The notes under the pieces are model-generated. The model was given only the letters and a program-made list of their open reading frames with translations. It was not told the DNA's origin and searched no databases. Source: a virus (Duplodnaviria > Heunggongvirae > Uroviricota > Caudoviricetes). Taken from it: 41,996 nt of DNA. The position numbers were made by a program, and so were the translations under genes. The DNA is taken from IMG/VR virus record IMGVR_UViG_2681813224_000020; one strand, given 5' to 3'. This document shows, in pieces, positions 1 through 41,996 of this stretch; positions within the stretch are counted from its first letter, which is position 1, and each line of letters starts with the position of its first letter.

Positions 1-267
1 ATGCGCAGAAAAGAGTCAAACGTTAGCAGTTTGCCGGAACTCACCAATTTTGAGGTAAGCTATTCTCTGGTTACCAATGAAGTTTACTTGTCTGCATCCT
101 TCACTGATAACATGGCCTGTATACCAAACTGGCCCTTACAAGAATTTCCGGATCAACTAATATGCATTTCTCGAGCAAAAGCTGTTGCCCTAATCGAAGA
201 GCTCCAGAAGACCATCAACTATATGGATGCAGGAATAGATCGAAGTTCAGGTAGCCTTCTCCAGTAG
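1..267 (+). CDS. 3' fragment of an unknown ORF (start may lie outside the window); hypothetical protein
   Basis: Open frame from base 1 to the stop at 265..267; AT-rich by eye; no recognisable motif. Confidence 0.3.
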   Translation: MRRKESNVSSLPELTNFEVSYSLVTNEVYLSASFTDNMACIPNWPLQEFPDQLICISRAKAVALIEELQKTINYMDAGIDRSSGSLLQ

Positions 268-327
268 CTGACGAGTTTTATAATAATTTGATATATATAT
301 ATCGTTCAATATTAGCGAGTACTTATA

Positions 328-975
328 ATGAGTGAATTTAGTAATCTTTTAAATAGCATACCTGGATGGTTATCCTCCTCCCTCACAGCTCTAGTTGGTA
401 CTCTTATTGGCGGATGGTTTACCCTAAAAGGAGTTACCCAACAAGCTAAGCTGTCTAAAGTAGAGACAGAAAGAGAATCCCTTGAATTACAACTTTCAGT
501 ATTAAAAGGAGTTAAGGGAGAAGTTTTCACCCTAATCAATTTATATAATAAAAGGATGAAAACACACATTGATAATATAAAACCGGGACAAATGTTGATT
601 CTCACATTCCCTGTAGGGGATGATAATTTCACATTCTATGAGCAAAATGCGAATGTCATTGCAAAACTAAATGATTCTGCTAGAGACTCAATAATTAACA
701 TATACACATATTCACGCTCATTAATACAATCATTTAAAGGAAACAACAAACTCATTGAGGATTATGAAAAAATCCTTATTGGCATGGCAGACAATAACAA
801 AGATAAAACCATGTATAAGAGATTACATGATGCAAAAATAAATATAATGGTAGATTATGCTCAAGGGATAAAAAATATTGATGCAGAGCTAAGAGATGCT
901 GTCAATAAGGGATTCGACATTATCGACCAAGAAGTAAAGTCACTACAAATGAAATTAAACAAATTAGCTTCATAG
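328..975 (+). CDS. Hypothetical membrane-anchored protein, AT-rich cargo gene next to the invertase
   Basis: 215-aa ORF; hydrophobic segment LTALVGTLIGGWFTL near the N-terminus, then a charged helical region; codon usage is visibly more AT-rich than the phage structural genes. Confidence 0.5.
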   Translation: MSEFSNLLNSIPGWLSSSLTALVGTLIGGWFTLKGVTQQAKLSKVETERESLELQLSVLKGVKGEVFTLINLYNKRMKTHIDNIKPGQMLILTFPVGDDNFTFYEQNANVIAKLNDSARDSIINIYTYSRSLIQSFKGNNKLIEDYEKILIGMADNNKDKTMYKRLHDAKINIMVDYAQGIKNIDAELRDAVNKGFDIIDQEVKSLQMKLNKLAS

Positions 976-1020
976 AATGCTCCACTCCCTGTTCAATATT
1001 TTTACAAGCTTATCAGCCAG

Positions 1021-1053
1021 CCGTGGCACGTTCTTGCATACGACGTGCTACGG
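1021..1053. terminator. Hairpin between convergent genes (possible bidirectional terminator)
   Basis: CCGTGGCACGT-N11-ACGTGCTACGG, an 11-bp inverted repeat with one mismatch, between the stop of 328..975 (+) and the stop of the invertase (-). No strong T-run. Confidence 0.3.
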
Positions 1054-1055
1054 TT

Positions 1056-1610
1056 TCATTTATCTCCGACCGGAAACTTCTTATACAAAGTCGATACGCC
1101 AACATCATAAATGATCGCCACCTTCTGGCGAGGAACTCCTGATGCAATTAGTCGCCCGGCCTGCGCCCATTGTTCTGGTGTAAGTTTGGGACGACGTCCA
1201 CCAATTCGTCCCTGTGCGCGAGCAGCTTCCAGTCCAGCTTTTGTTCGTTCAACAATCAGTTCTCGTTCCATTTCAGCCAGGGCCCCCATCACATGAAAGA
1301 AAAAACGCCCCATCGGTGTGCTGGTATCAATAGCATCCGTCAGGCTGCGAAAATTAACGCCACGTTCGCGCAACTCCTCAACCAGAATGACCAGATGCCG
1401 CATACTACGCCCCAGCCGATCCAGCTTCCAGACAACCAGAGTGTCACCTGCCGATAATGTCCTGAGCAGTTTTTTCAGTCCCGGCCTTTCGGACTTTGTA
1501 CCGCTTATCTTGTCTTCAAAAATCAGCTCGCATCCTGCACAGTTCAGCGCATTACGTTGTAGATCTGTGTTCTGGTCATTTGTTGACACACGTACATAGC
1601 CAATAAGCAT
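1056..1610 (-). CDS. pin: Site-specific DNA invertase, serine recombinase of the Hin/Gin/Cin/Pin family
   Basis: Translation MLIGYVRVSTNDQNTDLQRNAL... with the catalytic Ser motif YVRVSTNDQ and a C-terminal HTH. Start taken at the internal Met (ATG 1608..1610) preceded by GGGAGA; the ORF track extends to 1646. About 184 aa, the size of Pin. Adjacent to tail-fibre genes. Confidence 0.9.
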   Translation of the reverse strand: MLIGYVRVSTNDQNTDLQRNALNCAGCELIFEDKISGTKSERPGLKKLLRTLSAGDTLVVWKLDRLGRSMRHLVILVEELRERGVNFRSLTDAIDTSTPMGRFFFHVMGALAEMERELIVERTKAGLEAARAQGRIGGRRPKLTPEQWAQAGRLIASGVPRQKVAIIYDVGVSTLYKKFPVGDK

Positions 1611-1664
1611 GGTAGATCTCCCTGACAAAAGCAGGAATGATGCCATTTGCTCGTTATTTCTGCA

Positions 1665-1690
1665 TTTTCATAAACGTTGGTTTGGGAGAA
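1665..1690. repeat. Left recombination (crossover) site of the invertible segment, gix/hix-like
   Basis: TTTTCATAAACGTTGGTTTGGGAGAA; its reverse complement matches 3530..3555 at 20 of 26 positions, including a perfect 14-bp block TTGGTTTGGGAGAA. Internal dyad symmetry as expected for Din-family sites. Confidence 0.65.
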
Positions 1691-2038
1691 GCGGCGAAAA
1701 GGGATGTGGGCACAGGAGAAAATCAGATACCGGATATGTCAGCCTGGAAAAGAAATCCGAGTTCTAATCGCTGGAGAAAATTGCCTGATGGAACCATCAT
1801 TCAAATGGGAATATCAGCATCAGGGCCATTAGGCTCACCTGTAAATATCACCCTGCCGATATCTTTCAGCAATACCAATTATTGTGTTGTTGCATCGTAC
1901 GATAATGCACGGTCAGGTGTGTCAACAATGGTTAGTTTTGCAGCGTTACCTGTTTCACCATCGCAATTTTCCCTGATGTCATCTGTGACTGAGCAAGGAA
2001 TAAATCCTTTTGCTTACTGGATTGCTTTTGGAGATTAA
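1665..2038 (+). CDS. Alternative (currently silent) tail-fibre C-terminal variable exon; expressed only after inversion fuses it to the constant 5' part of the tail-fibre gene
   Basis: Same frame as ORF 1637..2038; NVGLGEA junction matches ENLGLGEG of the active gene; downstream sequence KLPDGTIIQMG... is typical of fibre tips. The ATG at 1637 is probably not a real start. Confidence 0.55.
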
Positions 2039-2041
2039 TAA

Positions 2042-2461
2042 ATGGATAGATACTTCTATTCACAAAAAGAAAATGGTTTTTTTACCGATTTAAATAAAGC
2101 ACCTTCAGATGCTGTTGAGATAACCACGGATGAATGGCTGTTACTACTGGATGGTCAGGATAATGGCATGAAAATAGTCAGCAATCAGGAGGGATATCCG
2201 GTTTTGACAGAGCAACCACCTTTATCAAAAGAAAACCTTATTGCATTGGCGGATTTGAAAAAAAGAAAACTTATTAATGAAGCCAACGAGCACATGAACA
2301 GCAGACAATGGCCAGGTAAAGCGGCTATTGGTCGTCTGAAAAGTGAGGAACTGGCGCAATATAATTTATGGCTGGATTATCTGGACGCACTGGAACTGGT
2401 TGATACCTCCAGTGCGCCAGATATTGAATGGCCTACGCCTCCGGCAGTTCAGGCCAGATGA
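2042..2461 (+). CDS. Tail-fibre assembly protein (alternative copy, Tfa')
   Basis: 139-aa ORF directly after the alternative fibre exon; C-terminal [26 protein letters not shown] parallels the C-terminus of the opposite-strand Tfa ([24 protein letters not shown]). Confidence 0.7.
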   Translation: MDRYFYSQKENGFFTDLNKAPSDAVEITTDEWLLLLDGQDNGMKIVSNQEGYPVLTEQPPLSKENLIALADLKKRKLINEANEHMNSRQWPGKAAIGRLKSEELAQYNLWLDYLDALELVDTSSAPDIEWPTPPAVQAR

Positions 2462-3038
2462 CATCCGGCGCGGTGCTGGTATCTGTTGCAGTCACCGCGT
2501 CAATGTAATCCAGCACGGCGTTAAGTCGGGTTGTTTCTGTCTGCGTCAGTTTACGTGCGGCCTGCAATTTCAGCTGAATCAGACTGATGGAAGCCATTGC
2601 AGCATCAATCAGTGACTGACGCTGTGCTTCTGCCGCGTCTACTGCGGCGCTATGCTGTGCCTCAGTATCGGTCACCCATTTCTCACCATCCCATTTATCG
2701 TATGGCGTTAATGGGGCGATAGTGGTTGTATTTTCAGGGTAATCACCCGGAACTGTGATTTCTTTGGTATCTCCCGTTTCGGTACTATAGACAACTTCAC
2801 CGCGATGGTCTGGCACATATTCCCATGAGTTTAAATCTGCCGAACGACAGATTGCATAACCAGCTTTATGTGTACCTGGTGCATCCAGACAGGAACATGC
2901 CGGGATACCGACGCCGACAGCGAGATATTCAGTTGATGTAGAAATATATTCCCGCGTTTCACCATCATAATTATAAACGGTAATATCTCCCGCTTTTATG
3001 GCAATGAGTTCGCTATTTAATACAGCTTTATTCATCAT
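2433..3038 (-). CDS. Tail-fibre assembly protein (Tfa) for the currently expressed fibre
   Basis: 201-aa ORF immediately downstream of the tail-fibre gene; conserved Tfa C-terminal motif. Confidence 0.75.
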
Positions 3039-3898
3039 GCGGCCCTCACAATATAATTAAAAGCGATGTTACGAGGACGAGTTTCTGTACCTACATTTTC
3101 ACTAATTTCACCATAACGTTTAACACTACGAGAGCTAAGAGCTCGTAGTGAGGAAGGCACCTTAAGACCGGGTTCGTCCGTTTTAACTATTCCCCCGTCA
3201 CCGTATGTAGCCAGTATTCCTGGGTTTACGCCTTCCCGTGCACTTCCTGCGGCGAGTCCGTCCCCTGTCCATAATTCCATATAGTGTGCATGGTCCAAAA
3301 TTGTGTGTGGCTGCCAATTAAGCAAAGCGCGACCAGTATCAATCCCGCGACCGTCATCCCAGCCACGAATAAATTCACCGCGTAAATCAGGCAATTTATT
3401 GGTCGGGTAAGCCTTTGCCAGTTCCGGGTATTCTTCAGCAGAAAAAGCCGCACCATTGCATTTCAGCCAGCCTGTCGGCGGAGTGGCTGAAGGCCACGGA
3501 ACAGGCACCCCAACCGGTAATGCAGAGCCTTCTCCCAAACCAAGGTTTTCGAGAGCCGTTTTCACCGTGCCATCCGATTTGATATCGCCAAACGGATTCT
3601 TGCGGCTCAGGTATTCAACAGCAAACCCCGATCCCAGCAATTCAACAAAACCGGGCAGATCACCATTATCAAGCACATCCCGTTGCGTTTTATCACTTAC
3701 AAACTGGGCCAGAGCTGCAGCAATAAAGCTGGCCTGCCGAATAACCTTATTGACTTGCGCACTGGAGGCTTTCCCTGCTGTAAATCCAGATAAAAGCGCG
3801 GGCAACGCTTCCCATTCCTCCTGCGATATAACATTGGCATTTCGATCCGTTGCAAACGCTTTAAAGTCATTTTTCGCCATCAGAGTAATACTCCCCAT
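3035..3898 (-). CDS. Tail-fibre protein: constant N-terminal part 3556..3898, variable C-terminal part inside the invertible segment
   Basis: 287 aa; C-terminal collar-like motif [27 protein letters not shown]...[10 protein letters not shown]; gix-like site embedded at 3530..3555. Confidence 0.8.
3530..3555. repeat. Right recombination (crossover) site of the invertible segment, inverted relative to 1665..1690
   Basis: TTCTCCCAAACCAAGGTTTTCGAGAG lies inside the tail-fibre gene and encodes ENLGLGEG; the partner site encodes NVGLGEA in the alternative exon. Confidence 0.65.
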
Positions 3899-4560
3899 GC
3901 TCCTACATCAAAACCACTGATGAATTCGTTATCCATATCAAAACCAAAAAATTTTGAGCCTTCCGATGGGGTTTCCACCGAAGGTGTTTCAATGCCACCC
4001 GCCCATACCCCGGCGGCTTTTACTGTGAGATACCCCTGTTTAATTGCCGCAATTAACTCACGCGATACATCTGAAATATCAGTATCAGGAAAGACCCAGA
4101 CCGATATCGTCATGTCCTGGTTATCGACTATCTGCATTCGCAGTCCGGATCCTGCTGTTGCCGCGTCAAGAATTGCCGGAAGCGAATCATTCCGTCCGTC
4201 CCAGTTATTAATCGCAATCTTCGCTTTAAGGATGACACGATAAGTTTCATCGCTGAGGTACATGTATCCGGAATCAGGATCGTATGGCCCCTGCCATACA
4301 CCCTGATCATATCCAAGCCCGTCGGTATCCCAGCTGAAATAGACACCTGAAATAGGCTGGCTGACAACACGGCTACGTCCGATCCACAATCCCAGAATGT
4401 CAAGTTGCACACCAACCGCAGAGTCAATATCAAATGCAGTAATCAGCCCTCTGGTGGCAGCCGCAACATCAATAAGCGGCCGGGTCATCAGATCAACATG
4501 TGCAAGAAATTTAGGTTTGGTGGCGTGGTAGTTCGTGATTAGTTCGGTGTATTTGCTCAT
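3880..4560 (-). CDS. Baseplate/tail protein (P2 gpI / Mu gp48-like)
   Basis: 226-aa ORF between the baseplate J-like gene and the tail fibre; the position is the main evidence. Confidence 0.55.
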
Positions 4561-5756
4561 GACTCCACCGTTATAACGATATTTTCCGGGGTACAGGACG
4601 CAGATTCGTTGTATCTGATATCAATGTTTGATGACGACAAAGCCCCCGGGGATTTCCCAATCGTCAGTTCCTGAATATCGTAATAGCGTGCATTCCCGCC
4701 ACTCACCACGCCAAGATTCGCCGGTGAGTAAATGCGACTTAAAAGGACCGAATCACCAATCATCAGACTATTGATATAGTCGGAAATAGCCTGCTGGATC
4801 TGCTGCCCTATCTGTGAGGTATAACCCGTAAAAACTTTTAATTTAATCCGGGCATAAACAGGCACATCACTGGAACGCGAAAATTTGATTACATGGGGAT
4901 TGCCGTATTTATCCGGAACCGTAACGGATGTTGTACCGTGAGTGGCTGTTCCCTGGCCTTTATTCCCTCTGATAGCCTGAGCAATATCCGTCACATCACC
5001 GCCATCCACAATTACAGCAACAGAGTGTGGCGGTAACCCGTTACCGTCCTCCGAACCATTATCGTTTTCATAGAGTTTGTGGCGGGTTACACCGGTAACA
5101 TTAGAAACAGCACCATCCAGTGCTTCAAATGGGGTTATTGATGGCAACGCAACACTTTGCGACTGGCGGATACGTAACTCAGCGTCAGTTTCTGCCGGAG
5201 TGCCTACAGTAGCCGCAGCAGGATTAGTTACCGAAACCCAGCCACGGGTTGGCGTATTAATTTCAGTGATAGTTCCAGCCAGCGCCGCCACTGCACCACT
5301 GACGGAACATGTTGCGGTCACCATCACTGTACCATCCACGCCGACCACCACTGAAGCAGGCAAACGCCATATCACATTATTACTGTCTTTCACGCTGCCA
5401 TTAATGATGGTTGTTCCGGCAGTTCCTGTAAGAAGCAAATCAACCGTAGAATTCGTCGCGCCTTTACGTGAAATACCATTTATTTTCACGTTACTGGTCA
5501 GTGCGGCCCCATAGCCGGTTGCCGGTGAAAAACAGTTGTAGACAGTTATCGCAGTATTATTGGCATCATGAATCGCCAGCGCCATCAGAGCCACCATCTG
5601 GCCGTCTTTACTATCCGGTTCGAGGTAGGCATCACTACCATAAATCTGCTGAAAATAGCTAATCAGGGTGCTGAGTATCGTCTGATAATCAGGCGCACTG
5701 ATCCCCTCCGCGGTTACCTTTGCAGATAAACCGAGAGAATCAAGGTTCAGAGCCAT
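4557..5756 (-). CDS. Baseplate J-like protein (baseplate wedge)
   Basis: 399-aa ORF in conserved V-W-J order; Gly/Thr/Val-rich beta-type sequence; overlapping stop/start with neighbours. Confidence 0.7.
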   Translation of the reverse strand: MALNLDSLGLSAKVTAEGISAPDYQTILSTLISYFQQIYGSDAYLEPDSKDGQMVALMALAIHDANNTAITVYNCFSPATGYGAALTSNVKINGISRKGATNSTVDLLLTGTAGTTIINGSVKDSNNVIWRLPASVVVGVDGTVMVTATCSVSGAVAALAGTITEINTPTRGWVSVTNPAAATVGTPAETDAELRIRQSQSVALPSITPFEALDGAVSNVTGVTRHKLYENDNGSEDGNGLPPHSVAVIVDGGDVTDIAQAIRGNKGQGTATHGTTSVTVPDKYGNPHVIKFSRSSDVPVYARIKLKVFTGYTSQIGQQIQQAISDYINSLMIGDSVLLSRIYSPANLGVVSGGNARYYDIQELTIGKSPGALSSSNIDIRYNESASCTPENIVITVES

Positions 5757-6109
5757 TACGCCTCCGATGTAACAGTCGTTATTCCATAAAGAGTGTCGAT
5801 TTCAGCGGAAAACATGACACGTCGGGTCGTGGTATCCACTGTCGTATTGAAAGAGAGGATTGATTTAACGCCCCGCGTTTCGAGGATGCGCTTACGGATC
5901 GCCAGGTTGTAGGTTTCCGGCTTCTGCTTACCGAGCACAGACTGGATCCACGGAGTCCCTTCGGTGGTGTCGAGAAACCATTGCCCATACCACAATTCGA
6001 ATCGCGTTTTCACAGCCTGTGCTACGGCCTCAGGCGAGTTAATCAGCCAGGTGTCATCACCGCTGCCAAAGGTGTAATCGCCATCGGCGTCTTCACGTCT
6101 GTATCGCAT
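5756..6109 (-). CDS. Baseplate protein (P2 gpW / T4 gp25-like)
   Basis: 117-aa ORF between the V-like and J-like genes; size and position typical. Confidence 0.6.
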   Translation of the reverse strand: MRYRREDADGDYTFGSGDDTWLINSPEAVAQAVKTRFELWYGQWFLDTTEGTPWIQSVLGKQKPETYNLAIRKRILETRGVKSILSFNTTVDTTTRRVMFSAEIDTLYGITTVTSEA

Positions 6110-6861
6110 CAGTTTACCCCATCAGTATTGCTTCCGCCGCGCTGAACACCACCATGAGTGTGCGTATCATCGATTGGCTTGCCGTTAGCCTTCACGCTCC
6201 CCAAAAACTCAACAGCACCAGTGATTTTTGAAGCCACACCAGAAACCACAGACCCCACCATGCCCCCCAACCAGGTTAACAGGCCATGAATGGTTACTTT
6301 CTCAGAAAAATCAGCCAGAGGGGTAACCACATCAAGACCACCCGGAGCGACAATTTTAATTTTCCCGGTATCAGGATTAAGCTCAAAATAGGTGCTGCCA
6401 TCGTCACTACGCAACTGTGTGGCACTGGTATTAATACCGCTAATCTTCCTTGCCTGCGACTGGGGACCGACAATACAAAACGCATCCGATAAATCATGCA
6501 TTCTGTCATCAACCGGCTCCTGTATCCCGCCGTTCTGCCACCAGAAATCGATGCAGCGATCGGCAAAAATCACCAGGCATTCATCGCCGGCTTCCACCGG
6601 GAAAGTTAACGTGCAGCCGCCGCCGCGCGGAAATATCACCGGCACATCCACCAACAGCGGGTAATTTTGGGTAATGCGGTTGCCGTCATTATCCTTTTCA
6701 ACCGAACGGATAGCAGGCTGCACAACTGCCGTCACCGCATCAGGATCGAATGACTGAATAATGCCAGGCAAGGCGACACGGATCTGGTTCTTTGTTGTTT
6801 CCCGTTCAGATTTGAATGTTTCGGCAAGGTCGCCGCTGCGGGTCTGGTCAGATACGGCCAT
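6109..6861 (-). CDS. Baseplate assembly protein V-like (central spike/hub)
   Basis: 250-aa ORF upstream of the W-like and J-like genes; Gly-rich C-terminus. Confidence 0.55.
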   Translation of the reverse strand: MAVSDQTRSGDLAETFKSERETTKNQIRVALPGIIQSFDPDAVTAVVQPAIRSVEKDNDGNRITQNYPLLVDVPVIFPRGGGCTLTFPVEAGDECLVIFADRCIDFWWQNGGIQEPVDDRMHDLSDAFCIVGPQSQARKISGINTSATQLRSDDGSTYFELNPDTGKIKIVAPGGLDVVTPLADFSEKVTIHGLLTWLGGMVGSVVSGVASKITGAVEFLGSVKANGKPIDDTHTHGGVQRGGSNTDGVN

Positions 6862-6880
6862 TTAGTAGGCTCCAGAAAGC

Positions 6881-6910
6881 AAAAAACCCGCCTGGTGGCG
6901 GGTTTGATTT
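6881..6910 (-). terminator. Rho-independent terminator closing the moron operon (minus strand)
   Basis: Stem CCCGCC / GGCGGG with loop TGGT; on the minus strand it is followed by TTTTTT. Lies between the small ORF (6923..7096) and the V-like gene. Confidence 0.6.
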
Positions 6911-6922
6911 ATAAGAACTTCA

Positions 6923-7096
6923 CTAACTATCTTTCTTGGGAAAAGTTGAAGGCTTGTCGTGATAGCTTTCCGTCATAATTTCGATATCCCCGAAAGGTAC
7001 TCTAGCCATAATCTCTTGCTCATAGTTATCTAGGAAAGAGACCTCAGGCTCACTTGGTTTAGGTTGTGGTTCATTTTGGTCTTCTGGACAGGACAT
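6923..7096 (-). CDS. Small acidic hypothetical protein (57 aa), second gene of the moron; absent from the ORF track (under 60 aa)
   Basis: Hand translation MSCPEDQNEPQPKPSEPEVSFLDNYEQEIMARVPFGDIEIMTESYHDKPSTFPKKDS; ATG at 7094..7096 lies 2 nt after the stop of the upstream membrane-protein gene; followed by the terminator. Confidence 0.35.
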   Translation of the reverse strand: MSCPEDQNEPQPKPSEPEVSFLDNYEQEIMARVPFGDIEIMTESYHDKPSTFPKKDS

Positions 7097-7098
7097 AT

Positions 7099-7629
7099 TC
7101 AAACCTTACTTATTAACATGCACGTTACAGAAATAATAAAAAATACAAATGACATAACCATCCATCGAAACAACTCATTTACAAACGCTGATTTTTCTTT
7201 ATGGATTTTCTCGATTCTATCAATAGCCCTACCATACATTATCAAATGAAATCTGACTGTGTCATCTCTACTACCCCTCAGAAGAAATTCATGTTGTTCA
7301 GGTGTTCGATGCACAGGCATTTTGGGAATATTTCTAAGTTCCCAACATTTCCATAAATAATAAAAACAAAAAACCAAACATACAAAACATGAACATAGAC
7401 ACAATAGAGACAATCTTGCGGATAGACTAGTCTTTAACTGTTGTCCCAGCTCAAAGGACCCAAAAACGGCTAATAATGCAGAAATCTCAACACCAAGCAC
7501 AGCAAGAAGAAAATTAGCTTTGTCCTCTAACCGCCTGTATGTTGTCTTAACTTCTTCATACCTGTCTCTCGAGTACGACAAAATCGTATCTACTTCAAGG
7601 CCAACAGCCTCATTCCTTTGATTGCACAT
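7099..7629 (-). CDS. Hypothetical integral membrane protein (AT-rich moron inside the baseplate gene cluster)
   Basis: 176 aa; N-terminal charged helix, then hydrophobic stretches FLLAVLGVEISALLAVFGSF, LSLLCLCSCFVCLVFCFYYLW and FRWMVMSFVFFIISVTCMLI; clearly AT-rich against flanking tail genes. Confidence 0.6.
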   Translation of the reverse strand: MCNQRNEAVGLEVDTILSYSRDRYEEVKTTYRRLEDKANFLLAVLGVEISALLAVFGSFELGQQLKTSLSARLSLLCLCSCFVCLVFCFYYLWKCWELRNIPKMPVHRTPEQHEFLLRGSRDDTVRFHLIMYGRAIDRIEKIHKEKSAFVNELFRWMVMSFVFFIISVTCMLISKV

Positions 7630-7635
7630 ATTGTA

Positions 7636-7989
7636 TTAATCGTCAACCTTCTTACAAGGAAACGAACCTATGATTCTCGGCGCATCCATGCTGTTCTGCA
7701 GTAGTTGGACATTCAAGAAACGCGTTTCGGTACCCGGACGGCGAATGAACTCGAAACCGTAATTGTTACCGTCTTTGGCTGGCATAAGCCCCATATCCGC
7801 CTTCATTCCATTACCGTTGCCGAGCGTTTTGATTTTCTGGGAGGTAACTGTCTCACCATTAATCCTGAACAATGAATCAGGAATCAACTCTAATTTGTAG
7901 CCACCACACTGAAGCGTGACACCGCCAGGATTCGCAGCAAATGCGAACCCCGGAAGGAAACAGAGTCCAATAACAATCCACTTTTTCAC
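7636..7989 (-). CDS. Small secreted/periplasmic hypothetical protein
   Basis: 117 aa; signal peptide MKKWIVIGLCFLPGFAFA/ANPGG; start overlaps the stop of the hub-like gene at 7989. Confidence 0.55.
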   Translation of the reverse strand: MKKWIVIGLCFLPGFAFAANPGGVTLQCGGYKLELIPDSLFRINGETVTSQKIKTLGNGNGMKADMGLMPAKDGNNYGFEFIRRPGTETRFLNVQLLQNSMDAPRIIGSFPCKKVDD

Positions 7990-9056
7990 TATCCTACCTC
8001 ACGCTGTAAAGACGACGCCGAACGAAGATCCGCCGCACCGCGCGCTTCGCACATCATATCCATGTACCACGCCTGGCCCCTTGTGTCGCCAGTGTACATA
8101 ATCCCGCGCACAATATAAACGCCATCCGTTGCGATGCTGGCAGGCTGCGATATGGTGCCGCTTAGCGTAATATTTCCGTCCGTGTTCTGGTCGGTGATCT
8201 GCCCACCAGCCATAGCGATATCGTTGTTCGACAACGCGGTGCGATATACGGAAGCCTGATCCAGTTGAATGAGCCCATTAACCCGGATGTTCGGATTAAT
8301 AAGCGCGCGGACGTTTACGCCGTTGCCGATGGTCTGCTGCGGCATGCCAATAAGCCCGGTAGCGCTGTTGAGCACAATCGCTTCGTGAACATATTCATTA
8401 TTCACCACCATCTGGCGCTGACCATCCACGAATTGCCATGTTGCGCCACATTGCCCGGCTACGTTATCCATTAGATGCCGCGTCATGCCAAAGAGCACCC
8501 GCCCCCGGGGGAATACAGTAGCAGGCATTTCAGGCGTCAGGCCTTCGGTCGCACCTTTGGCTTCGAAGTCTTTCATCAGCGCACGGTTCACATCAGCGAC
8601 CGTGTAACCGGCAGCCAGCGTCTGTGAGGTTATACTGGTGGCAAAAGCCAGATCAGTATCTGCTGCCTGAATCAGGACGTAGGAATCAACCGGACTGTCT
8701 TTTCCTGTGACCGAGTAGCGAATTTCACCGCTGAAAATCAGTCCGTAGTTGCGGCCATCTCTCTGGCCCACGTCCGCCGCGTCAACTTCCCGCACGGTCC
8801 CTACGTCGCTTGCTGACACCTCCGGCGCGATACCGTCGTAACCGGCAATCAGACGCACTTTCGAAAATTCCTGCCCGGTGATTCGGTTCACAGTATCTGC
8901 CGAGAGGTTATAAATTTTGATAGTCCCTACCCGGGACGCGCTGCTGATGTTGAACCAGTCGATCGTAAAGGTGACTTTGAAATCACTTAGCTCAATTCCC
9001 TGACCGTTCCCGTCCACAAGCTGCAGCTCGAAATGTCTCATCCAGTTCTGTGACAT
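7989..9056 (-). CDS. Tail/baseplate hub protein (P2 gpD / Mu gp44-like)
   Basis: 355-aa ORF downstream of the tape-measure gene and two small tail genes; the position is the main evidence. Confidence 0.5.
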   Translation of the reverse strand: MSQNWMRHFELQLVDGNGQGIELSDFKVTFTIDWFNISSASRVGTIKIYNLSADTVNRITGQEFSKVRLIAGYDGIAPEVSASDVGTVREVDAADVGQRDGRNYGLIFSGEIRYSVTGKDSPVDSYVLIQAADTDLAFATSITSQTLAAGYTVADVNRALMKDFEAKGATEGLTPEMPATVFPRGRVLFGMTRHLMDNVAGQCGATWQFVDGQRQMVVNNEYVHEAIVLNSATGLIGMPQQTIGNGVNVRALINPNIRVNGLIQLDQASVYRTALSNNDIAMAGGQITDQNTDGNITLSGTISQPASIATDGVYIVRGIMYTGDTRGQAWYMDMMCEARGAADLRSASSLQREVG

Positions 9057-9058
9057 GC

Positions 9059-9361
9059 TTACTCCGTTGATACCAGTAAATGACTGAGGCCGCCCAGATC
9101 AGTTTTCGTGGGATAATCCTGTGTGTTGTCATCGCAGACCACCACCAGCTTAAAACCAAGTCCCATACAGGCGTACTGCGCCAGCAGGTCAGCACCAGTG
9201 ACGAGAGGAATACCGGAGATTACCGGCTCCCCTCTGTCGTTCTGCAGGTCCATAATCCAGTACAGATCGCGCCATATGATGCTAATCCGCCAGGTGACAC
9301 CACCCAGGACGATGCTGAACTGCTGGTTGTCCGCTGTCAGCGGAATTTCCTGAATTGTCAT
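9059..9361 (-). CDS. Small phage tail protein (hypothetical)
   Basis: 100-aa ORF tightly packed between tail genes. Confidence 0.4.
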   Translation of the reverse strand: MTIQEIPLTADNQQFSIVLGGVTWRISIIWRDLYWIMDLQNDRGEPVISGIPLVTGADLLAQYACMGLGFKLVVVCDDNTQDYPTKTDLGGLSHLLVSTE

Positions 9362-9948
9362 TAGCCGCCCCCCAGTAATGACGCCACGTTACCCGTGATG
9401 CTTTTCAGCAGTGAAGTATCTGGAGGCTTGGTGGTTTTGTTGCCGCTGTTCTGTACCGCCGACGTGCTGGCCCCTTCCTTCATGTTGGTTTTATCCGCGA
9501 CGGTAATCTGCTGCGTCCGGGAGATAAGGACCTCCCTCAGGGTGAGGACGGCGGACAGGACGTTTTCGGTTGTCTTGTCCGTCGTCACTTCCAGCGCCCG
9601 GATCAACATGTTGCTGTACAGTCGTTTACCGGTTACCACATCGAAGGGGATACGGCTTTCCTGCAGATCCAGTAGCTCCTGATACGTCTGCTGAGGACTC
9701 AGGCCGAGCAGGCTGGTAGCCGTCAGATTACTGGCAAAATCCAGCAATGCGCCGCCACCGGCGAAACCAACCTCCATCACCACTTCTGACGGTTTTTTAT
9801 AGGCATGATCAGCGACAGCGGCCCCAACCTCTACCGGATGCTCTGTTATTTCAAGCATATCTGTATGCTTCTCTGAAATAACAACACTGGGAACAATCAT
9901 TCCTATTTTTCTGCTCTGCTGATGAAAAAGTGTAGAGAGAATATCCAC
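9361..9948 (-). CDS. Phage tail protein (hypothetical; gpU / DNA-circularisation-N-like position)
   Basis: 195-aa ORF immediately downstream of the tape-measure gene. Confidence 0.4.
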   Translation of the reverse strand: MDILSTLFHQQSRKIGMIVPSVVISEKHTDMLEITEHPVEVGAAVADHAYKKPSEVVMEVGFAGGGALLDFASNLTATSLLGLSPQQTYQELLDLQESRIPFDVVTGKRLYSNMLIRALEVTTDKTTENVLSAVLTLREVLISRTQQITVADKTNMKEGASTSAVQNSGNKTTKPPDTSLLKSITGNVASLLGGG

Positions 9949-11936
9949 TAACCCACCCTCACCTGATTACTTCGCATGACCTGAGCATTTGCAGACTGTT
10001 GCCGACGTGCAACCTCATTACCGACAGCGTGCGGATCTCCACCACCGTAAATGTGGTAGGTATTTTGCTGGTTAACCTCTGTCATTTTGCCACTAATTCC
10101 CGCCACGGCAGCCTTATTAATCAGCTCTCGAGAATAGATATTTCTTCCATTCTCATGCTGGATAATGCTGCTCATCAATGCTGACATGGTTTGCGGATCG
10201 CTCATATTCAGGGCAGCCCGGGGATCCACTCCCAGTCGTTGCGATACAGCCCTGATATACGCAGTTGTGTTGTTATTATCAGACGCAGGTGCCCAGGTAG
10301 AGATAATTTTCTCCACACTGTTTATTCCCCGTCCGGCGTACAGCATTAACTGACGAGCAAGAGCCCGTAATCCATCAAAAGCAGTTTCAAATCTGGCAAA
10401 TCGCCCGCCCGGGCGTTCAAGAGAAGCCCCTGCCTGACCAGCAAAATTAAGGTTTCCCGGATTGTTATTCCGTTCTCCTCGTTTCGTAGCCTGTGCATAT
10501 TGTTCCGGCTCATCATCACCAAACCAGCCGCGTACCGTCCGGCCCACACTGCGGGGATCGAATCCCCAGTGCTCTTTAATCCAGTCGGCAGTACTGTTAG
10601 CGCTGTCTGTAACCATCGGCATCGCTGACGGATTTTCGCTGCCCTGATTAAGTATCTGTTTGCCGATGCTGACGGCATCAGCCCAGCGGCCATCTTTGAT
10701 AGCGTTGAGCAGGTCGGCGATCATGTTCAGCATTTTGCTGAATTCGCCCATCTGGTCGATGAAGTTGCTGAAATCCCACTTCAGGGACCATGATTTGGGG
10801 TCAATATTGAGCAGTTTCGCCAGCGCTTTCACCAGTTCATTAACAGACCCTTTCAGGTCACGAACCATCTTCAGCGCGGCATCGACCTCCGGCTTCCACT
10901 TGCCCCAGTCAATCAGGCTGTCGCCGCCTTCCTTCCAGGTCTGATAGTCCTCCCACAGAAGGGCAATCCCCGCCGCCAGCGCGGTAATGAGGCCAATCGG
11001 CGACATCCAGAACGTACTGTTCAGAATGCGCAGCGCAATCGTCAGCGCGCCAAACAGCGAGATGAGCTCCCGCGTTTGCTTATCCAGCGATTGCCACCAG
11101 GTGATAAGGCTGGATGTTCCCTCAATTAGCCTGAAGAACAGCCGCCCGATGATGTCTCCGAGCGCCAGAATGCCTTTTATGGCTTTCGTCAGGGTCTGCT
11201 CGATGCGCGGGAAGTTATCGAGGATGTGGCGGCGCAGTGTGTCCAGCGAACCCGCCAGACCACCAGCAAGATTAGAGCCGATTTTGTCACGGGCCATGCC
11301 TGCCATCGCGCCGAACTCGCGCAGGGAGGTCATAAATTTGTTGGAGCTTCTGGCCGCCTCGTCAGCATTGAAGCCGATAGCTTTCGCCATTGCGCTGTAC
11401 TGCCCGGAGAAGCCACCCACACCCCGGCGCATCGCCATAAGGGTATTTTCGTCAATGCCCAGCATCTGCGCATACTGGTTAGCCCGGTAATACGGCATGC
11501 CGCTGAGCTTCTGGCCTACACCTGTAAAAATAGAGGCCATGTCACGCATGTTACCGCTGGCATCCCGTGTCTGTACCCCCAGGCGATTCAGAAATCCCTC
11601 TGCACCGGGATTGTTACGAATAAACCGGGAGAGGCTTTCCAGAGAAGAGCGCGCAGCGTCTGCACTGCCGCCAACCTGCGAAACCGCATAGCCAATAGAC
11701 TGAATTCCATGGACCGTCGCGCCGGTGCGCTGTGACGCCCAGTAAAGATTATCCAGACCGGAGGCGATCTTAGCCGTGAAGGCCACCACGGACAGTGCAG
11801 TTCCTTCGACGGCCAGCCCCATTTTGATGACATTTGCAGTTGTACCGGCGAGGACAGAACCGAACTTTTTCGCTCCTGCATCATCCACACTGAAGCCAAG
11901 CGAGACGAGGAAATCTTTAATAGTTTCAGCGTTCAT
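9948..11936 (-). CDS. Tail tape measure protein
   Basis: About 662 aa; Ala/Gly/Met-rich helical repeats (AMAGMARDKIGSNLAGGLAGS...) and a central hydrophobic segment. Start taken at MNAETIKDFL (ATG 11934..11936) preceded by GGAGAGAGGA; the ORF track start 11957 is probably upstream of the real start. Confidence 0.8.
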   Translation of the reverse strand: MNAETIKDFLVSLGFSVDDAGAKKFGSVLAGTTANVIKMGLAVEGTALSVVAFTAKIASGLDNLYWASQRTGATVHGIQSIGYAVSQVGGSADAARSSLESLSRFIRNNPGAEGFLNRLGVQTRDASGNMRDMASIFTGVGQKLSGMPYYRANQYAQMLGIDENTLMAMRRGVGGFSGQYSAMAKAIGFNADEAARSSNKFMTSLREFGAMAGMARDKIGSNLAGGLAGSLDTLRRHILDNFPRIEQTLTKAIKGILALGDIIGRLFFRLIEGTSSLITWWQSLDKQTRELISLFGALTIALRILNSTFWMSPIGLITALAAGIALLWEDYQTWKEGGDSLIDWGKWKPEVDAALKMVRDLKGSVNELVKALAKLLNIDPKSWSLKWDFSNFIDQMGEFSKMLNMIADLLNAIKDGRWADAVSIGKQILNQGSENPSAMPMVTDSANSTADWIKEHWGFDPRSVGRTVRGWFGDDEPEQYAQATKRGERNNNPGNLNFAGQAGASLERPGGRFARFETAFDGLRALARQLMLYAGRGINSVEKIISTWAPASDNNNTTAYIRAVSQRLGVDPRAALNMSDPQTMSALMSSIIQHENGRNIYSRELINKAAVAGISGKMTEVNQQNTYHIYGGGDPHAVGNEVARRQQSANAQVMRSNQVRVG

Positions 11937-12566
11937 TATCCTCTCTCCATTTCTCAATGCGCCGCTGGTTATCCGCTTTTACCGCCAGATGGTCATTCAA
12001 GAGAGCAATGTCGTACAAATCGACAGAGCCATCTTTAAGTGCTGTATAAGGAATTAACCCGGCGTCAACCGGATTGAGAAGGTAGGACAGCCCGTCCGGC
12101 AGGCTGTTAAACGTCAGCCCTGTTGCAGGCTCTGCGTCGTGCTGGTAAGGGGTGTAGGCAAAAAATTTCCCAGCGAATCGGCGACCACCCGCGCCACCAG
12201 CTGCAGCATGACCAGCAGGTCAATATCATCAAACATCAGTTCGCCCTTGGTAAATACCGGCACCCATCCGTCCATATGACGCCGCGACACCACCGCAAGA
12301 CAGGGATGAATAATCGCTTCGGTGTCATCTTCGGTCAGGGAAGACAGCTCCTCAGCGATACGCGGGAGCATGGTTTCAAACACCGGTTTTAACTGCTCGA
12401 ATTTCACGGTTTCGATTTTGCCGTCAGCAGGCAAACGGGAGCGAATGCTCCCGAAATCTGACATCATTCCCGCCAGTACCGGCAGAAGTTTGCGGGTCAC
12501 TTTCAGCTGGTCAAAAACGCTGAGTTTTGCCGCGCGATATTTCACGCCTTTGATTTCGAATTCCAT
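11926..12566 (-). CDS. Predicted -1 frameshift fusion product of the tail assembly chaperone (G-T-like), slip near 12160..12170
   Basis: The -1 frame is open from the A-AAT-TTT heptamer to a TGA at 11926..11928, hand-translated as ...FAYTPYQHDAEPATGLTFNSLPDGLSYLLNPVDAGLIPYTALKDGSVDLYDIALLNDHLAVKADNQRRIEKWREDNER; it ends just inside the tape-measure start. Confidence 0.45.
12114..12566 (-). CDS. Tail assembly chaperone (lambda G / Mu gp41-like)
   Basis: 150-aa ORF between the tube and tape-measure genes; slippery run GGGAAATTTTTTG near its 3' end. Confidence 0.65.
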   Translation of the reverse strand: MEFEIKGVKYRAAKLSVFDQLKVTRKLLPVLAGMMSDFGSIRSRLPADGKIETVKFEQLKPVFETMLPRIAEELSSLTEDDTEAIIHPCLAVVSRRHMDGWVPVFTKGELMFDDIDLLVMLQLVARVVADSLGNFLPTPLTSTTQSLQQG

Positions 12567-12569
12567 GTA

Positions 12570-13010
12570 TTAAAACTCCCCGAGAACCTGGTCAATCTTG
12601 CCGCAGTCAAACACCCACGGCATCGTATTACCGGTTTTAGCGTTGGCATTATCCGGTTGTTTCTGGAACGCAACACTACGTGCCGTGATGATGTCGCCGC
12701 TGACCTTGTTTCGGATCACAATAACGTTATTCCCCCATGTGGCAGAAGACTGGCTCTGTGCGTTATACGCCAGCGACAATTTTTTATTTGTCGGTGATGT
12801 CTTCAGAAGGTTAACGGTAATCGTCCCGCTTTTATCTGCATGGAGACTGTGCATCACTTCGCCATCAGAACCGATGGTCATGGTGTTTTTAGGACCGCCC
12901 ATCGCAACCACAATCCCCTCTTCAGAACTTGCAGAACCGTACCCGAGGTCAATCGAACCGGTCGGCCCGGTCAGCGTCGCAGTGACATCCATAAAAGAAT
13001 AGGTAGACAT
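12570..13010 (-). CDS. Tail tube protein
   Basis: 146-aa ORF immediately downstream of the sheath gene. Confidence 0.6.
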   Translation of the reverse strand: MSTYSFMDVTATLTGPTGSIDLGYGSASSEEGIVVAMGGPKNTMTIGSDGEVMHSLHADKSGTITVNLLKTSPTNKKLSLAYNAQSQSSATWGNNVIVIRNKVSGDIITARSVAFQKQPDNANAKTGNTMPWVFDCGKIDQVLGEF

Positions 13011-13020
13011 TCACTTCCCC

Positions 13021-14166
13021 TTAGCGAACAACGTTAATCTGTACGTCAGCGTAATGAACCGCGCCTGCAAGTTTTATTGCAGCCTGAATCACCGGAGCCT
13101 TACGGGCTTCACGTTCTGATTGTGCCTGTTCATCCAGCGGCTGGGCGTATACGTAATAACCTTTGGGCAGTGTGTCACCTGATGACAACTGACCAAGGTC
13201 GCCCCCGTTCCATACGCCCGGAGCAATCAGTCCATTCTGAACGGCCTGATCCAGTGATTTTTCAACATTTGATAACAGTCGGGTAATACCGGCTTCAGTC
13301 TGGGGAACCTTCGTGGTGCTGGTATAAAGCAGGTTATAGAGGTTGGTCTGCACATAATTCTGTAACCAGTCCAGGCCGTGGCGTTCATCAAAGAAATCGC
13401 CGTTAGCCATCACTCCCTGCTGGAGGATAGCTGTATCATTCTGGTAGTACACGAACACATTGCAGTTTTTTGCATCAAGTGCCGATGCCTGGCTGACTGT
13501 CAGTGTTTCATACCCGACACCCGGCTCCTGCTTAAACTTGAGCGTAATCGCGGTATTACTGCCATTGAAATTAACCGTGAATGCCCGGCCAAATGCAGAT
13601 AACGCAGCGTATTTATTACCCGATGAATACTGAATAAAACTGCGTGAATATCCGGCGGTTTTCAGTTTTGATGCCAAATCATCGCTGGATGCAGTCTGCA
13701 GGCATTTCTCATCGCTTGTCGTAATCGCCAGAATACGGCTTACAGAAGAGGATTCGATCGCCGCAGCCACTTTCAGCCAGTCTGCATCCGGAATATCTGC
13801 ATCGTCTGCAATCCCCAGCCCATACCATGAAGTATAATCAAGCATGGCATTCACAGCCTGCTCCAGCGTCTCAGGCGTGGCCTGTTCGCTGTCTCCCTTC
13901 GTTTTCACCCAACGACCAACAAAAACCTCCTGAGGTTTCGGTGATTGTGAGAAAAACACCTGCGCAGCTTTATATTCTGGTGATTCCACGCCAAAATCTT
14001 TTCCAATATCTTCCGCGGCAGAATAACGACGAATGCGCTCACTTACCGGAATGATTGTGGACGGGCCGAGAATGAGTAATGCACCAAAATTTCGCCCTGA
14101 TGCTGCACGCGGCGACATGATCACATCAACATTAACAACGTTTGATACAGGCAAGCCCTGTGCCAT
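13021..14166 (-). CDS. Contractile tail sheath protein
   Basis: 381-aa ORF upstream of the tube, chaperone and tape-measure genes; size and order typical of myovirus sheaths. Confidence 0.75.
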
Positions 14167-14169
14167 AGC

Positions 14170-14778
14170 TTAATCTCCGAAAAAGATGACTGGTGCTTCC
14201 ACCAGCGATTTAATACCGTACTCGCGCACAACCTTCCGGCGCAGACGCACCGTCATATCGTAGCGACGGACCCATTGCTGATTAATAAGTTCAGGGAAGG
14301 GAGTCAGACCTGTGTAATCGCCAAGAGACAGCCCCAGCGCATTCAGTGCTGCGTTGTTCTGCGGTACAGATATACCGTCACGAAACCGGGACGCATACAC
14401 CATCCCCGCCGGACCATAAAACGAAGCCATACACTCAATCGTTTCATGCCGCCAGAGCTGAGAGCCATCATCGGTCTGTCTGGTGAATGCCGGACTGTCA
14501 TCACCTGACCATCCGATAACCCCAAACGCACACCAGTTCGTTTCAACCGGTAGCAGTGGCGGCTGCTCTTTCTGCCAGCGCGGGCGAACCATCCCGGCAG
14601 ACAGACCGGAAACGTTACGCATCCACTGGCTTAACAGCCTGTCGAGCGCTTCGTCATAATCCGGATCGCCACTGGTTGGTATCAGCCATCCGCGCTCTGT
14701 GCTGGTGTTATTGCTCAACCGGAATTCCCCCATCAAACGGCAGCAACTCACAATGCGCCTGAACGAATCCGGACCCAT
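14170..14778 (-). CDS. Hypothetical virion protein (head-tail joining / tail completion region); true start probably internal
   Basis: ORF between the head and tail modules; its N-terminal part overlaps the next ORF. Confidence 0.35.
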   Translation of the reverse strand: MGPDSFRRIVSCCRLMGEFRLSNNTSTERGWLIPTSGDPDYDEALDRLLSQWMRNVSGLSAGMVRPRWQKEQPPLLPVETNWCAFGVIGWSGDDSPAFTRQTDDGSQLWRHETIECMASFYGPAGMVYASRFRDGISVPQNNAALNALGLSLGDYTGLTPFPELINQQWVRRYDMTVRLRRKVVREYGIKSLVEAPVIFFGD

Positions 14779-15097
14779 AAGCTGTATACGGGTCGACGAA
14801 AGTCACACGATAATCACGGCCCTGATACGTCACGATATCGGCATCACGGCCAGTCTGTCCCTGCGTCAGTCTCTCAGTCGTCACAATCAGAATTGCACCG
14901 CTGATCACCTGCCCTGCCTGCATACGGCGGTTTTCCAGAGAGCGATCAACAGTTACGACTCCGGCAAACTGCTTTTTAACTTCGCTGTCGCTGCCGATCC
15001 CGTCCTCATCCACCGTTTGCACTCGGCGTGTTACCCACAAATTGAAGTCGCAAAAATCGGGGTCAAAAAGCACATCTGTTACATCAAGAGTCGGCAT
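14708..15097 (-). CDS. Hypothetical virion protein (head-tail connector region)
   Basis: 129-aa ORF, co-directional and tightly packed. Confidence 0.4.
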   Translation of the reverse strand: MPTLDVTDVLFDPDFCDFNLWVTRRVQTVDEDGIGSDSEVKKQFAGVVTVDRSLENRRMQAGQVISGAILIVTTERLTQGQTGRDADIVTYQGRDYRVTFVDPYTAYGSGFVQAHCELLPFDGGIPVEQ

Positions 15098-15638
15098 TTT
15101 TATCCCTCACAACATGGGTAATCGCTCTGCGATATTGCCCGGTGTCGATTAGCGGTTTCACCAGATCGGTTCCAGGAGACTCACCAGCAGCGCGCCGCGC
15201 AAGTTCCGCTTTTGCCCCTTTGCGACCTCGACGTGCGCGGGCTTCAACAGTGCTGTCAGCAAGCGGCGTAAAGCCGGTAATAGTCATGTAACGCCTGACG
15301 CCATTAGCGGCCAGCGTTCCGGCACGGTTGAGCGCTCTTTCCGCACCCGACGCATTACCATCAAGCGCAGCCTGCGCCGCTGCTTTGAGCTGCGGCACTG
15401 TCTGTCCCTCTACCGATTTAACGCCGGGGGTCAGGTGCGGGCGTGGGGGGATGTTTTGCGCTGGTGAGCCGTATTCGTTGACATAGCCGATCCCGGCATT
15501 ACCAAACGGAACATCTTCACGCTCGCTGTCTTCCGAAGGGATGCCGACCAGCACATCCTTTTTGGTTAGCGACCTGAGCGCATCCAGAATGGCCTGAGCG
15601 TTATCCACCCTCGTTGTTACACCGCTTTTGAAGCTCAT
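15084..15638 (-). CDS. Hypothetical virion morphogenesis protein
   Basis: 184-aa ORF, co-directional and overlapping its neighbours. Confidence 0.4.
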
Positions 15639-16054
15639 AGCTGGCGACCGCCTGCACCAAACATCGTGATCAACTGATAAAATTCAGCGCCATATCGGGT
15701 GTTATTCCAGAAACCTGCATCAGGATTCAGCGTCGCGCTGGTGTCATAGCTGACGCTTACCTTGTCAACAGACTTAGAGGATTGAACACCATTGGTTGAA
15801 CCGCCCGGGCCGCCAACCAGCATTGCCCGGCTGTCTGCCGCCCATAGCGTCATGTAGTGAGCCACGAACAACTCGGCAAAGTACGGAAACAACTCTTTGC
15901 CGGTGACGTTTTCGCTCAGCAGCACATCAGCCAGATTCAGACGAAACTGGATTTGTGCTTCGGGATATTTGGCAGGGTCAGCAAACTGTGGAAAGTCGCG
16001 CCGAAAATCACTTACCGCTGGCAGGCTTTGATTCTTTGGCATCTTTCGCCCCAT
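15635..16054 (-). CDS. Hypothetical head-tail region protein (start uncertain; the ORF track extends to 16141)
   Basis: Co-directional ORF; internal Met starts chosen to limit overlap with the upstream gene. Confidence 0.35.
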
Positions 16055-16376
16055 TACCGCCAGTCTGGGCGGCAGCAATCTGCGCTTGCAGACTGTCGTT
16101 CTGCTCTTGCAGCTTGAGCAGCGCTTCTCGCAGATCGGCAATCAGCTTATCTTTGTCGGCAATCTGCGCTTGCAGGCCGTCGATAATGGGTTGCAGATCA
16201 TCGGTGTCGCTAATCACGCTTTCGGAAAACTCAGAGTGCGCCTGGGTGAACCAGTGCGACGCGACTTCTTCCGGTACGTTATGTCGTCCCCGGCCAAACT
16301 CCTGTTTTGACTGATCGCCGAGCGTCAGCGTAAACGGGGTGTGAACATGGATGGTAACCAGCTTTTCTTTCGCCAT
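16008..16376 (-). CDS. Hypothetical coiled-coil protein downstream of the major capsid gene (possible head accessory protein)
   Basis: Start at [12 protein letters not shown] (ATG 16374..16376) preceded by AAGGAAA; C-terminal heptad-like [37 protein letters not shown]. The ORF-track N-terminal extension overlaps the capsid gene and is rejected. Confidence 0.45.
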
Positions 16377-16416
16377 TTCAGTTTCCTTCAGGCCCCTTTC
16401 GGGGCCATTCTGGTTA

Positions 16417-17358
16417 TCAGATACCGTCCACATAGGACAGAGTTTCTTTATACACTGGCTCAACCGCACCCAGCTTGCCGTAGTAAGTGACGATCTGATA
16501 CAGACCGCGATACTGCACCGGCACGCTCTGAAGCGGAACCAGCGGGTAGCGGACGTATTTTTTATCGTTGGTGTACGCAACCATGCGATCCTTATCCCCC
16601 ACACCACGGCCTTTCAGCCATTTAACCGCGCGGATATTCAGCGGAACACCGTTCTGGTGATAGCTGATGGTGTTGGTCTGAAGGTACGTCAACAGGGACT
16701 GGTTACCAGCAGATGAAACGATGATGCTGGACAACAGAGCAAACTGCTCAGGCGGGATCAGCAAATCACGCGGAACCACAGAGTAACCGGAAGCGGCCCA
16801 CGCATCAGACAGCACCTGGTTAATGCTTGCGCGGATTTCGTCCGGTGTTGAGGTTGCCCACGTTTTGGCAGCGTTGTTGACAGGAACACCGTTCAGGGTA
16901 ACAAGGCCTTTCAGGTTTAATGCGGAATCGCCAACATACACCTGTTCATCGTTATCCATCTGCCATTTCAGTTGCATCCCGTCATACTTCTGCGTATCAA
17001 TCGGGCGTCCGACCTGCTGAGCAGCCTGCAATTCTATGACCGTCCAGCCAAGCTCCATCCCCCACAGGTTCAGCGGGTTACCGGATTTGCCGATATCCAC
17101 GTTCACGCCAGCAATAGCGGTTGAGTCTTTGCCTACCCAGTTTTTGCCATTCGGATTTGCGCCAGTACCCGCAGCGGCGAAGCTGGTATTCGTCCAGCTG
17201 GAAATGTCATCTGCGATGGAGACATCTTCACGCAACTGAATATCGCGGGTCCAGGTGTACCCCACCAGTGGCAGGTTCAGCGTCTGGTCGAGTCGCTCCA
17301 GCTCCCCGATGAGAAAGGCACCAGAGCTGTCAACGGTTGCCTGATCAAAAGTAATCAT
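16417..17358 (-). CDS. Major capsid protein (candidate)
   Basis: 313-aa ORF following the protease/scaffold and small head-protein genes in a portal - morphogenesis - protease - capsid order. Confidence 0.65.
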   Translation of the reverse strand: MITFDQATVDSSGAFLIGELERLDQTLNLPLVGYTWTRDIQLREDVSIADDISSWTNTSFAAAGTGANPNGKNWVGKDSTAIAGVNVDIGKSGNPLNLWGMELGWTVIELQAAQQVGRPIDTQKYDGMQLKWQMDNDEQVYVGDSALNLKGLVTLNGVPVNNAAKTWATSTPDEIRASINQVLSDAWAASGYSVVPRDLLIPPEQFALLSSIIVSSAGNQSLLTYLQTNTISYHQNGVPLNIRAVKWLKGRGVGDKDRMVAYTNDKKYVRYPLVPLQSVPVQYRGLYQIVTYYGKLGAVEPVYKETLSYVDGI

Positions 17359-17369
17359 TCGTCTGTTCC

Positions 17370-17873
17370 TTAAATCTTCCAGGAAATTTCTGCATTGCCG
17401 TTAGCATCACCGGCACCTGTGAATTCAGCGTTGGTCAGCACCACGTTTTTGCCACTGACTGACGTGGCCATGAATCCACCCAGCGGCACTTTGATGGATC
17501 CATCAGTGGAGACGACAACGTATACCGGGTCGCCTTTTTTGATGGTGCTGGCATCAAAATCAGAACCGAGATTAACGGTCACGTAGCCACGCTTCATGGC
17601 GTCGCCCGGGAAGTTCTTGCCACTCCCCACCTGGCGAACCATGTCCGGCTGCGACGTGGTCGGATAAGGGCGCACATAGATCCCCTTCACCTTGTCTGCG
17701 GTATCACCATCTGCCAGCGGTACGAAAAAACCGTCAGCATCGTATTTACCAGCCAGCCCATAGGCAGCAAAGGCGTTATCGGATTTAAGGACCACCGGTT
17801 CGACGGTTAAGTCCTGCGGGCGAGAGATAGCCCCGGCAATGCCAACAGGCATCCGGTACAGATATGCAGTCAT
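17370..17873 (-). CDS. Head structural/decoration-like protein (hypothetical)
   Basis: 167-aa ORF between the protease/scaffold and capsid genes. Confidence 0.45.
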   Translation of the reverse strand: MTAYLYRMPVGIAGAISRPQDLTVEPVVLKSDNAFAAYGLAGKYDADGFFVPLADGDTADKVKGIYVRPYPTTSQPDMVRQVGSGKNFPGDAMKRGYVTVNLGSDFDASTIKKGDPVYVVVSTDGSIKVPLGGFMATSVSGKNVVLTNAEFTGAGDANGNAEISWKI

Positions 17874-17877
17874 TGGA

Positions 17878-19098
17878 TTATCCTTTGCGGTTAGACCAGA
17901 ATTCGGCGTTTTGTTTGTTCAGGGAAGCGATGCTGGTCATGCCCATATTTTGGCGTTGTGCATCGCCCATGGTGGTACGGGTGTTTCGCCCTTTGGCAAT
18001 CTCTGACACGGCATTAAACGCCATGTTGACCGATTGTTTCGGTAATTTGCGGATATCCGCATCACCGACTATCTGGCGAACCAGCGTTTTGTCAGCAGAA
18101 GCCAGAACCTCGCGTTTGAACGCGGTCGGTTTCATCTTACGGCTCAGATCGATACCCGGAACGATAACTTCGGCACGCCAGGCTGAGTCACCAGTAATCG
18201 TGGTTTCCTCTTCATCGTCCTCGCCGTCACCGGTCGGATTATCGTCAGGCTTATTGTCGTTATCGCCCGTCGCATTTCCTTCCAGCTTAGCCAGCAGGGC
18301 TTTCAGTAATGTTTTGAGGTCATCATCACTGTCGCCGGTTGGATCTCCACCCATCTCTGGTGCTTTGTCCGGTAGTGGTTGCTGCGGGGACAGGTTGATG
18401 TTGAGATTAACGCCCTGCGGCAAATCCCCATCATCTCCTGTAACCGATGCGGGAGCCGACTCCACCAGTTCGTTCATGGTGTCGGCATCTCCTGTCTTGA
18501 TGGCTGCACGCATGCGGTTCCACCAGTTTTTCTTTTGATTTGCCATTGTGTCTCTGTCTCCAATTGCACAACGATTTCCGGCTCTGCCTTTGGGGACAAG
18601 AGCCACATGGTTTCCGGTAATATAGACCTGCTCGGCTTTACCTGGCTCGGTCTGCTCGTACTCCGCGTCATAGCCGCACGATACTTCACGCAGGCCATCT
18701 TCGATAAGCTGAATGGCGTTTTCGTCTTTGACGATAAGGTCAGCCAGCATCAAATCAGACTGCTCACCCGTCCCGCGCCGGACATTCTGGAGGTGCCCGA
18801 CCGCAAGCTCTTTCCAGTTCTCGGGATTTACCAGCCGCACATTCCCGTTTTCATCTTCAGGATGCAGGATCGTGATGCTCATCCCTTCGAATGAGGCGAG
18901 CGTGGCCGGATGGAATACCTGCTCAGGAGAACGCGTTACGACTATCTCACCGAGCTTGTCGGGTTTGAGGTTTGGCAGATCGGCAGCGCCGTAGAGCTGC
19001 TTACCCGTTCGACCTATCGGCACGTCTTTGCACAGCAGCGAGCCGTCAGCCAGCTGATAGCGGGTTTCCCCCAGCCGGGTATTGAAAAAATATTTCAT
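17878..19098 (-). CDS. Prohead protease / scaffold protein (candidate)
   Basis: 406 aa; highly acidic low-complexity region (GDSDDDLK...DGEDDEEE) typical of scaffolds, and a C-terminal helical region; located after the head-morphogenesis gene. Confidence 0.5.
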   Translation of the reverse strand: MKYFFNTRLGETRYQLADGSLLCKDVPIGRTGKQLYGAADLPNLKPDKLGEIVVTRSPEQVFHPATLASFEGMSITILHPEDENGNVRLVNPENWKELAVGHLQNVRRGTGEQSDLMLADLIVKDENAIQLIEDGLREVSCGYDAEYEQTEPGKAEQVYITGNHVALVPKGRAGNRCAIGDRDTMANQKKNWWNRMRAAIKTGDADTMNELVESAPASVTGDDGDLPQGVNLNINLSPQQPLPDKAPEMGGDPTGDSDDDLKTLLKALLAKLEGNATGDNDNKPDDNPTGDGEDDEEETTITGDSAWRAEVIVPGIDLSRKMKPTAFKREVLASADKTLVRQIVGDADIRKLPKQSVNMAFNAVSEIAKGRNTRTTMGDAQRQNMGMTSIASLNKQNAEFWSNRKG

Positions 19099-19112
19099 GG
19101 TTTACCTGCGAT

Positions 19113-19886
19113 TCAGGCGAGATAAGAATGAGGGTTGGGAAAAACGATTTCTTTATAACAGCGACAATTCGGGAGCTCGCCAGCGTGACCGGTCATGCCA
19201 TCAAGCGTTGGAGGTTTTCCCCATTCGACAAACTTACCTTCCATCTCCCGATGAGAATGCCGGACGTCGCCATCTTCGGCTGTACGCCAGATATAACCAT
19301 TCGAGCCGATTGACAGCGCACGCGCCTGATCGAGCGCGCCGGTTGCACGTCCAAGTTCAGTACGGGCGATAAGGTTCGCTCGTGAGCGTGACACGTCACC
19401 GGACGCAGCTATCTCTTTCGCGAATGGCTCAGCGCGGCCACCAGTCACAACGGCCTCGATGGCTTTGTTCTGAATGTCATACACCCGATCGGCGGCCTCA
19501 AGAGGGAGCGATTTGATGTACTTAATCTGCTCGGCAACGATGGATTTCATCACCTGGCCTACCGGGGCGCGGTCAACCATATTGCGCAGCTCTGCACTGA
19601 TGTTCCGGCTGTGCTGACGCCACTGCTTTTCATTCTGGCGCGCTATGTCTGCGGTAAAGTTCTCAGCAACCTTCGTCGCCCAGGGGGTGATGATTTCGCT
19701 GTAGCGCTCCAGCGCATCCATTATTTCGGTGACACTGTCATTTGAACCATCGTAGCGACCATTTACGATATCCCCGACCGCCCGCGCTATCTGCCGTAGG
19801 CTCGTTCGATATCGGATTTCCGCCTGGCGACTCTGGAGGTTTGTCGCCAAGTTCGCCGATGCCTGGCGGCGCTTCGTCTTCGGCAT
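19113..19886 (-). CDS. Head morphogenesis protein (Mu gpF / SPP1 gp7 family)
   Basis: 257-aa ORF directly after the portal gene with an RBS-like GAGGA; overlaps the portal 3' end by about 150 nt, so the true start may be the internal Met at 19721. Confidence 0.65.
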   Translation of the reverse strand: MPKTKRRQASANLATNLQSRQAEIRYRTSLRQIARAVGDIVNGRYDGSNDSVTEIMDALERYSEIITPWATKVAENFTADIARQNEKQWRQHSRNISAELRNMVDRAPVGQVMKSIVAEQIKYIKSLPLEAADRVYDIQNKAIEAVVTGGRAEPFAKEIAASGDVSRSRANLIARTELGRATGALDQARALSIGSNGYIWRTAEDGDVRHSHREMEGKFVEWGKPPTLDGMTGHAGELPNCRCYKEIVFPNPHSYLA

Positions 19887-21204
19887 TCTCTATGTCCTCG
19901 TCGGTAATGGACGCCCCGATGCCGGTTACGTCAGAATTTTCGCGCAAATCAGTCATAGCGGCTTTCAGTGTCATCAGACCATCACCCAGCGCCGTACTGA
20001 TCGCGGTGGTGGTGTTTACGGCCACCGTTGAGCGGTCAACGTCAGACATTTGCCATAGCGGGTTAAACTCAAACGTGAAATCGTCCGGCAGCGGCTTGCC
20101 AAGCTCCGAACGATGCATGATGTCCAGTATCCGACGCATCGGCATCCGTAAGCGGCGTTCCTGCAATGAGCTCACCCGGTCGTAATAGTTGGCGAGGTCT
20201 GCGTCACCAGTAGAGAAGCCTTTCGGGGATTGACCGAACAGTCGCACCAGCGGGATACCAACGGCACCGCTGATCTGCTCAGCGAACTGCGAAAGAATGT
20301 CATCCAGACCGCTGAAGCTGTACTGGTGGGTTTCGAACTTATCCCGCGAGTCCATGAGCGTCATGCCTTCATTGCTCTGGAACTGGCGGATCAGGTCGAT
20401 GTTCTTCAGCAGCGCTTCATACGCAGGACCACCAAGTGCGATAAGCTCGCGTAGCTTCTCCACGCTGTAGGTACGCAAATGCGCTTTGTAGACCAGCTGC
20501 GCCGCGCCGACAGTGGCGCTGTCGAACGCAGTAAGCCGATCCCAGATACGCTCTACAACCGACATTCCCCATTCGTTTTCGGTCATCTTCTGCTGGAATG
20601 GCAGCGTCACCCCGTCGAAGCGAATCAGGCGGCTGTGATGGATGCGCCAGGCTGGAATGCCCGTGGCAGTGGTCACCACATCGTAAAACTCAGGTTTGCC
20701 GAGATCCGGCCCCATCTCTTTAATGCGGCGGGTCATCACCGGGTTAATCATCCAGCGGTCGAGCGGGAGAATGCCCTTAAACTTGCCTTCTCCAATGGTT
20801 TCGAGCCGCAGCGGGGTCATTGGTGCCTGCCCCTCAATCATGATGAAGCCAACCGCACCGCCATAGAGGCGCGACCATTTCAGCACGTCATTCAGCGCAT
20901 CCCAGATTTGCAACTCATCCAGTTGTGATTCGAGAATGCCGCGATCTTTTGCATCAATTTCCGAAGTGATGCGAATGCCTTTGCGGGTCATATCATCTGG
21001 GATAGCATCGACCGCTTCGCCGATGATCCAGGACGAACGATAGGACCATTCCACCAGCATGCGGTTACGACTGGTGAAATTAGCCCGGTAGGTGGATGCT
21101 GAGTGCTGGTTAGGTGTCTGCATCCCTACGCGGGCAATAAAATTCTCATAACCATCAGCTGTGGCCTGCGCAGTTCGCCGCAGGGCTTGTTTGTTTCGTG
21201 CCAT
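19738..21204 (-). CDS. Portal protein
   Basis: 488-aa ORF immediately downstream of the large terminase; size and position typical. Confidence 0.75.
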   Translation of the reverse strand: MARNKQALRRTAQATADGYENFIARVGMQTPNQHSASTYRANFTSRNRMLVEWSYRSSWIIGEAVDAIPDDMTRKGIRITSEIDAKDRGILESQLDELQIWDALNDVLKWSRLYGGAVGFIMIEGQAPMTPLRLETIGEGKFKGILPLDRWMINPVMTRRIKEMGPDLGKPEFYDVVTTATGIPAWRIHHSRLIRFDGVTLPFQQKMTENEWGMSVVERIWDRLTAFDSATVGAAQLVYKAHLRTYSVEKLRELIALGGPAYEALLKNIDLIRQFQSNEGMTLMDSRDKFETHQYSFSGLDDILSQFAEQISGAVGIPLVRLFGQSPKGFSTGDADLANYYDRVSSLQERRLRMPMRRILDIMHRSELGKPLPDDFTFEFNPLWQMSDVDRSTVAVNTTTAISTALGDGLMTLKAAMTDLRENSDVTGIGASITDEDIENAEDEAPPGIGELGDKPPESPGGNPISNEPTADSAGGRGYRKWSLRWFK

Positions 21205-22826
21205 CAGGCCTGTCTCCCTAGCAGCTCCCAGATGTTCAGGGCTGAATTCATTGGGGCATAGTTGATCATCACCGAGTCGGCAAGGTTTGGCGATCGGGTT
21301 CCATCAGGCTGTTTATCAATAACGATTTTTCCCACACCATTAATGGAATAGGTCGGCTGCGAAAGCTCGATGATGAGTTTATCTTTGAGTGCCATGCTAC
21401 TGCTGATTGAGATGATTTCGTCCGGGTTGTAAGCCATACCTTCAACCACGGCGCGCCAGGTATTCTGAAAAAGTTTACGTAACCGCCACCAGCTCTGGGC
21501 TTTGGCGTTAGCGAAGAAGTCCTTGTTCAGACGTGCTGCTTGCCCGTTGTCCCCGCGAACAGCTTCATCATCCGGATCAAATACCGCGCCACTACCTCGA
21601 AACGGTGTGGCAAGTATTGACGGTCGACGCGCAGCGTTACGCAGTTCGTTGATAGCGCGTGCATCGCCGCGAACGCCAGCGCCCAGCCCGTCCTCGTCAA
21701 AGCGAAACTCTTCAAGATCGTCCTGTTCGCAAAAGCCGAAGACCTTCTCGACGGACTGATAAATGTCGCTGCCCACACCGGACCATTCCCGCACATTTTC
21801 CAGGAGGAAGCCATGACGGGTGGAAAAGGCATTTTTGTCCCTGCCTTCGTCGGCGACATCCATCGCGCCAAGTCGTTTGCCTGTTGGCTGGATACCCAGT
21901 TTGATATGCGCATCAACGGCAGCCTGTACCCATTCGGATGGAATCAGGACGCCTTCCGCTGATGCGCTGTAGTTCAGATCAAGTTCCTGTGCCACCACCA
22001 CCGGATTATCGATTTTCTCGCATTCCCTGCGATACCACTCTTCATCCTTGCGAGGATCATCCCGCCAGTGGAATGTGAATACCGGTATCTTCCCGCCATG
22101 ACGCTTCTGAGCGAACGGGTTCGCCATGCCGTTAACTGAACTCAGGTCAATACGGCAACGCGTCGTTTGTGACAACGCCGCATCAATCAGCAGAGGACGC
22201 TGAAGGAATGCAGCCTCATCAACCAGATAAAGCGTGGTACGGTCACCACGACCAATATTATCGCCAGCCTCGCCTTTGATAACGGCACCAGTTTCAGGAA
22301 ACTCAACACGCATATATGGCGCGTGCTTCTTCTCGCTCCACGAACCGCGAAACTCTACAGGTAGTGTTTCCACGAACTTGCGCGCCTTCCAGAACAATGC
22401 TTTCGGGTCACCGGTGCTGTCGACGTATTCCTCTTTACGGGAGCCGAAACCGATAACCATTTCTTTGTTGAAGAGACAAAGCGAGCAGGCCAGTCCGATC
22501 GCGGTCCAACTGAGCCCCATTTCACGGGATTTTTCGGTAATACCATTCTCCCGATTGCTCCAGCGTTCCATAATCCAGTGGATCCACTCCTCCTGCTTAG
22601 GGAAGAGTAAAAACGGAATGGTCACCGGCAGGCCATAATCAATATTACGCGGGTCCGTTGTCATGCCCCAGTCGATGATGAACTGAGCCGGATTGGTTCG
22701 GTAAAACTGCTTCAACACGGGCAATATTTCAGGATTCTGGCGAATGCGCTGTAGGCGTTCCATCCGCCATTCAAAAACCATCTGGTAATCAGGATGTTTA
22801 AAATCGAAGGGGAATGGTAACGGCAT
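21204..22826 (-). CDS. Terminase large subunit
   Basis: 540 aa; Walker-B-like [10 protein letters not shown] in the N-terminal ATPase region and a C-terminal nuclease-like region; follows the small subunit. Confidence 0.85.
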
Positions 22827-22828
22827 AC

Positions 22829-23401
22829 TTAGCCCATCATTTTTCTATACGCCTCTGCAGCCTGCTCCGGCGTTAAGTTGGTAATTTCTGTTCTGACTGG
22901 TCCTCCATCAGCGCCAGTCACTTCATTTTTGACGTTGTCTTTAAACGCCTGAACAGAAACATGACGCCCAAGCAACTCAAGGTTTTTAACCTTATCAGGC
23001 CACTTAATCTTTTTAAGGATCCCGACCATTTCTCTGTCATCTCCTCGCCCCTCAAACATTTCAGCGAGGTTAAATCCACTCAGGTACCGACGCCACGATT
23101 CCGGCCACGCAGACAGAGGCTTAATACTTAAATCGTCCTCCAGGATGTCAGCCACATCGAGCCTGTCGATCTCAACCAGTCGCATCAGCACATAATTCGC
23201 ATCAATGCCCAGTTGATCAATACGCTCCTGCTTTAGCTCGTTAATACGGGCGCGTATCTCAGGTTTACCGTATAGTTCAGCCCCCGTAACATGTGCTCGC
23301 CTGGAGACGTAGCCTGCGCGAATAGCTGCTTGTGTAGCATTCAGATCGACAAGAAACTCGCGACAAAACACCTCGTGTTTTGCTTTCAGCTTCTTAGTCA
23401 T
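22829..23401 (-). CDS. Terminase small subunit
   Basis: 190 aa; N-terminal [24 protein letters not shown], typical of small-terminase DNA-binding domains. Confidence 0.8.
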
Positions 23402-23462
23402 TTTATTTTCCAGTTATCAGGTCATTATCGAAGCCCCTCCTGGAAGAGCTTCTGTAATGCTA

Positions 23463-23987
23463 TTACCGGGACTGTTCTATTTGTCGGACACCAGCCAACT
23501 GGTTATTCGCCTTCTCGATGGCTGCCAACAGTGGGTTAATCCACAGAACAGCCTGGCAATATGTCAACGTTCTGGTGGTAGTGGCACGATCACCGGCTGA
23601 GTCAATGTCCCCGGAATCGGCGTGCAATGCGCTGGCGCGTAAACGGTTCGCGTAGTTGAGCAACCCGACAGCAATATCAACAGGAACAGGGAAATCACAG
23701 TTCTTTTCACGGAGCAGAACCTCACGGTATTTGATGACTGTCTTCTCGTGACCGATGTCGACCAGAGAATTTAATCGGCTTGCGTTTTCTGCTATCTGGT
23801 TAAAACGATTGAAGTTTAATGCCTGATTAGCTATCACTTTCCCTTGATATTCAGCTTCACCTTCCGCTTTATCAGCCCGCAACTTTTCTGCCTGATACTT
23901 GCTGTGGTAATGGTTTGCAGACCAGACGAGCGCCCCAAAGACAGAGAAGAAAAATGCCGCGATGACAATCTTATAAGTCAGCTTCAT
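23463..23987 (-). CDS. Rz: Rz-like inner-membrane spanin (i-spanin)
   Basis: 174 aa; N-terminal transmembrane segment IVIAAFFFSVFGALVW, then a coiled-coil periplasmic domain; directly downstream of the endolysin gene. Confidence 0.7.
   Translation of the reverse strand: MKLTYKIVIAAFFFSVFGALVWSANHYHSKYQAEKLRADKAEGEAEYQGKVIANQALNFNRFNQIAENASRLNSLVDIGHEKTVIKYREVLLREKNCDFPVPVDIAVGLLNYANRLRASALHADSGDIDSAGDRATTTRTLTYCQAVLWINPLLAAIEKANNQLAGVRQIEQSR
23564..23710 (-). CDS. Rz1: Rz1-like outer-membrane lipoprotein spanin (o-spanin), embedded in the +1 frame of Rz
   Basis: Hand translation (V/M)KRTVISLFLLILLSGCSTTRTVYAPAHCTPIPGTLTQPVIVPLPPER with lipobox LLSGC and a Pro-rich mature part; GTG start at 23708..23710. 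Confidence 0.55.
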   Translation of the reverse strand: MKRTVISLFLLILLSGCSTTRTVYAPAHCTPIPGTLTQPVIVPLPPER

Positions 23988-24447
23988 TTACCACCCCACC
24001 AGCATCTTTAAACCTGGAAATCAGGTCACCGATTTTATGTTCATACTGACCGTAACCTGCACCAGGTAACGACGCCCAGATATTGCTGCAACGGTCGATT
24101 GCCTGACGAATATCGCCACGGTCAATCATCGGTAAAGCGCCACGCTCTTTAATCTGCTGCAGCGCCACAGCGTCCTGACTTTCTGGCGAAAAATCTTTCA
24201 GGCCAAGCTGCTTGCGGTAGGCATCCCACCAGCGTGAAAGAAGCTGATACCGGCCTGCGGCTGTTGATTTAAGCTTCGGGTTTAGCGTGACAAGTTTGCG
24301 AGGGTGATCGGAGTAATCAGTGAACAACTCACCTCCGACGATAACGTCATAACCGTGATTACGTGTCGGTTGTCGCCCGTTATCCGTTCCTTCTGACCAT
24401 GCCACCATATCCAGGAAAGCTTTACGTTGGGAATTTAGTGTCTGCAT
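23971..24447 (-). CDS. R: Endolysin, lambda R-type lytic transglycosylase
   Basis: 158 aa; near-identical over long stretches to lambda R as I remember it (QRKAFLDM.AWSEGTDNGRQ.TRNHGYDVIVGGELFTDYSDHPRKLVTLNPKLKST.AGRYQLLSRWWDAYRKQLGLKDFSP.SQDAVALQQIKERGALPMIDRGDIRQAIDRCSNIWASLPGAGYGQ). Confidence 0.9.
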   Translation of the reverse strand: MQTLNSQRKAFLDMVAWSEGTDNGRQPTRNHGYDVIVGGELFTDYSDHPRKLVTLNPKLKSTAAGRYQLLSRWWDAYRKQLGLKDFSPESQDAVALQQIKERGALPMIDRGDIRQAIDRCSNIWASLPGAGYGQYEHKIGDLISRFKDAGGVVNEADL

Positions 24448-24450
24448 GAA

Positions 24451-24792
24451 TTACTCCTTAGAGCCACCAAACTTGTTACCGATTACTCGCATTGCAGCCC
24501 CACGAATAGCATCGACACCGATCAGCCCAACACCACCACCAATGGCAACAGAAAGCGATTTAGGCCATCCGACATACTCAAGAGCGGATGCAAAAGTCAG
24601 CGTCAGAGCACCACAGAGCAAAATCTCAAGCGTTTTTCGTTTCCAGCCGCCGCCACCGCCAAAATAGGCAATGCGCAAGCCAGCCATAACAATTGACATA
24701 ACCACTGCGCCCAACGGCGTATCTCCACGCCACCAACTTTGTAAGAGTTCCAGTAAGTCAGGCCAGGAATGAGGAGCATTGTGCATTTTCAT
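24451..24792 (-). CDS. Holin with dual-start motif (Met-Lys-Met)
   Basis: Start MKMHNAPH... preceded by GGAGGTG; hydrophobic segments GAVVMSIVMAGLRIAYF and TLEILLCGALTLTFASAL; immediately upstream of the endolysin. The ORF track adds 6 codons upstream. Confidence 0.65.
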   Translation of the reverse strand: MKMHNAPHSWPDLLELLQSWWRGDTPLGAVVMSIVMAGLRIAYFGGGGGWKRKTLEILLCGALTLTFASALEYVGWPKSLSVAIGGGVGLIGVDAIRGAAMRVIGNKFGGSKE

Positions 24793-24893
24793 ACTTCCCA
24801 CCTCCGCCATTACGGGGTGTTGTTGAAAGGCGGGCCCTGCGTATACGCCCGTAGGATTGGGTTATGAGCCGTCCTTCGGTGGGCCCTGAATAC

Positions 24894-24917
24894 AAAAAAA
24901 GTTCGCCATAGCGAACC
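24894..24917 (-). terminator. Rho-independent terminator between the late promoter region and the holin (lambda tR'-like)
   Basis: Minus strand reads GTTCGCTATGGCGAAC followed by TTTTTTT. Confidence 0.6.
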
Positions 24918-24925
24918 TTGTTAAA

Positions 24926-25195
24926 TTTGTTAAAAAAGGAAGTTATTTAACATAATGTACGTTATAGGAACCACACGATCACCGCTCGCAATAGATTTGC
25001 GATGAAAGGCCTATTTAATCAACTTAAGTGGTCCAGAATGGCGAAATTCGAGTGAATAAAAGGTGCATAAAAAAGGGCAAAAACTGCATAGCGTTTTTTC
25101 GCGACGAAAACCCTGTTTTATTAACTTTTACTGAGAATAAAGCATTAAAAAAGCCCCAATGATTTGGAGCTCTTCGTTGAGGTCAGAAATTCAAC
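24926..25195 (-). promoter_or_regulatory. Late promoter / Q-utilisation region (inferred; exact -10/-35 not resolved)
   Basis: Non-coding AT-rich stretch between the Q stop and the tR'-like terminator, by analogy with lambda pR'-qut-tR'. Confidence 0.3.
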
Positions 25196-25630
25196 TCATA
25201 CCAGCGTAGCGCAGTTTTTGCGTAGCGCACTAATACTTTTTTCATCCCTTTGAATTTCGACCTCAGGATCCATCTGAAGGCTCACACCCAGCATGCAGAG
25301 ACACCCCTCAATGAATCCCTCAGCTACCTGCAACTGCTGGCGGATAAATCCTTCAGAACAGCGACGCCGCCGCCCTATCTCACGTTTGCTTAACCCGTAG
25401 ACGTAGTACAGCATAATGACGTCCAGTTCCTCAGGCTTACGGACCTGCTGCAGTCGACAGACGCAAGCATCGATAATCAGGCCATCGTCGTCACAGCAAC
25501 TCAGCCTGCCAGGCGAGCTGCTGACTACCAGCCCTTTAAATCCCGCCGCTATTGGAGCCCAGCTCACTGTGGTGTTGCTATTGGCAGCCCAGCCACCCCA
25601 GCGCTCTAAAACCTGTTGAATATTACGCAT
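25196..25630 (-). CDS. Late-gene antiterminator Q (QuuD-like family)
   Basis: 144 aa; N-terminal MRNIQQVLERWGGWAAN... matches the start I remember for E. coli prophage QuuD-type antiterminators; CCDDD and Cys-rich motifs; immediately upstream of the late-promoter/terminator/lysis region. Confidence 0.75.
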   Translation of the reverse strand: MRNIQQVLERWGGWAANSNTTVSWAPIAAGFKGLVVSSSPGRLSCCDDDGLIIDACVCRLQQVRKPEELDVIMLYYVYGLSKREIGRRRRCSEGFIRQQLQVAEGFIEGCLCMLGVSLQMDPEVEIQRDEKSISALRKNCATLV

Positions 25631-25679
25631 AGCTCTGACCTCTACGTTTTGCTACGAAAAAATTTTCTGAGAACCACGT

Positions 25680-25935
25680 TTGTTTATCCGTGGGTGTGGA
25701 TAACGCAGTTCCGATTCGCTTATTACACGCTGTTATGTGCAAAAAATTCCTTGTTCGGCCTGTACCAACCTGTACCCACCTGTACCAGCTCTTTTCAAAC
25801 CTTTTCCCCAAGCGACTTATATATATATATGGGGTTCTTAGTAATTAGGTTGGTACAGATGGTACAGTTGGTACTGGCCTTTAAATTCAATTAGTTAAAA
25901 TGTACCAACCTCTATTTTGAGGTTGGTACAGGTTG
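25680..25935. other. Putative origin of replication: DnaA box, two triplets of 10-bp iterons in inverted orientation flanking an (AT)n tract, and a terminal palindrome
   Basis: TGTGGATAA at 25695..25703; direct repeats TGTACCAACC / TGTACCCACC / TGTACCAGCT at 25761..25790 with exact 10-bp periodicity; TTATATATATATAT at 25818..25831; inverted copies GGTTGGTACA, ATGGTACAG, GTTGGTACTG at 25848..25876; 12-bp perfect palindrome TGTACCAACCTC-N6-GAGGTTGGTACA at 25901..25930 overlapping the primase stop. Confidence 0.45.
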
Positions 25936-28104
25936 GGACACCGCCTCAAAAATTCGAGTCATTTTCCCCCCAATTCGCCTTTGGGCACGCTTATACCCGC
26001 AATTTTGCAAAACATTACTAATTCGCATTTCTTCGCGTTTTCCGATGCGGTCAGGATTTAGCCCAATCGCATCACGCAAAACATCACTTGCGCGTAAAAA
26101 TTCGCAATTTCGCGGAAGTTCATTAGTCATCAGGTCTGGCGTGTCGAGCCATTTCTCTACCGTTTCAAGCCAAGCATCCTTGATGGTGTACTGTTCATGG
26201 ACACTCGCTGCCAGTTGTTCAGCCTCACGGAACTGGATACCCCCCAGACGCTGAAACACCTCACGAGCCTCAGCCCAAAGTAAAAGGAGATCTCTTTTTA
26301 TCGCTTTCACGTCGACTTTCGACACTTCCACGGGGAGCCAGCGACGGTTACCAGTCTTGTCCGCAAGGAATTCGTCCTCATTAGTGGTACCAACGAACAC
26401 CAGGCGACGAGGAAACTGGGTGGCGAACTCCCGGTATTTCGGGATCCAGTTTTCGTGAGTACGCGTCACAAACGCTTTGATTGACTCCAGCTCTTTGGTA
26501 TTAAGTCCGCGCAGTTCACCAATCTCTGCCACCAGCCGACCACGCATTTTTCGAGCGAGATCATCGTCTTTTTCGGCAAAAGAGATTTCAGTAAAAAACG
26601 CAGGATCAGGGCTCAGTGCCTCCACTCCGGAAGACTTACCGCAGCCCTGCGGACCAACGAGGATCGGCACCATATCCGCTTTGATGCCTGGCTCCAGTAC
26701 TCGCCCCGCCAACGCGGTCCACATGTACATAGACACCGCACGGGTATAAGGCGTGTCGGCGGTACCGAAGTGCGTATGGTAGAAACATTCGATGCGCGGC
26801 ACGCCATCCCACTCCAGTCCGTTCAGCCAGGTGATCGCTGAATCGAATGGTTGTTCATCGGCTGCAAGTAACACCACATCGCGAATAAGTTCACGACCAA
26901 CAGGTTTAAATCCCCGCTTTTCCATCGTGATGCGTAGGCGCGCATAATCCGCATCAGTGAATGCCCGCCATTGTCCGGATCCTGCAGGGGCAAACATGAT
27001 TTCGTCGCGGAACTGGTCAAAGCGAATATCGATGTCCACAAAATCAGGGCGTACTACTGCTTTGGCTGCGTTGCTGATTGTTGCCTCGATACGCCCCCAT
27101 TTATCACGCTCGAAAGCAGGCAGCGGTAAAGGTTCCGCCACTTCGGTGCTGGTCAGATCTTCGAAATCGTCGTTGCGGATCCCGATGGCATTAAGGAAAT
27201 CTCCGTCATCACGATGCGCACAACTGGCATGCAGGCATTTAAAATGCCCCTGCTCAAAGCCCGCGGTTCCCGCAGGAAAATAAACTGTGCTTGTTGGATC
27301 GCCCCCGCTACTGTGGCCGTCTTCAAACGGACAGCGGATATATCGTTCACCATTTGCGCCATCCAGCAGCGTCCAGCCATTGGCATCAAGATATTCAGCT
27401 GTATCATCCGTCGCGCCGGGCGTGAATGCTGATCGGTCGCGCATCTTCGTGTTGCCCGCTTCGGTGGTTACCGACACAGGGAGTTGTTCAGCCAGGCGCT
27501 GCCACAGCGTTTCAAGCTGCTCACCAGTAATAGCCGGAGGTTCATCCGGCAAACCGCCGTCCCATTCAATACGCGCGCCGCTGCTGTGCGTACCGCAGGC
27601 AACGAACTGCTGCCCGTTCGCCAGCAACTCGATAATGCCCATATCCCCCGCCAGGCGATGGATACGCTTACGGAAATCACCATCAACGGCCAGCAGATAC
27701 AGACACTTATTACTGTTTGCTCGCCAGCGTCGCGGCGGCAACTCACCCAGACGTTGCACAAGCGTTTTGCGAATATCTGCCTGAATGTCTTCATCTTCGC
27801 TATCACAGTCCAGCGCCAGCCAGCCATGGCCTGTACGCACGCAGATGCCATAATCCGGTTCATTCGACCAGCGGGCAAAATCATGCTCAGTAACAACATG
27901 CCCGGTCCATTGAGCAATACCGGTGACCTGGCGGTCCCGGTTATAGCGACTCGGCGTCTTACCCAACGCTTTCAGTTTACTATCAGGGGATATGGTCGCA
28001 CTGGGGTTACATACAACTGGGAGAAGATGATCAGTTCTCCCCAATACCAGGTCGAAATGAAACCACTCATCAGGCGTAGCTCCCCATGGTTTGCTATCGG
28101 ACAT
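25912..28104 (-). CDS. Replication primase-helicase (primase/polymerase-type N-terminal domain plus P-loop NTPase; P4 alpha / D5-like)
   Basis: 730 aa; Walker A LVGPQGCGKSSG in the C-terminal half; acidic primase-like N-terminal region; translationally coupled to the cro-like gene; iterons at its 3' end. Confidence 0.75.
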   Translation of the reverse strand: MSDSKPWGATPDEWFHFDLVLGRTDHLLPVVCNPSATISPDSKLKALGKTPSRYNRDRQVTGIAQWTGHVVTEHDFARWSNEPDYGICVRTGHGWLALDCDSEDEDIQADIRKTLVQRLGELPPRRWRANSNKCLYLLAVDGDFRKRIHRLAGDMGIIELLANGQQFVACGTHSSGARIEWDGGLPDEPPAITGEQLETLWQRLAEQLPVSVTTEAGNTKMRDRSAFTPGATDDTAEYLDANGWTLLDGANGERYIRCPFEDGHSSGGDPTSTVYFPAGTAGFEQGHFKCLHASCAHRDDGDFLNAIGIRNDDFEDLTSTEVAEPLPLPAFERDKWGRIEATISNAAKAVVRPDFVDIDIRFDQFRDEIMFAPAGSGQWRAFTDADYARLRITMEKRGFKPVGRELIRDVVLLAADEQPFDSAITWLNGLEWDGVPRIECFYHTHFGTADTPYTRAVSMYMWTALAGRVLEPGIKADMVPILVGPQGCGKSSGVEALSPDPAFFTEISFAEKDDDLARKMRGRLVAEIGELRGLNTKELESIKAFVTRTHENWIPKYREFATQFPRRLVFVGTTNEDEFLADKTGNRRWLPVEVSKVDVKAIKRDLLLLWAEAREVFQRLGGIQFREAEQLAASVHEQYTIKDAWLETVEKWLDTPDLMTNELPRNCEFLRASDVLRDAIGLNPDRIGKREEMRISNVLQNCGYKRAQRRIGGKMTRIFEAVSQPVPTSK

Positions 28105-28107
28105 GGG

Positions 28108-28320
28108 TTAAGCCTTTTTATCGTTTTGTGAGCCATACAACAGCCAATTAGGGTCGCAATCCAATGCTATAGACATTTCAAGAAGATAACGTGGCCGAGC
28201 AATAACACCACTTTCAATTCTGTTTATTGCCTGCTGGCTCACTCCTGTGAGCTCAGCCAACGTAACTTGCGTCATTTTGAGTTCTTTACGTCGTTCTTTT
28301 ACTCGGGTCGCTAAGGTCAT
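28108..28320 (-). CDS. Cro-like HTH (XRE-family) regulator
   Basis: Start MTLATRVKERRKELKMTQVTLAELTGVSQQAINRIESG preceded by GAGGTGA; divergent from the CI-like gene. The ORF track extends to 28338 via a TTG. Confidence 0.6.
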   Translation of the reverse strand: MTLATRVKERRKELKMTQVTLAELTGVSQQAINRIESGVIARPRYLLEMSIALDCDPNWLLYGSQNDKKA

Positions 28321-28440
28321 TGCTTTCACCTCATACAATTTTAGTGGTATTTAGCAACAACAAATGAGGTTTGTCAAATACAACAAAAATTGTTTTTAAT
28401 GTGGGGATACACATTAATACAACCCAGAAGGACTAATCCC
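28321..28440. promoter_or_regulatory. Divergent immunity-switch region (OR-like) with operator dyads and a candidate pR-like promoter
   Basis: Dyads ATACAATTTTAGTGGTAT (28333..28350) and ATACAACAAAAATTGTTT (28378..28395), third ATACAA at 28417; minus strand has TTGACA-N18-TAAATA upstream of the cro-like start. Confidence 0.45.
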
Positions 28441-29064
28441 ATGTCTCTCGCAGCCCGTTTTAAAGCACGTCGTTTGGAATTAGGAATGACTCAAGTGGAA
28501 GTAGCGAATTCTGCAGGGGTTAGCCAACAATCCATAGAATCCATCGAAAGCGGACGAACCAGAAAGCCACGCAATCTTCTGGATCTGGCTAAGGCCTTGA
28601 AATGTAGCCCAGACTGGCTACTGAACGGTAAAAATATTATGCCTCTCGCGGAGATAAGTACCAGACGCATACCTATATTAAGTTACGTTCAGGCAGGAGA
28701 GCTTACAGAAGCAAGAGACATAACAGATCTGACAGGGGAATTTGAATATATTTTGGCAGACTCTGACATTCCAGAAACATGCTTCGCATTACGTATCGAT
28801 GGCGACAGCATGCAACCAGAGTTTAAAGAAGGAGACATTGTTATCATCGATCCTGATCTATGTCCTGCACCAGGGGAGTTTGTTGTCGCCAAAAACGACG
28901 GTCACGAAGCTACATTTAAAAAATACCGTCCATTAGGAATCGGCATCGACGACTTTGAATTAATCCCCCTAAATCCTGATTACCCTATTTTTCGTAGTGC
29001 AGATATGAACTTACAGATCATAGGTGTAATGATCGAACACCGTATTTACCGCCGTAAACGTTAG
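28441..29064 (+). CDS. CI-like repressor (N-terminal XRE HTH, C-terminal S24 LexA-type autopeptidase)
   Basis: Start MSLAARFKARRLELGMTQVEVANSAGVSQQSIESIESG preceded by AAGGA; C-terminal FALRIDGDSMQPEF...VVAKNDGHEATFKKY carries the Ser/Lys dyad context. The ORF track start 28390 adds 17 codons. Confidence 0.8.
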   Translation: MSLAARFKARRLELGMTQVEVANSAGVSQQSIESIESGRTRKPRNLLDLAKALKCSPDWLLNGKNIMPLAEISTRRIPILSYVQAGELTEARDITDLTGEFEYILADSDIPETCFALRIDGDSMQPEFKEGDIVIIDPDLCPAPGEFVVAKNDGHEATFKKYRPLGIGIDDFELIPLNPDYPIFRSADMNLQIIGVMIEHRIYRRKR

Positions 29065-29175
29065 TATTCCCACCGTAAATATCGGGAGGCGTAACAGCCT
29101 CCCTTACCCCATTTGTAAAGTCTTACAAATTAAATTCACTTAAATATCAATAAAGTAGTATTCACACCTCACAAA

Positions 29176-29218
29176 ATACCACATTTGTGGTTTACACAAT
29201 ACAACTCAAATTGTATCT
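29176..29218 (+). promoter_or_regulatory. OL-like operator pair with a candidate rightward early promoter (pL-like)
   Basis: Perfect 18-bp dyad ATACAACTCAAATTGTAT (29199..29216) and ATACCACATTTGTGGTTT (29176..29193), same consensus as the CI/Cro intergenic dyads; TTTACA (29191..29196) - N17 - TATCTT overlapping them. Confidence 0.4.
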
Positions 29219-29386
29219 TTAGCCACAAGTCGAACGGCGCGACTCTAAACCATGCGTCGGGACCGTGGCGGGACAGGATGTCGGCAATACGGGTCAGTAA
29301 GTTCCCTTTGGGGTGCGGCGAAGCACTGTCTACTGATACAAGTCGAAGCCGCCGAACCACCAAAGTGAACTGAATGAGGAAACGGC

Positions 29387-29581
29387 GTGAAAACGTATAA
29401 ACCGCTCAAAGGTGAATGCCCTGCTTGCCAAACACAGCTTCTGACACCAAAGCCAAAACGATACCAAATCAACGAATGTTATGAGCACTGCCCTGGATGT
29501 GGTGCTTTCCTGCATACCATTGCAACGCACTGGCGTGTCCGCTTCAACCTTGTGGTACCACGTACGCACAATACCAACTGA
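29387..29581 (+). CDS. Small zinc-ribbon protein (Cys4), first gene of the rightward early operon
   Basis: 64 aa; CPACQ-N19-CPGCG; GTG start with RBS GAGGAAA; followed by a terminator. Confidence 0.45.
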   Translation: MKTYKPLKGECPACQTQLLTPKPKRYQINECYEHCPGCGAFLHTIATHWRVRFNLVVPRTHNTN

Positions 29582-29610
29582 ATCATCCATGTAATTGCTG
29601 TGTGTAGTCT

Positions 29611-29638
29611 TTGCCCGCCTCACGTGACGGGCTTTTTT
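29611..29638 (+). terminator. Rho-independent terminator after the zinc-ribbon gene
   Basis: GCCCGCCTCACGTGACGGGC followed by TTTTTT. Confidence 0.55.
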
Positions 29639-29664
29639 ATGTCTGAAAGCGCACTCGCAACAGC

Positions 29665-29847
29665 GTGCTCCCCGATATGAAAAAAGGAATACAACCGATG
29701 AAACCTGAACACATCCATCGACTGACGGGGCGCGATGTTCTCCGTTATCGCCGTAAAAACTTCGATTTGATGACCGGTCTGGCCGTTGCCACTGCGCTCG
29801 GTCTGATCATCACTTTCATTCTCCTTGTAGCGAGGACCACAGTATGA
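29665..29847 (+). CDS. Small tail-anchored membrane protein (hypothetical)
   Basis: 60-aa ORF with a C-terminal hydrophobic segment GLAVATALGLIITFILLVA; stop overlaps the start of the next gene. Confidence 0.35.
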   Translation: MLPDMKKGIQPMKPEHIHRLTGRDVLRYRRKNFDLMTGLAVATALGLIITFILLVARTTV

Positions 29848-30746
29848 GTTTAGAAACCAGTCTAGAACTTAATAATCAACTTCTGGCACAACATAATGCG
29901 CTGCTTGAACGTCTTATCCGCACAATGGCATCAGGCATTGTTATGCATCCTGACACGATTTCACGAGTGCAGGAATGTCGGGATACAGCAACTGAAGCTG
30001 AAAACATGTCAGCGGCAATGACACTGGATGATCTGGAGTTCAGCGACGTTATCGCACTGGCTGGTTTCTACCCGGTAGCCACCCCTATCACAGAAGACAT
30101 GCTGCAACGTGCTGTTGCCTACCGTGATGCTGAAGGCGATAAACGAGTAGTTCAGATTGATGCTCTCGACAGCGCATTACAGGGCGTCAAACGAGCCAGG
30201 GCGCTGCTTAAACCTGCTCTCCTGGACCTGTCCCGTAACATTCTTAAGTTCTGGGACGACCTGCCAACCATCGGCGAGCGACGTGCTTTTGCCGAGCAGC
30301 TACTTGATGCACCTGCAGATGGGCGTGATGAAGTTAAGCCGAAAAAGGCCAGTAACAAAGATGGAGAACGCACGGGGCCGTTTTACGTCAAAAATGTATC
30401 CGGCACAGCAGCCAGTGAACTCCACACCTTACGCAAGTTGAACGAGATGCTTAAAAAAGGCCATATCGAGATCAACCGTGTTGAGTACCTTCAGCTGCAG
30501 GAAGAATTTGCACGCAGAGACGCAGCAAATTCCAGCCAGAATAATGACGCCAAAGATGACCATACAATTGATTTCGCGGCACTACGCAAACAAGCTGAAG
30601 GGTTGATCCTCCAGTTAGCAAAAGGGGGTTACCGGGCAGAAGCTATTGCAATTCTGGAAAAACAGGGAGCCAGGAAACTTGGTGAAGTAACGGATGAAAA
30701 TCTCGCTGAAGTAATCACCCTGGCTGAAAAAGCACTGGAGGGTTAA
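29844..30746 (+). CDS. Hypothetical early protein
   Basis: 300-aa ORF, co-directional and tightly coupled to the DUF2800-like gene; no motif recognised. Confidence 0.5.
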
Positions 30747-30748
30747 TC

Positions 30749-32050
30749 ATGCCAGACGTTCATGCACAACTTTCTCCATCATCAGCGCATCGATGGATGC
30801 GCTGCCCAGGAAGTCTGGCGCTGGAGGCCACACAACCGGATAAAGAAACAACTTTTGCAATCGAGGGCACTGCAGCGCACGCGCTTGCTGAAAAAGTTCT
30901 ACGAAACAGGCAAAGCCACCCGGAACACTACGCCGGATGCAATGTTTCTATGTTTCTCGGCTCATACCCCCTTCGCGAAAATCCTGATGATACATCTGGC
31001 CCACAGGTGGATGATGAAATGGTCGAAGCCGTCGGCCGGTATGTTGATACGGTCTGGACTCTTGCAAAGAATAATGAACTATTGGTTGAACAACGTGTTG
31101 ATTTCTCACATATAACGGGTGTGGAAGAATCTTTCGGAACTGCCGACGGCATAATCATCGCTGGTAACGAATTACAAATCCACGACCTGAAATATGGCAA
31201 AGGCGTCCGCATTGATGCAGAACAAAATGAGCAACTACAACTGTATGCTCTGGGTGCGCTTGAACAATTCAGCATGCTGTATGACTTTGAAACTGTAAGA
31301 TTATTTATTCACCAACCAAGGCTCAACCACGTTTCAGAATGGTCGTTAACCGTACAGGAACTTCAGTCTTTCGGTAAACGGGCGCTGGAGGCCGCAACCA
31401 GTGCGATCCTTGTTCTCAATATTGCTGAATGCGAAGGCATTGAGACACTACCACTGGAAAACTTCATACCTGGAGAAAAACAGTGCCGCTTCTGTAAAGC
31501 AAAAGCTATTTGCACTGCCCAGAAAATGCAGCATTTACAAACAGCGGCCAGCGATTTTGAAGATCTGACAAAGCCTGTCAGCGAAATAATCACCAATGCC
31601 AGCGCACGTGTACCTCTGTTAACCATTGAGCAGCTTGCAGAGATCTATAGCCAGGCCGACTTTATTGAATCCTGGCTAAAGGCAGTACGGGACCGGGTTC
31701 ACAATGAACTCAATGCCGGACATCCGGTACCGGGGTTTAAACTGGTAACAGGAAAACAAGGTAACCGGGCCTGGAGTGACGAAGAGGCAGCTCGCGCACT
31801 TCTGAAGGACCAGTTCAGGTACAAAACTGAAGAAGTATTCGACTTTAAACTTATTAGTCCCACAAAAGCCGAAAAACTTATCAAAAAGGCCAGTCCGCGC
31901 CGTTGGTCAAAAGTCGAGGCACTGATAACACGAGCTGATGGTAAACCCACCATCGTTCCCGAGTCAGACCCACGCCCCGCACTCAATATCAACCCTGTAA
32001 ATGATTTCGACGACGTATCCGACGATACGCTAACCGCAGACCTCATCTGA
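30749..32050 (+). CDS. PD-(D/E)xK-type nuclease (DUF2800-like; Cas4/RecB-like with C-terminal Cys cluster)
   Basis: 433 aa; N-terminal [22 protein letters not shown] motif and C-terminal [13 protein letters not shown] Cys cluster; sits in the nuclease - DUF2815 - PolA - VRR-NUC - SNF2 gene order I recognise from phage replication modules. Confidence 0.65.
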
Positions 32051-32065
32051 TTTAAGGAAATCCCC

Positions 32066-32614
32066 ATGAAACTGAAGCTGAACAATGTTCGTCTGGCCTT
32101 CCCGTCTCTGTTTGAAGCTAAAACTGTAAACGGCGAAGGCGATCCGCGTTTCTCCGCAGTATTTTTAATGTCTCCCAAACACCCACAACTGGAAGAAATC
32201 CGTAAAGCTATGAAGCAGGTAGCGAAGGAAAAATGGGGGGAGAAGTGGGAGTCCATTTATAACCAGCTGGAGAAAAAACTCAATCTGTGCCTGCATGATG
32301 GTGATGAAAAAGCAGAGTATGAAGGCTTTCCCGGCAATTTCTTCCTGAACGCTGCTAACAAAGCGCGCCCAGCTGTTCTTGATCGCGATCGTTCGCCACT
32401 AATTCAGGCTGATGGACGTCCCTATGCAGGGTGCTATGTAAACGCCGTTATCGATATCTGGGCACAGGACAATAATTTCGGTAAACGCATTAATGCCTCA
32501 CTCGGCGGAGTCCAGTTCCTGCGAGACGGCGATGCATTCGCTGGCGGCGGAGTGGCAAGCGCTGACGATTTCGACGATATCAGCGAAGGTGCTGATGCTG
32601 AAGCACTGATTTAA
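32066..32614 (+). CDS. DUF2815-like protein (possible single-stranded-DNA-binding protein of the replication module)
   Basis: 182-aa ORF between the DUF2800-like nuclease and the polymerase region; acidic C-terminal tail DDFDDISEGADAEALI, typical of SSB-like proteins. Confidence 0.55.
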   Translation: MKLKLNNVRLAFPSLFEAKTVNGEGDPRFSAVFLMSPKHPQLEEIRKAMKQVAKEKWGEKWESIYNQLEKKLNLCLHDGDEKAEYEGFPGNFFLNAANKARPAVLDRDRSPLIQADGRPYAGCYVNAVIDIWAQDNNFGKRINASLGGVQFLRDGDAFAGGGVASADDFDDISEGADAEALI

Positions 32615-32704
32615 CCCTTCTTCATAGACGCCCGGTTACACGCCGGGCGAGATCCAAAAAGCTATTGGAATTTTTACGGCTATTTGTTTTTATAGAGGTA
32701 TTAC

Positions 32705-34207
32705 GTGTCAACTTTGAGAATCGGTATGGAAATCCAAGAGTTTGTAAGTCACTATAAAAACCACCCTGTTCTATTCATTGGAACAGGATTTAGCCTACGG
32801 TATCTAGAAAACTCATTTAGCTGGGATGGTCTTCTTTTGAGTGTCGCAATGGAACTAACCGGTAATGCTGAGTTTTACTACGATTTGAAAGCTGAAAGCC
32901 TAGAAGGTGACGACTATCGATATGATATCTTAGCTACAAAACTTGAAGATATTTTTAATAAAAAGCTGGCAGAAGACCGTAACGGTAAGTTCAAAGACAT
33001 CAATGATGTTTTCTATGAGCACATGAAAAAAGGAAAAAAACTAAGTCGATTCAAAATTTATTTAACTTCAATACTTAAAGACCTAAAGATAAAAGAGTCA
33101 ATGATGGAGGAAATAAACAGCTTAATAAAAACAAGAAAAAACATAGGCTCCATCATTACAACAAACTACGACCAACTCGTAGAGAATATCTTCGAATTTA
33201 ACCCACTGATTGGTAACAACATTCTTTTAAGTAACCCATACGGTTCAGTTTACAAAATACATGGCTGTGTTAGTGATCCTAACAACATAATTATCACAGG
33301 TGAAGACTACGCAAACTTCGACAATAAATATGAGTTAATTCGCGCTCAATTACTCTCAATATTCATACACAACCCTATCATATTTATAGGGTATAGTATT
33401 AGCGATAAAAACATTAAGTACTTATTAAAAACCATATTCTCATACGTTGACTTAAATACCGAACTTGCAAAAAGGATAAAAGATAATTTCCTTTTGGTTG
33501 AATACGAAAAAGACAGCATGTCAACTGAAATTACGGAGCATGACATAGATATAGAAGGCATGTCTATCATAAGAATAAACAAAATAAAAACAAACAATTA
33601 CAAAGCTGTATATGATGCCATCTCTGGACTAGTTTTGCCAGTATCCGCAATGGACATAAGAAAGGTTCAAAAAGTTTGGAGTACCATCAAAAGTGGTGGT
33701 GAGATAAAGGTTAAAATTACAGAAAATTTAGATGAACTTCGCAATGATGAAATGGTCATTGCTGTTGGTTCAGAAAGAACCGTACAATATGTTTATCAAA
33801 CAAAATCTGAAATGATACAGAACTATTTTAAAATAGTTGACGAAGCAAACTCTCAGCTTATCGCATTACTGAATAAGCAAACCATAGCTAATAGCGAACA
33901 CTTTCCAATATACGCTTTTAGTTCTATCTGCCCTGAACTAGAAAATACCGAGACATACAGAAAACGGCAGCTAGATAAAATCATTGGTAACCTTTCTCGA
34001 ATTAAAACATGTAAGAGTGAGGCTGTGTCTATTGATGAAATACTAAAAGAAACGAAAGAGTATAAAGTTGCTAACACGATTATGTATTGCGTACTAAACG
34101 ATACTATTTCATTGAAACAACTACGAGATTATTTAACAAAACCAGGGCATAAAATTGATACCCAATACAGGCGACTTTTATGCTTGTATGATTATTTATC
34201 ATATTAA
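32705..34207 (+). CDS. SIR2-like (SIR2_2 / DUF4020-type) protein with a C-terminal domain of unknown function; candidate NADase-type anti-phage defence gene, AT-rich insertion
   Basis: 500 aa; motifs in order PVLFIGTGFS, SWDGLL, IITTNYDQLVE, YKIHGCVSDPNNIIITGEDY, NPIIFIGYSISDKN match the hallmark pattern of the defence-associated SIR2 family; codon usage is strongly AT-rich against its flanks; GTG start with RBS AGAGG; own terminator. Confidence 0.7.
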   Translation: MSTLRIGMEIQEFVSHYKNHPVLFIGTGFSLRYLENSFSWDGLLLSVAMELTGNAEFYYDLKAESLEGDDYRYDILATKLEDIFNKKLAEDRNGKFKDINDVFYEHMKKGKKLSRFKIYLTSILKDLKIKESMMEEINSLIKTRKNIGSIITTNYDQLVENIFEFNPLIGNNILLSNPYGSVYKIHGCVSDPNNIIITGEDYANFDNKYELIRAQLLSIFIHNPIIFIGYSISDKNIKYLLKTIFSYVDLNTELAKRIKDNFLLVEYEKDSMSTEITEHDIDIEGMSIIRINKIKTNNYKAVYDAISGLVLPVSAMDIRKVQKVWSTIKSGGEIKVKITENLDELRNDEMVIAVGSERTVQYVYQTKSEMIQNYFKIVDEANSQLIALLNKQTIANSEHFPIYAFSSICPELENTETYRKRQLDKIIGNLSRIKTCKSEAVSIDEILKETKEYKVANTIMYCVLNDTISLKQLRDYLTKPGHKIDTQYRRLLCLYDYLSY

Positions 34208-34228
34208 GCATTCTTAACTTCGGTTATA

Positions 34229-34256
34229 AAAAGCCGCCATTTTGGCGGCTTTTTAT
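34229..34256 (+). terminator. Rho-independent terminator after the SIR2-like gene
   Basis: AGCCGCCATTTTGGCGGCT followed by TTTTATTTATT. Confidence 0.55.
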
Positions 34257-34283
34257 TTATTAAATCCAACGGGTCCTTACTTG

Positions 34284-36359
34284 ATGCAAAAACTTTGGTT
34301 AGACCTCGAAACTTTCAGCGAAATCCCAATAAAAAACGGCACCCATGTCTATGCAGAAGGAGTCGAAATCATGTTATTCGCATGGGCAATCGACGAAGAC
34401 CCCGTCAGCGTACACGATTTAACCACAGACTATAACTTGCCGACACGACTACTGACAGCTCTCAGCGATGAGAGCGTACTAATATATGCACACAACAGCC
34501 ATTTCGATCGCACCATGTTGCGCCATGCATTACTGCACACTCCCCAATGTGTTGTTGCAGGTAGTGCCAAACGCTGGCGAGACACAATGGTACAGGCGCT
34601 GGCGCATGGTCTCCCGGGGTCTCTGGGGGAACTCTGCGAAATACTCGGCGTCCCGCAAGACAAAGCGAAGGACAAAGAAGGTAAAGCGCTGATCCAGCTG
34701 TTCTGTAAGCCCCGCCCGAAAAACAGCAAACTGCGCCGTGCCACCAGCAAAACCCACCCGGAAGAATGGCGGCGCTTTGTTGCTTACGCCGGACTGGATA
34801 TCGAGGCAATGCGCGAAGTCTATAAACGTCTGCCGAAGTGGAATTATCAGGGGACAGAGCTGGCGCTCTGGCATCGTGATCAGCAGATCAACGACCGGGG
34901 CGTCTGCATGGACATGCAACTCGCGCGCGCTGCGATCGAAGCGGTAGACCAGGAGCAAAAGCGCCTGGCAAAGCGTACACAGGAAATGACTGATGGCGAA
35001 GTGCAGGCAGCCACACAACGGGACGCGTTGATTAAGCACATTGTTGAATCCTACAGTGTGGAGCTACCAGACATGCAACGCAGTACTCTGGAACGTCGTA
35101 TTGCCGACCCCGATTTACCATCTGCCGTGAAAGAACTGCTGGCTATCCGCCTGCAAGCCAGTACTACCAGCACCAGTAAATACAAGGCACTGATGAAAGG
35201 CGTAAGCCACGACGGGCGCTTACGCGGTACGCTACAGTTCTGCGGGGCGTCACGTACCGGTCGTTGGGCCGGACGGCTATTCCAGCCCCAGAACCTTCCC
35301 CGCCCTTCACTAAAACAGGAACAAATAGACGAAGGCATCGAAGCACTGAAAGCCGGATGTGCAGACCTGCTGTTTGACAATATCATGGAACTAACCAGTT
35401 CAGCGTTACGTGGCTGCATTATCGCGCCAACAGGCAAAAAACTGGTGGTAAGTGACTTGTCAAACATTGAAGGCCGTATGCTGGCATGGCTGGCGGGAGA
35501 AGAATGGAAACTGAATGCATTCAGAGAGTACGACGCCGGAACGGGTCCGGACTTATATAAACTGGCGTATGCAAAAGCTTTCGATATTGCACCAGATGAT
35601 GTTGATAAACACATGCGTCAGATCGGTAAAGTCATGGAACTCGGTCTGGGTTATGGAGGTGGTGTATCGGCTTTCATCACTTTTGCTCTGGTTTACGGTC
35701 TCGATCTCGACGAGCTGGCGAACGCCGCACTGCCAAACATTCCCCGCGATGTTATCCGCGAGGCGAAAAGCTGGTACGACGAATCGGTTAAACGTAAGTC
35801 GACCTTTGGCCTTTCCGAGCGTGTATTCATCGCATGTGACTCGCTCAAGCGCCTGTGGCGCAGGGCGCACCCGGCGACCTGCGATTTCTGGTACGAGCTG
35901 GAGCGCACTGTCCGCACAGCAATCGCCACACCGCAAAAAACATTGTATTGCGGTTATCTTAAAATCCGACGTGATGGCGCGTGGCTGCGCATACAGCTAC
36001 CATCCGGACGCGCTGTATGCTACCCGTCTCCGGTTATCGAAAAAGGGAATATCACCTATATGGGTGTTAACTCTTATTCGCGTAAATGGCAACGACTCAA
36101 AACCTACGGCGGAAAGCTGGTGGAGAACGTCACCCAGGCGGCCGCCCGCGACGTTCTGGCCGGAAACATGCCGCTTATCGAAGATGCCGGTTACAGCATT
36201 GTGTTGACGGTACACGACGAGGTGATCACCGAAGCACCTGACACAGAAGATTTCAACGATAAAGTGCTTTCCGCGCTTCTCTCCACTAACCCCGAATGGG
36301 CGCCCGATATCCCACTGAACGCTGGCGGTTTTGAGGCGTACCACTACCGTAAGGATTAG
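34284..36359 (+). CDS. Family-A DNA polymerase (3'-5' exonuclease plus polymerase domains)
   Basis: Exo I LDLETFSE; motif [19 protein letters not shown]; motif [17 protein letters not shown]; motif C TVHDEV. Start taken at [11 protein letters not shown] (ATG 34284); the ORF-track start 34242 lies inside the upstream terminator. Confidence 0.85.
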
Positions 36360-36412
36360 CTGCTCGCTGTCATTGCTGCTTTGCTAAATATTGCTTATTT
36401 TATAGGAAAATA

Positions 36413-37174
36413 ATGATGCAGGATCTCAATGAAATGGCTCTCAAATACCCACACCCTGTCGAAACTTTTCGTCAATTTTTAGTCGAATCCGGATTTGATG
36501 TTACCGGAGAAGAAAACAAAGCCGGTCATGATTGTTATCGTTTAAGTAATGGTGCCATCATAACGCTTTACCACACCGGAACGATTTTGATTCAAGGCTC
36601 ACAAGCGGCAAAACCAGAGGTTGAAGCCATTATTAATGAACACTTGGGTAACGCGCCAGCTCAACGAGTTCAGCCAGCCCCGGTTCAAGAGCCAGCCAAA
36701 AAGATTTTCATCGTTCACGGTCACGACCATGCAGCAAAAGAGCAGCTTGAGCTCATTCTTCATAAGCTTGGGTTACCTGATCATTTTATTTTGCAGAATA
36801 CAGGTGGTACTGGACTTACGATAATTGAAGAACTGGAGCGTGAAATTGGTCAAGGGCAGACAGCGACTCGTTTCGGCATTGTTCTTCTCACTCCCGATGA
36901 TGTGGGATACTCCAAAAGAGACGGTCAAGAAGCAGCCCTGCCCAGGGCTCGTCAAAATGTAGTTCTAGAAATGGGGATGTTGTTATCATCACTCGGCCGC
37001 AGTAACGTGGTCATCTTGCAGAAGCAACACCTTGAACAGCCTTCTGATGCTGCGGGTATTCTTTATCTCAACTTTAATGATCATGTTCGAGAAACTGTAC
37101 CTCGCTTAATCCAGCGCCTTAAACAGGCCGGTTTCACATTTAATGAAGCTCAAATAGCGAACGCTTCATCTTAA
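36413..37174 (+). CDS. Two-domain protein: small N-terminal domain plus C-terminal Rossmann-like nucleotide-binding domain resembling TIR-like / SLOG families; candidate accessory gene
   Basis: 253 aa; C-terminal domain motifs KKIFIVHGHDHAAKEQ, NTGGTGLTIIEELERE, FGIVLLTPDD; Pro/Gln-rich linker APAQRVQPAPVQEPA; RBS AGGAAA; own terminator. Family assignment is tentative. Confidence 0.4.
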   Translation: MMQDLNEMALKYPHPVETFRQFLVESGFDVTGEENKAGHDCYRLSNGAIITLYHTGTILIQGSQAAKPEVEAIINEHLGNAPAQRVQPAPVQEPAKKIFIVHGHDHAAKEQLELILHKLGLPDHFILQNTGGTGLTIIEELEREIGQGQTATRFGIVLLTPDDVGYSKRDGQEAALPRARQNVVLEMGMLLSSLGRSNVVILQKQHLEQPSDAAGILYLNFNDHVRETVPRLIQRLKQAGFTFNEAQIANASS

Positions 37175-37195
37175 TCAATCATTTTTCTAAAAAGT

Positions 37196-37228
37196 AAATA
37201 CCCCTGCAAATGCAGGGGTATTTATTTG
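37196..37228 (+). terminator. Rho-independent terminator after the TIR/SLOG-like gene
   Basis: ACCCCTGCAAATGCAGGGGT followed by ATTTATTTG. Confidence 0.55.
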
Positions 37229-37239
37229 AGGTAACCCCT

Positions 37240-37461
37240 ATGTCATTTAAATATCGGGACAGTCCGCTTTATTATCGGACTGCACAGGAGGCTTTGCGCC
37301 TTGAGCAGTCCGGCGAGTATGACCGGGCGGCGAAGGTCTGGGCCAAAGCAAACCGTGAATCACGTAACGAACTTAATCAGGACTGGAGAGAGCGCCGGGC
37401 TGATTCTTGCCTGATGCAGAACATGCGTGAAAAGCGTAAGGCGGTGGATGATGGCCTATGA
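37240..37461 (+). CDS. Small hypothetical protein
   Basis: Start MSFKYRDSPLYY (ATG 37240) preceded by GAGGTAA; overlaps the VRR-NUC start; the ORF-track start 37210 lies in the terminator stem. Confidence 0.35.
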   Translation: MSFKYRDSPLYYRTAQEALRLEQSGEYDRAAKVWAKANRESRNELNQDWRERRADSCLMQNMREKRKAVDDGL

Positions 37462-37732
37462 ACGTGAAAGCCTTATCGAAAAGCATCTCGTCGCTGAAGT
37501 GAAAAAAGCTGGCGGGGTTGCCTTTAAGTTCGTATCTCCCGGTCGCCGCTCGGTACCGGATCGCATTGTTCTGCTACCCGGCGGTCGCATCGTTTTCGTT
37601 GAATGTAAATCCCCCGGCAAACCACCACGACCTGACCAGTTGCGCACACATGAACGTCTGCGAAAGCTGGGCTTTACCGTGGTGGTACTGGATAGCAAAG
37701 AGCTGGGGGGAATTATTCCCCCCAATACTTAG
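37451..37732 (+). CDS. VRR-NUC domain nuclease
   Basis: PDRIVLLPGGRIVFVECKSPGKPPRPDQLRTHERLRKLG matches the VRR-NUC (PD-(D/E)xK) core; start at MAYERESL; typical partner of SNF2 helicases in phage modules. Confidence 0.7.
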   Translation: MAYERESLIEKHLVAEVKKAGGVAFKFVSPGRRSVPDRIVLLPGGRIVFVECKSPGKPPRPDQLRTHERLRKLGFTVVVLDSKELGGIIPPNT

Positions 37733-37876
37733 TTATGGTTTTTTGGGTGGTGGAGCTGGCTGGGAAGTTTGCTTCGAAGGTTGAAAACCATTATTAGCCA
37801 AGTCATTTTTAGGCTGATACCCTTTTTCAATAGGGGTATATCCATCTTCCTTATAACTTCTTTTGGTATCTGACAT
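37733..37876 (-). CDS. Small Pro/Lys-rich hypothetical protein (47 aa), translationally coupled to the upstream membrane-protein gene; absent from the ORF track
   Basis: Hand translation MSDTKRSYKEDGYTPIEKGYQPKNDLANNGFQPSKQTSQPAPPPKKP; its ATG shares one base with the TGA of the 206-aa gene (TGATG overlap). Confidence 0.3.
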   Translation of the reverse strand: MSDTKRSYKEDGYTPIEKGYQPKNDLANNGFQPSKQTSQPAPPPKKP

Positions 37877-38496
37877 CAGTTGCTTTCTCCATTATTGCAT
37901 GTTGGTAGTTCAAAACGGAAAAACTCTAAATTTTCTATATCGTTACCTAAAATTAATATTCCTAATGTTGAAACTCGAGGGCGTTCAAATCCCCCATCAT
38001 CGTTTAGAACCCAATGTTCCTCAAGATAAATTTGCTCTGGCTCTGGTGCACTGGAAGCAAATGAGTTAGCCCCAAACTTGCCTGCTATTTTTTTACCATT
38101 TTTTAGCGTAATAATCATCCAACAGGGGACTTTTAACCCAAAGAAATAATCCCAAGCTCTTCCGGTAGGATGTGGCATATAATTACATAACCAACGCCAA
38201 GTTCGCATCCAAGAGAAAAATATCGTTAACAATATTGGGCTAATGAATAAAATCACCAAGTATAAAGCACAATAAAGAACAGGATGTTTGAGATATACAC
38301 CCTCAGATTCTATAAAATATATAGGAGCAAACCATACTGCGTAATTTATACAGCTATAAGAAACAATTTCCACAATCGCTTTAGAAGTATCAAAAGCGGT
38401 ATTAGGATGAATAACACTATAAACTTTCATACTTATAAAACCAGGAATAACGAAAAGCAAAAATATAATAATTTTACTTTTTTCCCAAATATCCAT
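37876..38496 (-). CDS. Hypothetical integral membrane protein, AT-rich antisense moron inside the early replication operon
   Basis: 206 aa; hydrophobic segments IIIFLLFVIPGFI, AVWFAPIYFI, VLYCALYLVILFISPILLTIFF, then a soluble C-terminal domain; RBS AGGGG; opposite strand to all neighbours; strongly AT-rich. Confidence 0.6.
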   Translation of the reverse strand: MDIWEKSKIIIFLLFVIPGFISMKVYSVIHPNTAFDTSKAIVEIVSYSCINYAVWFAPIYFIESEGVYLKHPVLYCALYLVILFISPILLTIFFSWMRTWRWLCNYMPHPTGRAWDYFFGLKVPCWMIITLKNGKKIAGKFGANSFASSAPEPEQIYLEEHWVLNDDGGFERPRVSTLGILILGNDIENLEFFRFELPTCNNGESN

Positions 38497-38517
38497 TTTA
38501 ACCCCTAATCTCAGAAT

Positions 38518-39930
38518 GTGTATAGGTTATCTCTTGTTATGATATCTTTTACCCCCCGGTTATACCAAGAACTAATTATTAATCACGAAATAGGTATTTC
38601 CCGCTGCAATATTTGGGCAGGAATGGGAATGGGTAAAACCGTGGCAACGCTCACTACGCTGGAAGATCTCTTTATGGCAGGGGCAGAAACACGCCCCGCA
38701 CTGGTCCTCGCGCCGCTACGCGTTGCAGCAAGCACCTGGCCTGATGAAGCTGTTAAATGGGGGCACCTGCGTAATATTGAGGTACAGCCGATTATCGGTA
38801 ACGCCAAAGCGCGCTCTACGGCGCTGGCGAACAGCAACGCGAGCGTGTTCACCATCAACTACGATAACCTTGTCTGGCTGGTTGAGGAATTGGGAGAACG
38901 ATGGCCGTTCGGTACTGTTATTCCAGATGAAAGCACCCGGCTAAAATCCTTCCGGCTACGAGGTGGTGGTAAGCGCGCTGCGGCACTGGGCAAAGTGGCG
39001 CATAAGTATGTCCGGCGCTGGATAAATCTCACCGGTACGCCAGCACCGAACGGCCTGGTAGATTTGTGGGGACAAGCGTGGTTTGTGGACCAGGGGCAAC
39101 GTCTCGGGCGCACTTACGGTGCGTTTACCTCACGCTGGTTCAACTCGATACAGTTTCCGGGACAGAGCTGGACTAAACTGGAACCTTTTGCTCACTCACA
39201 GGGTGAAATACAGCGAGCATTAGCCGATGTGACCCTCTCGCTGGATGCGGCCGACTGGTTCGATATCAAAGACCCCATCCATAACGTAATCCGCGTGGAT
39301 ATGCCCCCGAAGGCCCGTCAGCAGTATCGTGAAATGGAAAAGGAAATGTTCCTCGAGCTGAATAGCGAAGGCATCGAAGCACCGAACGCCGCGGCAAAGA
39401 CACTGAAGTGTCTTCAAATCGCCAGTGGCGCAGTATACACAGACGACACCGGAAGTTGGTCAGAACTGCATGACACCAAACTACAGGCGCTGGACAGCAT
39501 ACTGACCGAAGCAGCTGGCGCACCTGTGCTGGTTGCTTATCACTGGAAACACGATCTTGAACGCTTGCTTAAAGCATTCCCTCGCGGTCGTCACCTCGAC
39601 CAGGATCCACAGACACTGCGCGACTGGAATTCCGGAAAGATTCCTGTTCTCTTTGCACACCCAGCCAGCGCGGGCCACGGCCTGAACATGCAGGACGGCG
39701 GAAATATACTGGTATTTTTCTCACACTGGTGGGACCTGGAGCAATATCAGCAAATTATTGAACGTATCGGCCCCACCAGGCAGATACAGGCCGGACACAA
39801 TCGTCCGGTATTTATTCACCACATTATTGCTGCCGACACTATGGACGAAATGGTGATGGAGCGGCGCAACTCAAAACGAACAGTGCAGGACATCCTGCTC
39901 GATGCCATGAAAAAGAGAGGTATAGCATGA
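38518..39930 (+). CDS. SNF2-family helicase (DEAD/DEAH-box ATPase)
   Basis: Walker A GMGMGKT, DEAH-like VIPDESTRLK, N-terminal PRLYQ, C-terminal helicase domain; the start may be GTG 38518 or ATG 38539. Confidence 0.85.
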   Translation: MYRLSLVMISFTPRLYQELIINHEIGISRCNIWAGMGMGKTVATLTTLEDLFMAGAETRPALVLAPLRVAASTWPDEAVKWGHLRNIEVQPIIGNAKARSTALANSNASVFTINYDNLVWLVEELGERWPFGTVIPDESTRLKSFRLRGGGKRAAALGKVAHKYVRRWINLTGTPAPNGLVDLWGQAWFVDQGQRLGRTYGAFTSRWFNSIQFPGQSWTKLEPFAHSQGEIQRALADVTLSLDAADWFDIKDPIHNVIRVDMPPKARQQYREMEKEMFLELNSEGIEAPNAAAKTLKCLQIASGAVYTDDTGSWSELHDTKLQALDSILTEAAGAPVLVAYHWKHDLERLLKAFPRGRHLDQDPQTLRDWNSGKIPVLFAHPASAGHGLNMQDGGNILVFFSHWWDLEQYQQIIERIGPTRQIQAGHNRPVFIHHIIAADTMDEMVMERRNSKRTVQDILLDAMKKRGIA

Positions 39931-40127
39931 GCGAGAAACCCGACGATTTACTCACCCCGGATGAAGTATGCCAAAAGTTAGGTATTACACAGAAAACGCT
40001 ATGTGAGTGGAATATTAAGCATCGTCATCGGGCTATCCTGGCACCAATTCGTTTCAGTGCAAAAGTAGTTCGTTATGAGCGCCGAAATGTCGACGCTTTT
40101 ATTCAAAAATGTCGCAGCCAGTATTAA
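39927..40127 (+). CDS. AlpA/excisionase-like small DNA-binding protein
   Basis: 66 aa; LLTPDEVCQKLGITQKTLCEWN helix-turn-helix typical of AlpA/Xis proteins; immediately adjacent to the integrase. Confidence 0.6.
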   Translation: MSEKPDDLLTPDEVCQKLGITQKTLCEWNIKHRHRAILAPIRFSAKVVRYERRNVDAFIQKCRSQY

Positions 40128-41527
40128 CCTCGCCGCCGTAGCAATGCCACCTGCGCAAGTATGCTCCGCTCGTGAGCCTCGAAAGCTTCGCGCTTCAACG
40201 CAATCTCTTCCTGTAAAATCTCATCAGAAAAGTCGTAATGTTCTGCCATCGGGTCATCTGACTTGCTGGAGTGGTGAAGGCAAAGGAGGCTGATTTCCCT
40301 TCGGTCTGAGCGGGAATAGCCTCTTTCCTTCATCAAGGCAATAACATTGCTCTTAAGGAATTTACGGCACATCGTATTAAATGCACCGTCTTTCCCTTTA
40401 ACAGTCCCATCATGTTTTATTCCTTTTACAGCCCCGTCCGGGCTGTATGTTTTCACCAGCTTATCCAGTGATCGTTTTGAAAATGGCTGCATTGGATCAC
40501 GTGGCTGCAAAAATACATAATCCCTGTTGCACTCAGGAACTGAATCACGCCAGGCTTTCTGCTCGTCGATAATCCGCCGGATCTCAGGCGTTATCGGCAG
40601 GCGGAAAGCCTTTTGTGTTTTCATAGCCCCTCGCATGCCGATAACCCCTTCCGGATAAACAATTTCACCAGCCTCCTCGTGAACGTAGTCCCAGCGCAGG
40701 TTATGGACATTAATCGGACGAACACCAGTGATGATCATGAAGCGAACAGCATTCTTCTGGTGTACAGAGGTGCAGGCAGCAACATTGAGCCAGAGTCGGG
40801 CGATTGATTCAATATCGGTAAAAAGCCGTGTGGGGGTAGGTTTCTGTACGCGGGAGGAAACATAATCATCTGGCAGACTGGCGGCAACATTGCGGCCGTT
40901 GCAAAGAGTAGGTGCGCAGAACTTCCAGAACCGACGGAGCTCGGCAAACAACTCCAGGGCGTTATTGTTCGAGCGAGTGGCGATCCACTCGTCCAGCACT
41001 TCCACCAGCCGACTGTATGTTACGTCGCTGAACACCTCGCGCTCGCCGAACGTTGATTTAATCCGGTCGATACGCACCCCGTAGGTTGTGAAACTGTCCG
41101 GGCTCAGCTTCTGACGGGCTACTTTGGCTTTGAGGTCATCCCGGTACATTTCCAGCGCTGCATGTACGGACTCTGCCCGCAGTCCACCGTCAGCCATACC
41201 TAGTGCTTTTTCGCGCGCCAGCTGGATAGCGAGCTCCGGCCACTCGCCGAGCTTTTTACCTTTGAGGCCCATCTTTTTTGGAAACTCGGCGTAAAATGTA
41301 ACCTTACCGGCTTTGCTGAAATCGATACGGAGATAGTTCTCTTTTTCGTATTTGGAACGGCGAGCCACGCCGGAAGCAGCGAGGATGATTTTGGCGGCAG
41401 CAACACAGATTTTCATGTGTGCGCTGGTATAGGGGGGTTTACAGGCGTCCCATTTTTCAGAAGCGGCTAAAACATCGTCATTATTGGGGCTATCCGGATT
41501 ATGTGTTACAGTGCGCGGCATTCTCAA
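40124..41527 (-). CDS. Tyrosine site-specific integrase
   Basis: 467 aa; ITGVRP...LRWDY (box I Arg), MKTQKAF (Lys), LHHSSKSDDPMAEHYDF (box II His and catalytic Tyr); RBS AAGGA; at the prophage edge next to the host gene. Confidence 0.85.
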   Translation of the reverse strand: MRMPRTVTHNPDSPNNDDVLAASEKWDACKPPYTSAHMKICVAAAKIILAASGVARRSKYEKENYLRIDFSKAGKVTFYAEFPKKMGLKGKKLGEWPELAIQLAREKALGMADGGLRAESVHAALEMYRDDLKAKVARQKLSPDSFTTYGVRIDRIKSTFGEREVFSDVTYSRLVEVLDEWIATRSNNNALELFAELRRFWKFCAPTLCNGRNVAASLPDDYVSSRVQKPTPTRLFTDIESIARLWLNVAACTSVHQKNAVRFMIITGVRPINVHNLRWDYVHEEAGEIVYPEGVIGMRGAMKTQKAFRLPITPEIRRIIDEQKAWRDSVPECNRDYVFLQPRDPMQPFSKRSLDKLVKTYSPDGAVKGIKHDGTVKGKDGAFNTMCRKFLKSNVIALMKERGYSRSDRREISLLCLHHSSKSDDPMAEHYDFSDEILQEEIALKREAFEAHERSILAQVALLRRRG

Positions 41528-41726
41528 TCCTTATCTGCGTAGGCGCAGAAAACAAGCTCACACATACAAGTCTTTTCTACGGGACAAAATGCAATGTGTT
41601 GCGGTTTTGTGTTGCTGGACTGAGTTTATCAAGGTTAAATACACTGGATCAACATACAGTAAGTTAATGACAGTCAAGCATACAAACTCGATACAACTTA
41701 CTGATTTTAAAATGATTTAACGGTAA

Positions 41727-41996
<270 letters not shown>

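What the first reader, a model, noticed from the sequence alone, without database searches (positions are those of the whole stretch)
36360..37228. TIR/SLOG-like nucleotide-binding protein as a separate transcription unit, possibly a partner of the SIR2-like gene
The C-terminal domain (KKIFIVHGHDHAAKEQ ... NTGGTGLTIIEELERE ... FGIVLLTPDD) looks like a Rossmann/flavodoxin-type nucleotide-binding fold. The FIVHG start recalls bacterial TIR-like effector domains, and GGTG...EE recalls the PGGxGTxxE motif of LOG/SLOG sensors. Both families are tied to nucleotide-signalling defence, and Thoeris combines exactly SIR2, SLOG and TIR. The gene has its own RBS, a candidate promoter and a clean terminator. 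It sits 2.2 kb from the SIR2-like gene with only the polymerase between them. A split SIR2 plus TIR/SLOG system inside a phage replication module would be unusual.
Basis: inference. Interest (0 to 1): 0.6.

Follow-up and report, generated by a model that had tools for sequence, protein, structure and literature searches.

The report
Stand-alone phage-borne TIR defence gene
The gene is real and encodes a TIR-type (probably NAD-destroying) anti-phage protein that works alone rather than with the nearby SIR2 gene; its small sensor domain resembles one known to bind RNase HI and RNA:DNA hybrids, which suggests what it detects.

Summary
The ORF at 36413-37174 (+), 253 aa, is real. It sits in an 870-bp cargo cassette (36360-37230) between the DNA polymerase and the ANR regulator gene of an E. 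coli myovirus-type prophage integrated at yfhL.

- **C-terminal domain:** it is a CAP12/PycTIR-class TIR domain, not SLOG. Four residues with defined roles in the SfSTING NADase site align with residues invariant in this family.
- **Whole protein:** it matches the untested single-gene PADLOC candidate PDC-S35 (E 1.7e-109).
- **SIR2 partnership:** not supported. The SIR2 gene is a separate single-gene candidate (PDC-S25) with a different GC content. 43 of 47 E. coli genomes with the TIR gene lack it. No SIR2 lies within 10 kb in 96 homologous loci. In Vibrio the gene is a single integron cassette.
- **N-terminal domain (new):** it is a TBP-like fold closest to the RNase HIII hybrid-binding domain and the RnlA/LsoA NRD, which associates with RNase HI.
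- **RNase HI link (new):** in 13 of 79 loci from three phyla, an RNase HI gene overlaps the stop codon of the TIR gene.
- **Portable sensor (new):** the same N-domain also heads dCTP-deaminase defence proteins and a multi-pass membrane protein.

Most likely it is a self-contained abortive-infection NADase whose sensor reads RNase HI or RNA:DNA hybrids. That mechanism is inferred, not shown.

The parts
36360..37230 (+). Cargo ('moron') cassette inserted between the polymerase stop codon and the ANR regulator gene
   Evidence: Homology to prophage 21KM1392, which lacks the gene, ends at 36358 and resumes at 37231. Other relatives carry different genes in this slot. GC is 0.45 against 0.53 for the flanking genes.
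36404..36407 (+). Shine-Dalgarno AGGA, 5 nt upstream of the ATG
   Evidence: Read directly from the sequence. AGGAA is the only upstream element shared by alleles A and B.
36413..37174 (+). CDS, 253 aa: PDC-S35-type TIR protein
   Evidence: ORF list. PADLOC PDLC05003 covers aa 11-253 at E 1.7e-109. RefSeq WP_021563492.1 'TIR domain-containing protein'.
36437..36652 (+). N-terminal TBP-like (RNase HIII N-domain / RnlA-LsoA NRD-like) putative sensor domain, aa 9-80
36653..36697 (+). Variable Pro/Ala/Gln-rich linker, aa 81-95
   Evidence: pLDDT below 50 at residues 81-92. Length and sequence vary across homologues.
36701..37078 (+). CAP12/PycTIR-class TIR domain, aa 97-222 (fold continues to aa 253)
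36968..36970 (+). Codon for E186, the predicted catalytic glutamate (NVVLEMG motif)
   Evidence: Aligns with E84 of SfSTING in NVVFEFG. Invariant in 45 homologues.
37195..37224 (+). Intrinsic-terminator-like hairpin (13-bp stem) followed by a T-rich tail; belongs to the cassette
   Evidence: Hairpin plus T-run conserved with pair-preserving changes in alleles A and B.

Best explanation
The gene is a self-contained, single-gene anti-phage candidate of the PADLOC PDC-S35 family. It is carried as an exchangeable cargo cassette in the polymerase-to-ANR slot of an E. coli prophage at yfhL. The protein has two domains. The fast-evolving N-terminal domain has a TBP-like fold, homologous at fold level to the RNA/DNA-hybrid-binding N-domain of RNase HIII and to the RNase HI-associating NRD of the RnlA/LsoA toxins. 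The C-terminal domain is a very conserved CAP12/PycTIR-class TIR domain that keeps the residues of a composite NADase site. Proposed mechanism (inferred): in uninfected cells the TIR domains are monomeric or inactive. During infection, the N-domain engages its cue, most likely RNA:DNA hybrids and/or a changed state of RNase HI. This brings TIR domains together so that D212 of one subunit completes the E186 site of the next. NAD+ is then hydrolysed and the infected cell is arrested or dies (abortive infection). RNase HI acts as the cognate regulator. It is encoded immediately downstream in about 16% of sampled family members and would be supplied by the host rnhA gene in E. coli. The SIR2 gene 2.2 kb upstream is an independent single-gene cargo, not a partner. 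Shown: gene, cassette, domain identities, conserved active-site residues, independence from SIR2, RNase HI gene linkage, reuse of the sensor domain. Inferred: NADase activity, oligomerisation, the nature of the cue, and the defence phenotype itself.
For: Active site: SfSTING residues R78, N80, catalytic E84 and the trans-acting D110 (PMC9402430) align with R178, N182, E186 and D212. All four are invariant in 45 homologues from many phyla.
Stand-alone unit: in Vibrio parahaemolyticus the gene is one cassette bounded by attC-like repeats, in an array with 23 copies of the repeat core. In another lineage it is the first gene after an integron-type integrase. Elsewhere it is solitary beside a transposase or sits in a defence island. 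No neighbour recurs apart from RNase H.
Independence from SIR2: E. coli counts are polymerase 159 genomes, TIR 47, SIR2 5, both 4. SIR2 occurs without TIR in 21KM1392.
RNase HI link: an RNase_H (PF00075) gene lies directly downstream with stop/start overlap in 13 of 79 loci from Verrucomicrobia, Chloroflexota/Dehalococcoidia and Acidobacteria. Most have unrelated flanks. Published work shows that RNase HI associates with the RnlA NRD and controls RnlA (PMC5308261). The isolated RNase H3 N-domain binds only RNA/DNA hybrids (PMC4132731).
Portability: the same N-domain replaces the N-terminus of dCTP-deaminase defence proteins (PADLOC dCTPase E 7e-173 and 1e-103) and heads a multi-pass membrane protein.
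Against: No experiment, here or in the searched literature, shows defence, NADase activity or RNase HI binding for this family. PDC-S35 is only a candidate.
The N-domain is not basic (net charge -4 here, family median -1), which argues against strong direct nucleic-acid binding.
Sequence-level similarity of the N-domain to RNase HIII and LsoA is below significance on its own (E 0.098 and 0.66; best Pfam E 8.5e-4 in 4 of 45 members).
The window contains no RNase H gene, and 66 of 79 loci lack a linked one.
The TIR domain's very high conservation across phyla is unusual for a defence effector. It could reflect another conserved substrate.
The TIR part of the model is only moderately confident (whole-protein pLDDT 76).
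Confidence: 0.6

Rival explanations
1. One reading: the TIR gene and the SIR2 gene form one split, Thoeris-like signalling system. The TIR domain makes a nucleotide signal and SIR2 is the NAD-depleting effector.
For: Both genes lie in the same replication module, 2.2 kb apart. The SIR2 protein hits ThsA SIR2-domain models (E 3.6e-18). Four of five SIR2-bearing E. coli prophages also carry a TIR allele (hypergeometric p=0.027), including one with the other allele (Rb-50).
Against: The four co-occurrences come from only two independent lineages: three prophages are 100% identical. With three SIR2 lineages the p value is 0.21. 43 of 47 TIR-bearing genomes lack SIR2, and 21KM1392 has SIR2 without TIR. 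In 23CRST009 the SIR2 gene is split by IS1 while the TIR gene is intact. The ThsA hit covers only the SIR2 domain (model positions 85-270 of 478), and no SLOG receiver was detected. The TIR domain is of the CAP12/PycTIR effector class (PF10137), not ThsB. The genes are separate cassettes with GC 0.33 and 0.45. No SIR2 was found near 96 other homologues.
Confidence: 0.04
2. The C-terminal domain is a TIR-like glycosidase acting on a substrate other than NAD+, such as a nucleotide, a modified base or an RNA-DNA junction. It would work together with RNase HI in nucleic-acid processing rather than in NAD depletion.
Against: The best matches are TIR NADases. Four residues with defined roles in the SfSTING NADase site are invariant, including the trans-acting D110 equivalent. 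Swapping of the N-domain onto dCTP deaminase and membrane effectors fits a sensor-plus-toxic-effector design.
Confidence: 0.15
3. The gene serves the prophage's own lytic cycle or counter-defence, for example by modulating host NAD+ or RNase HI during replication, rather than excluding other phages.
For: It lies inside the replication module, directly after the polymerase. The 53-nt gap has no terminator and no convincing promoter of its own, so it is probably co-transcribed with early or replication genes. It is present in sequenced virions or induced phages of this type.
Against: It is present in only about 30% of related prophages, with unrelated genes in the same slot. The same gene occurs as an integron cassette, in defence islands and in non-phage chromosomal contexts. 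The family was flagged as a defence candidate by PADLOC.
Confidence: 0.1
4. The domain is a SLOG/LOG-type nucleotide sensor rather than a TIR domain.
For: Only the loose resemblance of NTGGTGLTIIEELE to PGGxGTxxE.
Confidence: 0.01

Closest known systems
PADLOC candidate system PDC-S35 (single-gene phage defence candidate, PADLOC-DB v2)
   Same: Full-length HMM match (aa 11-253 to profile positions 3-245 of 245, E 1.7e-109). Single-gene organisation.
   Different: Nothing differs; this is a member. The family has no described mechanism or validation in the literature I could search.
CBASS Cap12 effectors (TIR-STING, TIR-SAVED) and Pycsar PycTIR
   Same: Same TIR subclass (PF10137). R178, N182, E186 and D212 correspond to SfSTING R78, N80, E84 and D110. 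Same design: a sensor domain fused to a TIR NADase that is activated by assembly.
   Different: There is no STING, SAVED or cNMP-binding domain and no adjacent cyclase. The sensor is N-terminal and TBP-like. The cue is therefore not a cyclic nucleotide made by a partner enzyme.
RnlA/LsoA toxins (RnlAB, LsoAB anti-T4 toxin-antitoxin systems)
   Different: The effector is a TIR domain, not a HEPN RNase. There is a single TBP-like domain rather than a tandem pair. No RnlB-like antitoxin gene is present.
RNase HIII N-terminal substrate-binding (TBP-like) domain, Pfam DUF3378
   Different: There is no RNase H2/3 catalytic domain. The domain here is acidic to neutral. Pfam scores are below the gathering threshold (15.5 against 27 bits).
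Thoeris (ThsA SIR2-SLOG plus ThsB TIR)
   Same: A TIR gene and a SIR2 gene lie in one 5-kb stretch. The SIR2 domain resembles that of ThsA.
   Different: The genes are not adjacent, not co-inherited, and lack a SLOG domain. The TIR is of the CAP12 class rather than ThsB. See the membership test.
SpbK (Bacillus ICEBs1) and other single-protein TIR abortive-infection NADases
   Different: The TIR subclass and the sensor region are different, and the trigger here is unknown.

Membership tests
PADLOC PDC-S35 | Full-length match to the family HMM | tested here: met
   PDLC05003 E 1.7e-109, aa 11-253 to profile positions 3-245 of 245. Four further PDC-S35 models score E 2e-58 to 3e-43.
PADLOC PDC-S35 | Single-gene system with no obligate partner | tested here: met
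   Single integron cassette in Vibrio. No recurrent neighbour in 79 loci except RNase H in 16%.
PADLOC PDC-S35 | Confers phage resistance | not testable with these tools
   No experimental report found.
CAP12/PycTIR TIR domain (Pfam PF10137) | Profile match above the gathering threshold | tested here: met
   107.4 bits against a cut-off of 24.7, aa 97-222 covering profile positions 1-118 of 119.
CAP12/PycTIR TIR domain (Pfam PF10137) | TIR fold | tested here: met
CAP12/PycTIR TIR domain (Pfam PF10137) | Catalytic glutamate and NAD-site residues | tested here: met
   E186, R178, N182 and D212 align with SfSTING E84, R78, N80 and D110 and are invariant.
CAP12/PycTIR TIR domain (Pfam PF10137) | NAD+ glycohydrolase activity | not testable with these tools
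   Needs biochemistry.
CBASS / Pycsar effector | Fused cyclic-nucleotide receptor (STING, SAVED or cNMP-binding domain) | tested here: not met
   The only other domain is the TBP-like N-domain.
CBASS / Pycsar effector | Adjacent CD-NTase or pyrimidine cyclase gene | tested here: not met
   Neighbours in the window are the polymerase and the ANR regulator. No cyclase family appears among the recurrent neighbours in 79 loci.
Thoeris | ThsB-type TIR gene adjacent to and co-inherited with ThsA | tested here: not met
   The genes are separated by the polymerase, sit in different cassettes, and separate in both directions.
Thoeris | Effector with a SLOG (or Macro) signal-receiver domain | tested here: not met
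   The SIR2 protein shows only SIR2_2 (aa 149-246). The ThsA model match is limited to the SIR2 part.
SLOG / LOG | LOG-type Rossmann fold with the PGGxGTxxE motif | tested here: not met
RnlA/LsoA toxin | TBP-like NTD/NRD domain | tested here: inconclusive
RnlA/LsoA toxin | C-terminal HEPN RNase (Dmd-binding domain) and a downstream antitoxin RnlB/LsoB | tested here: not met
   The C-terminal domain is TIR. The downstream gene is the ANR regulator.
RNase HIII | RNase H2/3 catalytic domain after the TBP-like N-domain | tested here: not met
   No RNase H domain in the protein or in the window.

The most novel reading that the evidence does not exclude
The small TBP-like/NRD-like domain is a widespread, portable infection sensor. 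It reads the state of RNase HI or the accumulation of RNA:DNA hybrids, a cue not yet established for bacterial immunity. It has been coupled repeatedly to different suicide effectors: TIR NADase here, dCTP deaminase, membrane proteins, and the HEPN RNase of RnlA/LsoA. RNase HI would act as the guarded host factor or antitoxin-like regulator. It is encoded in an operon where the host copy does not suffice. If so, this would explain the long-puzzling RNase HI dependence of RnlA as one case of a general principle.
Probability: 0.3. Interest if true: 0.8.

Novelty: new variant of a known kind. Interest (0 to 1): 0.5.

Why it matters
The locus is better read as two or three independent cargo slots of a prophage, each loaded with a single-gene defence candidate.

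The gene still gives a concrete and cheap entry point to an uncharacterised but very widespread family. There are 3311 hits at E<=0.001 in the protein collection, and the gene was found in 237 species-representative genomes from many phyla.

The link between sensor domain and RNase HI turns 'what does this TIR protein sense?' into a directly testable question. E. coli delta-rnhA and rnhA-overexpression hosts are available, as are hybrid-binding and pull-down assays. The link also connects to the unexplained requirement of the RnlA toxin for RNase HI.

Tried and rejected
- **SLOG/LOG reading.** Rejected by Pfam, profile-to-PDB and fold searches.
- **Own promoter in the 53-nt spacer.** By eye I found only a 7-of-12 match (TTGCTG, 17-nt spacer, TATTTT), which would start transcription at or inside the RBS. 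It is not in the scan output and not conserved in allele B. I rejected it as evidence for a separate 5' transcription unit.
- **SIR2 partnership.** Tested by E. coli population counts, by phmmer/tblastn of the window SIR2 against 96 loci, and by Pfam scans of 300 neighbouring ORFs. Nothing was found. The single-sequence SIR2 search has limited sensitivity, and the Pfam summaries list only the 25 most frequent families, so a single distant SIR2 could have been missed. A recurrent one could not.
- **Apparent upstream 'ABC/AAA ATPase' neighbour cluster (12 loci).** Rejected. Its members lie at variable distances and on either strand, so it is an artefact of clustering generic P-loop proteins.
- **Crude ORF calling.** It missed RNase H in L097 and L100 because an antisense ORF was chosen. 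tblastn corrected this.
- **Literature.** Searches for PDC-S35, PF10137, the protein accessions, DUF3378 and TIR plus RNase HI found no description of this family or of a TIR-RNase HI link. The library lacks most subscription journals, so absence is not proof.
- **Direct nucleic-acid binding by the N-domain.** Considered and down-weighted, not rejected, because the domain is acidic to neutral.

Full report
**1. Observation**

An AGGA Shine-Dalgarno lies 5 nt before the ATG. A 13-bp GC-rich hairpin at 37195-37224 with a T-rich tail follows the stop codon.

The window is 100% identical over this stretch to E. coli ECONIH2, where RefSeq annotates the same CDS as a 'TIR domain-containing protein'. 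The element is a prophage integrated next to yfhL, with its integrase at 40124-41527. The left part of the window carries myovirus baseplate and tail-fibre genes.

The SIR2-like gene is at 32705-34207, with only the family-A polymerase between it and the TIR gene.

The 'candidate promoter' is not supported:
- No site in 36360-36412 passes the scan. The nearest hit lies inside the polymerase gene at 36238-36265.
- Promoter-like sites are no more frequent than in shuffled sequence.
- The spacer is unrelated between the two alleles of the cassette apart from the RBS.

The terminator is better supported. A hairpin plus T-run is kept, with pair-preserving changes, in both alleles.

**2. What the protein is**

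*C-terminal domain.* Residues 97-222 match Pfam PF10137, the CAP12/Pycsar effector TIR domain, at E 5.8e-31. A 36-sequence profile finds Cap12 TIR-STING (7un8, 9lmq) and PycTIR (8jsj) in the PDB.

No LOG/SLOG structure appears in the lists.

Published SfSTING work defines R78 and N80 as NAD-contacting residues, E84 as the catalytic residue, and D110 as a residue donated in trans by a neighbouring TIR (PMC9402430). In the HMM alignment these fall on R178, N182, E186 and D212. The chain numbering is offset by +8, which all four residue identities confirm. All four are invariant in 45 homologues. The domain therefore looks like an assembly-activated NADase. The 'GGTG...EE' motif lies in the flexible loop after strand 2 and is not a LOG motif.

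Weak but concordant sequence signals point the same way:
- Profile hits to Aquifex RNase HIII (E 0.098) and to the NRD of LsoA (E 0.66), sharing the Y..TG..(I/L)QG motif.

*Whole protein.* It matches the single-gene PADLOC candidate PDC-S35 end to end (E 1.7e-109). The SIR2 protein matches a different single-gene candidate, PDC-S25 (E 4e-158).

**3. A cargo cassette, independent of SIR2**

Compared with a related prophage that lacks the gene (21KM1392), homology stops at 36358 and resumes at 37231. The same slot holds a 67-aa ORF in 21KM1392, and a hypothetical gene plus a YfbU-family gene in O55:H7 CB9615.

GC content differs: SIR2 0.33, TIR 0.45, polymerase 0.53. The two cargo genes therefore have different origins.

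Counts among 5426 complete E. coli genomes:

| Feature | Genomes |
|---|---|
| Polymerase of this prophage type | 159 |
| TIR gene, allele A | 10 |
| TIR gene, allele B (72% aa identity) | 37 |
| SIR2 gene | 5 |

Twenty-one genomes appear in both of the listed tables (polymerase and TIR), always with the TIR gene directly after the polymerase.

Four genomes carry both genes, but three of them are identical prophages. One of those has SIR2 split by IS1. 21KM1392 has SIR2 without TIR, and 43 genomes have TIR without SIR2 (for example). The nominal enrichment (p=0.027) disappears when lineages are counted instead of genomes (p=0.21).

Allele B is also present in three sequenced Escherichia phages of this type, again without SIR2.

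**4. The wider family**

The protein collection holds 3311 relatives at E<=0.001. Most are about 250 aa with the same two domains. A scan of species-representative genomes confirmed 237 encoding loci from Proteobacteria, Acidobacteria, Verrucomicrobia, Chloroflexota, Planctomycetes, Bacteroidota, Cyanobacteria and others.

Contexts are heterogeneous:
- In Vibrio parahaemolyticus it is a single cassette bounded by attC-like repeats in a superintegron array.
- In another lineage it is the first gene after an integron-type integrase.
- In Vreelandella it lies in an island with DUF4062, a reverse transcriptase and toxin-antitoxin pairs.
- In a Burkholderiales genome it is a lone gene beside a transposase.

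I clustered 1509 neighbouring ORFs from 80 loci and ran Pfam scans on the two genes on each side. These found no SIR2 and no cyclase, and only one recurrent neighbour.

**5. The recurrent neighbour is RNase HI**

In 13 of 79 loci, an RNase_H (PF00075) gene follows the TIR gene on the same strand (E down to 1.8e-47). Its start overlaps or abuts the TIR stop codon. The catalytic motifs are intact in the copy I read (L041).

The 13 loci come from Verrucomicrobia, Chloroflexota/Dehalococcoidia and Vicinamibacterales. Most have unrelated flanking genes. They fall in at least three places in a rough NJ tree. The pair is therefore conserved as a unit.

This matches two published facts about the two closest relatives of the N-domain:
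- The isolated RNase H3 N-domain binds RNA/DNA hybrids specifically, through Tyr43 and Gly52 among other residues (PMC4132731). Y53 and G62 here have the same 9-residue spacing.
- RNase HI associates with the NRD of RnlA. It is required both to activate RnlA after T4 infection and for RnlB to neutralise it (PMC5308261).

The window itself contains no RNase H gene. In E. coli the host rnhA gene would have to play that part.

**6. The N-domain is a portable module**

A profile of the N-domain alone finds 957 representatives at E<=0.001. Most are TIR proteins or fragments of them. The exceptions include:
- P0223 and P0264, which match the PADLOC dCTP-deaminase defence model (E 7e-173 and 1e-103). 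The PDC-S35 N-domain replaces the first ~140 positions of that profile.
- P0230, where the domain precedes a long, very hydrophobic multi-pass region.
- P0148, a tandem of two such domains, as in RnlA.

Within the TIR family the N-domain evolves much faster than the effector domain: mean pairwise identity 36% against 73%, and dN between the E. coli alleles 0.51 against 0.095. Both observations fit a sensor domain attached to interchangeable suicide effectors.

**7. Most likely mechanism**

*Shown:*
- The protein is a two-domain protein with a TBP/NRD-like N-domain and a CAP12-class TIR domain that has an intact composite NADase site.
- It is carried as a one-gene mobile cassette.
- It is genetically linked to RNase HI in a subset of lineages.

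*Inferred:*
- Infection produces the cue, either RNA:DNA hybrids or a change in RNase HI.
- The N-domain engages the cue.
- TIR domains assemble so that D212 completes the neighbouring E186 site.
- NAD+ is depleted and infection is aborted.

RNase HI could act as a brake by removing hybrids or occupying the sensor. Alternatively it could be a co-activator, as it is for RnlA. The sequence data do not decide between these. The acidic to neutral charge of the N-domain leans towards protein binding rather than strong nucleic-acid binding. I put about 0.85 on 'stand-alone CAP12-class TIR defence candidate, not a SIR2 partner' and about 0.3-0.35 on the RNase HI/hybrid sensing step.

**8. Comparison with known systems, and novelty**

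By sequence it is a member of PDC-S35 and of Pfam PF10137. It is not a CBASS or Pycsar effector, because it lacks a cyclic-nucleotide receptor and a cyclase. It is not Thoeris, not SLOG, not an RnlA toxin and not an RNase HIII (see the membership table).

It works most like TIR-STING, TIR-SAVED or PycTIR, where a sensor is fused to an assembly-activated TIR NADase. The difference is that its sensor is of the RnlA-NRD type.

I found no paper describing this architecture or a TIR-RNase HI link. The searchable library is incomplete, however. I therefore rate it a new variant of a known kind.

**9. Limits**
- Everything functional is inferred.
- The TIR part of the model has only moderate confidence.
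- N-domain homology rests on fold similarity plus sub-threshold sequence hits.
- The neighbourhood sample is the best 80 of 237 loci, called with a crude ORF finder.
- The NJ tree is approximate.
- The E. coli counts depend on BLAST thresholds.
The conclusions rest on the locus-derived RNase H queries.

Noticed in passing
L041:10750-11274, L056, L070, L078, L081, L083, L086, L088, L091, L092, L095, L097, L100 (gene directly after the TIR homologue): An RNase HI gene is translationally coupled to the TIR gene in 13 of 79 loci from three phyla, mostly with unrelated flanking genes. This is the only recurrent neighbour of the family.
   Followed up: partly
P0223 (617 aa), P0264 (471 aa), P0230 (428 aa), P0148 (220 aa): The PDC-S35 N-domain also heads dCTP-deaminase defence proteins (PADLOC dCTPase E 7e-173 and 1e-103) and a multi-pass membrane protein. 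It also occurs as a tandem pair without an effector.
   Followed up: partly
window 32705-34207 (+): SIR2_2 protein matching the single-gene PADLOC candidate PDC-S25 (E 4e-158). GC is 0.33. It occupies a second variable slot between the DUF2815 gene and the polymerase. That slot holds an antirepressor gene or small reverse-strand ORFs in relatives. The gene is split by IS1 in strain 23CRST009.
   Followed up: partly
window 37876-38496 (-), plus the 47-aa ORF at 37733-37876 (-): A DUF6338 gene (E 1.2e-35, GC 0.34, no PADLOC hit) on the opposite strand fills a third variable slot between the VRR-NUC gene and the SNF2 helicase. Relatives carry methyltransferases or unrelated hypothetical genes there.
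   Followed up: partly
window 1056-3038: A resolvase/invertase gene (1056-1646, -) lies next to a tail-fibre C-terminal fragment and two oppositely oriented tail-fibre assembly genes. This looks like a Mu/P1-type invertible host-range segment.
   Followed up: no
window 328-972 (+) and 7099-7629 (-): Two low-GC ORFs (GC 0.33-0.41) have no Pfam hit. The second has weak sub-threshold PADLOC PycTM hits (E 2.6e-4). They may be further cargo genes.
   Followed up: no
L005:9009-9187 and L007:8681-8859: In prophages carrying TIR allele B, the ANR (PerC-like) regulator gene downstream of the cassette is annotated as frameshifted. It is intact in the window at 37240-37461.
   Followed up: no
L009:6963-7979 (Vibrio parahaemolyticus): The homologue is a single cassette bounded by attC-like repeats of about 125 nt. 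The array has 23 copies of the repeat core in 15.8 kb, so this is a chromosomal superintegron.
   Followed up: yes
window 36413-36697 compared with L007:7855-8139: The two E. coli alleles of the cassette have diverged mainly in the N-domain (dN 0.51) while the TIR domain is nearly unchanged (dN 0.095). Synonymous sites are saturated in both domains. The alleles are therefore old and were probably acquired separately.
   Followed up: partly

Follow-up and report, generated by a model that had tools for sequence, protein, structure and literature searches.

The gap between the VRR-NUC and SNF2 helicase genes of an E. coli prophage, contained in the window (the whole stretch of 41,996 nucleotides analysed here), raises the question why two AT-rich genes are placed there against the direction of their neighbours, and what their products may do. 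Within the block extending from ~28.4 kb to the integrase gene, in which the long ORFs compatible with a gene map are all directed rightward, they represent the sole leftward unit, and their G+C content (0.29–0.38 over positions 37750–38650) differs markedly from that of either flank (0.52–0.57). The two genes constitute a mobile cassette encoding a DUF6338 membrane protein and its obligate peptide partner (features compiled in the table), which is a good candidate for a new phage-exclusion system.

Table. Features of the two-gene cassette and its surroundings (positions refer to the window)
Feature	Position	Strand	Basis
DUF6338 gene, 206 aa plus stop	37876..38496	-	ORF list (ATG start), Pfam, RefSeq, dN/dS
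Small partner gene, 47 aa plus stop	37733..37876	-	ORF list (ATG start), RefSeq, dN/dS, family-wide pairing
Predicted TM helices (three; residues 3–29, 37–64, 72–97)	38206..38490	-	AlphaFold2 model
Predicted C-terminal Sm/LSm-like small β-barrel (~residues 109–195)	37912..38172	-	Predicted structure
Tail codons P42-P43-P44-K45-K46-P47, putative docking epitope	37736..37753	-	Tail logo, covariation
G+C-rich hairpin GGGGGGAATTATTCCCCCC, terminator-like site at the convergent VRR-NUC/small-ORF junction	37703..37725	.	Terminator-like site, folding energy
Promoter-like site of the cassette (TTGGTA-18 nt-TATCAT), within the first codons of the divergent helicase gene	38539..38568	-	Consensus scan
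Exchangeable hotspot segment	37718..38555	.	Pairwise blastn, junction sequences

The start codon of the larger ORF is preceded by AGGGG at a distance of 5 nt and that of the small ORF by GGAG at 10 nt. At the junction of the two (...AAC TGATG TCA...), the stop codon TGA (37878–37876) and the start codon ATG (37876–37874) have one base in common. RefSeq annotates both ORFs at the identical locus of E. coli ECONIH2, as a DUF6338 family protein (WP_021544535.1) and a hypothetical protein (WP_021544534.1), respectively. Compared to the Salmonella and Klebsiella copies, dN/dS of the DUF6338 gene is 0.04–0.05; for the small ORF it amounts to 0.03–0.06, with ratios above 2 in its two other frames. 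The small ORF is a genuine, translationally coupled gene under purifying selection. The original prediction of an AT-rich minus-strand membrane-protein gene, followed by a small Pro/Lys-rich ORF (8 Pro, 7 Lys) with overlapping ATG and forming the only such unit of the rightward operon, agrees with all of these observations. The layout had also been likened to that of a "baseplate moron", for the ORFs of which Pfam provided no family. An Rfam scan of positions 36800–39200 yielded sub-threshold matches only, none of them within the two ORFs.

The boundaries of the unit, to be defined by comparison with related prophages, were obtained by blastn of window positions 37300–38900 against three sister E. 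coli prophages with other cargo (L002, L003 and L004): homology ends at ~37717 and restarts at 38553–38563, i.e., flanks of 88–90 % identity enclose a 0.8-kb segment that is swapped for unrelated cargo, as expected for an acquired rather than a replication-module gene. The gap serves as cargo hotspot in ~159 E. coli prophages. It is filled in all eight sister prophages inspected, wholly or partly in antisense orientation in six of them, which does not support the proposal that a recent insertion had parted the helicase from its promoter. Alternative cargos of the slot comprise BstA, a TIR-like protein, Dcm, multi-TM proteins and Rha/Arc. BstA occupies the same antisense slot in the sister prophage of E. 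coli UPEC 26-1 (PADLOC, E 1.4e-115) and the TIR-like protein the same slot in NMBU_W05E18; hhalign detected no relationship between the DUF6338 profile and the 214-aa and 265-aa multi-TM cargos.

The cassette itself is found at this slot in 3 of 5,426 E. coli genomes, corresponding to 3 of the 159 genomes sharing the flanks. A Salmonella prophage with a different integrase and attachment site carries it in the same slot and the same antisense position, with 78 % nucleotide identity continuing through cassette and flanks (dS 0.8–2.3). In lambdoid prophages of Klebsiella, the cassette is accompanied by pieces of its former flanks, from the 3' end of VRR-NUC and from the 5' end of the helicase gene, indicating that it resided in this slot before being copied elsewhere. 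Retention of the antisense position in distant phages, originally regarded as a possible sign of a replication-module gene, thus applies to the Salmonella prophage as far as the position is concerned, but not as that of a replication gene. Conserved flanks, swapped cargo, atypical G+C content as well as a hairpin and a promoter-like site characterize the unit as prophage moron or hotspot cargo, and support its classification as an accessory, horizontally mobile cassette outside the replication machinery.

The hairpin at the convergent junction (folding energy -18.3 kcal/mol, z -2.84) overlaps the last VRR-NUC codons. It occurs in all three cassette contexts (window, Salmonella L005 and Klebsiella L008), whereas sister prophages carrying other cargo lack it, and is likely to represent a bidirectional terminator. 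At the opposite end, the promoter-like site matches the consensus at 9 of 12 positions, the number of such sites in the region not exceeding shuffle expectation. Its -10 hexamer corresponds to the ATGATA start of the helicase gene read on the opposite strand, and both hexamers and their spacing are readable in the Salmonella and Klebsiella copies, such that this site may function as the cassette promoter.

The 206-aa protein matches PF19865 (DUF6338) with 123.4 bits (cutoff 26.5; E 1.2e-35), the alignment covering residues 8–193 of 206 and profile positions 7–200 of 205. In the AlphaFold2 model (m5a181295cde6), a block of three helices (pLDDT 67–90) is followed by a β-rich C-terminal domain of ~95 aa, in agreement with the several hydrophobic segments and the soluble C-terminal domain originally noted. 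An alignment of 41 sequences revealed invariant motifs in the TM region (P18-G19-F20 and Y47-S48-x-x-N51) and a highly conserved loop (SFASSAPxPEQ) forming a long insert in the barrel domain. The predicted barrel begins with an N-terminal α-helix (WDYFF) leading into a strongly bent, five-stranded antiparallel sheet, i.e., the arrangement of Sm/LSm/Hfq proteins. Remote-homology analysis and structure prediction of this domain, as originally proposed, therefore yielded a predicted Sm-like barrel: structural alignments with Sm/LSm/Hfq proteins show 10–23 % identity, and a PDB sequence-profile search with the DUF6338 family alignment gave no match even at E 10. The model supports a soluble and folded C-terminal domain, and DUF6338 is predicted to be an inner-membrane protein with three TM helices preceding a cytoplasmic Sm/LSm-like barrel. 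Its C-terminus probably lies inside, as judged from the signal-less partner peptide and the covariation described below, the positive-inside count alone being indecisive.

The DUF6338 family comprises 2,596 clusters at 50 % identity. Neither the protein nor the peptide matched a family of PADLOC-DB v2.0.0 at E ≤ 0.1 or any model of PHROGs and NCBIfam. Literature searches retrieved neither a functional study of PF19865 nor an experiment tying a DUF6338 protein to phage resistance, and nothing relevant on Sm-like transmembrane anti-phage proteins.

The 47-aa peptide is devoid of hydrophobic segments, contains G[YF]xP motifs at residues 12–15, 19–22 and 30–33, ends in the tail APPPKKP, and shares 85–87 % amino acid identity with the Salmonella and Klebsiella prophage copies. 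It had no match in Pfam, nor did NCBIfam match it or three other peptide variants. Since a search of 5.8 billion proteins with this peptide retrieved two relatives only, both near-identical, the peptide family was recovered by scanning the DNA downstream of DUF6338 genes. The module was defined by an ORF of 35–70 aa that begins at most a few bases from the DUF6338 stop, contains G[YWFH]xP motifs and terminates in PP-x-x-x; the window pair displays three motifs, the tail PPPKKP and the 1-nt overlap. A peptide ORF directly follows the DUF6338 gene in 92 of 99 loci and, by this pattern, in 218 of 227 loci (median start offset relative to the DUF6338 stop, -3 nt). Among the nine pattern misses, inspection revealed seven loci that do carry a peptide (detection artefacts, one truncated by the locus end, one in-frame fusion), one nonsense mutation and one gene cut by an IS, i.e., ~225 of 227 loci possess the peptide and only two have lost or disrupted it. 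The pairing extends to members sharing only 24–27 % identity with the window protein (Mesorhizobium and Sphingomonas plasmids); tandem extra copies of the peptide gene occur in 26 of 171 unique loci, and natural in-frame fusions of both partners exist (P0147, L092). The DUF6338-peptide pairing is obligate and, by the dN/dS of the small ORF and the recurrence across loci, well beyond chance; the small ORF is a real partner, as had been suspected, and is so across phyla.

An operon of the same kind (Pstu14405_RS12030) is described for Pseudomonas stutzeri, where a DUF6338 gene is followed by genes for three small Pro-rich proteins, all of them detected by mass spectrometry with 44–114 spectra and coverage up to 100 % (PMC10433244). 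Two of the three end in PPPPKK or PPPPPKKGG, the peptides were recovered full-length (coverage 98–100 % for two of them; membrane fractions not analysed according to the authors), and they were abundant in uninfected cells. The authors consider them "not conserved beyond" that species, bring up an antimicrobial role and point to the occurrence of DUF6338 in biosynthetic gene clusters (PMC10433244). Abundance without infection fits an antitoxin-like regulator and equally a housekeeping role.

The tail logo of 171 unique peptides shows PP at positions -5/-4 in 167–169, K at -3 in 139 and K at -2 in 118 of them. In MI-APC analysis, the top tail-protein pairs all fall within the barrel: tail position -1 pairs with residue 174 (z 12.7) as well as with residues 128 and 193, and position -2 with residue 167 (z 9). 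The corresponding residues of the window protein are D167 (codon 37996–37998), R174, I128 and F193. In 146 of 171 pairs, tail position -2 and residue 167 bear opposite charges or none at all, and in three pairs their charges have the same sign; K combined with D is the majority state (101 of 171 unique pairs), represented in the window by K46 and D167. In a first covariation pass, the acidic-tail class formed largely one clade. Because the raw contingency could have reflected phylogenetic inertia, the data set was enlarged and joint changes were counted per branch on a tree built without the tested columns. Both charges changed on the same branch 11 times versus 1.6 expected (0 of 20,000 permutations), 10 of these 11 changes ending in complementary states, and the patterns at tail position -1 are electrostatically consistent. 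Covariation with barrel residues 167, 174, 128 and 193 thus argues strongly for direct docking of the peptide tail on the barrel.

Copies of the cassette at 40–50 % identity are spread over Proteobacteria, Bacteroidales, Chloroflexota, Nitrospirota, Synergistaceae, Chlorobaculum and a Methanosarcinales MAG, and the cassette was found in 62 IMG/VR contigs and on 20 plasmids, including one of 10.5 kb from Acinetobacter. It adjoins a MazF pair on a 16-kb Fluviibacter plasmid, a Gabija-like OLD-TOPRIM/UvrD pair in a Proteus ICE and elsewhere a PifA homologue (E 3e-70). On a Gordonia plasmid it is located behind an hsdR gene, and on a Mesorhizobium plasmid behind a nucleotidyltransferase-SLATT pair. 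Further neighbours within ~6 kb are retron RTs (3 proteins), Dsr1, a type IIG RM system, PtuA/AriA-type ATPases and integrases, several of the PADLOC neighbour matches being to generic ATPase or helicase models. The window prophage also carries the PADLOC candidates PDC-S35 (TIR, E 1.7e-109) and PDC-S25 (SIR2, E 4e-158); nothing relevant on PDC-S35 was found in the literature. The association of the cassette with defence islands is a qualitative one.

In view of this context, phage exclusion or abortive infection expressed from the lysogen is the most likely role of the cassette. DUF6338 may form a membrane-embedded oligomer kept inactive by the disordered, co-translated peptide, the extreme C-terminus of which would dock on the barrel (K46 to D167; terminal residue or carboxylate to R174, I128 and F193). 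Infection by a phage, or disappearance of the short-lived peptide, would then free the oligomer, and freed DUF6338 would harm the membrane or stop phage development, resulting in exclusion or abortive infection by a logic like that of λ RexAB or a toxin-antitoxin pair. Taken as a whole, i.e., a mobile, lysogen-expressed two-gene cargo of a defence hotspot acting in this way with the peptide docked on the DUF6338 barrel, this is the best available explanation, held tentatively and with somewhat less than even confidence. Proteins with the Sm fold commonly form rings of 6 or 7 members. For DUF6338, ring assembly, damage to the membrane and an anti-phage role are suggested by context only, ring assembly and pore formation being extrapolated from the fold. 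One may further speculate that the family as such represents a widespread, unrecognised anti-phage system, in which the peptide tail plugs or staples a membrane-anchored Sm-like ring and infection relieves this control, leading to membrane failure; this wider reading is possible, though somewhat more doubtful.

Alternatively, DUF6338 may serve a membrane function outside conflict (channel, transporter accessory, envelope or stress factor, tethered RNA binding) and merely be carried on mobile elements. The large and widespread family, the polar Y47, S48 and N51 within TM helices together with the SFASSAPxPEQ loop (as expected of a ligand or channel site), the RNA binding usual for Sm folds and the many ordinary genes among the neighbours would be compatible with such a function, as would the peptide expression reported for P. 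stutzeri during ordinary growth. It is nevertheless unlikely, given the sporadic distribution (few E. coli genomes at the slot, similar copies over unrelated phyla), the residence on prophages, ICEs and plasmids with defence genes frequently next to it, and the appearance as AT-rich foreign cargo antisense to a phage operon.

An addiction or stabilisation module, composed of DUF6338 as membrane toxin and the peptide as labile antitoxin, would kill cells upon loss of the element and need no anti-phage role. Two translationally coupled genes, presence on small plasmids such as those of Acinetobacter and Fluviibacter, the near-absence of loci lacking the peptide gene, the tandem extra peptides (expected if antitoxin dosage matters) and the reported peptide abundance in uninfected P. 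stutzeri are in line with this, but a slot that also accommodates a TIR-like protein and BstA speaks for phage conflict and not for maintenance of an integrated prophage. Many toxin-antitoxin systems double as abortive-infection systems, such that addiction overlaps the best explanation rather than excluding it; as an account of its own, it is rather improbable.

Export of the small ORF products as proline-rich antimicrobial or signalling peptides, with DUF6338 as exporter or immunity protein, would be reminiscent of bacteriocin or RiPP precursors in view of the proline-rich, cationic sequences often encoded by two or three tandem paralogous genes, and resembles what the P. stutzeri authors raise. 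However, the peptides lack signal and leader sequences as well as cleavage motifs, neither a modifying enzyme nor an ABC exporter accompanies the pair, peptides were recovered full-length from the P. stutzeri samples, the tail evolves in concert with the soluble barrel as a stable binding partner would, and in-frame fusions to the DUF6338 C-terminus exist, making export very improbable. A version of the original proposal, with a recent one-off antisense insertion disrupting the early operon and a small ORF of doubtful reality, would match the AT-richness and the rarity among relatives, but is barely credible with the slot filled in every relative inspected, the same cassette and slot in a diverged Salmonella prophage, flank remnants in Klebsiella phages and a small ORF that is shaped by purifying selection and retained across phyla.

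Should the cassette confer protection against phage, as in the favoured reading of lysogen-expressed exclusion, it would represent a defence family missed by current catalogues (PADLOC, PHROGs and NCBIfam, all without models), built from parts unlike those of known systems, namely a membrane-tethered Sm-like domain and a peptide regulator of ~50 residues overlooked by most gene callers. In this E. coli prophage family, the VRR-NUC/SNF2-helicase gap emerges as a defence hotspot, several other cargos of which (multi-TM proteins among them) are uncharacterised. An orphan Pfam DUF of ~2,600 clusters becomes a defined two-component module, offering a specific predicted contact (K46 with D167, peptide C-terminus with R174, I128 and F193).

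Compared to known systems, the DUF6338 barrel shares no detectable sequence similarity with Sm/LSm/Hfq proteins and differs from them by its tethering to three TM helices, the long SFASSAPxPEQ insert and an apparent ligand that would be a peptide tail instead of RNA. MscS-type channels are heptameric and likewise combine three TM helices with a subsequent Sm-like β domain; the likeness concerns this domain order, whereas neither an MS_channel domain nor structural similarity to MscS was found for the DUF6338 protein. SH3 domains recognise PxxPx[K/R] polyproline ligands, and by analogy the DUF6338 barrel is a small β-barrel apparently binding polyproline plus a basic residue (K46 paired with acidic D167). 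Here, however, the co-varying residues reside in the β3-β4 hairpin and neighbouring strands rather than in RT or n-Src loops, and the free C-terminus of the partner peptide seems to be part of the epitope.

The closest described operon is that of P. stutzeri, in which short Pro-rich ORFs likewise follow the DUF6338 gene and the detected peptides constitute the only experimental evidence for this layout (PMC10433244); the DUF6338 family has no assigned function. The P. stutzeri peptides are reported as species-limited, an impression corrected by the GYQP-repeat/PP-tail partner found here after nearly every DUF6338 gene across phyla. BstA, a prophage-encoded abortive-infection protein that defends from the prophage state (Owen et al. 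2021, PMC8585504), represents comparable prophage cargo, sharing the identical antisense slot in the UPEC 26-1 sister prophage. BstA is the soluble, DNA-binding product of one gene and unrelated to DUF6338 in sequence and architecture; the DUF6338 protein did not match the PADLOC BstA model. λ RexAB and similar two-gene systems of prophages mediate exclusion by means of a membrane effector. The likeness to the cassette concerns the proposed logic only, i.e., a prophage-borne pair that would be made in the lysogen, with a membrane effector under the control of the second product; the two share no homology, and the partner here is a disordered peptide of 47 residues instead of a sensor protein.

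The minus-strand cassette between the VRR-NUC and SNF2-helicase genes is prophage hotspot cargo: a mobile two-gene membrane module in which two coupled genes under selection encode a protein belonging to DUF6338 according to Pfam, with a predicted domain architecture, and its obligate small partner. Both ORFs lie where the original prediction had placed them. The window region has a 100 % identical counterpart in the E. coli ECONIH2 chromosome, where a prophage of ~41 kb is integrated beside yfhL and RefSeq lists WP_021544535.1 (‘DUF6338 family protein’) and WP_021544534.1 (‘hypothetical protein’); a 99–100 % identical copy of the DUF6338 protein is found in four IMG/VR contigs. From ~28.4 kb to the integrase gene, all long ORFs fitting a gene map are directed rightward, and thus the cassette is the sole leftward unit of this block, as had been claimed; its AT-richness was likewise borne out (GC 0.29–0.38 vs. 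0.52–0.57 in the flanks). The junction AAC-TGATG-TCA implies one base common to the DUF6338 stop and the peptide start; GGAG is located 10 nt 5′ of the peptide gene start and AGGGG 5 nt 5′ of the DUF6338 start. A G+C-rich hairpin downstream of the cassette is kept in all three cassette contexts (window, Salmonella, Klebsiella) and missing from relatives with other cargo. A promoter-like site (TTGGTA-18-TATCAT) is also readable in these contexts. It is made of helicase coding sequence, the -10 hexamer being the reverse complement of the helicase start ATGATA and the -35 hexamer the complement of conserved Tyr-Gln codons. Since the same arrangement occurs in strain FDAARGOS_144 with different antisense cargo, the slot itself may supply the leftward promoter.

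The small ORF is a real gene and the obligate partner of DUF6338, in agreement with the predicted coupling. Its product shares 85–87 % identity with the Salmonella and Klebsiella copies, and its dN/dS of 0.03–0.06 equals that of the DUF6338 gene (its two other frames, >2). DNA 3′ of DUF6338 genes (one genome per species, IMG/VR, metagenomes) was scanned for ORFs combining G[YWFH]xP motifs with a C-terminus that contains PP, and the pattern was found in 92 of 99 loci in the first scan and then in 218 of 227. Seven of the nine misses do carry the peptide (four stop-finding or start-filter artefacts, one with S-Y-x-P motifs, one clipped by the locus end, one in-frame fusion), while the other two are accounted for by a nonsense mutation and by an insertion sequence. 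The peptides have a median length of 54 aa and usually three motifs, most commonly GYQP (267/442); PP occupies positions -5/-4 in 167–169 of 171 unique peptides, with K-K-P as the commonest ending. Two or three tandem peptide genes are present in 26 of 171 unique loci; diverged tandem pairs downstream of a single DUF6338 gene occur in Enterobacter prophages and in plasmids of Acinetobacter pittii and Sphingomonas. Even plasmid copies from Mesorhizobium and Sphingomonas with only 24–27 % identity to the window protein show the pairing, and two family members (P0147, L092) are in-frame DUF6338-peptide fusions. Independent experimental support is provided by digest-free proteomics of Pseudomonas stutzeri: three Pro-rich peptides (36, 47 and 41 aa), whose genes immediately follow a DUF6338 gene, were detected with 44–114 spectra and coverage up to 100 %, two of them known to end in PPPPKK and PPPPPKKGG; the authors regarded the peptides as species-specific (PMC10433244). 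DUF6338 and the peptide very probably constitute one module.

With respect to the age of the cassette, the original prediction of a recent acquisition is contradicted. The cassette occupies the same antisense position in a Salmonella prophage beside proBA with a different integrase, in which 78 % nucleotide identity to the window runs unbroken across flanks and cassette. In Klebsiella pneumoniae lambdoid prophages, the cassette resides between the replication and nin regions, edged by a 3′-terminal VRR-NUC stretch of ~115 nt and a 5′-terminal helicase stretch of ~245 nt; these remnants indicate that it was copied out of the slot, and represent a footprint of capture from a polymerase-type prophage. 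Judged from these comparisons, the cassette did not enter the slot recently. The family is scattered at 40–50 % identity across Gamma-, Beta- and Alphaproteobacteria, Bacteroidales, Chloroflexota, Nitrospirota, Synergistaceae, Chlorobaculum and a Methanosarcinales MAG, with carriers including 62 viral contigs, one cultured phage-plasmid and 20 plasmids (one of 10.5 kb).

The slot is a standing cargo hotspot. Its VRR-NUC and SNF2-helicase flanks are common to 159 of 5,426 complete E. coli genomes, only 3 of which carry the cassette. Comparison with related prophages, proposed originally for defining the insertion boundaries, revealed flanks 88–90 % identical to sister prophages, with homology ending at ~37717 and restarting at 38553–38563. 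All eight relatives inspected have an occupied slot, wholly or partly antisense in six: three versions of a multi-TM protein (214–265 aa), a Dcm methylase with an ORF of 106 aa, an Arc/Rha regulatory block, a protein of 305 aa that weakly matches a TIR effector (strain NMBU_W05E18) and a 310-aa protein (UPEC 26-1). The latter is a homologue of BstA, a known abortive-infection protein of prophages (PMC8585504). The 214–265-aa proteins, which may be functional analogues of the cassette, possess several hydrophobic helices, followed by a C-terminal part rich in beta structure. Those of L003 and L106 are mutually related (E 2e-14), hhalign found no relationship of those of L002 and L003 to DUF6338, and none of the three families (L002, L003, L106) matched Pfam or PADLOC. 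Between the DNA polymerase and VRR-NUC genes is a second slot of variable content; it contains a TIR gene in the window, present in some sister prophages and missing from others, and an antisense HATPase_c protein gene in strain B-JRPT-4119.

The genomic company of the cassette points, qualitatively, to an association with defence genes. A PifA homologue adjoins it in Enterobacter lambdoid prophages, an OLD-TOPRIM ATPase and UvrD helicase (Gabija-like by Pfam) in a Proteus ICE, and a type I restriction subunit precedes it in a Gordonia plasmid. In a crude set of 266 neighbour ORFs, drawn from 53 loci, strong PADLOC matches comprised Dsr1, a type IIG restriction enzyme, PDC-S06, PtuA/AriA-type ATPases and three retron reverse transcriptases; the first 127 included six integrases by Pfam. 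The four-gene run of a Mesorhizobium plasmid may be a larger conflict operon using the module; its peptide ORF (GFQP/GGYQ motifs) is unannotated and overlaps the DUF6338 stop. In the window prophage, the early block contains two further PADLOC candidates for defence, the TIR gene and the SIR2-like gene, the latter probably a third defence cargo. Sub-threshold Rfam matches to Leu_leader, BSnc120 and PsrR1, clustered between the TIR and ANR-family genes, most likely reflect a terminator-like hairpin rather than these RNAs.

Features of the window and of compared loci
Feature	Locus	Position	Strand	Remarks
Serine recombinase, resolvase/invertase type, and tail-fibre neighbours	window	1056-2461		Pfam Resolvase E 1e-51
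Two adjacent ORFs, 175 aa and 116 aa	window	7099-7989	-	lower-GC patch (0.41) among tail/baseplate genes
SIR2-like protein, 500 aa	window	32705-34207	+	early operon, GC 0.31-0.34; PADLOC candidate PDC-S25 E 4e-158, weaker ThsA-type matches
TIR-domain protein, 253 aa	window	36413-37174	+	between DNA polymerase and ANR/VRR-NUC genes; Pfam CAP12-PCTIR_TIR E 5.8e-31; PADLOC candidate single-gene system PDC-S35 E 1.7e-109
Sub-threshold Rfam matches	window	37170-37295
G+C-rich hairpin	window	37703-37725		-18.3 kcal/mol
Small partner gene, 47 aa	window	37733..37876	-
DUF6338 gene, 206 aa	window	37876..38496	-
Promoter-like site	window	38539-38568	-	within first helicase codons
Fragments of SNF2-helicase 5′ end and VRR-NUC 3′ end	L008, Klebsiella prophage	5761-6000 and 6817-6933		non-functional
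Uncharacterised slot proteins, 214-265 aa	sister E. coli prophages L003; L104; L106 (FDAARGOS_144); L002	2301-3098; 1823-2620; 1777-2487; 2717-3361	-
BstA homologue, 310 aa	L107, E. coli UPEC 26-1	1773-2705	-	PADLOC E 1.4e-115
Weak TIR-effector match, 305 aa	L105, NMBU_W05E18	1823-2740	+	E 1.1e-6
HATPase_c protein, 342 aa	L003, B-JRPT-4119	912-1940	-	second slot; weak DrmA-like match
Tandem peptide genes	L012, Enterobacter prophage	6623-6937
Tandem peptide genes	L250, A. pittii 10.5-kb plasmid	6612-6923
Tandem peptide genes	L256, Sphingomonas plasmid	3083-3494
Nucleotidyltransferase, SLATT-domain protein, distant DUF6338 (27 % identity), peptide ORF	L254, Mesorhizobium plasmid NZ_CP088154.1	1079-3264		co-directional, tight

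Among the tail and baseplate genes, the 175-aa and 116-aa ORFs are presumably the ‘baseplate moron’ of the original prediction; Pfam assigned a family to neither, and the 175-aa protein yielded marginal PycTM-like PADLOC matches only (E 2.5e-4). Next to the serine recombinase gene are the C-terminal fragment of a tail fibre and a gene for tail-fibre assembly, an arrangement usual for invertible host-range switches.

Contact between the two cassette products is strongly suggested by covariation across 171 unique protein-peptide pairs (effective number 104). When the ten C-terminal residues of the peptide were compared with every DUF6338 position, corrected mutual information placed all strongest pairs within the Sm-like domain, led by tail -1/residue 174 (z 12.7) and tail -2/167 (z 9), followed by tail -1/128 and tail -1/193. 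Charges at tail -2 and residue 167 are opposite or both neutral in 146 of the 171 pairs and of the same sign in 3. Since acidic-tail peptides belong largely to one clade, the four co-varying columns were left out of the tree on which changes were counted: the charge at tail -2 changed on 19 branches and that at residue 167 on 29, jointly on 11 vs. 1.6 expected (0/20,000 permutations), with complementary end states in 10 of these 11. A terminal P goes with R/K at 174, R/K with an uncharged 174, and E/D with K/R at 128 and often R at 193; the window pairs are K46/D167 and P47/R174. Hence, the peptide C-terminus probably docks on the barrel.

The DUF6338 family and this very locus were already in databases, and Pro-rich peptides beside one DUF6338 gene were noticed in the P. 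stutzeri paper (PMC10433244). The literature search found no report of near-universal pairing, the peptide signature, an Sm-like fold, residue-level co-evolution or defence-hotspot placement for DUF6338. An anti-phage role of the cassette is a serious but still tentative possibility, and its standing as a new defence family is somewhat more doubtful. From Sm fold and context, the proposed mechanism is that the barrel would drive assembly of a ring gathering 18–21 TM helices, which the peptide would hold inactive until phage infection or peptide decay released it, resulting in membrane damage or a block of phage development. Of the main rivals, a membrane function outside conflict is unlikely, and a pure addiction module is slightly less likely still. 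Export of a proline-rich peptide by its own exporter is very improbable. As the peptide lacks a signal sequence, tail-barrel contact would also place the barrel in the cytoplasm.

Compared with known systems, the DUF6338 protein is not BstA and matched no PADLOC model, and neither fold search found MscS likeness. The C-terminal domain is predicted to have an Sm fold, its likeness to the Sm superfamily being one of fold. The proposed logic would resemble two-gene exclusion of the RexAB and toxin-antitoxin types, in logic only, and recognition of the peptide tail may be likened, by analogy only, to that of polyproline by SH3 domains.
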